A DNA stretch of 64,000 nucleotides from an uncultured Nitrososphaeraceae archaeon (GTDB lineage Archaea; Thermoproteota; Nitrososphaeria; Nitrososphaerales; Nitrososphaeraceae), in assembly GCA_963837175.1 (NCBI GenBank), contig CAWIMJ010000008.1, positions 32,001 through 96,000 of the forward strand, given 5' to 3'. Within the stretch, counting starts at the first letter, position 1, and the number at the start of each line of letters is the position of its first letter. Positions 1-64,000 of this stretch are shown here, one piece after another. Position numbers and translations under genes: made by a program. The notes below the pieces were generated by a model. The model saw nothing but the letters and a program-made list of their open reading frames with translations. It did no database searches and was not told the DNA's origin.

Positions 1-354
1 TCTACCTCACATAGGTCCCTAGGCAGGTATTCTATCGACTCTTTTTCTAATGATCTAGACATATAGAAGCCATTTTAGTACGTGTCTGCTATCCGGATCT
101 GTTGACCCGAATGAAGTGATCGTCATCATTGAAGCCAGACTTAGTTTGCAGGAGGTTGGATTGTACGTAATTTTATAACTACAATTTGCCGACAGGCAAT
201 AATAAAGCCCAGAAAAATTGGGTTAATTGGATATTAATAAAAGAAAATATTTTACTAGATCTAGATGTATATCTTTATCTACCAAATGTCTATTGTGTGT
301 AGCGTACCACCATATTATACATAATATAAGTCAGGCAGTTCATTACTACAAATG

Positions 355-924
355 TCATACGTTTCTTGGGTATAACCAGCGGCGCAGCAATCTACTCAAG
401 ACAGGCATTGCTAAATAGGTAAGACCGACCACTAGTATTATATTTATAAGGATACCAGTAAGCAATGGCCATTGTCCTAAGTAAAGACTAAGGATATATT
501 GAGCTAGCGAGCTAATAGAGTATGCCCCAATGAATGAGACTATAGCCATTTTCCATCTAGGAGGAGCAACTATAGTTTTCAAGTCTGGCAGGGTAAACCA
601 CGTCTCCAGACCAGTCGCTCTCTCGTAATATCGAGTAGAGCAATTGTTCACTTCTTCCATTAGCTTGAGGGCTTCTTCTGATTTTTCCCATGCATCCAGC
701 GAGGCCTCATCGGAGAAGCGATTAATAATGTACCGCACAGATGAATTACTGCCTCCAGGCACGATTATTGTCGATCCAAGATAACCTGGAACCTTTCTCT
801 CTAACATCATATAACGCCGACCCCAGTCGTCGTAATCCTTCTCGTACCCGGTCTTTATTTTCCTACTGACGACCGCAGTAACTTCCTTTGGAGGGCGTTC
901 GTCATCTAGGCTTCTGTTATCCAT
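355..924 (-). CDS. Antibiotic biosynthesis monooxygenase (ABM)-like protein with C-terminal membrane helices
   Basis: N-terminal ABM-type pattern (VTAVVSRKIK..GYE..Y..W, PGYLG, RF...SLDAW..S) then GLETWF...PPRWKMA and hydrophobic helices typical of this family. Confidence 0.8.
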   Translation of the reverse strand: MDNRSLDDERPPKEVTAVVSRKIKTGYEKDYDDWGRRYMMLERKVPGYLGSTIIVPGGSNSSVRYIINRFSDEASLDAWEKSEEALKLMEEVNNCSTRYYERATGLETWFTLPDLKTIVAPPRWKMAIVSFIGAYSISSLAQYILSLYLGQWPLLTGILINIILVVGLTYLAMPVLSRLLRRWLYPRNV

Positions 925-2077
925 TGTTAAAATAAAGAGATATGAGTTAATAACTTAAACTGAGGTCTCTGATGTAAACACGCTGAGGCGATAGAAGTGT
1001 ATTTCTTAGCAACAATCAGGTTTCTGGTATTTTTTCTAATATTTGGATTAGTAGAAAAATCAGTGTTCTCGCAGTAGCGTCGGAATGGCTCATCTCTAAT
1101 TATGCGAAATATGTTCTTTATTTCATCTTTTTTCTTTTCTTGATATTAAATTTACCATGTTGTAATAGTTTGATTAAAGTTTGCATAGTATTAAAACCAC
1201 ATACCTTTTCCGCCACTAATAGTTTATGATGGCCGCCTGATCAAATCTTGCACACAGATCTGCATCCGCTAGCGCAACCCACAAATCAACATTAACATCC
1301 AAACATGGATTAGACGCATCTAAGGCTGCATTATGAACTATACATTTCATTTAGTGTATCGAGCTCTCTCTGGTATGCATCCAATTCCTCTTTAATCTCA
1401 AACTCCATCCATTCACATTTCTATGGATGAACCATCAGTTCTAGTAGCTGATAGGTAAGCAAGATTATGGCTGCATAGGGGTCCTGGTGGAGTTAGTGAT
1501 TATTCTACTTGGACTTTTACATATACTAATAAATATCATCTTATTACAAATTGAACAAACAATCTTACTTCTAAATTATCGTGTTTTACTAATAATGGTG
1601 CTGCTGCTAATATAACAAAAAGTTATAGTGTAAATGTGATTGGAGTAATGGAACCTTCCCAGAGGCAAGCTTCATTAGTAGCAGAACAACAGAGTAATGT
1701 TAGTGGTGGTATTAGTTCTTCTTCCTCTTCTTTACCTCCCATAAGGGAAGATAATAATACGAATGCAAAAACAACAACACCTACTAGTCCAGAATCAATT
1801 CCTTCTATTCCAATAACACCATCGCCATCTCCTGAATCTAGAGGCAATGAAGATACAACTATCTATTGGAATATACAATAGGATAATAAGTAGCTTCTTC
1901 TATTTTGAAGATAATAGATTTAAACGAGTCCTAACATGGGAATAATTATCATTAATTCCTATTGATAGATGAAAATTGTATGACAATCTTTAGGATACTG
2001 TACAATCTCGATTGGATCGATAATAATTATCAATAATATTATAAATTACTTCTTTAGTAAGGTATAGATGCATAATC

Positions 2078-3141
2078 ATGAGTCTTAAACCAAACGTTAT
2101 ATCAAAATTAGGAGTTATCCTATTATCCGCTATATTACTAACCGGAATATCCTTTATCCCTGTATTCCAAGCCGGGGTCTATGCGCAGAAGTTACAATCA
2201 CAACAACAAGCACCTCAGCAACGGAAGAATAATGTTGGGATTAGTCAACTAATAAAATAGATTGCACAACAAGTAGCAAACGGAACTGGTGCTCAACAAA
2301 CTCAGATTCTACAAACACTTAAACAAATAGCTCTTCAAATTTCTAATACAGAAGGAGGAGAAAGGGATAAGGTTGTGCATACTGTAAAAGTTATTCATGA
2401 TCATGTATCGAAGAATCACAAAGGTCGTGAATCAAAATCTATAGAAAGAATTACCATTTGCTACTTTAGCAATTGTCCTGGGGATACTTTTATTTACGCC
2501 CCTACATATAATTTTGATTCGCCTACATATAATTTCTATAATATTAGGACTTTAATAGCTCAAACTAGAGATCCAATAAATATACTAGGCGATGTAGCAA
2601 TTCAAGCAGCAGTAGGCTCACCAGGGACAGTACAGCGGTTAAACGAAATTACAGAGCAGGTGTCTCTTGAAAGTGGCGGTGATCCAGATGAGGTCAAAGG
2701 TGTAGTCCAAAATCTACCTCTTGAAACCTCGAACCAAGGAGGAAATACTCAAAAAGTTATAGATAATATCGCGAATGAGGTCAAACTACCTAACAATCCA
2801 GTTTCTAAATCATTAAACTCTCTTGCTATGGAAGAGAAACAAGGTAACTTTGAGGCTGTCAACATTAGCTGTAGAGAAAGTAGCGGAAGGCGTAGCTGGC
2901 GGTAATGATGTAGCACAAGTAGTAAAAACTGCAGCAGCTGAAGGAACAACAGGGGCAGCAGCATTAGAAGGTGAAGGAACAACAGAGACAGACACAGATG
3001 AAGGCAATGCGAGCTTTAGACTCAGGTGGCGGTGGAGGAGATAGTTCAGGCTCGAGCGACAGCGATAGCGGAGATTCTAGCAATTCATCTGATTCATCGA
3101 ATGGTGGTGGAGATGGAGGCGGCGGTGCAGAAGAACAATAG
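2078..3141 (+). pseudogene. Disrupted secreted Gln-rich protein with Gly/Ser/Asp tail
   Basis: Signal-peptide ORF 2078 stops at TAG 2258-2260 but continues in frame (IAQQVANG...) into ORF 2375; frameshifts near 2868 and 3015 join ORF 2823 and a DSGGGGGDSSGSSDSD...EEQ* tail ending at 3141. Confidence 0.7.
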
Positions 3142-3222
3142 GTCTTAATGTCTAGCTCCATATCAGATAACAACTTCATCTATCTTTTGATTCGTATTCT
3201 TCCGGTTTAATCATTCAGCCTT

Positions 3223-3591
3223 TTAGAAATCCAATAGTAAATCCTGCTGACATACTACTGTCAATCGGATACCAAAGCTTGTCATTGCTAACGAGGCTGT
3301 TGCAGCAGCCGCATGGTCATCAATATTACTACCTCCACTAATACTTGGAATCTGCATAATTAGATTTGAAAGTGTTATTAGTCCTCCTTCTGATACTGTT
3401 TGAAGTTTATTCCAGTTTACATTTAATATCTGATAATATTGGAGATATGCTAATCCAGCTAGAAATAATCCAATTATTACAGCTATTAATTTAATTACTT
3501 TCTTTAAAGCATAACCGATGAGTATTCCAGCAAAGAATCCCCCACCGCCCATAGTAGCTGCAGTTGGTATGAAACTATCAATAATGCTCAT
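3223..3591 (-). CDS. FUN14-family membrane protein, copy 1 (C-terminus frameshifted)
   Basis: GGGFFAGILIGYALKKVIK...GLAYLQY motif; paralog of 7147..7512; restoring one base near 3258 gives GSMSAGFTIGFLKG* like the paralog. Confidence 0.8.
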   Translation of the reverse strand: MSIIDSFIPTAATMGGGGFFAGILIGYALKKVIKLIAVIIGLFLAGLAYLQYYQILNVNWNKLQTVSEGGLITLSNLIMQIPSISGGSNIDDHAAAATASLAMTSFGIRLTVVCQQDLLLDF

Positions 3592-3641
3592 AATTCTAGA
3601 TACTGCTCCTTGGTTCAGTTGTCATTATGTAATGACTATTT

Positions 3642-3806
3642 TCATATCTTTAGTACTGCAGCATTCCTCTTTATAATAACAATGTCAAATATCAACATCC
3701 ATACTATGGATTGAAAACTAGTACTAGCGTATTTCATGCATAATGGGTCTTCTATATTTATTTGCTTATCTAGGGCCTTGACAACAATTAGTCTTTGTAG
3801 TAGCAT
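3642..3806 (-). CDS. Possible small ORF upstream of FUN14 copy 1 (homolog of 7516..7734)
   Basis: Reads MLLQRLIVVKALDKQINIEDPLCMKYASTSFQSIVWML..., co-linear with the ORF upstream of copy 2. Confidence 0.25.
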   Translation of the reverse strand: MLLQRLIVVKALDKQINIEDPLCMKYASTSFQSIVWMLIFDIVIIKRNAAVLKI

Positions 3807-3819
3807 ATTTAATCTATTT

Positions 3820-3853
3820 GTTTACTACAAGAGCTATAGCTTTTGTAGTAGAC
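3820..3853. promoter_or_regulatory. 34-nt near-perfect palindrome, conserved element copy 1
   Basis: GTTTACTACAAGAGCTATAGCTTTTGTAGTAGAC; homologs at 7747-7777 and about 40011-40040. Confidence 0.55.
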
Positions 3854-4124
3854 TTTTCTATCCAATATTATATAGTCAACACAACTTGCAGCAGCATCTT
3901 TGCTTTATCCGACGACTTTTACAGCTTCTCTATCTGACGAAGACTTGACAGCATAAACCGGATAAGGAGTGACGAAGCACACTTTCTTTTACGTAGGGTT
4001 TTTACGTCAAAAAAATAGAATTGACGGAAAGGTAAGTTATACCTTAATCCTCACCGCAGAGTTCTATTGCAAGCCGATATAATCTGATCCCCCGCACAAG
4101 GTATATTCTTCCATTAGGCCATCT

Positions 4125-4976
4125 TTACTTTCCTTTTGTTGCATTTAGGATTAATTCGGCGGTCTGATCTGGTTGTGATACAAGCGAGGCATGGCTAGAG
4201 TTAACTGAGACAGTGGTAGCATTCATTTGTTTTGCGAAGAGACGTTCGGTATCAGGAGGAATCATGTGATCGGCCTCAGAAATTTGATACCATGTTGGTA
4301 ATTGCTTCCATGCTGGAGGGCCAGATTTCTCGCCAAAGATCGATTGATTAAAGGGCTTCTGCACAATAGCCATGATGTCAGCCTCAGTGGGATCAACATC
4401 TTGAGCAAAGGCTCCGGGGAACATGGCTGGGTTTAAGTAGATAAATCCTCCACTGTCGAGAATCAAGAGATCTTTCGGCAACTTTGTTGCGTCGACGAAA
4501 TCCGAGAGTGATTGCCCCTCATCTGGAGCAAATGCGGCAATGTAAACAAGTCCTGTGACATTGGGATTATTATAAGCAGCATTTGTGATCACCAATCCAC
4601 CATAAGAGTGTCCTACAAGAATCGTTGGTCCACCAAGTTGCTCAACTGCACGTTTTACTGTAGCGACATCATCTGCTAGAGAGTGGAGAGGAAGTTGAAC
4701 AGCGATAACACGATGTCCTGCGTTCTTTAGAATAGGAATTTCTTTGCTCCATGTAGATCCATCAGCCCAAGCTCCATGGACTAGAACAATATTAGTAGCG
4801 TTTGTTGTTGTCATAGCCGGTATACCCTGAGGTTGCATTAATGTCTTATTCTCTGGAGTAGCCAGCCCAACATTTGTGGTTGATGCAAGACTAGTGATGA
4901 TTGCAATACTTAGGCACAATAAAATTAAGACCTTTTGTTTTGATCTTATTCTATACATTTCATCGTTGCAATGCAT
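4125..4976 (-). CDS. Secreted alpha/beta hydrolase (Abhydrolase_6-like)
   Basis: IVLVHGAWADG, GHSYGG nucleophile motif, D(HMIPP), SSH catalytic His; N-terminal signal-like hydrophobic segment. Confidence 0.9.
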   Translation of the reverse strand: MHCNDEMYRIRSKQKVLILLCLSIAIITSLASTTNVGLATPENKTLMQPQGIPAMTTTNATNIVLVHGAWADGSTWSKEIPILKNAGHRVIAVQLPLHSLADDVATVKRAVEQLGGPTILVGHSYGGLVITNAAYNNPNVTGLVYIAAFAPDEGQSLSDFVDATKLPKDLLILDSGGFIYLNPAMFPGAFAQDVDPTEADIMAIVQKPFNQSIFGEKSGPPAWKQLPTWYQISEADHMIPPDTERLFAKQMNATTVSVNSSHASLVSQPDQTAELILNATKGK

Positions 4977-5081
4977 TACCGCTTCAATTCACACACTTAT
5001 TATTAAAGAGTTGTTGCTAAGTGGTAAGATAGTCTATGTAGTTATTAGTATTGAACATAAGAGTACAAGTTGACTAACGCG

Positions 5082-6999
5082 TTATCTTATCTTTATCTTT
5101 ATTGCTCTTAAATAAGAGATAGAATCATTCTCAGCACCTATCATCAATGTATAATCTCCTGACTTTAACTCTGTTGAAGGTGTAAAGGTAAATGAAATCT
5201 CTTTTTCTTCTCCTGCATCCATCGAAATTGATTCCTTACTAAAATATCCTGTAGAATTTCCGAGATCTCCTGTAGAAGTAAATGTTCCTGATGAGATCAT
5301 ACGAATGTTATCTATATGTGAAGCAGAAGAAGATAATGATCGTGATTCTGCTATCGCTTTAACTCTGAATTTAATTTTTTCACTCTCATCTCTCTTCACT
5401 GTTAATTCTTTATCTGATTTGTAAATATCTACTGAAAATGGCAAGTTTTTGTCGTTATCTGATTCTAATCTGCCAATCTTATTTTCTGACCATTCTGTAA
5501 ACCAAATCTCATCATCATCACGATCTTGTCCTATAGAGAACTGCAATACATTGGCAATTCCGCATGTCTGGTTGCTGCTACTATTATTATTGATACTATT
5601 ACTATCAATGTTATTGCTGTTGTTGTCATAATTAGAACAGACACCCCATAACCTGTTCTGTGTTGGAACCCAATACTCAATTAGTTTCATATTTGAAGGA
5701 TCAAATTTAGCTATCTTATTTCCTTGTTGTTCATTAAACCATATAGACCCTTCATTTGATTTCTTAATCCATGATGGTTGAGTATAACTGTTTTTGTAAA
5801 TACTGCTAAGATTGCTATTGTTATTAATAGTATTTCTATGACCAAAAACCCTGGAAGAAGTTTTTGATGTTACAAACTTTAGTATATTATTAATATTATT
5901 ATTATCATCATCATCCTTACCTTCTGGATCTAACTTGTAAAATATACTTGTACCTGGATTTGTAATCCATAAATCACCGTCATGATGATGGACATCATCT
6001 ACAACTATTCCCCAAGGAGAGCTTATTCCCTGCTGCCTGGTGCTCTTCAGACAAATTATATACATTAAAAGATTCTGTGTCTAAATCATATTTGAAAATT
6101 TGACCTCTCTGTGCTGCATAAGATAGTACTGAAATCCATATTGCATTTCTTTTATTATCAAATGCAATTGATCCAGTAGTAATATAAACTGGGTCTATTC
6201 CTTTAAATCCTTCCTCAATAGGAATATGAATTTGAGAAATTCCTTCCGATGTTCCATTCTTCATTTCAGCTATATCTGCAATCCATAGTGAAGGAGAATA
6301 TGTACCTACAAAATAAATAATATTCTCATTGTTCGGATCAAATTCAATTGATATTGGATAGGTCGTGCCAAATGACTCTGATTCACCTGGGATGTGGTAT
6401 TTTTCAAATGTTTTTGAAGATTTAATATATCTCCATATTGCATTTTGCTGTTCATCTGTAAACCATACATCTCCTCCTCCTCCTTTTCTTCTGTTATCTA
6501 TCTCTATATCCCATACCTGTGAGAACTCACTCTGACTCTCACGTACTTTCCATTCTGGGATGCGCTCTGCTTGATTAAATTTGTCTTTTTTTAAATCGTA
6601 GCTTCCTAAAAGACCTTTTTTTGTTGATATATACCAAACCTTGTTATCTACATCGTCAATTGCTATCCCTAATGGCATTTCACAAGTTTGTGGAAGGACA
6701 TATTCAATTATGTATTGATTGGAATTGGATTCTGAATTAACACCACAAAATCCCCTCTGAAAAGTTTCAAGTTTGTTGGTTAGCTCCTCTGTTGCTTGTT
6801 TTCGCTTCCCTATATTATCCTCATTAAGATTTGTCTCATTTGTCCCTAATTTCTGCTTGATGGCTTTATCTTCGTGTTCTTTATCCATCAGCTCGGCAGA
6901 TGCAGATGTAGCTGGCGCTGTGAGCACTTGAGTGAAGAGTATTAAACTAACTATCACCACTCCTATCGGATGACAAATAACAAACAGATTTAGCTGCAT
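5082..6999 (-). pseudogene. Secreted Vgb (virginiamycin B lyase)-like beta-propeller protein, split by one frameshift
   Basis: Repeated PxGI..D..VW, IWFTE..NKIG blades across two overlapping ORFs (5995-6999, 5082-6065); the join near 6025 reads EHQAAG/ISSPWGIVVD. Confidence 0.75.
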
Positions 7000-7146
7000 C
7001 TTGATTATACCCCTATACTGTTATCATAATATTTGGATTGAAGATAAAATGACCTATGAATAGGTTACTGTCTTTAACTACTAATTGGTATTATTTAGTG
7101 TACACACATAGAAATCTAATTAGTGAAATGCTTACTTCTTTTATCG

Positions 7147-7512
7147 TCATCCTTTGATAAATCCAATAGTAAATCCGGCTGATATACTACCTGTAAGAGG
7201 AATACCAAAGCTAGTCATTGCTAGTGAGGCTGTTGTTGCAGCAGCATGACTATCGGCAGTACCACTTATACCTGGAATCTGTGTACTTAAATTTGCTAGT
7301 GTTGTAATAGCACTTTCAGACATCTGCTGAAGTTTATTCCAGTTTATGTTAGCTATCTGATGATATTGTAAATAAGCTAATCCAGCCAAGAATAATCCGA
7401 CTATTACAGCTACTAATTTAATTACTTTCTTCAACGCATAACCAATTAGAACACCTACAAAGAAGCCGCCTCCCATAGCAGCTGCTGTTGGTCCGAGGCT
7501 TTCAATGCTCAT
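7147..7512 (-). CDS. FUN14-family membrane protein, copy 2 (intact)
   Basis: GGGFFVGVLIGYALKKVIK...SFGIPLTGSISAGFTIGFIKG. Confidence 0.85.
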   Translation of the reverse strand: MSIESLGPTAAAMGGGFFVGVLIGYALKKVIKLVAVIVGLFLAGLAYLQYHQIANINWNKLQQMSESAITTLANLSTQIPGISGTADSHAAATTASLAMTSFGIPLTGSISAGFTIGFIKG

Positions 7513-7515
7513 ATT

Positions 7516-7734
7516 TTAAATGCTACTCCTTAGATTAGTTGTAATTATCATTATGCTATGACTGCTACTACTTAGATACCTCTGTAGTGATACAGTCCTG
7601 TATATAGTAACGTTAACAGCTATGATCATCCAGTCTATGGAATGAAAACTGGTAATAGCATCTTTTGCGTAAAACGTATCTTCAATATCTATTTGCCATT
7701 CTAAGGCTTTGACAATTTGACATTGTTGTAGCAT
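7516..7734 (-). CDS. Possible small ORF upstream of FUN14 copy 2
   Basis: Stops 3 nt before the FUN14 start; homologous frame at 3642..3806. Confidence 0.25.
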   Translation of the reverse strand: MLQQCQIVKALEWQIDIEDTFYAKDAITSFHSIDWMIIAVNVTIYRTVSLQRYLSSSSHSIMIITTNLRSSI

Positions 7735-7746
7735 GTAATCAATTTT

Positions 7747-7777
7747 GTCTATAAAAGCTATAGCTTTTGTAATAGAC
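7747..7777. promoter_or_regulatory. Palindromic conserved element copy 2
   Basis: Perfect 16-bp palindrome AAAAGCTATAGCTTTT (7753-7768) inside GTCTAT...ATAGAC. Confidence 0.55.
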
Positions 7778-8390
7778 TTTTCTATTCAATATTAATAGAA
7801 TTATAATCAACATAACTTTGCATCGGTGTCTTTGGTTTATCCTTCCTCTCACTCTCTCTTGGGTACATCAAATCTTATTTTGCGTGATAAATGACGATAC
7901 ATTATTGAAGTCGAACGAACCACAATCAGGATCACCCCTATTAAGAACACTCGAGGACATCCTCTATAACAGAATCAAGCAGAAGAAAGTGGAAATAAGC
8001 CCCTCAGATTAAACCTTTGACAGACAAGATATTGACAGAGATAGAGATATTGCAACGGGTATTGGGACAGAGTGTTTCTATCATAAGACGAGTCGGCAAT
8101 GAGCGATATTACTACTAATAGGACCAGGGGAAATATGGAGTGAACAAATAGATATTGAGAAGAGGAACAGAGCTTGATAAGTAGGAGATTAACTGGCTTT
8201 GCTACTACTACTATATAATAGAAGTAATAATCATATCCCGTACTATATATTACTGATATATGATCTTCTCCTTAATCCCTACTAAATACTATGAATAATA
8301 CAATTACTTTTGCCGCATATATGAGTTGAAAGAAGCATATATTGTTTCCAGACAGTAACTTTTTTTTATCTGTACGTGCTGGTATGGATT

Positions 8391-8519
8391 ATGGAAACAA
8401 AAGGAGATGAGCATCTACACCACCCATTATGTGAGATTTGCCAAAAGGAATTTAAAAGTACCCATGAATTAAGTATACACATAGATCAAGTTCATAGGAG
8501 CAAAGATAGAACATCATAG
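8391..8519 (+). CDS. C2H2 zinc-finger microprotein (42 aa)
   Basis: METKGDEHLHHPLCEICQKEFKSTHELSIHIDQVHRSKDRTS*: C-x2-C-x3-F-x5-L-x2-H-x4-H; below the ORF-track cutoff. Confidence 0.8.
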   Translation: METKGDEHLHHPLCEICQKEFKSTHELSIHIDQVHRSKDRTS

Positions 8520-8950
8520 CAATAAGATCATCCTTTTTATTCCCTGAAAAGCACAATTTACAATACACAGAGAAAGACAAAAAGACAGATTAAATATATG
8601 CAACTTGGCTTAATATGGTTAATTAAGTAAAACAAGAAAATAGGAGATCTTCGCGAGAATATCAAGCAACGAAGTATCAAAAAAGGGCATAGGAGATTAG
8701 TAAACCTCTAGTGAATTATATATTTAGTCAATGATCAAATATACGCTTTTGATCGGTAATCTACAACGAAGAGAATCCGATTTGGAGTCATGTCGTTCGA
8801 GATTCATCATTCCAGAATTAATTGGCTTCGCTTGTTCCGGCATAATGATATATTATGGACGGTCAAGAAAAAAGTAATGAAAACAGAATATTCCTTATAC
8901 AAAATGATTTATTGTAATATGACTTTTTGTTTTAGGTTTGATATAGATAT

Positions 8951-10640
8951 ATGGTAAAAGAGAAAAAAGGAGAAGTCAACATCAAAGATAATGTTGACAA
9001 ACCAGCAGCAGCAGCATCGCGATCGCTACCCATATCAAATAATACTTCAGCTAAGAAGAACACGATATCTACTTCCGCATGGTTGACTTTGGCTATTTTG
9101 GGTTCGTCTATCTTACTTACTATGTATGGCGAGACGATGTTATTACCTGCTGTTCCTGACATTATAACAGAATTTAACATTTCTTACAATACCTCCTCCT
9201 GGATACTTACTGCATATCTTATTGCTGGTGCTGTTATGACTCCGATTAGTGGAAAGCTTTCAGACATTTATGGAAGAAAGAAAATGGTATTGATTATAAT
9301 GGTGATTTATATTATCGGTATTTTTCTTGGAGGATTATCTTCGAACATAACAATTCTTATTATTTCGAGAATAATTCAAGGCATTGGTATTTCTATGTTC
9401 CCTATAGCGTTTGGTATTGTAAGAGACCAATTTCCACCAGAAAAGCTTGCAATAGGTGTGGGAACATTTAGCGCTATGTTTGCTGCTGGCTCTGTAGTGG
9501 GCTTAGCAATAGGAGGAAGTATAATCCAGCACTTTGGATGGCGAATGACATTTCTCTCGATAATCCCTATTGCTATTCTATTATGGTTTATAATTAAAAG
9601 GTTCATCTATGACGCTAATACTAATCAAGAAGAAGTAATACAAAATTCTTCATTAGAAAAAAGTAAGTCTATTCCTTCCTCCACCATTGAACGAACATAC
9701 AGGTACTAATGTTGATTGTAATAGATTAAACGATTTGAAAAGTGTTTCCAACACCAAATCGATCGACATAAAAGGTGCAATAACTTTAGCTGCTGCAATA
9801 ACCTCATTTCTAATTGTTCTCTCTTATTTGGAAATGGGTATTAGCACTATTGGTGCAGGCCGAGATGGGGAAGATAGCAGTAGCACTCCAATTCATCTCA
9901 TTGTAGGCTTCGTTATTATAGGAATTATTTCATTAATGTCATTTATAATTATAGAAAAGAAGACGAAATCACCATTGATTGATTTTAAGTTGTTAAATAA
10001 TAAAATTATTCTTCTTGCCAACTTCTTATTGCTAATTAGCTTTCTTACAATGTTCACAGTATATCAAACTATACCTATTCTAGTAAGGAGTCCTTTTCCA
10101 GTAGGAGGATTCGAAGGAGATGCAATAACTACAGCAAATATCCAGCTTCCATTTATGATTGTATTTCTATTATTTGCTCCTTCTTCTGGCTTTGTAATTT
10201 CCAAATTAGGAAATATAAAACCCACGCTTATAGGAACTATAATTAGCACGATAGGATTCTTTTGTATATTTCTTTTACATTCTACAGAGACTATGTTAGC
10301 AGGAACGCTGGCTATAATAGCAACCGGATTATCATTGACACAGGTTGGAGGATTTAATATCGTCCTTGAATCTACACCAAGACAATTCAGTGGAATATCC
10401 CTTGGCATGACAGTTCTGTTAAACCTTATTGGAGGAGCAATAGGGCCTGCTATTGCAGGAATATATATGCAGACAAATCAAGTATTTGTCAATGGTTCTT
10501 TATTTCCATCTTCACAATCCTACAATCTGATATTTGTCACTGCTCCTCTGGTCTCATTGATATCCGTTATCCTTGCATTACTTATCAAGAAAGGAAGCAT
10601 CTCAAATGCCAAAAGTACTCCAATGGAGGAGGTACATTAA
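8951..10640 (+). pseudogene. MFS drug:H+ antiporter (DHA2/EmrB-like), split by a frameshift in the central loop
   Basis: SWILTAYL, GKLSDIYGRK motif A, RIIQGIG, FGWR; second half IDIKGAI..PLIDF in overlapping ORF 9687. Confidence 0.85.
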
Positions 10641-10999
10641 GTGGATAGTAAATAGAAGTAAGGTATCTAATACTGTATATATAATATCTACATATATATC
10701 AAATATGCACAACACTAGTATTCATACATGATTTACACATTAGATTCAGATAGTGATATTTGTCAACACTGAGCATTCTAAATTATAGATAGTTAAATAT
10801 AGATAGTATTGGATAAATCATGAAATCTGTTAAATAATGTGATATTTAATCATTGATTTTTATAGAGAGATACACGAATTATTTAAGAATTTTACATGAC
10901 TCAATTCTGGGAGATATCAGCCCTTATATTGATTTAAAATAACCATGTTAAGCTTAGTTTAAGTACTCATATTGCATCTCAATATCTCGAAATACTACG

Positions 11000-11164
11000 A
11001 TGGTGTTATTTTTTAAAAGAAATAAAAAGGAAAAGGACGATAATAGATCCGTCACATGCAAGCATTGTGATATGCGATTTGAAGATAAGGAGCGATTAAA
11101 GGTGCACTCCAGAAAAGCTCATACTGGAAGAGGTGAGAGAAAAAAGAAGGATCATGGATTTTAA
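11000..11164 (+). CDS. C2H2 zinc-finger microprotein (54 aa, basic)
   Basis: MVLFFKRNKKEKDDNRSVTCKHCDMRFEDKERLKVHSRKAHTGRGERKKKDHGF*; canonical C2H2 spacing plus HTG linker. Confidence 0.85.
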   Translation: MVLFFKRNKKEKDDNRSVTCKHCDMRFEDKERLKVHSRKAHTGRGERKKKDHGF

Positions 11165-11605
11165 AACGCCGATTCTACAAAACGTCCAATTATAATGGAA
11201 TCACTAAATGATGAGATGAGATATTATTGTCTCTTATATTCTATATATCTTAACAAGTTACTTTATCGATAATAAATAGTTCTTATCAAGACATCTCCGT
11301 TTAAATTTTATTTTATGATTGTTATAAAGTTTAAGCTCTTGTGGAAATTTATACCCTATGATAGCGGCTATTTAGTATAGTTGCAGTCAGAGTTGTCATG
11401 GATGTGATATAGACTGAAATGCTGATATTCACATATTAGTGGACAGAGCAAAAAAATTATCTTATGCATAGGAACCTAGACCTTGAATAGAAAAAACAAC
11501 ATTTTATTTCAGAATACTCCAGTATATTTTTATTTTAATAATGTCGATTAACTATGTTAATCATTACCTAAATATCATGTGTTTTCTATGTGATGACAAT
11601 GAGAC

Positions 11606-12004
11606 ATGGGCTTCGAAGATAATGATGTAAGATTCAAGGCATCACGCCGTGATATCCTTAGCCTAGTTGATGGCTTTATAGAGCGGGTGTTTCAGATAAG
11701 AAAAACATTTCTAAGAGTTTCTCTTTCGGCTGTAATATTAGCACCTCTGGCAATAGCACTTTCAACCTTCCTATTATTACATCCTTCATTCTTTGCTGTC
11801 CTGGAAATAGAAAATGAGTTTGGATTCGCTCTGTGTTTATTGTTAGGTGCAGTTATTATTATTTCGTCTATATGGCTGATAACAGGAATTAGACAATATC
11901 TTTTGATAAATTCTTGGAACAAAAGGTTCAATGAATATTTAAAAGAAAAGCAAGAAATAGATAGCAATATTGCATCACAATATGGTTCAGGTCAAAATGA
12001 TTAA
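11606..12004 (+). CDS. Conserved two-TM membrane protein, unknown function
   Basis: Two hydrophobic helices and a charged tail; clean ATG-started ORF. Confidence 0.7.
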   Translation: MGFEDNDVRFKASRRDILSLVDGFIERVFQIRKTFLRVSLSAVILAPLAIALSTFLLLHPSFFAVLEIENEFGFALCLLLGAVIIISSIWLITGIRQYLLINSWNKRFNEYLKEKQEIDSNIASQYGSGQND

Positions 12005-12588
12005 AAAACGCATTACAATCTTTTTGTCTTACTTTAATCTTCTTTAACATAAGTGGCATGTCTTCTTTTACGGAATATTTCTTTTATTATATGGCACTCT
12101 AAATTACTTCTACAACATTCCATTCCTGTCGTTCTAGATTTATAAATTGTAACTCTTCTCTTATCAAATTGTGTTTCATCTTTTCTTATCAATTAATATC
12201 ACTCCAAGTCACCAAGAGTTGGGCTTGTTTTTTATTTAAGTCACCGATTCTTATTAATGCTGTCTGGTTTAGTTCACTATACTCTAGTAGTTTTAATATT
12301 ACATCTTTAATGATATAGAACCTGTCTCTCTATCTGACTCTGGAGAAGCAGACAGAGTGGTGATTAAACTTATTTATAAGCTGGAAGTATAATAATTGAG
12401 TTAACTCAAGATGATATTTTATTAGGCCACATATAATCCTCTGACTTCATAATGGGTAGTAGGTTGGCAACTCCTGCCAACTGTTTATCAAAGAGAGTGT
12501 TTTAGGCAATTCCTTTACAATTGTACTCATGGTCTGGTGTGATTCCGTGCTATTACTATTTGTATAGATGTTATCGAGGTGATATTGG

Positions 12589-13701
12589 TTATGTTACTAT
12601 TAGACGGAACTTTGCATTCTCTACAAAATCTCCATTAGTACCGCCGGAAACTGCATCTACACTTACAAGAACATCCACAGGTCCTACTTTATCGAATTTT
12701 ACTATTTGAGTGCCATTTCCATTTAGAGCTTTTTGATCCTTAACATCTTTAAGAACAGTACCATTGGAGTCTGTGATCACAAAACTATAGCTAACATCTT
12801 TAATTAGAGATTGCGAGTTGTCCATGAAAAGTACGCCAAACTTTGTATCATTACCAGCTTCTATTAATTTTGGCTCCCAAAATAACTTTATGTAATATGT
12901 TCCACGGGCTGTTTGTAAGGTTAGGGGGGGTTTTGGAATCTCTATTTGAGTTTTAGGCGTCGTAGGCTGCCCTTGACCTATTGCTAAAAGGTCAAATGTA
13001 TACTGAATAGGAGCAATCCCTGTCGTTACATCTGCAAAGGTTTGTGCTTTGACAGGATAAGGAAGATCCTTGTTTATCCAAATGTGATTGTCAACTCCCT
13101 TATGCCAAGTAATTACCTTGGTATCAAATGTGCCTGCCGGTAGCGTTACCTTTGCAGTTCCGCTTGGACCAATTGCTGAACCTCCTATGGCTGCAATTTT
13201 ACCCCAATACGCAGCACTCAATGACTGACCAGGTTTTGGAACAAATGAAGCAAGCCATTGTAGCGAATTAGCATAAGCATTTCTATAAGGCGACATTTCT
13301 TTTGGGATAGATGATGTTCCTAAAGCAGTTAAATCCAGAGCACTTAACTTGAAGGTGCCAGATATAACCTTTCCCTGATCGACAACGAACACTGGAGCAA
13401 TCCAATTTCCAGTTTTATCTAGTTGTTTAAACCAAATTGTCATTTCAAAAGGTTGGCCCTCATTAGTATCGTGTTCACTAATTTTGTATGTAAGATACAT
13501 ATTTGGTTTAGCACCTTGGCCGAGGAACCAGTTACTGTCATCTGCAGCATAAACATTTTTTATCCCAAGTGAACCAATTGTAATGTTTGTCATAATAGCA
13601 GAAATAATCAATGCAGCCACTAAAGCAAAAGAAAAGGAAGGTCTACTTTTCTTACCGACAATCTCAGTACGATCTGCTATCAATTTATTATGCATCGCCA
13701 C
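12589..13701 (-). CDS. Exported protein of unknown function with Ig-like C-terminal domain
   Basis: 370 aa, signal-like segment ending VYA, beta-rich composition. Confidence 0.75.
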   Translation of the reverse strand: MAMHNKLIADRTEIVGKKSRPSFSFALVAALIISAIMTNITIGSLGIKNVYAADDSNWFLGQGAKPNMYLTYKISEHDTNEGQPFEMTIWFKQLDKTGNWIAPVFVVDQGKVISGTFKLSALDLTALGTSSIPKEMSPYRNAYANSLQWLASFVPKPGQSLSAAYWGKIAAIGGSAIGPSGTAKVTLPAGTFDTKVITWHKGVDNHIWINKDLPYPVKAQTFADVTTGIAPIQYTFDLLAIGQGQPTTPKTQIEIPKPPLTLQTARGTYYIKLFWEPKLIEAGNDTKFGVLFMDNSQSLIKDVSYSFVITDSNGTVLKDVKDQKALNGNGTQIVKFDKVGPVDVLVSVDAVSGGTNGDFVENAKFRLIVT

Positions 13702-14178
13702 AAATTGGAACTCTTTGATGGCTCTATGGTCCTATGGCTATTTGGCTCAACTTTACCTATAGATTCTCCAGGACTATTTTTACATGTGAAAAGGAAATGT
13801 AGTTCCCCTGAGAAATATTTCATAATGTATATTATACATTTGTATTTTTAAGTATCGCTTAACTTTGTTAACTTCCGAACTTTCTTTCTGTTGAGCCAGA
13901 GAGATACCTGATTAATATTAATCAGTCTTTTTGCATTGCTGAATGCTATTACTGCAAGATACTCTAGATCTGATGCTAGTATTTTATTGCAGCGGCGGTA
14001 CTGCTGGAGGAGCTGCTGCTCGGTATGTGTGATGTTACTCTACTCCATAAACTCTTTTTAGTCCAATCGTAATTAGATACCTTCAGCGCTTCAGCAGAGC
14101 TATTATTAATTCCTTTTATATTTAACAATAAATGTTATTAACATAAATTTATATATTTATTAATTATTATGTTACGAC

Positions 14179-15189
14179 ATGAGTAAATTTACTAATATAG
14201 TAATTAGTGTTATTTTCTGCTTTACTTTAGCCTTTAATCCCTCCATAGTAACAGCTTCAAATAATAGTGCTAGTATGGAAACCAACAACAATACTAGTGC
14301 AATTGCAACATTAAAGGATCCCAACACAGCTAGTAAACTAAATGTTGTTGCTTCGTTTTATCCCATATTAGAATTTGTCAAAAAGGTTGGAGGTAATAGA
14401 GTTGAAGTCTCTAGCCTGATTCCACTGGGTGGGGAACCCCATGACTTTGAGCCTACAATACAACAGATACAGAATGCAGAAAAGGCAGATATGCTAGTAT
14501 ACAATGGCGCTGGTTTTGAGGGACCATGGATAAAGAGGATTAACGCCAAATTTGTAGTCGATAGCAGTAAGGGATTAAACTTAACTAAAAGTAGCGGTGA
14601 AGAGCCTGGTAGTAACAACGAACGTGCAGATGAGCGTGATGATAAGGCGAAGGGGACGTTTGATCCTCACATATGGTTGGATCCTGTACTAGCAAAACAA
14701 CAGGTTAAAAATATTCTATATGGACTGATAACTATTGATCCAAATAATGCACAGTATTATTCTGAAAATGCCAGAACATTTATGTCAGAACTTGATTCTC
14801 TAGATGCAGCGATAAGATCAGAATTATCTGGTTGCGAAAAGAAGGAATTCATATCCTTTCATAACGCATTTAGTTACCTTGCACATAGATACAATCTAAC
14901 TCAACTCAGTATACATGAAACAGTTTCTCCAGCAGGTGAAATTTTACCTCAACAGATACAAAAACTTATAGAGATATCCAGGAGTAAAGGAATAGATACA
15001 ATCTATTCTGAAGACTTGCTTGATCCTCGTCTTGCTAATGTTATTGCGCAAGAAATTCCTAATGGCAAAGTCCTTATTCTGAGTCCCTTGGAAGGTTTAG
15101 ACCAACAGGAACAAAAAGCAGGTATCGGATATGTTCAAAAGATGAATGAGAATATTCAAAATCTCAAAGTTGGTCTTAAATGTAAATAA
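14179..15189 (+). CDS. znuA: Zn/Mn ABC transporter substrate-binding protein (ZnuA/AdcA/TroA family)
   Basis: VVASFYP, EPHDFEP, DPHIWLDP, FHNAF.YLA motifs. Confidence 0.9.
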   Translation: MSKFTNIVISVIFCFTLAFNPSIVTASNNSASMETNNNTSAIATLKDPNTASKLNVVASFYPILEFVKKVGGNRVEVSSLIPLGGEPHDFEPTIQQIQNAEKADMLVYNGAGFEGPWIKRINAKFVVDSSKGLNLTKSSGEEPGSNNERADERDDKAKGTFDPHIWLDPVLAKQQVKNILYGLITIDPNNAQYYSENARTFMSELDSLDAAIRSELSGCEKKEFISFHNAFSYLAHRYNLTQLSIHETVSPAGEILPQQIQKLIEISRSKGIDTIYSEDLLDPRLANVIAQEIPNGKVLILSPLEGLDQQEQKAGIGYVQKMNENIQNLKVGLKCK

Positions 15190-16058
15190 AAAATAACAAA
15201 TGTATCGATAAATCTTTTTTAATGGACATAGATATGAGAGACAAGTTATCAAATATTCGGAAGCAGGAAATGATATTCAACTTTACCATAATTTTATGAT
15301 TCAGAAGACAACATAATTGATTACTGTGCAGCTGTTATAAACGAAGGATAGTAGGAAAAAGTCGCTTTCATTATTGTGGAAAATTTAAGGAATGATATCT
15401 TATCAGATGCTATATTATCTATTATTCAACTTACATTCGCATAAAAAACTTTTCAAAATTAGGTATGTGTCATAAAAGAACCAAAAATTTTCCTAACCAC
15501 ATAAGATCTTCCTCCTTGTCACACATAACTTCTTGTCATATAAAAAAATGTCCATATTTTTAGCATCTGTGTAGGAATACTTTTACTTCTTCTTAGTTAT
15601 TCTTATACATTCTTCTAGGTCCTTTGCTTTAAATCCAGCACCAATGACGTTTTTATGAGATTTGTTAGTAAAAAATCGTTTGAGATACTACCGCTCCTAT
15701 TGTTTCTAACAAGTCATGTTGAGATTTTAACTTCTAACTAGAAAGTGTCCGTATTATTATTATTAATATCTAAAATAGAAGATAATACTGCTCTTGTTCA
15801 CATAATGCTGAATATAAGAGTATTTTATTCAGAATGTCAAGTAAGCTAATGAGGCTACACTGTGACTACTATTGAGACTTTATTCTAAAAGTACTATCAG
15901 TGAGAGAAGCAATGGAGAATGATCATTGAAATAACATATAAAATGGGGCAACTATCAGTTATTTCTTTCATTTAGGATTTTTGTATTTCTATAAAAAATC
16001 AAACGAAGTATGTCATACTTGACGCATTTAAATAATGAGTTTTTGTTATTCTATACAT

Positions 16059-16337
16059 ATGGCCGCTACTGGATTCTTAGTATTTTATCGATTTAAAGCA
16101 ATGACTAGAGAAGAAACAGAAAGAGCTAAAAATCAATGGAATGGACTGAAGGATACCCTGCCTTCTGGTATAGAGCTTGTAGGAGAATATGTCCGTGCAT
16201 GGGGTACTGAATATAATGGTTTTTTGCTACTTGAAGCTGAAACGGCAGACTCATTTTTGGATTGGTGGTCAAAGTTTAAGGATACTATTAGATGGTACGT
16301 AGAGGAAACACACACAATAGTAGCAAGAAGAACATGA
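16059..16337 (+). CDS. Small dimeric alpha/beta-barrel-like protein (GYD/DUF3303-like)
   Basis: GIELVGEY..AWG.EYNGFLLLEA pattern; probable start MAATG at 16059. Confidence 0.55.
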   Translation: MAATGFLVFYRFKAMTREETERAKNQWNGLKDTLPSGIELVGEYVRAWGTEYNGFLLLEAETADSFLDWWSKFKDTIRWYVEETHTIVARRT

Positions 16338-16879
16338 TGTAATTTTATAAAGATATGCTTTTAGTTACGGAAAATACATGTAAATAGAGTTAACTTTATC
16401 TTTATATCTAAAAAAATTTTTTAACGCAATAAGAATACAAATGAATTTATAATAATGAGATTTATTCATTAATTATTAATTATCTAAAGATACTGAAACT
16501 AATAATCAAATAACAAACAAAGGATAATTGAGGATTCAACAGACTCAGAGGAATGCAAATGAAATGAGTCATCATGTCCAGACAAGTATGGAATTCAAGT
16601 CGACCCTAATACCAGTTAGTTATTATATTTTACTCGTCTCTAATACTGCAGTGCTTTCTAAAACGGGTCTGTTCTTATTACAAAAATATCACTATATTCA
16701 AATGATATTATACCATTTAAGATAGAACTGAGGAAGACGCTTTACCAAAATAGAATAGAAAACCACAGGAAAGGATGCGACAATAATTGAGTATTTCAAC
16801 CAAACACAACGATCTGAATACATAACAACAAAAATAAAAGTCCCGTCTATCAATCGTTAGGACACATTTAGACCTACTT

Positions 16880-17083
16880 TCACGTTCTGATGGTTAGAAG
16901 CTCACTATATCCCTGATTCGACGGCTGCAAAGACAAGATAACTTTGTTAAAGATTTCAAGATCCATAGCCTCGATTCCTGTTGGGCCGATGAAGAATAGC
17001 TGGAACAGGAACTTGAGCAGCGCCAAAATGACTATTATAGCCACAATGACAATGATTATGTATACTAATGTACCTAAGACCAT
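16880..17083 (-). CDS. Small membrane protein
   Basis: Long hydrophobic N-terminus, ATG start. Confidence 0.55.
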   Translation of the reverse strand: MVLGTLVYIIIVIVAIIVILALLKFLFQLFFIGPTGIEAMDLEIFNKVILSLQPSNQGYSELLTIRT

Positions 17084-17810
17084 TTACAAATCTCGTGTTA
17101 AAATAGGATATATCTATTTGAAGACAGTTTTAGGTAATATTATTCTAATACGTGACGTAACGGAGCCGTTTCAATATTGAATCGTTTGTTCGTTAATACT
17201 TAATACTGTGCAATGAATTATCATGTTAGTTTATCTAGTTCTTCTAAATGAATTACCTCATTTGCGGCAGTCCTCTAATTATATCAAATTCTCATTATCG
17301 CCATGAAAATAAAAACCCTAACCCTTATCAGAGCATTTTTCAGGTCCAACTAGGTCTAAGTAATCAAGTTAGTAATGCGGCATGCTTTAATTGCACATCT
17401 TAGGTTGCCTTGCAGCCATTAATTGTTGCTATGTCGCAAAGCTCCATTATTTTGATAGCCACACAATGACACAAGCCACAGTAAGGTAGGTAGACATGGT
17501 GGAAGGGGCAGCCAACGCAGTCTACATTAGACATGAACTTTCATCAGAGGTTATGCCAAAGCGTCAGAGTATCTTTTCCAGGAAAATAGAAAAAGCGACA
17601 TTGGCATAGAGCAATCATGGATAGGTAGGCGGTGACAATCATACAAAAAAGGCGAGTTTAGAACATAACTAGAATCATGAACATTAAAAAATGTAATGAT
17701 AAGAGCTCGAGTTGTCTATGGGAATTGCAGCCGGCTTTAGTAGGAATACAATTTCGTCAGACACCAACCGTCAATAGAGAGTCATCATTAGAATGTCGTT
17801 GAGTTCTAGT

Positions 17811-18980
17811 TCATATCTCCGAGCTTCGGGTTACTGCGAGCAGGACAGGCTGCGCGTCGATGCGAACGCGGAATAGCGTATAGGGTTTGCGGCGCAAGTC
17901 GTGTCCTCTGTGAAAGCGCGCCTGGCGGTGCAATTGGTTAGCCGTGACGTAGAGATACCCGTCCGCTGCCAGCGATAGTGTGTCCGGCCATAAGAGTCGC
18001 GGATCGTGGACTACTGTCTCCCAATTGCCCTCTGGTCGTCGCCGTAGGATAGCGTTGTGTTCGTAGTTAGTAGAGTAGATATATCCTGCCGCATCCGATT
18101 CAAGCCCGTCCGAGGCGCCGCCCCTGTCTCCCTCATATATCACGGCGGCAGCGACCTCTCTTTCGTCGCGCGACCTATCAACGAGTGCGTTCGTATCCAC
18201 GCTGTACAGCTTACGGCTGCCAAGCGGGCAGTAATACAGACGCCTTCCGTCTGCGCTGATTGCGATGCCGTCCGAGCCCATGCTGGCGCCCTGCTTTACA
18301 GATCCGTTTGGCTCATGCTCTAGCAACGGTCGCCCTTCGACAATCGGGAGAAACGTTTGTAAATCCTCTGCCTTGGTCGATGGATGGTCGTGGAGTTGAC
18401 GCCAGCTATCGCCGGACGCTAAATCCACGACGATGATTCCGTTCGGTCCCCTTTGAGCAGAGTCGGTGATGAATGCCATGCCTTCTCTGCCTCGCCGCAG
18501 ATCAAAGCGCACGTCGTTGAGATAAGTAGTCGACAGAGCCACCTCCTGTGGAAAGAGAATCTTCTTAACGACCTGATCCGTTTTCAGATCGACGCCGATC
18601 AGCTTCGGCCCACCGAATTCGGTAGGCTGGAACAGTGGGCTGCCGGTATCGAGAATCCAAAGATGGTCTGCCGGATCTACAACAACTGATTGTACTGACA
18701 CAAGCGCCGCCGCCAAATCGTCTGGGTTGGTTTGATTCATTGCCTCATCCGGGTAGGCGATCGACTCACCGTCCTGGATTTCGGCGACTGTGAATGCGAC
18801 GTCGTCGCCCCATTTTGGAAAGTTGACGAAGATCCGTCCTTGCTGCGATACCGTTACGCCAGTAGGCATCGCACCATTAAAATAAGCTACTGGCTCCAAC
18901 GCACCCACCGGCTCATCGGCTGGCAACTTTCGCGGCGAAATGTTCGTTGGCGACTTCTCTTTTCGACGACTGGTTGACAT
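17811..18980 (-). CDS. Major royal jelly protein / yellow-like (L-dopachrome tautomerase-related) beta-propeller, GC-rich
   Basis: PTGVTVS..GRIFVNFP.W, SVQSVVVD..LWILDTG, YLNDVRFD, SDGIAIS, LLWPDTL motifs; GC far above the flanks. Confidence 0.9.
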   Translation of the reverse strand: MSTSRRKEKSPTNISPRKLPADEPVGALEPVAYFNGAMPTGVTVSQQGRIFVNFPKWGDDVAFTVAEIQDGESIAYPDEAMNQTNPDDLAAALVSVQSVVVDPADHLWILDTGSPLFQPTEFGGPKLIGVDLKTDQVVKKILFPQEVALSTTYLNDVRFDLRRGREGMAFITDSAQRGPNGIIVVDLASGDSWRQLHDHPSTKAEDLQTFLPIVEGRPLLEHEPNGSVKQGASMGSDGIAISADGRRLYYCPLGSRKLYSVDTNALVDRSRDEREVAAAVIYEGDRGGASDGLESDAAGYIYSTNYEHNAILRRRPEGNWETVVHDPRLLWPDTLSLAADGYLYVTANQLHRQARFHRGHDLRRKPYTLFRVRIDAQPVLLAVTRSSEI

Positions 18981-19181
18981 GGTTTTCTACTCCTTATCCT
19001 ATGATTTAACCTTACCAACATTCAGCTTGAATGCTGCCGCATCTGCTTCTGAGATGTCTTGATTGTGCTGACTCGAATCGTTACTAAGCCGCTGGCGCAA
19101 CTACCTCCCTGTTTCTTTAGCAGAATTCCTTTAACAAAGATCATGATTCGGCCACTATTTGATGAAGGGATTCCGAAAAAA

Positions 19182-19985
19182 GGCTCTGTTAACTTAAGAA
19201 CATCATCATTATCTCATTTCGAATAAGGTTATTATGAATATCCGCAAACATACTCAACCAATTTATAACGTGATACAATTTGCATCTTTTCTTCTTCTTC
19301 TTAGTACAAGGAAAATAATAATCATCATTAAAACTTTCAGTCCTGTACTTAAAATATTGTACTGTTTCTTTCTTTCTATATATGAGATACTTTTTTCAAA
19401 TGAAGAATATATGTAGATGATGATGATGTTTTAATTTCAGAAATTTGCAGGCTTGTGATGGTGGTAGATACCATGTACCACCACCATCTGAAGATACTTT
19501 ACTTTATGTTTTCCATAATTTATTACTAAATGCTTTAGAAACTGTTCTGCTACTACTTACTACTACTACAATCATATTTCTTCTTCTTTCCAATGAAAGG
19601 TGAATTCCTAAAACTTACTTCCTTATTTATTGGATGGTTCTATAATAGCAACGAATCCATAACCAGAAATAGTCCTTGCCTATTTGAATGAATTAGGGTT
19701 TCATCAATGATAAATTCAGAAATCCTTTTTCTTTTACACAGTATATTTTTTGGGGATTATAATGATGCTGCTGTAACCACTTTTAAATTGAAACATGACT
19801 TCTTTTTTTAACAAATGGAGATAAAGCTTTTGTGGACGTATCTCTAAAAGATAATCCTAAAAAATAATATAAGTATAACCCATAACAAACGTACTTTGCA
19901 GACGTTCTGTTTCTTTTAAATAAATATGTGCATAAAAGAAGTAGGATTCATCCAGCTATAGATTTATCGCAAAGTTAACGGAGCC
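19182..19985 (-). mobile_element. IS6-family element, degraded transposase, both terminal inverted repeats present
   Basis: TIRs GGCTCTGTTAACTT (19182) and AAGTTAACGGAGCC (ends 19985); minus strand reads RNRTSAKYVCYGLYLY..GLSFR..SHVSI*KW, FIIDET, DGGTWY with stops and frameshifts. Confidence 0.85.
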
Positions 19986-20194
19986 TTTCGTTTCATAATC
20001 AGTTATAGTAGATACACGCTACTATACATACGAACTTTTATTTTTTAGTACTGTCATAGCAATTACTTGTTCTCTTTGTAAAGCAATAATCCAAAAAAAA
20101 ATTTTCACGTAAAGCTTAATAGATATTAGTCCTTCGCTCCTCTAAGATAATTGCCGCTGTTACTACCACCCCTCTTCAAATAACAAAAAATAGT

Positions 20195-20984
20195 TTGAAA
20201 GATATCCCTGATAATATTAGATTAAGTATTATAGAGTATACAAAACAATTTGAAAACAGAACAATATCACTTTTGATAAAATGTGAGGAAGATGTTAACT
20301 TTCAGAAGAAGTTGGATCAGGCAAATCGGGAGTTTTTCTATTATATTTTTCAGACAATATCAATAGTTTTAAAATACCCAAATGCAGTTAATATCCTAAA
20401 GAAAGTAGCTGAATCTTGTTATTCTAACTCTCTAGAATTAGAGAATAAAATTGTCTTCTCAAAGAAAACGAGATTAGCGAAAGATTCAAATGATCTACCG
20501 ATCGCGAGAATATTGTTAAAGTCCGTAAGAGTATTACGAAACTATGTCATCTGTGTTAATAATAAAAAAATAGACTGTATTAAATCTGAATACTATGCGT
20601 CTATACTGGAATCGTATGGTAATATTTCAGTATGTATCGCTGCACTGCGTATGATTTTTGGCGGAAAAGTTAGAGCCTCCAATTCTAATACTCAAACTTA
20701 TCAAGGCTTGTGGCATCCATGCAGAAAGGTCAAAAGATTATTTGGAGATCATAATAAAAGGGAACAAATCCGGACAAATTTATTCTACCAAAGTAGTTAA
20801 TGATATGGATAGTAGAATCAACATAGCTAGAAGTAGTGGACTAAAATCTATTCCACAATTTGATCTAAATGCAATATTCAGGCTAGATGGAATTATTGGA
20901 AGACAGTTAATGTCAAATGGTAAATTAGATTCAGTTGAAATAATCAAATCAATAAGAGAGAGTGTTACCAGTGGATGGCGATGA
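20195..20984 (+). pseudogene. Frameshifted helical protein upstream of PIN gene, possible antitoxin
   Basis: Two overlapping ORFs (20195, 20658); C-terminal DSVEIIKSIRE resembles VapB-type tails; overlaps the PIN start. Confidence 0.45.
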
Positions 20985-21587
20985 TGGTGATCATTATGAA
21001 CCACAGGCAAAAGATTTAACATATATTGATACTACCGTCTTTTTAGCTTATTTACTTGGAAATGCTAATGACCCAAAACAATATCCTTTAGCCAAGGACT
21101 TTTTTATAGCATTAGCCAACAGTAAAGAAAATCAAGGTGCAAGAAAAAGACAAGGAATCCTATCAATTCTAGTTTTGATAGAAATTCTTGCTGCTCTTAG
21201 AGGACAGAAGACTAAAGAATTTGAACTTTTAAAATCTATCACTTCTGAGACCAAGCGCACAGAGTATGTAATAAGTGAGGCTAACAAATACCCCAAATTC
21301 AATATATGGGGCCTTTAAATATTGATGTTAACAATCTTCTATATTCAACTTTTATCACTTTATCTAATATTAGAGATTCAATCAAATTTCTCAATCGATG
21401 TCGGCACTGTGGAACGAAAAGAACCTACAAATTTCTTGCTGTTCATAAAATTGTGGGTAGCATTGATATTATTCACGTACTGCTAGCGAAAGAACTAAAA
21501 TGCAATGAATTCGTGACACTTGATCATTCTTTTGAAGAAATTAAAATGTATATGCGGCCACTAAAAATAAAAATTCTCAGATCATAA
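20962..21587 (+). pseudogene. PIN-domain (VapC-like) ribonuclease, frameshifted
   Basis: YIDTTVF (first Asp), LVLIEI (Glu), D.IHV.LA..L.C.EFVTLD (C-terminal Asps) split over ORFs 20962 and 21306. Confidence 0.75.
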
Positions 21588-21794
21588 CATAAGAAGTCTT
21601 CATTAGGACTTAATTTGTGACGATATCTCATGGCTACCGATCTGCTTTTGTATAAGTATAGCCTATCCTATCTTGTAATAAATATCACCAATATATAGAG
21701 TTCAGTGTCAACCAAAGTAATAGATAAGAAATTTGTTAATTACCAATGATATAATCTGTATTATAATATTTTAGTCTTTTTTACATTTTCAATT

Positions 21795-22250
21795 TTAATA
21801 TATCTCCTCAATATGATGAATTCCCTGATCTTCTTGTCTAACTTCTTTCATGTAATGCGAATGAATATCTCCATCATCATAAACCTGAGCTGCTTTCAAA
21901 TAGTTGCGTTGTGAATCATCATCAGGTGATTGCGAGATGGTGGCCATTACGTCTAAATGAACAGGAGATTGAGAAGGCAACAACTCTCTAATAGACATGG
22001 GTATATCGTCACCCATTTCATCTGTGCTATAATAAATGTTCAAAGCAAAGAATCTCCCACCAATATTTCCCAATTCAATAATTGTTGGTTTAGCTTGTTC
22101 CTTAGCAGTTTCTTGTGCAGATATTACTGATCGGATTTTATCATAATTCAATTCAAGAGATCTAGCTAATTTCTCTTTGTCTTCTTCAGAGAAAGGCTTG
22201 CCTAATTTATTGGTTAATTGTACAAATGAATTTTCTATTCGTACAAGCAT
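21795..22250 (-). CDS. Hypothetical protein
   Basis: 151 aa ATG-started ORF with natural composition. Confidence 0.6.
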   Translation of the reverse strand: MLVRIENSFVQLTNKLGKPFSEEDKEKLARSLELNYDKIRSVISAQETAKEQAKPTIIELGNIGGRFFALNIYYSTDEMGDDIPMSIRELLPSQSPVHLDVMATISQSPDDDSQRNYLKAAQVYDDGDIHSHYMKEVRQEDQGIHHIEEIY

Positions 22251-22805
22251 AAAGTATTATATCTACACGAATATAAAAAGAGAAAAGTCAAATTTACATG
22301 TCAGCCTTTCTTTGATTTTAAGTCTTTCATATTCTTTTTATGTAAAAGATGAAGCAGAAGAAGAAGAGCATGTTTTTGTCCAAGCAATAAAATAGTAGGA
22401 CTATGTTCTTTGTAGTAATACAAATACTGCTCTGATGATATTATCCTTCCAAAGGTAATTGAGCTATTATTTCAGAAGTTCAAAGCAAGAAGAGAAGTTC
22501 ATCCTCTAATGGTCTTTGATAACTTAAAGAAGGAATTTCAAGTAGAGCTAGAGGACTAGTAAACTTTGATGGCTGAGAGAATAATAATTATCTAGAAACG
22601 ACCTCTGGAAGCGGCCTATTCAATTATTCGTCGAATCAATACATGCCCTTGGTTGTACTTAGAATGAACTACTTATCTATCACAACCCTCAATGAATACA
22701 ATTTTTAGTCGTTATTACCATTTTATACCAGGGTTATAATCTAAAAGATATGAAGAGAACTACTGCTCTTGCTGCCAATTCAACAACAATAATAAAAAAA
22801 AATAC

Positions 22806-23123
22806 TTGACGCTAAGAGAGATCACACCTCAATGGTTCGAACGGTTAAATAAGATATTTAATGAAAATGATGGGGATATTGTCAACGAACTATATTCTGA
22901 AATTAATGATTATGCAAGATGCATAGTAGGAGAAGCATATGGATACGACTCGTCATATGTTATACAAGGAACTAAGAAGTATTGTCAGGAATGTGTTGCA
23001 ATGAGTGGTAGACTTTCTTACGCACTTAGACGATACAATAAACCCAAACTTGAAGAAATTATAGATATATTTACAAAGCATTGGAATGAAAAACATATTT
23101 TTCAAGAAGAATTAACGGGATAG
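22806..23123 (+). CDS. Conserved Cys/His hypothetical protein (CIVGEAYG..CxxC..HW family)
   Basis: ITPQW, CIVGEAYG, CQEC, HWNEKH motifs, recalled from a multicopy Nitrososphaera family. Confidence 0.65.
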   Translation: MTLREITPQWFERLNKIFNENDGDIVNELYSEINDYARCIVGEAYGYDSSYVIQGTKKYCQECVAMSGRLSYALRRYNKPKLEEIIDIFTKHWNEKHIFQEELTG

Positions 23124-23921
23124 AATCTATGCAATATGCGCTCATACATTGTTGAGAGTAGATATTCTTCAAAGGATCAAAGTTGTATAGATAGTACAAG
23201 ATATAATTGCAATAAACTTTTCTCTGGAGAATGAGGAAGACTGCTCTTGCTGCTACTGAGAAATATGTAAAGGTTGCCAGAACAAATGAAATTGCCAATA
23301 AATAGAAGTAGGCATGTATAACTGGACATAAAAGAGATACTAAATAGCAATTTGACCCGAGCCGTCCTGCTGAGAACGTTGCCGATGATCATTTTGATAC
23401 ATAAGAGAAAAAAATATTCGTTAATAATTTATCTTGTCAGAAGATAACATAGTTGTTGGTCATAAACACAGTAGTACTGGAATCTCAAAAGATGAGGATG
23501 ACGCTTGGCAACCTCCCTCCCATCCGGTAGGTAATTAAATCGTACTAAATTGAGATTCTGTTAACGAAATATACTCAGCATGTAATGAGATAAATAATTA
23601 CGGAATATGTGTTATTGGAGAAGAACATGTATTTTGATAATCTTATGCCATCTAGAAAATAATAATAATAGTTGTCAAGATTGTAATGCATCTAGCAATA
23701 ATTTTGCCTTATATCTAAGACAACCTTATCATCAAAAGGTTGCGTACATTTTAGGAAATTAAAAAATACAGGCGATATACTAAAATGCAGAGATTATAAG
23801 CATTATTATTGTTATTAGACCTTCATATTAACATGATGTAACGTTGTCCTTTGCTTTTCTATTAGGTCTCTACTGTCTAATATCATATTTAATTTAGAAT
23901 TCCTAGTATCCTAATTTATTT

Positions 23922-24134
23922 TCATTTTTTTGAGAAGTGTCCTTTGTGAGTCGTAATGTATAGCTGCTTGGGTTCAACAAATTGCAAAAGGCCTTTATCT
24001 ACCAGTTCTGCTAGAATTTTTCTTAATTGGGCATCCGAAATAGATAAACTATCCTTCATCTTAGCTTTTGTGCTTCCGTTTTTAGAGCACTTCAGTAATT
24101 TAACAATTGTATCTTCTCTACCTCCAAGAGCCAT
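23922..24134 (-). CDS. Winged-helix transcriptional regulator
   Basis: STKAKMKDSLSISDAQLRKILAELVDKGLL...YITTHKG. Confidence 0.75.
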   Translation of the reverse strand: MALGGREDTIVKLLKCSKNGSTKAKMKDSLSISDAQLRKILAELVDKGLLQFVEPKQLYITTHKGHFSKK

Positions 24135-24384
24135 GATATTTTCTTTGTATTAATACTACCGCATTAATTTATTATCTTTAACAACTTGGAATTAGAATAA
24201 ATTTTTGTGTAACTTGATAATTGCACTTTAATTGATAAATTTATTTTGAATATTTATCTTTATTACAGTCATGATAAATATTGTTGTTGATAATACTCTT
24301 AATAATCATCGTTTTTTCTTATCAATCTATACATATATTCTTAAATAGCTTTAGTAAATAATTGCTTATTAATCATTATTTACA

Positions 24385-26088
24385 ATGCCAGATAAAAATA
24401 AGGAACAATTACCTTTTGACAAAAGTATTATAGTAACAAGTGCTTTGCCGTATGCTAACGGAGAAATCCATTTAGGCCATATTGCTTCAACTTATTTGCC
24501 GGCAGATATCTTTACCAGGTATTCTAGGCTTGCAGGTAGAGAAACTTATCATGTCTGCGCAACAGATGATTTTGGCACGCCTATCTTGATAAGAGCCGAA
24601 AAAGAAAACAAAAATCCCTTAGATTACGTTGAATTTTGGAATAGATCGGACTATGAGGATTTCAAGTCAATAGGAATTACTTTTGACTTTTTTTCCAAAA
24701 CGAGCTCGGAAGAAAATATCAAATTTGTTCAATATGTTTTCAAAAAAATATACGAAAATGGATATATTTATGAGAAAGAGATAACACAGTTTTACTGCCC
24801 CTATGACAAAAAATTTTTGCCAGATAGATATGTATTAGGAATATGTTCCGTCTGTGGAGCAGAAAATCAATATTCCGATCTATGTGAGAATTGTGGAAGC
24901 ATACCTGAGCAAATATTAGAGCCGAAATGTAGTATATGCGGCAAGAAACCTACTAAAAAAAATAGCAAACATTATTTTTTTAAATTATCCATTTTCTCAG
25001 AGAAATTAAAAATATGGCTAATAAACAACAAGAATCTGCAAGAAGATGTAAAGAAGTATGTCTTGAACTGGATCAAATCGGGCTTAGAGGATTGGGACAT
25101 TACAAGGGATTTATCATGGGGAATACCAATTCCTCTGCAGGAAGCCAAGGGAAAGGTATTTTATGGATGGTTTGACAACCATCTGTGTTATATTTCAACA
25201 TTTACAACATTTATACAAAAAAGTTATTCTCAGAGAAATGCTAAAGAAGTCTGGAACAACTCTGAAATCTATCATTTCATCGGTAAAGACATAGCCTATC
25301 ATCATTATCTCTTTCTCCCTGCCATACGTATGGCAATAAATTATGAATACAAACTTCCAGATTTCATACCGACTAGAGGACATCTAACACTTTACGACAG
25401 AAAAATTTCGAAGAGTCGAAATTGGTATATCGGATTAAAAGAATTTCTTGCAAAATTCGATCCTGATTATTTAAGGTTTTATCTTGCATCAATTACACCT
25501 TATTCACAGACAGATATGAATTTTGATTGGAGTGCTTTTGCTCAAAGTATAAATGATGAGCTCATTTCCAATATTGGTAATTTTATTAATAGAGCTCTGT
25601 CTTTCACACAAAAAACATATAATGGAATAGTTCCTGAGGCTTCAAAGTATGATCCAATAGACAAAGACACTATTTCAGAGATTGAAAAAATAGCAGATGA
25701 AGTAGGACTACTTTTACATCGTAATGAGCAAGATAAGGGACTTAAAAGGATCCTAGGATTTTCGACATATTTTAACCGATACTTTCAGAAAAAGCAGCCC
25801 TGGAATAAAAAGAACAATAATTCTTGCTCAACGTTATTTATTGCTGTAAATGCTGTACATTCCTTAGCGATCTTATTAGAGCCATTTATCCCATACTCTT
25901 CAGAAAGGATTTGGCAGCAGTTAGGAATGTCCGATAATGTACATGAACAGCCATGGAATCACGCATCACAACTTAAAATCGCTCCGGGGCACTTATTAGG
26001 AAAGATAGATCCTCTCTTCCACAAAATTGAAGAAAAAGAAATTATAAAAAGACAAATACACAATTTCAATGAAAAGCAGACATTATAA
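24385..26088 (+). CDS. metG: Methionine--tRNA ligase
   Basis: TSALPYANGEIHLGH (HIGH), DDFGTPI, zinc-knuckle CxxC pairs, DWDITRD..WG, FIGKDI, KISKS. Confidence 0.97.
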   Translation: MPDKNKEQLPFDKSIIVTSALPYANGEIHLGHIASTYLPADIFTRYSRLAGRETYHVCATDDFGTPILIRAEKENKNPLDYVEFWNRSDYEDFKSIGITFDFFSKTSSEENIKFVQYVFKKIYENGYIYEKEITQFYCPYDKKFLPDRYVLGICSVCGAENQYSDLCENCGSIPEQILEPKCSICGKKPTKKNSKHYFFKLSIFSEKLKIWLINNKNLQEDVKKYVLNWIKSGLEDWDITRDLSWGIPIPLQEAKGKVFYGWFDNHLCYISTFTTFIQKSYSQRNAKEVWNNSEIYHFIGKDIAYHHYLFLPAIRMAINYEYKLPDFIPTRGHLTLYDRKISKSRNWYIGLKEFLAKFDPDYLRFYLASITPYSQTDMNFDWSAFAQSINDELISNIGNFINRALSFTQKTYNGIVPEASKYDPIDKDTISEIEKIADEVGLLLHRNEQDKGLKRILGFSTYFNRYFQKKQPWNKKNNNSCSTLFIAVNAVHSLAILLEPFIPYSSERIWQQLGMSDNVHEQPWNHASQLKIAPGHLLGKIDPLFHKIEEKEIIKRQIHNFNEKQTL

Positions 26089-26596
26089 GAATATGTGTCT
26101 GCATTATTGATTTTGCATTCATAAAGTTGGTATCAATTTTTGAATCCAGAAAAAAATTATTATCCACTACAGTTTAACATATTTATCTAATTGTACTCTA
26201 TTATAATCTCAAGGGGTTCATTATTTAATTTCTTATCTATTGATTGGTTTTTAATTTTTATATTAAGATATTATTATATTTATTTTAAATAAATATTAGA
26301 ATACACAGTGCGAGATATGTTTAGAATGATCTTATTTTTCATAACTGCATGACTTTCAGTTACTTCAGTCGCTTCTCTTACAATTCTTATCCGAAATCGA
26401 ATATGCATAAATAAAATTCTATAAGGCGAGGCGATTATCTATGTAATATATTTCATCAACTGCTTGATATATCAAAAAGAAAGTAGCATAGTCCCTGCCA
26501 TAATAAATTGACAACCTTAACCATATTGCTTGTTTACGTATATATTATGTAAAGAGTATAAATTTCACGAATACTACTAATCTCTGTATTTATTAC

Positions 26597-26749
26597 ATGA
26601 AAAGTGAGTATAGACCAGTTAATATAGACTTTGAACTATGGAAAAAAGCTGAGGTCCTTGCAATTAATAAGGGTATTACTATAACTGAATTTATTGAAGA
26701 GGCAATTAGGGAAAAGATAGAAAAGGAAAAAGCTCAAATTCAAACATAG
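26597..26749 (+). CDS. Ribbon-helix-helix (CopG/Arc-like) microprotein (50 aa)
   Basis: MKSEYRPVNIDFELWKKAEVLAINKGITITEFIEEAIREKIEKEKAQIQT*. Confidence 0.75.
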   Translation: MKSEYRPVNIDFELWKKAEVLAINKGITITEFIEEAIREKIEKEKAQIQT

Positions 26750-26795
26750 TGCGTTCGAACATTTCTTTGCTTCCTCTCTTTGAACTTTTAGCCAT

Positions 26796-27332
26796 TTATT
26801 CATGTATTATTAGAACAGGTTTTCTAATACTATTATCTATTACTCCTTTAGTTGTACTGCCAAGAAGTCTTATCGAAGAAGAAATTCTGCTGCTTGCCAT
26901 AACTATTAGATCGTAACTATTTTCTTCTGCTATACTGACTATTTCATCAACGGGTTTACCTGCCTCTATCTTGTATGAAATTTGCTTTATTTTCGATTGT
27001 TCTTTACATATCTTTATTCTCTCTTCCAGTATTTTTCTTATCCCCGCTTCTACCATACTTTTCATCTCTTCCTTCGCTTTTTCCAATGGTCTTTCAGGTG
27101 CTATAAATGCAAGGAGCGTACTTGGAGGAATGTCTCTAGCAAATTCAATTGCATGGACCATCTTAATATGCGCTCCAGTTATTTTTGATATGTACACTGC
27201 ATGTGCAAGAGCTTTATCTAACATCTGTGAGGTGTCGTGTGGAACAAGTACTTTCTGATATCGAAGTTTATCTGATGTTAACCTTAATAGTGAAGAAAAA
27301 TCACCAGTGTTTATTGTTGTTGTCCCCGACAT
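26796..27332 (-). CDS. Universal stress protein (UspA family)
   Basis: YQKVLVPHD.S, GKPVDEIV, DLIVMASS...LGSTT. Confidence 0.9.
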   Translation of the reverse strand: MSGTTTINTGDFSSLLRLTSDKLRYQKVLVPHDTSQMLDKALAHAVYISKITGAHIKMVHAIEFARDIPPSTLLAFIAPERPLEKAKEEMKSMVEAGIRKILEERIKICKEQSKIKQISYKIEAGKPVDEIVSIAEENSYDLIVMASSRISSSIRLLGSTTKGVIDNSIRKPVLIIHE

Positions 27333-28118
27333 GATATTATATACTAATCACAACATTTTATTTAATACCACAAAATTAAAAGTTAGCAATTCTTACAATT
27401 TTGTATTAACTAGGCTAATTGTTTAGCTATATTTATCGTTGATATAACTCAAATAGGTTTTTTATTCTTGTTTTTGATAAGTCGGACCAAGGTTTCAAAA
27501 TCCTCTATACTAATTGCTTCATTTTAATCTGTGTTATCTTTTTCAATTCCAATGTTTTGCATGTAGTAGTTACCTTCTATAATCTGATAACATTTCAAAA
27601 TATCCATCGTCGTTCACGTTGACAATGATTGGCTATAGGAGTCACTATTCTTTTTAAATCAACGGGTTCTGTGATATATATGAATAAAGTTCAGTCTAAG
27701 TCGATTTCCCAAATTAGTATTGGCCGTATTGATTTTTTTGGTAATAGAAAAAAATGTGTATAGGAAGGAGACATCTTTGAGTCGCGTCATAAATGAAAAT
27801 AAATTATTTATAAATGAGCACATAATGCAAGGATTTGTAACCAGAATGAAATGGTGCATAGGAAGAGTAGTAGAACAATAATCTTGGATAACTCAATTTA
27901 ACGACTTATTTATGGAAACTTTAGTTAATTATCTTCGATATATTAAAAAAACCAAAGACATTCTTGGGACTATCACAAAGTGATTTCTTTCTGGAATTAC
28001 AACGCAATCTGTGCAGATAGTACGTAATAGAAGATAGACATTAGCATTGGATCAAGAACTGTTTACCATCGAACATTTGGTATTTATATTATCAATTTAG
28101 ATGGTTGTTCTATAGCCT

Positions 28119-28994
28119 TTATTCATGTATAACAAGCACAGGTTTCTTAACGGTGCGTATTACCTTTCTAGTGGTACTTCCAAGAACTCTTACTGAGGAA
28201 GTAATTTTGCTGCTTGCCATTACCACTAAATCAATATTCATCTCTTCTGACAGCTTAACTATTTCATCGAGTGGTTTGCCCGTTTGTATTTTATAAAATA
28301 CTTGACTTTTCACTCCTGCTTCTTTGCAGAATTTCATCTTCTCTTCTATCATTCGTTTAACTCCCCCTTCCATAGTAATTTCTACGTCTGTGTTTGCTTT
28401 GTCAAGCTCGCCTCCCTCACCTCCTTTCATAGTGGCTAGGACCGCAGAGGAATCTGTACCTTCAATGCTATCAAGTACATTTAGAATAATAATGTCAGCA
28501 TCTGATAGCTTTGATAAATAAATAGCATGACTCAAAGCTCTGTCAGATATCTCTGAGCCATCATGAGGTATCAATATCCTTTTGTATTTAGGAATAACAT
28601 CATGACTTTGTCGTGATAGAAAAGCAGAAGTTGCGGAGGCTGGTTGTTGATGCTCTTTCATGGATTGTAATGGTTGAGATTGTTCTGTCTCTATCGACTT
28701 TAGTTCTAGATCTTTCTCCTGCTTTTTCTTCTCCTCAAATGACGAAGGTTGTTGCCGATGTCCTCCAATAGATCCTTCTTCCACATCTGATACTACCTCT
28801 TCTCCAGTGGCAGATTGGAATTCGGTACCTTCTGACATGTTATCATCTGACGTTTTTTTGCCCTCTTCTGATAACAATCCCTTAAAATTCTTCTTTTCGA
28901 AATCTCCTTTGGATGGTGAAGATGCGGTCATTTCATCTTTCTCTTCAGTTAATGGTTGCTTTATCTTCTTTTGAAACCAGTTTTTTAAACCCAC
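28119..28994 (-). CDS. Universal stress protein with long disordered N-terminal extension
   Basis: YKRILIPHDGSEISDRAL, GKPLDEIV, LGSTTRKV..KPVLVI; about 130 aa of charged low-complexity N-terminus. Confidence 0.9.
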   Translation of the reverse strand: MGLKNWFQKKIKQPLTEEKDEMTASSPSKGDFEKKNFKGLLSEEGKKTSDDNMSEGTEFQSATGEEVVSDVEEGSIGGHRQQPSSFEEKKKQEKDLELKSIETEQSQPLQSMKEHQQPASATSAFLSRQSHDVIPKYKRILIPHDGSEISDRALSHAIYLSKLSDADIIILNVLDSIEGTDSSAVLATMKGGEGGELDKANTDVEITMEGGVKRMIEEKMKFCKEAGVKSQVFYKIQTGKPLDEIVKLSEEMNIDLVVMASSKITSSVRVLGSTTRKVIRTVKKPVLVIHE

Positions 28995-30006
28995 AATTCT
29001 ATATATAGCAGAGCCTACTATTAGAATTATGTTTATTCTGAAGCATCATTGTTAACAGAAAGTAAATTTTATGTGCATTTGCTCCTTATTTAAAGTCGAT
29101 GTCTAGTTTAAATGATCTAGGCTTTTGAATATCATTATTTTATCTAAATGTTATAAGATATTTAAGAGAACATAGAAAATTCTCCTGGCTTGGTGGAATA
29201 TAAAAGACAGATTTACCTCAATAATTCACCAAGTTCCAGTATGACCGATACTTGTACAGCAAGCAAGGGCACAGGATATGGACTTTAGTTACGAACAAGG
29301 GAAAGAGAATAGATGTAGTGGCGATGTTTTTTTTACTAACACAACAACAATAACATTTAGTCCATGATTAGAAGCCTAAAACATAAACAGTTCTTACTGC
29401 TGCAATCCATGTTTTTTCTTCATTAAACCAAAATAAGCATATTATATTAATATATATAGATAAATAAAATCACTCATAATCTAATGGTATTTCAATATTA
29501 GTTAACATATGATGTTTGTACATAATCTAGACGTGTTCGCCGATCCTATGATATTATATATATTATATGACAAGATCTGAATTAAATCATCTTAAAATCC
29601 ATTAACAGTTTATCGTTACGCCATCTCATTTCTCAGACATGTACATATATATTTATCGCATTACAAAGAAAGGAAAGCTTGACTAAAAGGAAATATAATG
29701 TTTTAGATAAATGAAGCTAACTGCAATATCGAGTAATGCATATTGCATAAGAAACTATTACTAGTGCTATTGAATCAATTAGCAATATTGCCTTTACTAT
29801 TATGAAAACTTACTTCTTTTTATTTCAATAAATCGATTCTTTTATTCTTCAGTTCTACTACTACCATTATAGATTGAGTTTTATGATAAAGTGAAATATC
29901 CATTTTTCTTTAAATATGATACAAATTATGTTTATCAAATAAATAGATATTAAAGATAGATTCGGATTCTAGGTTGCTTTGTATTGCTACCAATATAAAG
30001 GATAAA

Positions 30007-30387
30007 TCACTCATTTTTTCTTTTCATCAATCCATTGATATATCCTGTCTCAAGCATTAAAAGTGAATATAAGATATTTGCTATATGTGTCTGTATTATT
30101 GATTGTACTGCCTGATTATCCTCTTGTGTATTTGTCTCAGTAGTATATTCGACTTCTGTAGTAATATTTCCAGATATTTTTAATCGGATTGTTTCGATAA
30201 TTTCAATCTGGTTCCCTTGAATAATAGTTCTGAAGGTCAGCTTTCTGTTTGTCCTGTCGACTACCAGCGTTTTTGTAACTCCAATAAAGAATTCAGGAAA
30301 GAGCTTTTCTAAACGTGTATCTTTAAGAGCAAGGTAGATTGTGTTAGATGGAACACGTAAGGTTATAGTTTTTGAAATTACAGACAT
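30007..30387 (-). CDS. Hypothetical protein, possibly SRPBCC/START-like
   Basis: ISKTITLRVP..IY.AL.D opening resembles SRPBCC proteins. Confidence 0.55.
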   Translation of the reverse strand: MSVISKTITLRVPSNTIYLALKDTRLEKLFPEFFIGVTKTLVVDRTNRKLTFRTIIQGNQIEIIETIRLKISGNITTEVEYTTETNTQEDNQAVQSIIQTHIANILYSLLMLETGYINGLMKRKNE

Positions 30388-31447
30388 CGTAGCTGATAGT
30401 ACAATTATTTTGCTTCTATATTTTTCGTAGAAGAAGGATTCACATATACACTTCTATCATACTTTAAATGAACGCTCTACTCATCAACTTCTATAATACA
30501 GATTTATACTATTGATTATTTTGCGACTAGTTTATATATTTTGGTCAGTGTTATTTGCATTTTCTCATCTATCTTGGTGTCTTTGTTTATGTCACATCAG
30601 ACACTTTTTGTTCCTTTATCATGACTTTTGAAAATATTCTTGGTTTATCGCGGGTTAAACCTTTGGTTTGTCAAATATAATAAAAAATACTCATTGTGTT
30701 TATTAACATTATCAGCATCCACTAGTTTCCTTATATTTGTAATTGTCACAAGTCTTTTTCCTGCAGATAGAGGGGCTATTATCAGCCAGTTCCGTGTTTG
30801 GCCTTTCCCTTCTATCACAATAATAGCCTTCGGTGAACGGAACAGAAACCCGGGCCATCATTTTGCAGGTGTAAATATAATCTAGTCTTTTTATATAAAC
30901 AATACCCAAGCCTGTACTTGACATATATTAATCATGACCAATAATAATCCTTACCAGCTATTCTAAGGGTTGTTTTTACTACAAATACTTCCCTAACCAA
31001 CCGCCTATCCACTTTGATTCATCAGCATATCCTTAATATAACAGGTTAAATTTCCGTGCTAATCCTATTGTAGTAGTTGATTTTATTAGTTTTTTATCAG
31101 GTCCAGAGCGAAATTTCATCTCCTTGTAATAAATGATATAGGTATGAAACACAGTATTGGCATTTAGAAATCCGGTATAATATTATAACAAATAGATCTT
31201 CAAATCCTAGATGCTGCTTTTTGTGGTCAATATTCGAGTGTGACGGACCAGATGCATCAAATCTTGACAGGAATAACTGAAAAAAACATGTAATAATAAA
31301 AAATCAATCACTAATTATCACCAACAGGAGCAAGCAAAACCCTCTTCTTTCAAAATCATGCTTGTAGAAGAATAACAAGAGAGACTCAACTTAAAATTTT
31401 CTCCAAGCAATCAAATAATTAATATTGAAAGAGGAATAATAGGAGAT

Positions 31448-32125
31448 ATGAACCAAAGCAAAATACTGATTAGCAGCCCAGTTCTTACGGGTATATTAAT
31501 AGCGATAATATCTGTGATACTTGCTGGCAGTATTTCTAAAAATATCGACAACGCTTTTATCAAAATTGCATCAGCTGAGATTCAAAGCGAAAAAGTTACT
31601 GCATCAATAAATGGCTATATCAAAGGAGCACATATCTACAGCGCTCAATTTAAAACTGATAAGGCTGAATTCAAAAGAGCTCCAGACTTTACAGAAATTA
31701 CAGGATATATAAATACAGACCCAGTAAAACTTGGAGATTTAAATGGAAAAGTTGTACTTGTTCATTTTTGGACTTATACATGTGAAAATTGTATTCATAT
31801 GATTCCATATCTGAATAAATGGCAACAAAACTATGCGGACAAAGGTTTAATCATTATAGGAATACATACTCCAGAGTTTGAATTTGAGAAAAATACAAAT
31901 AATGTCAAACAAGCTGTAAAAGAATATCAGATAGAGTATCCAGTACTTCAGGATAACAACTATGCAACATGGAAAGCTTATCAAAATAGATACTGGCCAA
32001 GGGATTATCTTATTGATACTCAAGGTTTTATAAGATACGACCACATTGGTGAAGGAAATTATGATGAAACAGAAAAAGCAATCCAGTCACTGCTAGCGGA
32101 AGGAACTGCACAGGGAAGCAGTTAA
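31448..32125 (+). CDS. Exported redoxin / DipZ-like thioredoxin-fold protein
   Basis: GKVVLVHFWTYTCENC, GIHTPEFEFE, NRYWP..YLID, GEGNY. Confidence 0.9.
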   Translation: MNQSKILISSPVLTGILIAIISVILAGSISKNIDNAFIKIASAEIQSEKVTASINGYIKGAHIYSAQFKTDKAEFKRAPDFTEITGYINTDPVKLGDLNGKVVLVHFWTYTCENCIHMIPYLNKWQQNYADKGLIIIGIHTPEFEFEKNTNNVKQAVKEYQIEYPVLQDNNYATWKAYQNRYWPRDYLIDTQGFIRYDHIGEGNYDETEKAIQSLLAEGTAQGSS

Positions 32126-32786
32126 TGATTTTATAGTAAATCCAAAATGGGTATGAACCTTTTTTGATAGCAGTGTATTATGCTTTTAGAAATACTGCCT
32201 GCTACTAGCCCCTATTCAGTAGTACAAGTGAATGAAACGAAAGTTAGATGCTTTTAAAGTTAGAACAAAAGACTGAATTGATATTTTAACAGTTATGATA
32301 AAGAGAGTCTTCATAGCAAGTAACAAAAGCATTCCAAAATTCTATGTACCTATTCTAATATGAATTCGTTTGTCTAAACAGATATATTTTGTTTTGTAAT
32401 AACTGTAGTTTTGTATTATTGTCTAAACTATGAATTAATAGTACGTGTTATCGATTAATATTTTGTTTAATAATTTACATGAGATAACTACATGATGTTA
32501 TTTATTGAATTGATTTCTTTTATATTTTGAGTTATCTTAATATCGCCAATTACCATGATTAGATCCATTTGAAGTATGACAATAGTACGAAGCATAATAT
32601 GATTGCTGTCACATGTTGAAATTGTTCTCACACACGTACTGATGAACAGCATTTTACCTATTACTGTAAATCATGTACAAGTCCTGTGTTTCAAAAATTA
32701 TTTATCATGCTAACTGTTGTCAATAAATCATTTTCTTTTGTTATATTCATATTATCTTTCTCTCTAAAACCTATTTTCCTTCTATG

Positions 32787-33423
32787 CTATGCCTTATATC
32801 CTATCAACAAAGCCATCTCAAGCCATTTCCAATAGCAATCCACATCTACAAATCCTAGATCTCTAAGCCAACCTAGTTGTGTTTCCATAGGCAGTAGCCT
32901 ATTAGCTTTATCCTCTTTCTGAGGCGTATAACCGATGGCATTTAGAAAGCTAACATGAAGTTCTACAGAAGGCGATGCTACATGTTCAAGATTACAAAAG
33001 ACGCCTGTTGGATTAAGTATATCATAAATTTCCTCATAAAGCGAACGCTTACGCTCATGTTTTAAGTGGTGAATGGCAAAACTTGATACAATAGCATCAA
33101 AATAGTCTAGATCTGGTAATGGCAAGCTAAGATCGTGTTCTATAATCTTAACCTTTGAATCATTAGCAAAGTGATCTTTGGCAGCTTTTAGCATGGTTGG
33201 AGATACATCTAAGGCTACTGCTTCTATGTCTGGTCTATCTGTCTTTATCAATTTTATTAGTCGTCCATCTCCTGTACCAAGATCTAGTATTCGATTTGCA
33301 TCTTTAGGAATATGATCAATTAAAACAGCTTCGCCTTCTGTACGATGTGGAAGATTATCGGCTACATTTAGATATGCCAAAGCATTTTGGGTATTAGACC
33401 ATTCCTTTGCAGATCGGCTCATT
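32787..33423 (-). CDS. Class I SAM-dependent methyltransferase
   Basis: RILDLGTGDG, ALDVSPTML, FDAIVSSFAIHHL; likely start MSRSAKEW, 5' coordinate approximate. Confidence 0.9.
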
Positions 33424-33489
33424 GTGATTATGTACAAATAATAATAACTTATTTTGTTGTTCAAATACTTTTCTTACTTCTTAATATGG

Positions 33490-34132
33490 ATTCCTTCTTT
33501 TCTGAGCAAAGATGGTCATAATGTGGATACTCCAACTCTTACTTGCCTAGGTGAAAGAAGTCATCTGGTATCCAGAAATATTGGATTGGATACTCATATC
33601 CTTGACATAACTCAAGTATTAGAATACGAAGATCTCAATGAAGTAATTTTAGTTGGCCATAGTTATGGGGATTAGTTATTGGAGGAGCAGCAGAGACAAT
33701 TCCTGATAGAATTAGACCGCTTGTTTATCTTGATGCATACATACCACAAGACAACAAAAGTGCATTCGACTTAGTATCATGTTTAGAAACCATTTACAAG
33801 GAAAGAGCATTAAAAGAGCCGGGCAAGGAATGGCTGGTTGCGTCATACACACCAGAAGAATTTAGCGTGACTAATCGTGTTGATATTAACTGGATGAATA
33901 CTAGATTATCTCCTGTGACATGGGATACTCATGACCAATCAATAAGAATAACTAATCCCAAAGCCAAAAGAATACCTAAAGGTTACATCTATAGCACCGA
34001 ATCCGGAGATTCTCAATTTAAGGCTTAAAAGTCACCAACAGATTGAATTATCATGAATTAGCGAAAGGACATGATGCAATGGTTACATTTCCAAATGAAT
34101 TGGCTCAATTAATGCTGACAATGATCAAATAA
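33490..34132 (+). pseudogene. Alpha/beta hydrolase (esterase) remnant
   Basis: TPTL.CLGER, ILVGHSYG/frameshift/LVIGGAAE..PDRI..LVYLDA, then GHDAMV; 5' end lost, stop codons present. Confidence 0.8.
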
Positions 34133-34348
34133 TAATAGTAATAATAGTACTAGTTTTTTTATATGTGAGTGTCTCTGTGGTGGAATTTTTTTCAGCGTAT
34201 GACATTGTCATATAGTTGGTCATATAGTTACATTGAAAAATTTGACCCCCTAGAGAGAGCAAAAATTATTTGTGCTCCTACAAATTCATAAAGAGGTCAG
34301 ACATATATTAGATTTTAAGAAACAAGAGCAGCAGCTCCTATCTTATTC

Positions 34349-34769
34349 TTATTTCCACTCCCACGCTTTAGACGAGCAATTTCCCATCTCATCGACCTCA
34401 TATTCAAAGACTCCAACAAGATTATTTAGAAAGGATAGTTTTCCATTTTTTGAGTTTGTACCTGAAGAACAGCAATCCACGAAAGCTTATTTTTCCTGGG
34501 CTACTAAACCTGCCTATTCCTTGACCAGTCCAAGTTGCCATCTCTTGACCATCTTTAGTAGTTACTACTCCTTGTCCTTTCCCATACATAACTCATCCTT
34601 CTTCTCATTGTCTTAGTAAAGACGAGTAAGTTCCAATATTAGTACCCTCTGTTCCTTTGTATTTTCCATCCGTTACAAAAGAACTTTCTATCTTAGGTCC
34701 CTCATCATCCAGAACTCTTTGGCCTGTTATCTTGCCTTTATCTTCTATAATTAATTCTCCTAATGCCAT
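34349..34769 (-). pseudogene. Conserved beta-barrel-like hypothetical protein, disrupted
   Basis: MALGELIIEDKGKITGQRVL...YG.GQGVVTT.DG.EMATWTGQGIG...LNNLVGVFEYEVD.GN...WEWK* with two TGA stops and a frameshift. Confidence 0.75.
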
Positions 34770-35370
34770 AATTATCTCAGTATGGTAGCGGAAGAACCTA
34801 TACTTAAGGAAACACGGATCAGAAATTCATGTAGTTAGCCAACTAGTGTGAATCATCATTAAGAGATATATGCTTCTATCTTCTTGAATTTATAAATATT
34901 GTTTTTTTCATAGATAGATCCATAAAGAAGATTAGAAGATATGTGATCTCTGCTTACAACATAGACTTCGGATATAGAACTAGAAGCCATTTAGTGGTGG
35001 AGCATTTACTTCTAGAAAACAGTTTATAAGACATAGAACTGATATCTGAACTGTTTTCAACTGTATTCCTTCAGATACTCTAGGTGCCTCTGAAAAAGTA
35101 AGAAAGACAGAATCTTAGGAAATAACGAAATATTGATGTACATGAACAGAGTTCATACTCTTAAAAATTGTATATATATTATCCACGACTATTAGTCGTT
35201 TGTGTGGATATCTCTGACTAAAATTTTAAAGAATACGAAAAGATATAATCATGTATGACTCAAGATATTGTGAAAGTTTCGAGAGACTTTGTTGTTGTAT
35301 AAGCGACTGATAGATTTGCTAACTATCTCTTGCATTATTAATATATATTATTGCATGTACGACTAAAAGA

Positions 35371-35961
35371 ATGCAAGTAGAAGACAAGACAAACATAGTA
35401 TTATCCAAACCAATATTGTATGTTCCTAAAATAATATTCTTAACAAAAGGCAAAGGCTTACATAAAGACTACCTTACAAGCTTCGAATTAGCCTTGCGGG
35501 ATGCAGAAATAGCTGATCTAAATCTAGTCTCTGTATCTAGTATAAAACCACCACAATGCAAAATAGTTTCTAGACGAGAAGGCAGAAAATATTTAATACC
35601 TGGAGAAATTGTTTTTACTATTTTAGCTCGTTCCTCTACTAATGAACCAAACAGGCTGATCGCTGCTTCTATTGGTCTTGCTAGACCCGCTGATGATACA
35701 CAACATGGTTATCTATCTGAACATCATTCAACAGGTGAAACAGCACAAAAGGCTGGAGATCATGCCGAAGATATGGCTATGGAAATGCTTGCTACAACGC
35801 TAGGTTTACCAAATGATCCTACTCTTACTTGGGATCAAAGGGAAGAACAATGGAAGCTTTCAGGTAAGATTTACAAGACTCAAAATATTACTCAATCTGC
35901 AGAAGGAAATAAAGATGGTCTATGGACGACTGTAATAAGCGCTGCTATCCTGATACTATAG
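35371..35961 (+). CDS. pdaD: Pyruvoyl-dependent arginine decarboxylase
   Basis: SFELALRDA.I..LNLVSVSSI.PP (Ser-Ser self-cleavage site), GYLSEHH, WTTV. Confidence 0.92.
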   Translation: MQVEDKTNIVLSKPILYVPKIIFLTKGKGLHKDYLTSFELALRDAEIADLNLVSVSSIKPPQCKIVSRREGRKYLIPGEIVFTILARSSTNEPNRLIAASIGLARPADDTQHGYLSEHHSTGETAQKAGDHAEDMAMEMLATTLGLPNDPTLTWDQREEQWKLSGKIYKTQNITQSAEGNKDGLWTTVISAAILIL

Positions 35962-36030
35962 AAGGTAGATACGACAATAAACAGTTAAAGGTGAACATAC
36001 ATATCAATTTTTTGTTCCATCGTAATTTAG

Positions 36031-36519
36031 ATGTTAATGAAGTTATGGATAGTTCTATGCAAGACTTCTATTAATTCTTACAAAGATAACGGGTGTCAAC
36101 GAGAATCATACAACGAATTCAACGAGTTGAGAATTAGTAAAGGTTTATCAGTAGACTCTGAAGAGTTTCAAAGCTGGATTGCTGGAGATCAGGAGTTCAA
36201 ATATTGGAAGATAAAACCTGTCGTTGTTCCAAACGAGGATTATAATCATGAGAATCCGGAGGCCAATATGAAGACAGAAATAGTTAAAGATAAAAAGTCA
36301 AAGCAGCCCAAGTTAGATGAATCTGGCAAGGTTAAAACTATACAGGTTCAGGCAGTTACAGAGGAACGGGAGAAGGTATACACATGCTTGCATATTGGTA
36401 GTAAGATTAGAGGCTATGAAATAGATCAAGCAAAATATATAACAGAAATGGTTAGGGCATCGGCAGCCATGCTAAAGACTTTAGGCATTAATGTGGTAAA
36501 TGACATTAAAGACGATTGA
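36031..36519 (+). CDS. Hypothetical protein (possibly a 5'-truncated mobile or viral gene)
   Basis: 162 aa charged ORF, no recognisable motif. Confidence 0.5.
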   Translation: MLMKLWIVLCKTSINSYKDNGCQRESYNEFNELRISKGLSVDSEEFQSWIAGDQEFKYWKIKPVVVPNEDYNHENPEANMKTEIVKDKKSKQPKLDESGKVKTIQVQAVTEEREKVYTCLHIGSKIRGYEIDQAKYITEMVRASAAMLKTLGINVVNDIKDD

Positions 36520-36668
36520 TATAGGTGTAGAATAAAAAAGAAGAAAGACGGTAAAGAAATTATAGTAGATTTGATTGATTGATTAATTGATTAATTAATC
36601 AATATTTGATTGAATTGGAAACACTGAAAAATTGTAAAACGCAATACCTTTTGAATTAAATTAAGAAA

Positions 36669-36881
36669 ATGGTAAAGTGCAAATACTGTAACGAAGAAGA
36701 ATTATATTTTGACAAAAATGAAAATGGCAAATTTGTGCCAATGGATGTAAATACAAGGGAACCCCATAACTGTATTGAAAGACAACAACACTTACCGTCG
36801 TATTATGAGGATAAAGATGATAATAGTTTTTCTACTACTACAGGTGTTTCAAGCGGCAGAATGGTGGCAGTAGTCCCTTAA
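36669..36881 (+). CDS. Small zinc-ribbon protein
   Basis: CKYC...GKFVPMD..T.EPHNC (CxxC...HxC). Confidence 0.7.
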   Translation: MVKCKYCNEEELYFDKNENGKFVPMDVNTREPHNCIERQQHLPSYYEDKDDNSFSTTTGVSSGRMVAVVP

Positions 36882-37264
36882 AGGAGTGTCTTGGCCAATA
36901 TAGCAGCAACTCCCTAAAATGGCAATATCAGCAACTTCTTTTATTTACTTTGTTGATTTTCTATTAAAATTAAAATTTTGTCTATATGATGATCCTAGTT
37001 TCGCAGTAATGAATTCAAATGCTACTAATGATTTGTCTTATGCTATTCGAACTATGTATATATCTACTCCAGCCAGAGTCATATTATTACACTTCTTCCT
37101 CTGATAGTAGTTCGTCTTAGTTATTTATACCAGTAACTACTACAACTATCACAACCCAAGTGTAGGCATACTAGATTCATCTTGAAATGGAACAACTACC
37201 ACTAATACAAAATAAGAGGAAGCAGATTCATGAATTATTCTATTTAGATCCTACGTTAGAGATA

Positions 37265-38176
37265 CTACTTACTAGCCGTTGCATTAGGACTTCCTGTTGG
37301 ACTCCCTGTTTGAAGCATCTCCTCTTGCTCTAACTGATCTTCTATCTCTGTCGCTAGTCTGTGAATAGTTTGGGCGTTGTATCCTTTTGCAAGTTCTTGG
37401 TTCACATGGAGTACACCACTATTTATCGTCTCATATGGACTTCCAACTCTAGCTGGTAACCCATCTGCTTGTGCTTGTGTGGTTATAATGCTTCCGGGCG
37501 GTACAAATTTGTTATCAGGAATTCTAACACCATCCGTTATTGTACTTGATACTCCTATTGCAACTCTATTACCAACTTTTGCATTAAAGATTAGACTCTT
37601 CATCCCCACAAACGTATCATTTCCAACATATGCAGGCCCATGAACCTGTACGTCATGTGCTAAACTGACCTTATCTCCAATATATATAGCAAAACCATTT
37701 TTGAAGGCCGTATCATTTGCCTTCAAAAGAGATCCTTGCGCTGAATATCTTCTATCATCAATATTCTTACCATGAGCTGTTGTTTCAAGTGCATGCAAAC
37801 TTACGCCTTCCTGCAGATTAGAATAGTCTCCAATGTGAATAGGCGTGCCTTCGTCACCTCTGCAAACGGCAAATGATGCAACCAGTGCTAGCTTTCCTAT
37901 CCTACAGTCGCCATTCACTACTGCAAAAGGATCAACATATGCAGTTTTGGATATTTTTGGAGATGTCACATTTGGATTAAAATCAGTCTGAATGCTAGGA
38001 CGGATGTTTGTAGAGTTAGTTGCAGTAGTAGCGTTACTAGAATTATTTGTAATCTTCAATTGTTGTTGCTGCTGTAGACCAGCTGCTGATGTTTTCAGAA
38101 ATATTTGGTTAGAAGCCGATGCCATTATAATGGTTATCAAAAGGGCCGTCAGTATCAAACTATTATAAATTTTCAT
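37265..38176 (-). CDS. cam: Secreted gamma-class carbonic anhydrase (Cam-like)
   Basis: Hexapeptide repeats, RGDEG.PI, SNLQEGV.LH, SLAH.VQVHGP (three His ligands), signal peptide. Confidence 0.9.
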   Translation of the reverse strand: MKIYNSLILTALLITIIMASASNQIFLKTSAAGLQQQQQLKITNNSSNATTATNSTNIRPSIQTDFNPNVTSPKISKTAYVDPFAVVNGDCRIGKLALVASFAVCRGDEGTPIHIGDYSNLQEGVSLHALETTAHGKNIDDRRYSAQGSLLKANDTAFKNGFAIYIGDKVSLAHDVQVHGPAYVGNDTFVGMKSLIFNAKVGNRVAIGVSSTITDGVRIPDNKFVPPGSIITTQAQADGLPARVGSPYETINSGVLHVNQELAKGYNAQTIHRLATEIEDQLEQEEMLQTGSPTGSPNATASK

Positions 38177-38247
38177 ATATGCCCATCCTTTGAATTATCA
38201 TGTATATTAATATTATACTTCTCTACTAGCTTTACTCATCCTTTATG

Positions 38248-38546
38248 ATACAATACATTTGCATATGTTATCAACGGTGAAGCTCTTGTGGGAACCGCGG
38301 AAAAGCAAAGGATTGCAAAGACTGGACAGATTGTCGTCTTTGATAACGTTGGAGAAGGAGTAGCAATCACTGCTTCCTCTACTACTACTCCTAATGAATC
38401 CCACCCTCGATGTGCTTCCTAGAGGAGGAATTCCATTGAACGAACCAGTAGCAAGATACGGTCCATTTATCATGAATACTAAAGAAGAGATTCTTCAAGC
38501 AATAGAAGATTATCGTAATGGCAAGATGGGGAAAATTAACTTCTAG
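38248..38546 (+). pseudogene. Pirin C-terminal remnant
   Basis: YNTFAYVING...[32 protein letters not shown]. Confidence 0.85.
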
Positions 38547-38815
38547 AATGCGTTCAATTCTCAGATTTGAGCCAATTTTTGTATGTGAGTATTGATATAT
38601 CTAATCCTTAATAGAGAATTAACGGTGAACCGGCTAAAGCGACAAGGTTGAATTAAGCCATTTCTTTTGTATAGTTAATAGTTAGGTTTACTCTACACTG
38701 GGCTTTGAAGAGCTAAATCTTTATTTTTAACTCACTTTTATTGATTCTTTATGAAAAGTGACAAGATCAATATAAGAGTTAGTAGACAAAATTCTCATAA
38801 TCTTGATAATGTGAT

Positions 38816-39142
38816 CTAAGTCCTCCCAAGATAGTAAATATTGATTGCTTGTTCTATTGTAGAAATAAAAATAATACCATCTCCAGGTTGACCAGTTCTA
38901 GCAGTTTCTATAATGGCGTGAATGATGTCATCTAATTGTGAATCTGGTGCAACAATTTCAAATTTTGCCCGTGGGATAAGATCATATGATACTGGCATAC
39001 CTCTCCATTGCAAATGCAGTTCTCTTTGCTTACTCCAACCTGATACTGTAGTAATTGTCATACCACCAACTCCCATATTCCTAAGACGTTCTTTCAACTT
39101 GCTCATTACTTCTGCCCTGACGATTGCCTCTATCTTCTTCAA
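38816..39142 (-). CDS. P-II nitrogen regulatory protein (GlnB/GlnK family)
   Basis: MKKIEAIVR, GGMTIT.V.G, TARTGQPGDGIIFIS; atypical C-terminus may be frameshifted. Confidence 0.9.
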   Translation of the reverse strand: MKKIEAIVRAEVMSKLKERLRNMGVGGMTITTVSGWSKQRELHLQWRGMPVSYDLIPRAKFEIVAPDSQLDDIIHAIIETARTGQPGDGIIFISTIEQAINIYYLGRT

Positions 39143-39443
39143 TATACAGCATCAAAGATTATATTATATTTCTTAAAATAGTTTTAATTAATCTAGCGTG
39201 TATATGCCTTAAATATAACATGCTTTTACCTGTCTTGCTCTAAATTCTCTAATAGCTTAGTAGATCAATCGAGCCAAAATATTGTTGAAAATTAGTATAT
39301 ATATTCATCTCTACTCTTATAAGAAGACAACATTATTTCAAAGCTATGTGGTAATAGTAGTGTATAACACTATTTTTACTAAGTGGATATTATATTATAT
39401 TCATTTATTAATCCATTTGAGAAATACAAGACAGAATCTTAAG

Positions 39444-39824
39444 ATGACAATCGATGTTCATAATCTGTGCAAACAAATAATAGAGTTAGATACGACTATT
39501 AGATTTGTAGGTATTCCTAATAAATTTGGCAAACAAATTGTAGTTGAGTATAGAAAAGGTTTAGTTCCGCTGCTGACAGATAGTGAATCAGAACTATATG
39601 CAATAGAATCGGTTATGAGGATGAATATTAGAAAAGATTTTGAATCAAAACTTGGCAAACCAATATACTCCTTTACATTGTATGAGAAAATAAAACGAAC
39701 AACAATATCATTAGATAATAAAGACTATCCTATTCTAATGATATCATTTGATACAGATGCAGAACATGAGTCCATAATTTTGAATAAAATAATACCTTTT
39801 ATAAAAAAAGAATTAGCTCAATAA
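39444..39824 (+). CDS. Thaumarchaeal roadblock-like protein (DUF6659-like)
   Basis: C..I..LD..IRFVGI.N..G......R.GL.PLL, LG...YS.T.YEKIKR; true start probably ATG 39444. Confidence 0.75.
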   Translation: MTIDVHNLCKQIIELDTTIRFVGIPNKFGKQIVVEYRKGLVPLLTDSESELYAIESVMRMNIRKDFESKLGKPIYSFTLYEKIKRTTISLDNKDYPILMISFDTDAEHESIILNKIIPFIKKELAQ

Positions 39825-39994
39825 TGAATATTGATTCCCTATTAAGGACATCAGCAACATAACCATCTGCTATGATACCCTTGAAGAATTCAGAACAGAA
39901 TTGACACTTAAATTGCGCCTGGGAATGATGTGGATAGTAAAAACTTGGTTTTCTTCTATTGTACATCATATTATAATCGATATTATTTACTTCA

Positions 39995-40165
39995 TATATT
40001 GGATAGAAAAGTCTATTACAAAAGCATAGCTTTTCTAGATAAATTAGATTATTACACGATACAAGGATAAATTCTCAAACCTACGTAAGCAGATAGATAT
40101 AGACACATGTCCTCGATTTGCTATTACTATCGCTACTACATTTTATTTCAAAGACTGCTGACATG
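39995..40165 (+). repeat. Third, orphan copy of the FUN14-upstream conserved element
   Basis: ATATTGGATAGAAAAGTCTATTACAAAAGCATAGCTTTT matches the reverse complement of 3835-3870 and 7753-7792; weaker similarity continues to about 40165. Confidence 0.7.
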
Positions 40166-40231
40166 GAGCAAGCAAAGCCTATTAATAATAATAATAATTA
40201 ATTGGCTTCTTTTATTCTTCGTCTTTTATTA

Positions 40232-41557
40232 TTATTGTCCTGCAACTTTAGCATTAATTAGCTTGTTGTTTTCAAATGTATTATTATTATTATTTGAATC
40301 TGGAGCAACATTTATGCCAAATTTTGTAGCATTGATTATTGTATTAGAGCTAAATGTATTATCATGTGCACCTGTATTGATAAGTATGCCATTTGATTTA
40401 GCATTTGTGATGGTATTATCATGAATTTTATTATTATGAGCTAGTGCCTTTAGATAAATTCCTTCTTCACTGTCTGAAACTGTGTTATTATATACTTGAT
40501 TGTTATTTGATGCTGATACAAATATGCCGTTGACTTCGTTATGTATATAGTTGTTTCTTGCTACTGAATTGTACATATTTCTACTAAACATTATACCTGA
40601 TTTTGCGTTATTGTATGCTTCATTACCTTCAAATGTAATGTTATAACAATCTAGCGAACAGATTATTCCCTCCTCTCCATTGTTATGAACCACATTATTG
40701 CGAATTATCATATCATGTGTCCCAGTATGAGGATCTAGTCCATAAGCAGTATTGTCATGAATGAGATTACCTTCAATAATCATTCCACCTACTCCATCTG
40801 AATAGAAACCAGTATAAAGATTGTGTATATGATTACCTTTCACCAGACTTCCAGGACCTCCATTATATCTAAGACCAGTACCGCCTTGACTATCAAAATA
40901 TCCAAGATATGCCAGTTCCGAATTGATGATATCTGTAGTGCCTGTTGCATCTTTTTCAACTAAAATATATGGTCTAGGTATCTTTCCCTTTGCATCAGTT
41001 TTGGCATAATCATTTGTTTGCATATTCCAGGAAGTTATCTTTACTGAATCAATCTTTAATCTACCATGGACATCTATTCCATTAGCAGTATCTCCATCGG
41101 CATTAATCTTAAGCCAGGTAGTATCTGTAGAATTGATATATAAAGTACCTGTATCCGTAACTACAATACCTGCATTTAATAACCATATTCCTCCATGATG
41201 ATCACCACTACCAGTAGGATTAGTTTCTTCTTTATGGATTACATTTGCATCTTTGATCTGATTATCAATATCAGTCAGACTTGTAGAATCACAAGTTATA
41301 GTTATTATCTTAGCATCTGAGTCATAGATAATACAAGCAGCCGAGTTTGTAGCAGCATTTTGCGGCGGTTGCTGTTGAGCATAAGAGAATGGCAATATTA
41401 ATGCTGATATTGACGGTACTATTACTATTATCGCTACAGCTATAATAACAAGCATAATAACAGATAATGATGACAATCCACCTGTCGATAATACTGTTAA
41501 TAGTCTTTTCTTAGACTTTCTATCATTTATCAATTTTAATACAGCTGTATAAGACAC
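40232..41557 (-). CDS. Exported right-handed parallel beta-helix protein (AlgG/NosD-like)
   Basis: SELAYLGY, YGLDPHTGTHDMII, repeated NxxxxN rungs, N-terminal TM segment. Confidence 0.85.
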   Translation of the reverse strand: MSYTAVLKLINDRKSKKRLLTVLSTGGLSSLSVIMLVIIAVAIIVIVPSISALILPFSYAQQQPPQNAATNSAACIIYDSDAKIITITCDSTSLTDIDNQIKDANVIHKEETNPTGSGDHHGGIWLLNAGIVVTDTGTLYINSTDTTWLKINADGDTANGIDVHGRLKIDSVKITSWNMQTNDYAKTDAKGKIPRPYILVEKDATGTTDIINSELAYLGYFDSQGGTGLRYNGGPGSLVKGNHIHNLYTGFYSDGVGGMIIEGNLIHDNTAYGLDPHTGTHDMIIRNNVVHNNGEEGIICSLDCYNITFEGNEAYNNAKSGIMFSRNMYNSVARNNYIHNEVNGIFVSASNNNQVYNNTVSDSEEGIYLKALAHNNKIHDNTITNAKSNGILINTGAHDNTFSSNTIINATKFGINVAPDSNNNNNTFENNKLINAKVAGQ

Positions 41558-41786
41558 ATTTTAATTAATGTTATCAGCAGCAGAGCAATTTATTTGAAGT
41601 TATATCAGTGACTAAATGTATTTGATTTAAATAAAGGAATTTCGAATAAATATGGTGTAGATAATATAATTACATGCATTTCAAAAGTGCTACATTTAGA
41701 TCACAACAAATTACTATATCCTCACACCAATACTTTATGAGTTATGTCCTAACACTAGCATCATTACATTGGAATCGCATTGTTAA

Positions 41787-44048
41787 TTAACTTTTTCTAA
41801 TTTGTTTTTTACTTACTGGAAGATTAAAACTAACAATAGCTCCTTTTCCATCTGAGTTATTTGTAGCCCATATCTTGCCACCATGCGCTTCAATTATGCT
41901 TTTAGATATATACAAACCTAAACCTGTTCCTCCTCTTTCCGAATTTGAAACAAACTTGCTAAATAGTCTAGGTAGCATTTTGACATCTATTCCTCTACCT
42001 GTATCTTTTACAGAGACAATGACAATCTTTTTGTCACGTTCTTCTTTTTCCTCAGCTGAAATAGTTATGCTACCTTCTTGGGTAAATTTTATCGCATTAT
42101 TTAAAATGTTGAATATGACCTGTGCTAGTCTTTCTTTGTCGGCATCTACAAAGACATCCTGATTATTATTACCTTCATATTCATTTACTTCTTCTTTTTT
42201 GTTAAATGAGATTGTTTCTGTTGATAACACTGCTGATAATTTTATTTTAGCATTCTTATTTTGGTCCTTTCTGATCTGATCTTCAAATTCTGTCATAGCA
42301 TTCAATATCATATGACTTAGATTGACTCTATTTTTCTTCAGAGTCAGAGTATGACTTTCGATTCTAGTTACATCCAATATATTTTCTACAAGGATCCGTA
42401 GTCTCTTTGCATTTCTATTGATAACATGCAGTTGCTCATCATATTGTTCTATATTTCCTTTCTGTGAGATAAGGACTTGAGATAAACTAAGTATTGGTTG
42501 TATTGGAGTTCTCAGTTCATGAGCCGCTATATTGATAAAGTCTTTCTGAGCAGTACTATAAGCTTGTAACTGTTCGTACAATTCCCCTTGCTTCCAAAGA
42601 CTATCAAATATGGATGCATAAGATAGAGCGATAGGTTTGCTATTGGAATATGCCGCTAATCCTGCTGCTTCATAATAATTCTCTTTTGTATCATCCCTTA
42701 GTTCTATGATCAGAGAATCTTTTCTGTCAGTCACTATGATGCCTATATGGGTCTCTAAACTTTTATCTATACTTCTAATATCAATCTGTGGTAATGATAA
42801 TTCTACTTCGCTTACTACCTGTATAATTTGTTGTCTGTCAGCGGGAATAAGTATCCTGACTTTTACGCCATTTTGAACTGCTTCTCTGAACAATTGCATA
42901 GCACCTATATGGACCTGGCGGCGAAATGCGTTAAGCGATGGGTATATTCTTAAAACTTCATATTTTGCTGCTTTTACTAAATTGTGTGCCAGTTCTACTG
43001 CTTTTCTTGGGCTTTCAATAATCTCTATTCTGGCAGGTTCGGTCCCTTGCTCAAGCTCACTTATTCTATCTGCAGCGTCAGTACCATTTCTCCATAATTC
43101 TTCAAAAATAGAAGAAAAATGCTTTAGGTATAGAGGCTCATTACTAATTAGAAGACTTTGGACTACTCTACCACCTTCCATCTTTTCTATTGTTACTGCA
43201 ATTTCTTTATCTGAAACACCAAAACTCATTGGTGGTAGATTTTTGACATGTTTGACTTCAATGTCATAATCTAAGTATATCTTGACTATATCTATAACTT
43301 TCTCATTGTCTATATTAGTAACACATCTTAGACCCTTATGCCCTCCTTTCTTTTGTTTATCTAATAGTTTTTTCTTTATGTCAAAGAAATACTTATGACT
43401 ATATTGCATTCCACCGGAAGTCAAGCAAGTAGCTAGTTCATTTGAGTTAGCAATAAGACGAGAAATTTCCTTTACAATTTCCTCTGAGTTATCCATTAGC
43501 CTAGTTTCATAATGTAATGTTGCTGCTGATGACGATGTTCCTTCTTCTATTTCTTTAATTCTTTGTTTTGCAGGTACTGCTCTATACCAGAAGCTATCAA
43601 ATACATATCTTTGGTGTTCCACTATTTCTTTGACATTGCTATAGATAATCTGCGATGCTGGTTTACCTTTCTCATGAAAAGTAGCAGGAGCAAGATAGGC
43701 TGATTCGCTTATGTAGAAGTTTCCTTTCATTCCCTCCAGATGACGAAGCTCATATACCATTGTTGTTAGCAGCTGTTTGCAATAAGAAATGTTATCTTTT
43801 GTAATTTCAGTAACATACCTGAGCTTCACACCTCTTTTTTTTGCATCAAGAAAGGCATTCTTCAGAGCTAAATAATCAATAGCTAACGATGGTCTTGTAT
43901 AGTCTACACAAGCATCAATTTTATTATTTGTCTGGGATAAAAATTGCAATACTATATTTATTACATTATCGATACCATAGACCACTACAGTTCTTTCCTT
44001 AGCGTTATTGATAGGAGAAAACGATGAGGGGGAGGAGGAAGTTACCAA
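41787..44048 (-). CDS. Sensor histidine kinase with tandem TrmB/PLD-like N-terminal domains
   Basis: AAHELRTP (H box), NILNNAIKF (N), DTGRG (G1), GTGLGL (G2). Confidence 0.93.
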   Translation of the reverse strand: MVTSSSPSSFSPINNAKERTVVVYGIDNVINIVLQFLSQTNNKIDACVDYTRPSLAIDYLALKNAFLDAKKRGVKLRYVTEITKDNISYCKQLLTTMVYELRHLEGMKGNFYISESAYLAPATFHEKGKPASQIIYSNVKEIVEHQRYVFDSFWYRAVPAKQRIKEIEEGTSSSAATLHYETRLMDNSEEIVKEISRLIANSNELATCLTSGGMQYSHKYFFDIKKKLLDKQKKGGHKGLRCVTNIDNEKVIDIVKIYLDYDIEVKHVKNLPPMSFGVSDKEIAVTIEKMEGGRVVQSLLISNEPLYLKHFSSIFEELWRNGTDAADRISELEQGTEPARIEIIESPRKAVELAHNLVKAAKYEVLRIYPSLNAFRRQVHIGAMQLFREAVQNGVKVRILIPADRQQIIQVVSEVELSLPQIDIRSIDKSLETHIGIIVTDRKDSLIIELRDDTKENYYEAAGLAAYSNSKPIALSYASIFDSLWKQGELYEQLQAYSTAQKDFINIAAHELRTPIQPILSLSQVLISQKGNIEQYDEQLHVINRNAKRLRILVENILDVTRIESHTLTLKKNRVNLSHMILNAMTEFEDQIRKDQNKNAKIKLSAVLSTETISFNKKEEVNEYEGNNNQDVFVDADKERLAQVIFNILNNAIKFTQEGSITISAEEKEERDKKIVIVSVKDTGRGIDVKMLPRLFSKFVSNSERGGTGLGLYISKSIIEAHGGKIWATNNSDGKGAIVSFNLPVSKKQIRKS

Positions 44049-44517
44049 GGGGCCTGTTCAACAATATTTATAATAGATTAGCTATATAAACAAAATAGTA
44101 AGTGATAGACAGCTTCTTTAGCTCTTTCCAATCAAATTTTTCAGAATACAAGTATGGATTTAATTGCCTGTTTTTGTCTTCCTATATCAATGAAAACTTG
44201 AAAAGAAATCTCTGCAATAATAGCAGAAACCACATTCTTGACATAAGGGTTTTAACAGCTAGGTAGAAATTCAGGATAGTATTTAAAACACCATATCCTC
44301 TTACATTTATTTTAAGAAATATTATAACTCCAATTTATTGTTAATCTAGTATAGAAAGCATAGGATAAGTCAATGTCAATGTAACATGATTTTTAGTTGA
44401 CTGTTGCTCTTGCATTTCTTAGGACTAATCATGTTTTGGAGAAGCATATGTATTCATTGAACAAGCTAACTCTGACCTATAGGCACTATAATCAAATTAA
44501 AGTATAATTACATCATA

Positions 44518-45737
44518 TAATACTCATTAACATAAGTTCGTTATGCTATCTATCTAAACAAATATTTGATTATATCTAAATTGAATCTTTAGTTCTGTAA
44601 TAACTACAAATAGTATCTTTCAAATTAGCAAATATTGGATAATAATAATAATAACTAGAAAGTAAATGATACTTATTACCTTGTCTTGTCTCCAACATTC
44701 TTCTTATGCATTAAATTCTGGAGATCCAATAGGAAAATATTCTAGTCTAATAGTATCCTTATTTGCATCAAGATATGCTTTTGTAACTTTGGAACAATGT
44801 GGTGTTTGCCCTATCATCAACAAACATTACAAATTTACCTAATCTATTCTTTACATGTTTTAGATAATCCACAAATATGCTACTGTCAAACTTTTTGTAC
44901 TGTCTAAATAGTTGTTTTTGCCTTCTATTGATAGACAACCAAAAAAAAGATAACTGTCTTGTTGCGTGAACCTGTAACTAACTACTGGTCTTTTGTCTTT
45001 AGAAATCCATTTCTTTCTTTTTCCTTATCAGATAATCATATATACGAATATGGATTCATTTTGTACAAGAACAGTACAATCATCATAATCCAGATTCTTT
45101 AGGATAGGTTTTACTCTTTTTTAAATTTCGTTTCGTTTTATCCTTTGTTGATGCTGTATTTACAAACCTTTTTTGTGGTACTTTTGGTTTGGTTTGGTTT
45201 GGTTTGAAACCCCACTTGTGTAATAAACGGTATATGTGTATTTATGATATCTTTCTTACTCTTGCTCCTCTTTTTTGTATATCAGATCCATTACCTGCCT
45301 GAAATCCCAACCAGTGTTACTATCTTCTAATTCTTTTCTTATTTTTTACCATTATTTCTTTTGATACTGATGGAGCTCTGGTGCTGCCACTTCTTTCCTT
45401 GTCTTTCAATCCTTCTTCTAGTCCATCTCTATCTATCAAATCTATGCAACCATTTGTAAGCCCATGTCCTAGTTTTATTTAGTTCAATTTCTGCTACACT
45501 TGATGCTTCCTTCTTATCATATCTAACATATTTTACAAGTAATATTCTTTCTTTTACAACAGCATCTGTTTCTTTTATGTAAGCAGAATTTAGTTGTTTA
45601 CGTGAAATCAATTACTACTACTATACTAACTAACAAAAGTTCGTTTACAGATTTTTCTTAATATGTAAGATTTACTATGTTTAAAAAATCCTTTAACTTA
45701 GTTTTAAAAGATATACGAAATTATGTTAGGCAGTATA
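44518..45737 (-). mobile_element. IS630-family element, heavily degraded
   Basis: L.SAY.KE.D.VKER.LLV...WAYKW HTH; WGF.PKVP; P.GSPE.N.E.WR.G DDE tail; ends TATACTGCCTAACATAATTTCG vs TAATACTCATTAACATAAGTTCG. Confidence 0.8.
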
Positions 45738-46225
45738 CTAGTGTTCTGAATTCTAATACTTTGCAGTAGAACAGTTGGAAACAGAACACAACATAGGTAA
45801 CAAGGTAATCAATGGCAACAGAATTGCTCAGAAGCGATAGTAGATTATTCTCCTGTAAATATATTGGGTAAAATAGTATAATAAGATATATCTAATTATC
45901 ACCATCAAAAGAATAACAAGGAACAAGTCTATTTGTTACTTTATATAATCTAGAATGTCAACAAAGTGACTCATCATTAGTTATTAGCATTATTGATTAT
46001 TGTATTTCTTTCTCTTACAAGCTCTTCATTTTCAATTGGCTTGGTTATAAACAAAGTTTATCAAATGGACAACATTCCTGTTTTCTAAAATTGTTATAAT
46101 ACATTTCGCTAGCAGTTATAAAAGAAAGCTTTTAGATATCTGTCTTTCTTTTTCAGGCTTTTGATATATTGCCACCTGATATATTTTATGATGAATGCAG
46201 ATTTATAGATTTTTTCTATATATTT

Positions 46226-47139
46226 AGAGCCTATTCCAAAATTATCCTCCTATAGACAATAATACAGCAGGCTAAACAAACCAGTGCAAGATAGTTATCT
46301 CATTTCTTTTCGTATCTTACTAATAACTTTCTGAACCTGTTATTATGCCATGAATTGATTCTTTCTACAACCCACCTCCTTGTTGGATATCTATCTTTAT
46401 CAATTCTTTTTCTTCACCTCTGTAAAGAATATGTGGGATGTATCTTCTTTTGCTAGATTCTCTTTCTATTTCTGGAAAGTCGCATCCTTTGTCACAACAC
46501 AGATTCTGTTTCTTTAACGGTCTATCAACTATCACATTATCCAGCGTATCTGTTACAGCAGCCTTCATTTCATGTGTATTTGCAGCAGTGATAACAACAG
46601 AGATAATGGAATAATACCTTTCTTGTCTGTCAACACATGACGCTTTGTTCCTCTTTTTCCTCTATCTATCAGTTGGATTTGGACCAGTCATATCCCCCTA
46701 AAGGTGCCTTTATAGACACACTGTCAAGTGACTGCCAAATCCAGCTAATACCTCTAAGATCATCATATACTTCCAACAGCATAACCCACAATTTCTGAAA
46801 TACTTTAGACACTCTCCATTCCTTAAGAAATCGTCTATGATGATACGTAGTAGAGCCAGAACCATACTCCTTCTTAGGAAGCATTTTCCACTGACATCCC
46901 GTTCTTAAAACTTAGAGAATATACCATCATCTAGTGACTTTTCTAAAAGAAAAGGAACAACTGGACGTCCTACAGTTTTATCTAGTTTTTCTGATGGAAG
47001 TATTATGTCTTGATCTCATCCCATAAATCATCTGGAATCTTTCTAATGGTGGGAAGATGTTTCTTTTTCCTATATGTCACATGTATAAGCAGATTATTAT
47101 CTTCAAGCTATATCTCTATCTATTTTTGGGATAGGCTCT
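46226..47139 (-). mobile_element. IS5-family element copy 1, degraded
   Basis: TIRs AGAGCCTATTCCAAAA / TTTTGGGATAGGCTCT; GCQWKMLP, DSVSIKAPLGG, DKG.D, WVVER, RFRKLLVRYEK. Confidence 0.9.
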
Positions 47140-47347
47140 CAGTTAGCTTACATGAATTTAGACATTTGTGATTGTATTAACAGATGATATGTTGGGTATC
47201 TGAGGAACTTGGTTTATCAGTATATGACGAGTTGTTTGTAAATCAGTAAAAGATATTAAAAGTTTAAACTCAGATAAATTAGGTATAAGATAGGTAATAC
47301 CAGACTTTCCATATCTCGCTATATGTGTGGAAAATTGCATGGAGAGT

Positions 47348-47432
47348 GGGGTCAAACTCTACCCCATGAAAGCATGGGTGAAACTCATACCCACATTGGG
47401 ATTCAAACTTTTACCCCGAGCGGGGTAAAAGT
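47348..47432. repeat. Array of alternating-orientation GGG(G)T-AAACT / TACCCC motifs
   Basis: GGGGTCAAACTCTACCCC, TGGGTGAAACTCATACCCA, GGGATTCAAACTTTTACCCCG-AG-CGGGGTAAAAGT. Confidence 0.75.
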
Positions 47433-47713
47433 GTTGAAATGACTAATTGTTATGATTTAATATGTTTTCATGGAATAAAGTTGGATATCTATGTCTTGAT
47501 GCAATTTATCAGATTTATACGAGATATCTAAAAGTCCTCGACTGTATAACAGTATGGTTTACCTTGTTGCTATATAGTTTATATGTTTAATGCCTTCTTT
47601 ATTGCTCTAATCAGCTTGACAATGGTAAGCAATATCAATATCTGTGTCCTCAGTATTCTAATTTTTGCATTGTGGTTCAGGCGTTAGCGATATCCTTTAA
47701 TCAAAGCTAACTA

Positions 47714-48673
47714 AGAACCTATCTCAAAAATAAATGCACCAATAAAAGTAATTGCAGATAAGAATAAGCTTGATGCTTAGTACATGTGATTTGTGATTAC
47801 TACAGGAAGAAAGAAAATCTTAGAACAATAAGACATATTTCAGATGAACTATGGAATGAGATAAAGAACATACATATACTCCCTTCTGAAAAACTACCTA
47901 AAACCAAAGGACGTCCAATTGTTCCTTTTCTTTTAGAAAAGTACTAGATGATGGTATATTCTCTAAGTTTTAAGAACGGGATGTCAGTGGAAAATGCTTC
48001 CTAAGAAGGAGTATGGTTCTGGCTCTACTACGTATCATCATAGACGATTTCTTAAGGAATGGAGAGTGTCTAAAGTATTTCAGAAATTGTGGGTTATGCT
48101 GTTGGAAGTATATGATGATCTTAGAGGTATTAGCTGGATTTGGCAGTCACTTGACAGTGTGTCTATAAAGGCACCTTTAGGGGGATATGACTGGTCCAAA
48201 TCCAACTGATAGATAGAGGAAAAAGAGGAACAAAGCGTCATGTGTTGACAGACAAGAAAGGTATTATTCCATTATCTCTGTTGTTATCACTGCTGCAAAT
48301 ACACATGAAATGAAGGCTGCAATAAAGACAATAGATGGTATTTTGGCAAAAAGAAAAAGAAGGATTATCTTCTTCACAGAAACAGAATCTGTGCCTTGAC
48401 AAAGGATATGATTTTCAGGGGGATAGAACATGAGTCTATCAAAAGATACTATATATCACACATACGTCAGAGAGGAGAAGATAATAGCTTGATTATGAAT
48501 AATGATGGATTTCATGTGTGTAGAAGATGGGTTGTTGAAAGAACAAACTCATGGCATAACAGATTCAGGAAACTACTTGTAAGATATGAAAAGATAGCAG
48601 AGAATTACCTTGGATTGGTACAATTAGCTTGTTGCATTATAGTATCTAGGAAGATAATTTTGGGATAGGCTCT
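47714..48673 (+). mobile_element. IS5-family element copy 2, degraded, inverted relative to copy 1
   Basis: TIRs AGAACCTATCTCAAAA / TTTTGGGATAGGCTCT with TA on both sides; RRWVVERTNSWHNRFRKLLVRYEK. Confidence 0.9.
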
Positions 48674-48710
48674 TAGTTTAATTTATTTGAATTCTAAGAT
48701 GTTAGCTGTA

Positions 48711-48926
48711 TTATTCTTCTATTGTTCTCCCTGTTCGCCTTAGTTCAGACTCATTTAGTAAAAATGCAAATATTTGGCCATTACATTCTGTAATGGACTT
48801 TAATGTATAGCCATTTGCTAAAAGTGCCTCAATTTCGTTTAGCATTTTCATAAGACTTGCTCCTTCATGTATAGTAGGGTCGGCACTCTTAACAATCATT
48901 AACGGGCTCTCATGCCAGTTTGTCAT
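48711..48926 (-). CDS. Small hypothetical protein
   Basis: ATG start preceded by GGAG; natural composition. Confidence 0.55.
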   Translation of the reverse strand: MTNWHESPLMIVKSADPTIHEGASLMKMLNEIEALLANGYTLKSITECNGQIFAFLLNESELRRTGRTIEE

Positions 48927-49271
48927 TTTTTATCTACTCCTTTCTCCTTTATGTGGAGTTGGATTCTAGATAATATATTTGTCATTTTTTTACAGAATCC
49001 ATTGCAATTATAAATACTGATGACTATCCAGGTCCTGAATGTCAATGACAAATGAAATTAAAGAGGTTAGCTCGATCTTTTAATGTTATACAAAACTTTA
49101 AAATAATAACTTGCATACTAATACTTTATCAAATCCAAGAAAAAGAATAAGTTCACTAAAATAAAGAAACAAAAACCTTCCAATGAGATCACAGAAGACG
49201 ATATAAATTTTTTCTTAACGACAATAAAGAAAGTACAAAGTGAATATCCAAGGGTTAAAGATCTGCAAAAA

Positions 49272-49463
49272 TTGCTTCGTCCCTCTTTAGATCTTGTTAA
49301 GATAAATGCGATACTAAGGTATTTAGAAAGAACAAAAAGCCTAGAAGTAGATCTTGATGGGAATATCATATGGATTCGTGAAGAAAGCTCCAATCAATCT
49401 ACTCTTGCCGATGTAGCCAATATTTCTAAAGACTTTCAAAAGTATTTTTCTACAAAAGCATAG
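49272..49463 (+). CDS. Hypothetical wHTH-like protein (frame open from 49122, start uncertain)
   Basis: KINAILRYLERTKSLEVDLDGNIIWI. Confidence 0.5.
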   Translation: MLRPSLDLVKINAILRYLERTKSLEVDLDGNIIWIREESSNQSTLADVANISKDFQKYFSTKA

Positions 49464-50217
49464 GAAAATAAGTAGCTAGAATTTCAATGGTTAGATCCAA
49501 TTAGAGTCAGACTACCGAGAAGCAATAGGTTTTGTTAATATACCAAAGTCTCGTATTGCCTTCTATAGAAGTAAGAGAAATAGGATAATTGTTGGTTATA
49601 GAGATGTGCTCACGAACAAATACGCTTCTACCTGAGTAGATAGATACGATAACAAAAAAAATCGGATTTTTGTTTGGCATGAATCTAATTCCTAAATCTC
49701 GGAAAGACTATTCTAATTCGACTCCCGTCCTATAAATTTGTGCTGAAAACCAACAATACGGTGATTCTTGGAACATTATGCAAACTCTTTTTGCATCAGA
49801 ATAAAGTTTTGTTGTGGCCGAAATCTGAAATAGTATTATATTATTTCTATTTACTAGACAAATCTACCTGAACTCGTAATATCTGATATTTTTATGTTCT
49901 CTTTATTCGAGTTTTGTAATTTTGTCAATCTTTGTTCTTTATTGAACATTGGAATATTGCTTAATATGTTTCAATAATCTTGTTTTTATTGGGTGGAATT
50001 TCTCTATATCTTTAATACTTATCCAACATTGCAACCTCTGAATAACTTAACATTTACGCTTTTTCTTTGACCCTTGACTCCAGATAACTTCTCATAGTTT
50101 GGATGGCTTATTTATTTGGGCTAAATACTACTCGTCATATAACCTATACAAACGTGTTTAATAAGTAATCTTTTGTTATTTTTAAAATTTATATATTATA
50201 AACGTGATTTTATAGAA

Positions 50218-50475
50218 CTACTTTTCAGCTGATTCCTTATTTTGCTTTATCCTGTCACGTCTAACCATTTCCTTGTCAATCTCTTCATGCTTTATTTTCT
50301 CCCCTCTGCGTCCCGGTGTTTTCATCGCCTGCTGATTTATGTTCCTTCTTTCATCAGCTAACTCATCATACCCACGATAGCTATTAGTGTTCTGTTGCTT
50401 TTTCTTTTCCAACTCTTGTGCGTACCTTTTCCTAAAGTCGCGCTCTTCCTCGGTGTCCTCAGACATAGTGTTCAC
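50218..50475 (-). CDS. Small highly charged hypothetical protein
   Basis: Charged helical ORF, likely start MSEDTEEE. Confidence 0.6.
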   Translation of the reverse strand: MNTMSEDTEEERDFRKRYAQELEKKKQQNTNSYRGYDELADERRNINQQAMKTPGRRGEKIKHEEIDKEMVRRDRIKQNKESAEK

Positions 50476-50693
50476 TTGATGTGATAGTATTAGAGTTAAA
50501 AAATTTCATATTAACCTTTGTTTTTTTCTATCCTTCACCAGACTATTTTCTAACAACAATAAAATAGGAGCGAGATACTTGTGCCTGAATTGGATATTAA
50601 CTCAAATTATGTTCTTTACTGACTAACAAAAGTTAGTTATATTGTTTATCTTTTTATGTACTAAATATTTAGATTGGTAATATTTATTATTTT

Positions 50694-50812
50694 TATACTG
50701 CCTAACATAATTTCGTATATCTTTTAAAACTAAGTTAAAGGATTTTTTAAACATAGTAAATCTTACATATTAAGAAAAATCTGTAAACGAACTTTTGTTA
50801 GTTAGTATAGTA
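50694..50812 (+). mobile_element. Solo IS630 5' end (119 bp), exact inverted copy of 45619-45737
   Basis: Base-by-base match to the reverse complement of 45619-45737. Confidence 0.9.
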
Positions 50813-51004
50813 ATTGTGTGATTGATGTACTATATGTCTACTTAATTTCTTTTAAATTAGCCCATGATTTAATTCCTAATTTCCTTTCTTCTCATTCTCA
50901 GACATTGTTTTATACTACAAGTTGCATTACCAAATATGGCGCATCTTAATATCTTGATAGATGATAGATAATCTATTGACTTGTTTGTATGAATAAAGTC
51001 AATA

Positions 51005-51124
51005 CTATTTTCTATTGTGTTCCAATTGATATTCTACTCCGCATTGCTCTGAACAAAACTCATTGGAATTGCTTTCATCCTTAATATCATCACCACAGTT
51101 TTTACAGATCCCTTTTTTATTCAT
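51005..51124 (-). CDS. TRASH/DUF2116-like metal-binding microprotein (39 aa)
   Basis: MNKKGICKNCGDDIKDESNSNEFCSEQCGVEYQLEHNRK* (CxxC...FCSxxC). Confidence 0.7.
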   Translation of the reverse strand: MNKKGICKNCGDDIKDESNSNEFCSEQCGVEYQLEHNRK

Positions 51125-51792
51125 AATAGTTAAGACAGTAGATTTTATTATTACATCTTTCTATCATAAGCCTTATTCTACTACAATATAACATATAGGC
51201 AGGGAAAAAATAAGAAGGGGGAAATACTAACAAAGTATCAGTAGGAAAAAATGGAGTCAACACTATCAGAAGCAATGTGACACTTTACAAAAGTGATGTT
51301 TGATTCTCTGACCAAAAAAGAGATGTGTTATACCAATATTGTACAAGCTACAAAGGAGTATGTGATGAATCCTCAATCTTATTTATCGATCCTAAATCTC
51401 TATTATAGGGGATATTACGTTCAATATGTCCGATCCTCCAGAACTTACCATCCACCTTCTTCTTTATAGTAACGCTTTTAAAAGCACTGAAGTACCTTAG
51501 ATCCTGTAATTGTGCATTCGAACGGTGTAGAATGAGAGCAAATAAAAGTGACAGAAGTACAAAAATACAAAAATTATATCTCCAAAGGAAATGAAAGATC
51601 ATCTGAAGTGATAGAAAGAGTACACCCAATAGCGTCTGAAAAGTCTTGATTGCAATTTTTTGAAGAATAAATTCCCCCGGAAGAACTCTTGTGTTATATG
51701 TGTCTTTTGACTCATGCTGAAAGATGCATATGTGCATCATTTGATTAAGATATAGCAATATTATAAAATGATAATATTAGATAATGTAACAA

Positions 51793-52296
51793 ATGAAGTT
51801 ATATCGGAAATTAACATTAATTACTGCAATTCTCGGTCTTGTCATTCCATTATTAGGGGTTTTTGCTTATGTTTTTATAAATAGTCTGACTGGTATTCCA
51901 GTTTTAGCTCTTTTCTTAGGTACCGCAGTCCTTATTGCGATTGTGATAATTGCAATTAACGTAGCAGCTATTGTCGTTGTATTTTATATAGCGAATACAA
52001 GACTAGTAGGAATTATACTTATTTCTTGTGGAATTCTTCTGTTTCTAACAGTACAAATATGGGGTATTCCAGGACTAGCATTGTATGTAGTATCAGGTAT
52101 AATAGCATTAAGAGAAAAGCCAACTCCTCATTCTAGAAAGTATATAATCAAATGTCTTACATGTGATAAAGAACTAAAAGGTACTAACAATGCTGACTTT
52201 GCCAAAGATCATTTAATTGATAATCCTACTCATTTAGAATATAGAGTATTTGTAGAAATCCTTTTTACCCCAGATACAACTAGGAAATTTTCTTAA
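51793..52296 (+). CDS. Membrane protein with C-terminal C2H2-like zinc finger
   Basis: About four TM helices, then CLTC-x13-H-x6-H. Confidence 0.7.
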   Translation: MKLYRKLTLITAILGLVIPLLGVFAYVFINSLTGIPVLALFLGTAVLIAIVIIAINVAAIVVVFYIANTRLVGIILISCGILLFLTVQIWGIPGLALYVVSGIIALREKPTPHSRKYIIKCLTCDKELKGTNNADFAKDHLIDNPTHLEYRVFVEILFTPDTTRKFS

Positions 52297-52679
52297 ATTA
52301 TACCATTAGGGAAAGTAAAACACTATCTTTTCCTTTCCTATATATCTACTGCGTTCATCTCTCATGTTATTCACAAAATAGAAAGCATGTAAATCTTAAT
52401 AAATGAAATTGATGGTTTTGATATATAAAACCGACCACTTATTTTTGCATGATAATCTTTCAGTAATTTACCTCATATAGACAGAAGCTAAAATCAGCGT
52501 TGCTGGGATTCGACATAGTTGTAATATCATAATTTTGTGGATAAATCATTGCCAGATCTTAATTATTCACTCCTTTCAAAGGTATACTAGCATTAATTGT
52601 GCTGGCCACGTGTTCCACAACGTTTTACAGATTTTGAAACTTTTTTCAAAATATCATTACCATCTGCTCACAAGTATAT

Positions 52680-53280
52680 CTAATCGATTTTGTAATACTT
52701 GTGCTCATAAAGTCCATACCAGTAAAATGAATTGGATCTTGTAGGTTGCCAGTCCATCCAATATAACGATTCATTAAGTCAAAGATCATTGTATACCTAA
52801 ACATCTTTTGGTATTCGATCTGGATATCAAATCTACCTGACGGTGGTAGTAATAATCGTCATAGTTGTGCCTACTGTATCTAATGAAAGCAAATGTTATC
52901 ATTGCTAAAGTTATCTTTGACAAAAATTGAATCTGTAAAACCATAAACAGCTTCTAAACCAAATTTTTCAAGTGCAGTCTTTTTCATGAATCTATGGAAC
53001 TTTCTGGCTATGAATGTTATGAGTTCTGCGACACGATGATCACTAAACGCAATATATGAATTTTCAAATACTCCTTAAAATGAATTCGCAAAAACTTTGG
53101 CAGATACCTGCAAACTGTCTTATTTTGAGAGAAGTTGCTTATCCTCCTCTTCAAATCGTTGAATGTCATTATTATTGTGTTGCCTATCTACAGTAACAAC
53201 ATCATCAACTTTGTGTTTTTCTAATTCGGATTTGATAGATGATGATTTGTCCGTTACAAACATTATGGCATCATCAAAAC
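52680..53280 (-). pseudogene. Family B DNA polymerase remnant (fingers/palm)
   Basis: Minus frame reads LQVSAKVFANSF*GVF..FSDHRVAELITFIARK..VYGFTDSIFV, then IEYQKMF..NRYIGW..GMDF. Confidence 0.8.
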
Positions 53281-53310
53281 AGGTACATTTGTAAATAAAA
53301 ATAACTTCAT

Positions 53311-53419
53311 CAGGCCAAGGAGATTGCGGCAGGAATCATTTTTCTTGAGTCCGGATGCATCCTTCATCACAGGCACGGTGATAGACGTAGATGGTAACCA
53401 GAACGCCTCATCGCGTTAG
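53311..53419 (+). pseudogene. Short-chain dehydrogenase C-terminal remnant
   Basis: AKEIAAGIIFL/SPDASFITGTVIDVDG. Confidence 0.65.
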
Positions 53420-53662
53420 CCGGAGTGTAATCGACGTCTAATGCCGTCATAACATCATCATCATCTTTATTATCACTATATTTACTGCCTGTCAGGAAGT
53501 CTTGTTTCCCATCATCATCATCATATCCATGGTGCTTTGGGAAATCATTACTACTATAGCACTTTAATCAACTGCTTTTTCTCCGCATGTTTGATTAGCA
53601 GCTTTTGCTGCTGCTGCATCTAAACCTGGTATAGTAGTAGTTGGTGGTGGTAGTAGTAGGGG

Positions 53663-54172
53663 TTATGATACTGTAGAAACCACAGAGACTGTGTTTGAAC
53701 CAGCATTGGCCACATATACCAAGCCATTAGTTGGGTTAATAGCAACTCCGGATGGACCTTCACCAACAGGTATAGTAGCAATTACTGTGTTAGTTGCAGG
53801 ATCTATTACAGAGACAGTGATGTAATTAGCATTGGCCACATATACCAAGCCACTAGTTGGGTTAATAGCAACTCCAAATGGACTATTACCAACAGGTATA
53901 GTAGCAACTACTGTGTTAGTTTTAGGATCTATTACAGAGACAGTGTTTGAATCAGAATCAGAATTGGCCACATATACCAAGCCACTAGTTGGGTTAATAG
54001 CAACTCCAAATGGACTTTTACCAACAGGTATAGTAGCAATTACAGAATATCCCTGTGCATTAGCTGTACCTATTTCTAAAGGAAATACTATAGTAGATAT
54101 CAGCAATGTCATAGTTAAAAGTGAAAACAATATAAGAGAAATGGTCGTTTTCATTGGGGTTTCATTACTCAT
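53663..54172 (-). CDS. Secreted YVTN/YncE beta-propeller repeat protein (three blades, probably truncated)
   Basis: Three IATIPVG..P.GVAINP..GLVYVAN..SNTVSVID repeats; DNA repeats at 126 and 132 bp spacing. Confidence 0.85.
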   Translation of the reverse strand: MSNETPMKTTISLILFSLLTMTLLISTIVFPLEIGTANAQGYSVIATIPVGKSPFGVAINPTSGLVYVANSDSDSNTVSVIDPKTNTVVATIPVGNSPFGVAINPTSGLVYVANANYITVSVIDPATNTVIATIPVGEGPSGVAINPTNGLVYVANAGSNTVSVVSTVS

Positions 54173-54504
54173 TATAAATCATCTTGTTATAGGCAGCAAC
54201 AACTGCTAAATTCTAGCATTTATGACAAGGAAATGATATATATATTATTTATAGTTTTATAATGTATTTTCTGCTGTTTGTTCAATTGCTCTGCGATGTT
54301 TTTTTGTACTTGTAAATATAATAGAATAATCGCACAGGGTGGCGTATATACATATACAGTATATGGATACCATTTCTTTGTCTTTACTAGATACTCCAAT
54401 TTCTGACGTTTACCACCACCACCATCAGCATAGTACCAGTCCCAAACAATCGAATAATTCTACTTCTTAGCCGTTTCATTACATTACATAAAGAATCAGC
54501 CTTT

Positions 54505-54705
54505 GTGAGTTTTCTTTTTCTAAAATCAAAGCTTAAGGCATATCTGAATATCGAAATAGATCAAGTAGATGATCCTTTAAAGAAATCAAGAGATGTTAAG
54601 GATATAGGTCATTATTCAAGTGGTAAAACAGAAGTAATTATTAAAGGAAAAAGTGAAATCCCATATGCATTATCTCTTATAAAACAAGCATATGAAAGAA
54701 GTTAA
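54505..54705 (+). pseudogene. DUF5655-like C-terminal fragment
   Basis: DDP...RDV..IGHY.SG..EV...LIKQAYE. Confidence 0.6.
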
Positions 54706-55147
54706 AACTCCTATTATTAGATGTTCACAAAACGTCATAGAATGGTTTTCCATAAGTTGATAGTTTTATTCTATTTAGCCAAGTTTTGAACCTTGGCCAT
54801 TGTTAAAATATACGTTGACACGTCAACAAACTTTGGATAAATAGTTTCGAGACATAATTATTCTGTTGTATTCTGGGTGGTAAAATAGAGTCGAATTTGT
54901 CCCGCATTCCACCGAACCCGCTACGATATCAGTTCTTTTTGTTGCATTTTTCAGAAAATTCCTTGACAGGAAGGAGTAGTGATATAACAGTGGAGTAAAG
55001 AGATAAAAGAGATACAGCGCCGCAGTATCGCTGTCATCTGTGATTTACACGATTATAATATAGGTTCATGTATTAGCCTTACCGCTACACCCGTCCCACC
55101 TTTGATATATCTACAATAGTCGCCAAGAGAGTTACCCAAAATTGCGA

Positions 55148-55414
55148 CTATGTGTGGTCCCGACTAGATCTGTCCTGCAATCCCTTTTCCGTTACATTCC
55201 ATAATCTATATTCTGCATGGCTTGGTCTGGGGAATGCTTCTTTAACTAAATTCAGCCATTCTAATTCATCTAGGTGATTCCTTACCTCTACATCTGGAAG
55301 TCCGCTATGTGAAATTATCTCAGTCTCAAGAACATCCTTCTTAACGTCATTCTGCGATAAGTCTGCAACGATATCGAGAATTCTCCTTAGTTCAGACTTA
55401 ATCATTGTTATCAC
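55148..55414 (-). CDS. Winged-helix protein
   Basis: ETEII.HSGL..EVRNHLDELE.L.LV...WNVTEKG. Confidence 0.65.
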   Translation of the reverse strand: MITMIKSELRRILDIVADLSQNDVKKDVLETEIISHSGLPDVEVRNHLDELEWLNLVKEAFPRPSHAEYRLWNVTEKGLQDRSSRDHT

Positions 55415-55742
55415 CTCATGGGGTTATTAAGAATTTAAAGGTATGATCTTTATTGTTGAATTTCTCGTCTTACACTTCTCTGGTAGGAAGTATTATCACT
55501 TAACTCGACACGCATCACCTGATTTACGTCCTTTACGCCCAGATGAGAGAAACAGCACTGCTATGCGACATATTAAAGTTTTTAAACAAGGCTCTAAGTT
55601 GCAGAAAACTTTTTACCTAGCTTGACTCCTGCTAATTCTGAAACTTTTTCAAAGAACCAATATCGGTATGCACTCCCTTGGGCCCAAATCAATCTTGTCG
55701 CTTTATTTAGGCCCACTCTGTAATACTATATGATAAAATAAG

Positions 55743-56378
55743 TTGTCTGTAATCGAAGAAGAACAACAAGATCCTATGACTGTATTTCTGTACGCTCTAA
55801 AAGCTCCTGAAACAAAAAGACAGTGGCCACGGAGATTAAAGGTGTTCCTTGATTTCTTAAAACTTGACGGCATCACGATAAAAGAAAAGGCTAAACAATT
55901 TATGATAAAAGCACAGCTGAATCCACGATGGGCTCAGGACAACTTGATGAAGTTCATAGCTTTTCAAATAGAAAGGGCAAGACGAAATGAAATATCAGAA
56001 ACTACTATTTCAAATTATTATAAAGCGGCTAAGTTATTTTGTGAAATGAATGATCTATCACTAGGTTGGAAGAGAATAAGACGTGGCATAACACGAGGAA
56101 GAAGAGCAGCTAATGATAGAGCTCCAACAATGGAAGAAATACAGAAGCTAGTGGAATATCCAGACAGGCGGATTAAAGCAATTATCTACACTATGGCTTC
56201 ATCAGGAATTAGAATTCGTGTTTGGGATTACCTACAGTGGAAACATGTAACTCCTATTACCAATAGTGTTGGAGAAGAAATCATTGCTGCTAAATTATTG
56301 ATTTATCCAGGAGATCACGAAGAATATTATACTTTTATCACTCCAGAGGCTTACATCAAAAGGCAATCCAACCTATAA
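55743..56378 (+). pseudogene. Tyrosine recombinase/integrase, truncated before the HxxR and Tyr catalytic residues
   Basis: LKAPETKRQW..RL..F, ISETTISNYYK, DRAPT.EEI.KL, SSGIRI (catalytic Arg), YYTFITPEA, then an abrupt end. Confidence 0.85.
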
Positions 56379-56444
56379 TATTGAAGATCGATGTGGTGAT
56401 TTTATTAATAAATATTATTAGATCCAAAACCTGTGAAGATATGT

Positions 56445-56790
56445 ATAATATCGCCGGTATCCCCGAATCCCCGGAATACTATAAATTGAGTTCATTTTAG
56501 GTTCAATTCTACCGGTGATATCACCGGGGATATTATATTCCAATAAGTCATATATCACCGGCTAAGAATGGATAAATTCACGCCCAAATTTATCAATCCG
56601 GTGATACCGGTTATACCGGAGATATTATCCATACTTCTTTTACTTCTACATCTGTTATCTCATTATACAAGCGACAACAATAAAAGGAAATTTCCAGAGG
56701 CGTTTACCATTAAGGACATTCAGTATCTGCAACTGCAAAATGTCCTCTGAAGAGAGACAATGGTTCATGCTTCAATCCTCATGTAGAACT
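56445..56790 (+). pseudogene. Tail of a mobile-element replication (primase/helicase-type) gene with ACCGG repeats
   Basis: Reads ISPVSP, TGDITGD, SGDTGYTGD and a terminal Cys cluster; palindrome CCGGTGATATCACCGG at 56512-56527. Confidence 0.5.
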
Positions 56791-57109
56791 TATCTTTTAT
56801 TAAAATACAATAATATGGAAAAGACCTCATAAGATTACATCATCGGTGGTAATTCAATTTGTACGTAAAAACCAGGAAGATAAAAAGGATATTATATATT
56901 ATATCGAGATATAATTTAAAAGAAATTCATTGCAATATTTAGTATACCTATAACAGCATTATAACAAATACTTTGAATTCAAATACCGTGCAGTAGTAAC
57001 AGTTGAAAACAGATGATAACAGAGGTAACAAAGTGATATCAATGATAACAAAATTGGTATCAAATGATAACAATAACAATAGCTTTAAGCTTCCATCATA
57101 TTATATTCC

Positions 57110-58233
57110 TTGAAAAGAAAAGATATGACGATATTAACAAGACAGGAAAAAGAAAGACTTGTACTAGATCTTTACAACCAAGATAAGACTTATCGTGAAA
57201 TATCTAAGGAGGCAAGACTATCTCCACGTGATATAGGAGTTATTTTGAATAGGGTAATTGAAGAGAAGACAGAAGGATTAAAAGAAGAACGACAACAACA
57301 AGATAATAACGATGCTGAGAATAACTAAGAAGATTAACAACACCTATCACTTTCCACTCAAGCATACAAACTCTTTTCTGAAGGTAAGACCCCATTAGAA
57401 GTAGCTATTGCATTAAACCTAAGTGAGTCAGAAGCAACTAAATTCTGTAGAGAGTATTGGAAGCTAACCAGCTACACAGTCTGAATATAGTTTATGAAGA
57501 GACTAAAGGTGATATCGACCCATTTCTAATGTTATACAAATTAGCTAAGAGAAAAGGTATGGGTATCCAGCAAGTTGTTAATGTTCTTGCAATTGCTAAC
57601 AATGATTTACCAGCAATTGAAGAGCAACTTAAAAGGCTAAGAAATGATATAAGCGCACTGGAATTTCAAAAAGGTATAGATGAGAGAAATTTACACCACT
57701 TGAATAATCAAATAGCATCAACAACTAAGCTCTTGAATTCTTTTCGTATGTCTTGTAAAAGAGAAATAAGAGAAATGGAACATCTACAGAATGAAAAGGC
57801 AAGACTCGAGGCTACTGTAACTCAATTTAAGAATAATAATGAAGAATACCTTGATAAAATAAAACTGGCAGCTTATGAAGAAGTGGGAAGTGTATTAAAT
57901 GACAGTAAATTACTATTGAAAGTTGCTACTCTCTCAATAATTGAATCATTAAGAAGGAACTCTGAATTATATAATTTTGTGTTGTATGATACTTCAGTTC
58001 AAACTGCTTCTGCTGCTTATGGATCTAACTATCTTTCATTAATGTCAGGACGAGAGCAGTATCAACAAGCATTTAATGATACCTATACTGCTTTGATATT
58101 AGAAGAGGCTGAAAAGCTTTACAATGACTTGACAACAAAATTGACAAATGACGTTATGGCAGCAGCTGCAGCGATGAGGGCATCATCGTTACGATCACTA
58201 CCAGCTAATAACACAACCGGAAACTACCTATAA
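57110..58233 (+). pseudogene. HTH plus coiled-coil protein of integrative elements, disrupted
   Basis: EKERLVLDLY..KTYREI.KEAR.SPRDI HTH, stops from 57326, second HTH (AYKLFSEGKTPLEVAIAL), frameshift into coiled-coil ORF 57457. Confidence 0.75.
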
Positions 58234-58872
58234 GATTGATAAGAATGATGAAATAGAAGAACCGAGATATAATAATAATTGATCAAAAATTTATAACGAT
58301 GACCAGCAACTACCAAATGAATAATGATAAATAGATATTATCAACAATGCTATCAATAGAAGATTATAATTCATTTCTTATACTAACCAAATAGAATATT
58401 AAGCTGGTTTAATTAAAGAAGAGAGTACATCAGAATTAAGATATTGGGTGGGAATTGTTCCGTATTCTTACCATAATATTCAGAACACGATTTCTGTTCC
58501 CATTACCCAAAGGTCTTTTGAGGTACTTCTAGACATAGTAATTATATTATATAATAATTTCCTTTAACAATATACTATATGTTAGGAATATATCGATTTA
58601 TCACCTTAGAAGGCAACACGCCGCATATAATTAGAACGTGGGAGAAATAATGAGAAATTGTGCCAATGAAGATAATAATAACAATAATGAGATGTGATGT
58701 CCTTAATCATAGATCATAATGATGATGGAAATGAGTTAAAAGAACACTTAACGTCAAATATAATATTGTAAATAAGAAAGTTTAATGGTGTAAAAGCAAA
58801 GTATTAGAATAATTAGTTTCTACCCTAGAGAAGTGTGATATAGTATTACTTAAACTAGTCAAGTGACAGCTA

Positions 58873-59200
58873 GGCTCTGTTCACTTAACGATAAATCTAT
58901 AGCGTGAAGATGTCCTATCTCTTCTTTTTATGAATACAAGAAACAGAACATCTTCAGAATATATTGGCTATGGTCTATATTTTTATTTTTCAGGTCTTTC
59001 ATTAAGAAAGACATCTGAAAGATTATCGTCTTGTTTTATAAAGAGAGAAATTATGTATCTGTTTGGAATTGGATTCAAAAGTACAAGCCAAAGAAGAAGA
59101 TATTGCCAAAACGAAATAAAATACAGGAATTCACAATAGTAGATGAAACACTGATTTAAGTCAGTCAGCCAGTAATGTTACGTATGGGTTTGGTTAAATC
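58873..59200 (+). mobile_element. IS6-family 5' remnant
   Basis: Starts GGCTCTGTTCACTT..CGATAAATCTATAGC like the 19985 end; RNRTSSEYIGYGLYFYFSGLSLR..VDETL. Confidence 0.85.
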
Positions 59201-59727
59201 CATGACGTTATAGCAAGAACAATATTTTTATTATTACAAAATTATCCCTAGTAACATATCGGACATTGTACTCTACACAAGATCTTAAACACAACCATAT
59301 ACTGTGAGAAGGCTAAAGAATATAATTGAAAGATGCTCCGATAAGCTATATGCGGACGAGCATCTTCTCTGAGAATTGTCTTAGAATGACTAAAACACCA
59401 TAAAAGTTAGGGAAATTTGGAGGTACCATATTTTGCTATTCGTCTCGTTGAATAATAATAAACTAGAATTCTATAAGATTTATTTTCTTCCACAGGCTTC
59501 TTTTACAGTCAAACCGGTCTCGCATTCACCGGTAGTAGCACATGGCATAGTGTTGCATTTGAAAATGGATTACATACACTAGTGTATTGCATCCCACCGA
59601 ACCTGGGAATTAAATTCTATAACTACTATCTATTTTTTCGAAGTCGAAATATTTTTGTTAATTCCTCTTAGAATTAAAAAAGTAATATGAAATACAATGA
59701 AATGATCTTACGAAAAACATTAAATAC

Positions 59728-62361
59728 TTGCAATCGTCGTTGGTAATAATTGTGAATACAAAGATAAATTATCCACCAGAAATTCCATTTAAAATTAATA
59801 ATATGCAATTAGATATTATTAATATTGATTTTAATGATAAACAAATTTTCGGTAAAGAATTGATTTCCTTAACAGCACTAGAAGAATTTGATCATTTTGA
59901 ATTAGATGTTGGAAAAGATATTAAAATTCAATCAATTGTTATTTCTACGGCAGCAAGCGAAAATGCATTTGAAATAAAGGAGTTTGATTCAGAAATTAAA
60001 AATGAAAAGTTGGAAATTTCTTTAAAAAATAAAGTTATTGAAAATGAAAATTTTAGTTTATTGATAAAATATTCAGCAAAAGGTTCAGAACCTGGAAAAG
60101 GATTTTATTTTGTAGAACATCCAGAATATCAGCAATATGCGTGGACGCAAGGAGAGTCTATATTTTCAAAGAATTGGTTTCCATGTATTGATCATCCTAA
60201 ACTTAAGTATCCTAGGACAGTATCCGTAATAATACCTGAAAATCTGACTGTCATATCCAACGGTATATTAAGTATAATGGAAGAAAACAGGATTTCTGAT
60301 GGTAAGAAAAAAATCACATGGGAAGAAATACATCCTAATCCTGCTTATTTGACATTATTAGCAATCGGTAAATATCAAGAAATTAGCAATAATCAAAAAT
60401 ATAAACACATCCCATTGAGATATTATGTTCCACCAGGACGAAAAAAAGATGGTGAAAGGACGTGCAGAAGAACTATCGATATGATGCAAATATATGAAGA
60501 CTATTTTGGTGTAAAATATCCATATAATAAATATAGTCAGGTTTTTGCGAAAGACCTTGATGAATATCAGATAGACGGGATGGAACATTCAACATGTACA
60601 ACACTAGATATCGATGATGTTTTAGCAAAGGAAGATACACCTGAATACAGAATCAGAGAAGATGTTATTGCACATGAATTATCACATCAGTGGTTTGGTG
60701 ATTTGGTCACATGTTATGATTGGCAAGATATATGGTTGAACGAAGGATTTGCGGCTTTTAGTGAAGTATTATTTTATGAGAAAGTTGAAAAAAACCCACT
60801 CAAATCGTTGCTTCAATATCAAACTTATGTTTTAGATTTAATGGATCGTTATATAGAAAGAACTAAAACTTCCAAATCAAGAAATAAGTTCCGTCCTATT
60901 GTGACTAGAGAATATGATGATCCAGAACAGCTATTTGATTATATTCCATATAAAAAAGGTGGATTTATTATTCATATGTTCAGGATGTTATTAGGCGAAG
61001 AGGATTTTAGGGAGGGTCTAAAACTTTATCTAAGTAGGTTCAAAAATAGTACTGCAGAAACTGATGATCTGAGACAAATCTTTGAAGAAGTATCGAAAAA
61101 AGATCTTCAACAATTTTTTCAACAATGGATTTTTACAGGGGGTCATCCTGTATTAGATTTAATTATATCAGGTAATAACAATAAAATCTTTTTATATTTA
61201 AATCAAAAACAAGAAGGTGAAATTTTTTCCTTTCCACTAGAAATAAAATGTGTGTTTACTGATGATACTTATGATGAAAAAAAGGTATATGTTAATCATA
61301 GATCTCTAAACTCTGAATTTACCTTTACGAAAAAGATATCATGGATATCAGTTGATCCATATAATAAAATATTAAAGGAATATGACGTATATAGAGTTGA
61401 TCTTCCCCTTATTATTAATCAGCTTATAAATGGTAATACTCTTTTTGAAAAAGTTGAGGCAGCTAGAATAATCAGAATAAATTATCTGAATAACAAATTA
61501 GTTGAATATCCTGAAGAAATAATTCAAGCATTACAAACCAGCATTCAATCTAATACTCATTGGAAGGTGTCAGTTGAGAGTGTAAGAACCTTAGGATCAA
61601 TCAGATTTATTGATGAAAAAATGAATATTCAAGTTTTTAATGTCATAAAGAATTCACTAAATCAAATATCTGATTCAAGAGTTAGAAATGAAATAAATGA
61701 ACAACTAATACATTTTGAGAATATCGATCAATTTGAATTTGCAAAATCAATTATCGAAGACAAAATCACAACAATTGATGAAAAAAGAATTAATGCAATT
61801 AACATAGGTACAAAAACTCATGAAAAAAATATTAAAGAATCTATTAGTATTTTAAAGAAGCTATTACTAACAAAGTCATACAAAAATTTATTGGCAAGAG
61901 GTGCAATTGAAGGATTAAAGAGGATGGCTATAGATTCCAAAGATGAGAATATAATAAAAGAAATTGAAAAAATTATAGTAGATAGTACCAAATCAAATGA
62001 TTCAAGATTAAGAAGAGAAGCAACTTCTGCAATGGGTTATTTGGCTTCAAGTCATGAAGAATCTAAAAATTCAATAATGGAAAATTTAAAACTTCTTTTA
62101 CATGATAAATCCATATTTGTCCGAAGTACAGCTTGTGCTGCAATATGTAATATTTTTCACAGTACAAATGATAAAGAGATTATAAGTCTATTTAATAATA
62201 TTATTCAATCTGATTCAAATGACGAAGTAAAAATTACTGCTAACGAATGTATTAACTTTGTTAAAACCCATGAACATATTAGAGAAAAACCACCAGAGAT
62301 AGACCCAAAATACCTATCAAAAGAAATTGAGGAATTAGAGAACATTGAAACCTATAATTAG
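59728..62361 (+). CDS. pepN: M1 family aminopeptidase with C-terminal HEAT repeats
   Basis: WTQGE..WFPC.D.P, GMEH (GAMEN variant), HELSHQWFG-x-WLNEGFA, YKKG. Confidence 0.93.
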   Translation: MQSSLVIIVNTKINYPPEIPFKINNMQLDIINIDFNDKQIFGKELISLTALEEFDHFELDVGKDIKIQSIVISTAASENAFEIKEFDSEIKNEKLEISLKNKVIENENFSLLIKYSAKGSEPGKGFYFVEHPEYQQYAWTQGESIFSKNWFPCIDHPKLKYPRTVSVIIPENLTVISNGILSIMEENRISDGKKKITWEEIHPNPAYLTLLAIGKYQEISNNQKYKHIPLRYYVPPGRKKDGERTCRRTIDMMQIYEDYFGVKYPYNKYSQVFAKDLDEYQIDGMEHSTCTTLDIDDVLAKEDTPEYRIREDVIAHELSHQWFGDLVTCYDWQDIWLNEGFAAFSEVLFYEKVEKNPLKSLLQYQTYVLDLMDRYIERTKTSKSRNKFRPIVTREYDDPEQLFDYIPYKKGGFIIHMFRMLLGEEDFREGLKLYLSRFKNSTAETDDLRQIFEEVSKKDLQQFFQQWIFTGGHPVLDLIISGNNNKIFLYLNQKQEGEIFSFPLEIKCVFTDDTYDEKKVYVNHRSLNSEFTFTKKISWISVDPYNKILKEYDVYRVDLPLIINQLINGNTLFEKVEAARIIRINYLNNKLVEYPEEIIQALQTSIQSNTHWKVSVESVRTLGSIRFIDEKMNIQVFNVIKNSLNQISDSRVRNEINEQLIHFENIDQFEFAKSIIEDKITTIDEKRINAINIGTKTHEKNIKESISILKKLLLTKSYKNLLARGAIEGLKRMAIDSKDENIIKEIEKIIVDSTKSNDSRLRREATSAMGYLASSHEESKNSIMENLKLLLHDKSIFVRSTACAAICNIFHSTNDKEIISLFNNIIQSDSNDEVKITANECINFVKTHEHIREKPPEIDPKYLSKEIEELENIETYN

Positions 62362-62978
62362 TTGAGTATTATAGTTATAGGATAATAAAAATGCAAATAT
62401 TTTGATAACGTTTTCTTATCTATTTTAGTTCTAATAAAAATTATCTAATCTCATGATTCTCATACTATCATTCAAATATTATAAAATAAACTTTAGAAAA
62501 CCTTTAAAGCTTAGACTGCGTCTATGTTATTAGGAACCTACTTTTAGCACCGATATCGGCATGGATTCCACCGAACCCGTAAATTGTACACATTCCCAGT
62601 TAAATGATATAATGTAGTATTGTTTAAAGTTCATTGTAGATAGAAAATAGAGGGTTCCTTTACCATATAGGATATAATCCCATGCAGTCCGTTCATTGAA
62701 TATAGGAGGAATACCTTAACATTTTCGAATGCAATTTTTAGTTATTTATAAGAAAAAAATAATGAACTAATGATCCAATGTTCCTGATTAAGATTTATAT
62801 AAATCTGGGAGTTTTCGATACTTCATTATTATGCACAAAAATAATAAGATTCAACTATTAATTGTAGTATCTGATTGGACTAATAACTATAATAATAATA
62901 AAAAACATGGTAATAAAGCAATCAGGGATATTTTACACAAAGAAATCATTACTATGTTTACATAACTGTTAACAGATA

Positions 62979-63788
62979 TCAGATAGTATAAGGAGTTATG
63001 TTTCTGATGATAAGCCTCTTTAATTCCACGTTCTCTGGACTGCTGCCGTTGGTTCTAACCCAGACATAGCTCTTATCACCACTACCAAGATATCTCGAAG
63101 GATCTATCATGTAGGATAAAGGTGATGGGTCTGATGTTGATCCGATGAATGTGAAGTCATTATCACCATCAAACTTTATCCAGCATTCATACTTTGGTTG
63201 TGGCGGTGATCCTACATCGGATATTCTGAACCTTACCGTGTATATTTTGCCGTTTTGCATTGACTTGCCAGACGGAAAACTATATGAGGCGTTAGGCGGA
63301 TCAGTATGGACATTATGGTAGTCTTCTCTGGCATATTCTATATTATTATCGTTAGGATGTATTGTGCATCCATATCCTCCGAAGCGGTTTGACGTTGGGT
63401 CTGGCTCATTATGTCTTGATCGCAACCTGAGCGACAGGTTATCCAAAGAAGAATTGGGAATATAGGTTATCTCCATCTCAGCGTTGTAATTGTTTACATG
63501 AGTGTATATTCTAGCTCTAGCGCCTGATAGTAAAGCTGTTCCATCTCCTTTAACTTCAAACCTTCTATCTGAAGCTGAGCCTGCAGCCACTTCGGTTGTG
63601 GGATCGTCTGGGTCGAATTGGTGAGCTGATGTTATTACTCTGCTGTTGCCGTTATTCCAGTGGCCGTTTGTATTAGAGTCCCAGAGAACATCACCACTTG
63701 GCGGTACTACTCCATCAGGAACGCATTTCTGCTGAGCCTCATCCCAATGGAATCCTGGATCACAAGGTGGTAGACTTACTCCTTCCAC
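62979..63788 (-). CDS. Hypothetical beta-sandwich protein with N-terminal disulfide mini-module
   Basis: PCDPGFHWDEAQQKCVP followed by a Trp/Asn/Gly-rich beta domain. Confidence 0.7.
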   Translation of the reverse strand: MEGVSLPPCDPGFHWDEAQQKCVPDGVVPPSGDVLWDSNTNGHWNNGNSRVITSAHQFDPDDPTTEVAAGSASDRRFEVKGDGTALLSGARARIYTHVNNYNAEMEITYIPNSSLDNLSLRLRSRHNEPDPTSNRFGGYGCTIHPNDNNIEYAREDYHNVHTDPPNASYSFPSGKSMQNGKIYTVRFRISDVGSPPQPKYECWIKFDGDNDFTFIGSTSDPSPLSYMIDPSRYLGSGDKSYVWVRTNGSSPENVELKRLIIRNITPYTI

Positions 63789-63823
63789 ATATTCATTAAT
63801 AACATATTATAATATTAACATAA

Positions 63824-64000
63824 TCATGTGGCATTTGCATGCGGCATGTAGTTATTATCATCTGTTCCAGTTATGACCAAAGTAGGTTTAGCCAATTTCG
63901 CAAGCTCTACACAAGCACCACTCCAGTTTGGATTGTCCTCCCAATGCTTTCCTACGTTATTCTGATTATTCGCTATTTCAGAGGACAAGCCAGGCTTCAA
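63824..64000 (-). pseudogene. Alpha/beta hydrolase C-terminal part (runs off the window; ends before the catalytic His)
   Basis: NWSGAC.ELAKL.KPTLVITGTDD...PHANAT*. Confidence 0.6.

Follow-up and report, generated by a model that had tools for sequence, protein, structure and literature searches.

A decayed family B DNA polymerase gene with phenylalanine in motif C, probably left by an integrated element of Nitrososphaeraceae

The window analyzed here is a whole stretch of 64,000 nucleotides of a Nitrososphaeraceae genome, and the question that it raises is what left a set of polymerase-like motifs on its minus strand. The initial annotation had read them as hidden remains of a family B DNA polymerase (PolB), divergent in sequence and carried by an element. 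We consider it about 85% probable that these motifs belong to a dead gene fragment, left from the gene for the replicative polymerase of an integrated, self-replicating element of a kind typical of Nitrososphaeraceae. The relic itself is junk DNA with no function. It is a pointer to a coherent family of ~700-aa PolBs, called xGFTDS here after motif C, in which an invariant Phe replaces an active-site Asp present in nearly all PolBs, and which is carried by tRNA-integrating Nitrososphaeraceae elements together with MCM or PrimPol-MCM.

The relic and its surroundings in the window

All four strings picked out in the initial annotation (motif B, VAELITFIAR, VYGFTDSIFV and NRYIG) lie in one shared minus-strand frame. 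Read through with X at stops, the relic matched Pfam DNA_pol_B (PF00136) at E 1.5e-6 (27.7 bits; cut-off 23), and in a phmmer search of the PDB its motifs B and C aligned to Pol alpha (E 1.7e-6) as well as to archaeal PolB chains. When longer relatives were sought among 5.8 billion proteins, a single match was obtained, P0124, an intact 788-aa metagenomic protein, which in turn matched the window by tblastn at E 8e-62 with 67% identity. The PF00136 and P0124 matches bear out a hidden minus-strand PolB relic, and the significant polymerase-domain match, with motif B followed by motif C in that order, places it in the PolB family.

The span given for the relic at first, 53280-52680, was wrong. 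The PolB-derived part is 52599..53155 on the minus strand, which corresponds to P0124 residues 475-659, comprising the fingers with motif B and the palm with motif C and the KxY region. Motif B (KxxxNSxYG) lies at 53072..53098 (minus) and reads K..NS.-stop-G, with TAA for Tyr. Motif C, YGFTDS, lies at 52928..52945 (minus), its Phe codon being TTT at 52939-52937, and NRYIG at 52757..52771 (minus) belongs to the KxY (KKRY) palm region, where most relatives read KKNR[YF] and P0124 reads LMNRY. The counterparts of the three motifs in P0124 are KVFANSFYG, VYGFTDSIFVK and LMNRYIGW. The relic is not a complete open PolB gene with exonuclease, motif A and thumb, since it covers residues 475-659 of 788 only: the N-terminal domain, the exonuclease domain and motif A (before residue 475) and the thumb (after 659) are absent, and the P0124 residues upstream of 475 had no tblastn match in the window.

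Aligned frame by frame to P0124, the relic resolved into six minus-strand pieces: 53155-53123 (frame 0; P0124 475-485, added from tblastn), 53119-53078 (frame 0; 487-500), 53074-52892 (frame 0; 502-562), 52890-52828 (frame 1; 564-584), 52834-52658 (frame 0; 581-639) and 52658-52599 (frame 2; 640-659). The lesions amount to two TAA nonsense codons and three frameshifts. Both TAA codons, at 53122-53120 and 53077-53075, stand at Tyr positions of P0124, and the earlier suggestion that the motif B Tyr had turned into TAA holds, as P0124 has Tyr there. Two of the frameshifts, between which the middle piece continues in another frame, account for three apparent stops at 52882-52859; the third frameshift is at ~52658. 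Of the codons of the gene, the first ~474 and the last ~129 are gone as well. With its ends missing, two nonsense codons and three frameshifts, the relic is unable to make a polymerase.

A conserved non-PolB unit of ~190 nt (53156..53314, to about 53340, minus strand) abuts the 5' break of the relic. Copies of 53156-53314 occur in genomes of other genera at 50-75% amino-acid identity, without PolB sequence after them. Since the similarity shows in more than one reading frame, the unit may be a DNA- or RNA-level element and not coding. No Rfam family was found in 44-60 kb at E <= 0.1, this unit included. It recurs in at least three other genera (many times in G015, and in G007 and G065) and in the same-genus genome G052.

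The integrase that the initial annotation had noted nearby is a truncated tyrosine-integrase gene of 211 aa at 55743..56378 on the plus strand. It covers residues 11-207 of the 405-aa integrase of locus L041 (tblastn, 50% identity, E 2.5e-60), which sits beside an intact PrimPol-MCM/PolB module. The window ORF alone gave no Pfam match; its full-length partner P0281 matched PF00589 (E 2.7e-5) and a PHROG integrase family (E 1.2e-14). Of the catalytic regions, that of the first Arg is kept in the ORF, and those with HxxR and Tyr are missing. The fragment faces away from the relic at a distance of 2.6 kb, with an unrelated repeat module between the two. The association noted at first is therefore correct in that the gene is homologous to integrases beside intact PolB copies, but only its N-terminal half is present and it is divergent in orientation to the relic.

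The module between them (53437..54705) is multi-copy and contains an NHL/beta-propeller ORF (53663-54172, minus; Pfam NHL/YNCE). It matched contigs C19, C9, C16 and C34 by blastn at 85-91%, and it takes up the position in which one would look for the 5' two-thirds of the PolB gene and for any MCM gene. On the other side of the relic, the repeat context extends over 44520..50812. It comprises an IS-like repeat (44520-45623), two identical inverted copies of a ~117-bp MITE-like repeat (45620-45737 and 50694-50812; >40 genome copies at 90-97%) and, within the 5-kb stretch that these copies bracket, two inverted IS5-like transposase relics (46203-47143 and 47704-48680). MCM similarity was found nowhere in the window by tblastn, no tRNA gene was found in the window, and no element borders were definable around the relic. 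To look for an empty site or conserved synteny, the two flanking genes were also searched in four same-genus genomes, in which the kinase belongs to a large paralogous family and the aminopeptidase has relatives of only 39-40%. A further module at 56889-58440 includes a 258-aa ORF (57457-58233, plus strand) and has at least 10 copies on other contigs at 77-88% identity. This ORF has no Pfam or PHROG family, and the module may be an unrecognised mobile unit.

The xGFTDS family and the type of polymerase

The Phe that stands for the first Asp of motif C, pointed out in the initial annotation, is the native state of a family and not a product of decay. P0124 itself reads YGFTDS, so the YGFTDS of the relic is ancestral and not damage. 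Relatives were aligned with P0124 using P0002, an intact 692-aa copy, as the query, and among P0124 and the 120 best relatives of P0002 (n=121), motif C was xGFTDS in 119 and gapped in the other two. Intact homologs thus keep the Phe motif, and a paralogous relic on contig C36 of the same genome also reads YGFTDS. The fetched loci of the first family scan carried x[GR]FTD[SG] in 15 cases and YGDTDS in eight. Among the best 150 matches in 1.84 billion representatives, 66 had a length of 550 aa or more. Among them, P0064 reads FGFTDS, and of the other 65, the next-nearest sequences, 63 read xxDTDS.

In a 19-row alignment (A2), the invariant positions were D48/E50, D158, Y270/D274, D370, K494/N498 and G546-F547-T548-D549-S550. 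We take these to be ExoI (D48/E50), ExoII (D158), ExoIII (Y270/D274), motif A (D370), motif B (K494/N498) and motif C (F547/D549). With this conservation, the xGFTDS PolB would be an active polymerase that uses two remaining carboxylates, the Asp of motif A and the second Asp of motif C.

Matches to the family were found in 75 of 201 same-family genomes, a count that takes in weak matches to housekeeping-type PolBs of ~905-920 aa and the genomes G035 and G160. Strong matches were open frames of ~680-730 aa, that is, proteins of roughly 700 aa. The family is multi-copy and patchy, with 14 matches in G015, 10 in G051, six in G137 and none in many relatives. When patterns from A2 were scanned against one genome per species (185,579 species), 27 loci were obtained, all titled Nitrososphaeraceae, Nitrososphaerales, Ca. 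Nitrosocosmicus or Ca. Nitrosopolaris; a search of genome contigs with P0124 alone as the query found nothing. Two proteins of ~1030-1040 aa, P0054 and P0061, have a Dam-type adenine methylase domain (PF02086) fused to an xGFTDS-family PolB.

A maximum-likelihood tree of 53 rows was built (LG+G4, quick search, SH-aLRT support only, midpoint root), without named references and leaving out all representatives >1000 aa and about a dozen others. The relic and P0124 were sisters with an SH-aLRT of 100, and both fell within a 12-row xGFTDS clade (support 99), to which the relic belongs by its Phe at the first-Asp position and by its closest relatives. This clade sits in a 35-row clade (support 100) of 566-805-aa PolBs, whose few source-named members come from Ca. 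Nitrosocosmicus and Thermoproteota MAGs. The 909-aa PolB of the host (YGDTDS) and its 781-aa PolB lie in another clade of 18 rows (support 100). The xGFTDS family is therefore not nested in the host PolBs in this tree. The attribution of the relic to a divergent, element-borne PolB is upheld by this clade separation and by the neighbourhoods of the intact copies.

The solved sequence nearest to P0002 was that of PolB1 from S. solfataricus (E 1.8e-27). P0124 was modelled with AF2 (pLDDT 75.5, pTM 0.70), and the model superposed over ~775 columns, at a TM of ~0.6, on KOD, 9N, Tgo, PolB1, Pol delta and Pol alpha. P0002 and P0003 matched only PF00136 in Pfam (E <= 0.01), not the protein-primed PF03175. 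Because the closest solved sequence and the closest full-length folds are nucleic-acid-primed archaeal PolBs, the xGFTDS PolB is, judging from the model and the matches, predicted to be of the nucleic-acid-primed type.

The second host PolB (779-781 aa) was found at C8:113931-115052 (L002:1429-3765, minus strand), 18 kb past the window end. It keeps motif A (DFVSLYPS), and its ExoI, motif B, motif C and KxY were not matched by motif patterns; it may be an inactivated or B2-like paralogue.

Gene neighbourhood of intact copies

The neighbourhoods of intact copies were analyzed with Pfam on 46 ORFs from three 20-kb loci. An MCM gene ended right at the PolB start in all three, and a weak Phage_integrase match was present in one. 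When 27 loci were searched by tblastn with the MCM and integrase proteins from these three, together with a motif check, an MCM gene immediately preceded the PolB, in the same orientation, in 13 of 19 xGFTDS loci, intact or partial; one of the 13 is a 1389-aa MCM-PolB fusion. Four of the six loci without MCM have <700 bp of upstream sequence; of the other two, which belong to a subclade without an adjacent MCM, L050 has 1.2 kb and L051 has 9 kb.

L051 (G016:C29), of the P0002 subclade, carries an integrase, two small ORFs, a 693-aa protein and the PolB. The 693-aa protein (3091-5172, minus) matched no Pfam or PHROG family and is unlike the PrimPol-domain profile; as it takes the MCM position, it could be an unrecognised primase or helicase.

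Seven MCM proteins of 1025-1204 aa share a conserved N-terminal domain of ~420 aa, in which D115/D117 (DxD) and H183 (GYH) are invariant. We assume that these residues are the DxD/sxH catalytic motifs of AEP. Foldseek with a mediocre model of the domain (pLDDT 62) gave four significant matches, all to the pRN1 prim-pol (E 8e-5 to 5e-4, TM 0.19-0.37). By sequence, Pfam gave only PriCT_1 at E 0.062, a PDB profile search gave nothing, and PHROGs gave nothing significant. Based on the fold matches of the model, the domain is likely a PrimPol.

MCM and PolB are also found as one protein. At L066:2680-6846 (minus; G101:C258), a single 1389-aa frame fuses MCM to a PolB with FGFTDS. G002, G013 and G074 also have PolB-matching frames of 1382-1401 aa, and P0155, a 1402-aa representative, reads YGDTDS.

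A co-directional order of integrase, MCM and PolB was observed in L041, L045, L058 and L068. A second recombinase type that bears a Zn ribbon fills the integrase position in L040, L042 and L054, and was also found ~4.4 kb from a YGDTDS-type PolB in L044. A tRNA gene adjoined the recombinase gene in five of 13 scanned loci: two of these were Arg-tcg, one was Lys-ctt, one Met-cat and one an odd tRNA. A search for att repeats around three intact loci gave none. An integrase next to a YGDTDS PolB was seen in L063 (G015:C3).

The divergent integrase fragment of the window is unlike this co-directional order, so the two relics may not share one insertion. The region from 44 to 60 kb is, moreover, a mosaic of repeats, and the relic and the integrase fragment may therefore stem from separate insertions. 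Both are probably debris of elements of this kind, possibly from different insertions.

Origin of the relic and related systems

Each of the other origins that we considered has some evidence in its favor. The integrase, MCM and PolB could be the replication module of integrated archaeal viruses and not of capsid-less elements. Kazlauskas 2020 describes PolB and MCM as common among the genomes of archaeal viruses, P0124 matched PHROG DNA-polymerase families at E 5e-29, and many ORFs flanking the intact loci had no Pfam match. However, no capsid, portal or terminase gene was found in the 46 ORFs of the three loci or in nine ORFs of L051, ~10 kb being covered on each side, and we regard a provirus origin as unlikely. 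A scan of IMG/VR viral contigs with alignment A2 gave 80 pattern matches, of which none was confirmed; this is weak evidence because only two peptide patterns were used. That the relic is a decayed duplicate of a host housekeeping PolB is very improbable. The genome does have two such candidates, the 909-aa YGDTDS PolB on contig C50 and the 781-aa PolB on the same contig as the relic (C8), but the relic matched the former only at E 0.0031 with 26% identity and did not match the latter, whereas it is 67% identical to P0124, and the host PolBs fall in a different clade with a support of 100. The duplicate origin was rejected on the 26% identity and the separate clade.

The initial annotation had likened the relic to casposons, and family 1 casposons with a protein-primed PolB do occur in Thaumarchaeota, as stated in Krupovic 2019 (PMC6563490). 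It is nevertheless very improbable that the relic derives from a casposon, or from any other element whose PolB is protein-primed. Cas1 was absent from all 46 ORFs beside the three intact copies and from all 113 frames of the window, the genes that accompany the PolB encode a tyrosine integrase and MCM, and the PolB matches PF00136 instead of PF03175, with nucleic-acid-primed archaeal PolBs as the closest folds. For lack of Cas1 and with a PolB of the nucleic-acid-primed type, the casposon likeness and a protein-primed origin were both rejected. The least probable of these alternatives, to which we give almost no credence, is a live gene expressed through recoding by stop read-through or programmed frameshifting. 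It would agree with the position of both in-frame TAA codons at Tyr sites, but three frameshifts are present besides the TAAs, ~600 end codons are gone across the two ends, the neighbours of the relic are long ordinary table-11 ORFs, and the paralogous C36 fragment is broken elsewhere. The lesion map and the truncations led us to reject recoding.

The preferred reading remains that the relic is dead and derives from the gene for the replicative polymerase of an integrated element. In the intact elements, the tyrosine integrase would insert the element next to a tRNA gene, the MCM, mostly fused to the N-terminal PrimPol-like domain, would open and prime the element DNA, and the PolB of roughly 700 aa, nucleic-acid-primed and with a proofreading exonuclease, would copy it. 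Both the polymerase activity and this replication mechanism are proposed from the gene content and the conserved motifs.

The closest described element is ThaMY3-E2, a 98.3-kb cryptic integrated thaumarchaeal element with an integrase, PolB and MCM, to which Krupovic 2019 (Environ Microbiol, PMC6563490) devotes one sentence. By that description, it resembles the intact loci here as an integrase-bearing integrated element of thaumarchaea with PolB and MCM, and differs in size, at 98.3 kb vs ~9 kb for the module from tRNA and integrase to PolB in L041. Its mention means that the element class is not wholly uncharacterised, as the initial annotation had supposed, although the class is little described in the portions of the literature covered here. 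The PolB family is a little-described variant of PolB-bearing integrated elements. The same paper mentions a conjugative element with a PolB that resembles that of family 2 casposons, and a PolB/RadA-like operon. Casposons of families 1 and 2 are, like the present elements, self-synthesising, integrated, equipped with their own PolB and found in Thaumarchaeota. Their integrase is Cas1 and not a tyrosine recombinase, however, and the family 1 PolB is protein-primed.

Pipolins also resemble the present elements in being integrated and self-replicating, with a PolB without the first motif C Asp. Their piPolB polymerises efficiently despite this, according to the summary in Kazlauskas 2020, which, like Krupovic 2019, cites Redrejo-Rodriguez 2017. 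As outlined in Kazlauskas 2020, however, pipolins occur in bacteria and mitochondria, and piPolB stands apart from nucleic-acid-primed PolBs, whereas the xGFTDS PolB falls with the nucleic-acid-primed archaeal PolBs. The xGFTDS PolB is accompanied by a putative primase-helicase, a partner that speaks for primed synthesis, unlike piPolB. A single conserved motif C Asp is shared with two further groups as they are described in Kazlauskas 2020: PolB_SITDG of cyanobacteria and algae, which has a hydrophobic residue at the first Asp, and PolB2 (B2/G2), which has one conserved motif C Asp and is without conserved ExoI and ExoIII. In contrast to PolB2, xGFTDS keeps ExoI and ExoIII. In the literature searched, no polymerase paper was found with the motif strings, and no Nitrososphaeraceae PolB group with Phe was found; the supplements of Krupovic 2019 and Kazlauskas 2020 may list these genes.

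With archaeal PolB1 and PolB3 (S. solfataricus PolB1, PDB 1S5J; KOD/9N/Tgo), xGFTDS has in common the N-terminal, exonuclease, palm, fingers and thumb domains, ExoI-III, motifs A and B, and KxY. It differs in the Phe for the first motif C Asp, in its length of ~700 aa vs 909 aa for the host enzyme, in genes that are patchy, multi-copy and element-borne, and in its separate clade. The long MCMs resemble the pRN1 replicase ORF904 in joining what is likely an N-terminal prim-pol to a replicative helicase, the fold match being weak (TM 0.19-0.37), but here the helicase is an MCM and a separate PolB is present.

Compact modules of integrase, primase-helicase and polymerase are candidate minimal archaeal replisomes and sources of unusual polymerases, and they bear on the movement of replication genes between elements and archaeal hosts. 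A more far-reaching reading, which we put forward tentatively and consider rather doubtful, is that the xGFTDS PolBs are an as yet unnamed clade of replicases, carried by elements, that occurs only in soil ammonia-oxidising archaea, that Phe gives them a distinct catalytic chemistry, that they form a minimal two-protein replisome with PrimPol-MCM, sometimes fused to it, and that the broken copies record repeated invasion and decay. If this were so, the distinct chemistry could show, for instance, in a changed use of metals, in altered fidelity or in the bypass of lesions.

For annotation of this genome, four PolB fragments besides the relic were located (C36, C16, C54 and C34), which gives at least five in total, and fragments of the integrase family occur in 13 places. 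Neither an intact xGFTDS PolB nor an element-type MCM was found in the assembly, which is 91.5% complete. The C36 fragment has 81.5% DNA identity to the relic and is broken at different places. At C16:38173-39280, an integrase fragment (~11-231) is followed immediately by a co-directional fragment from the N-terminal part of a PolB (~49-217).
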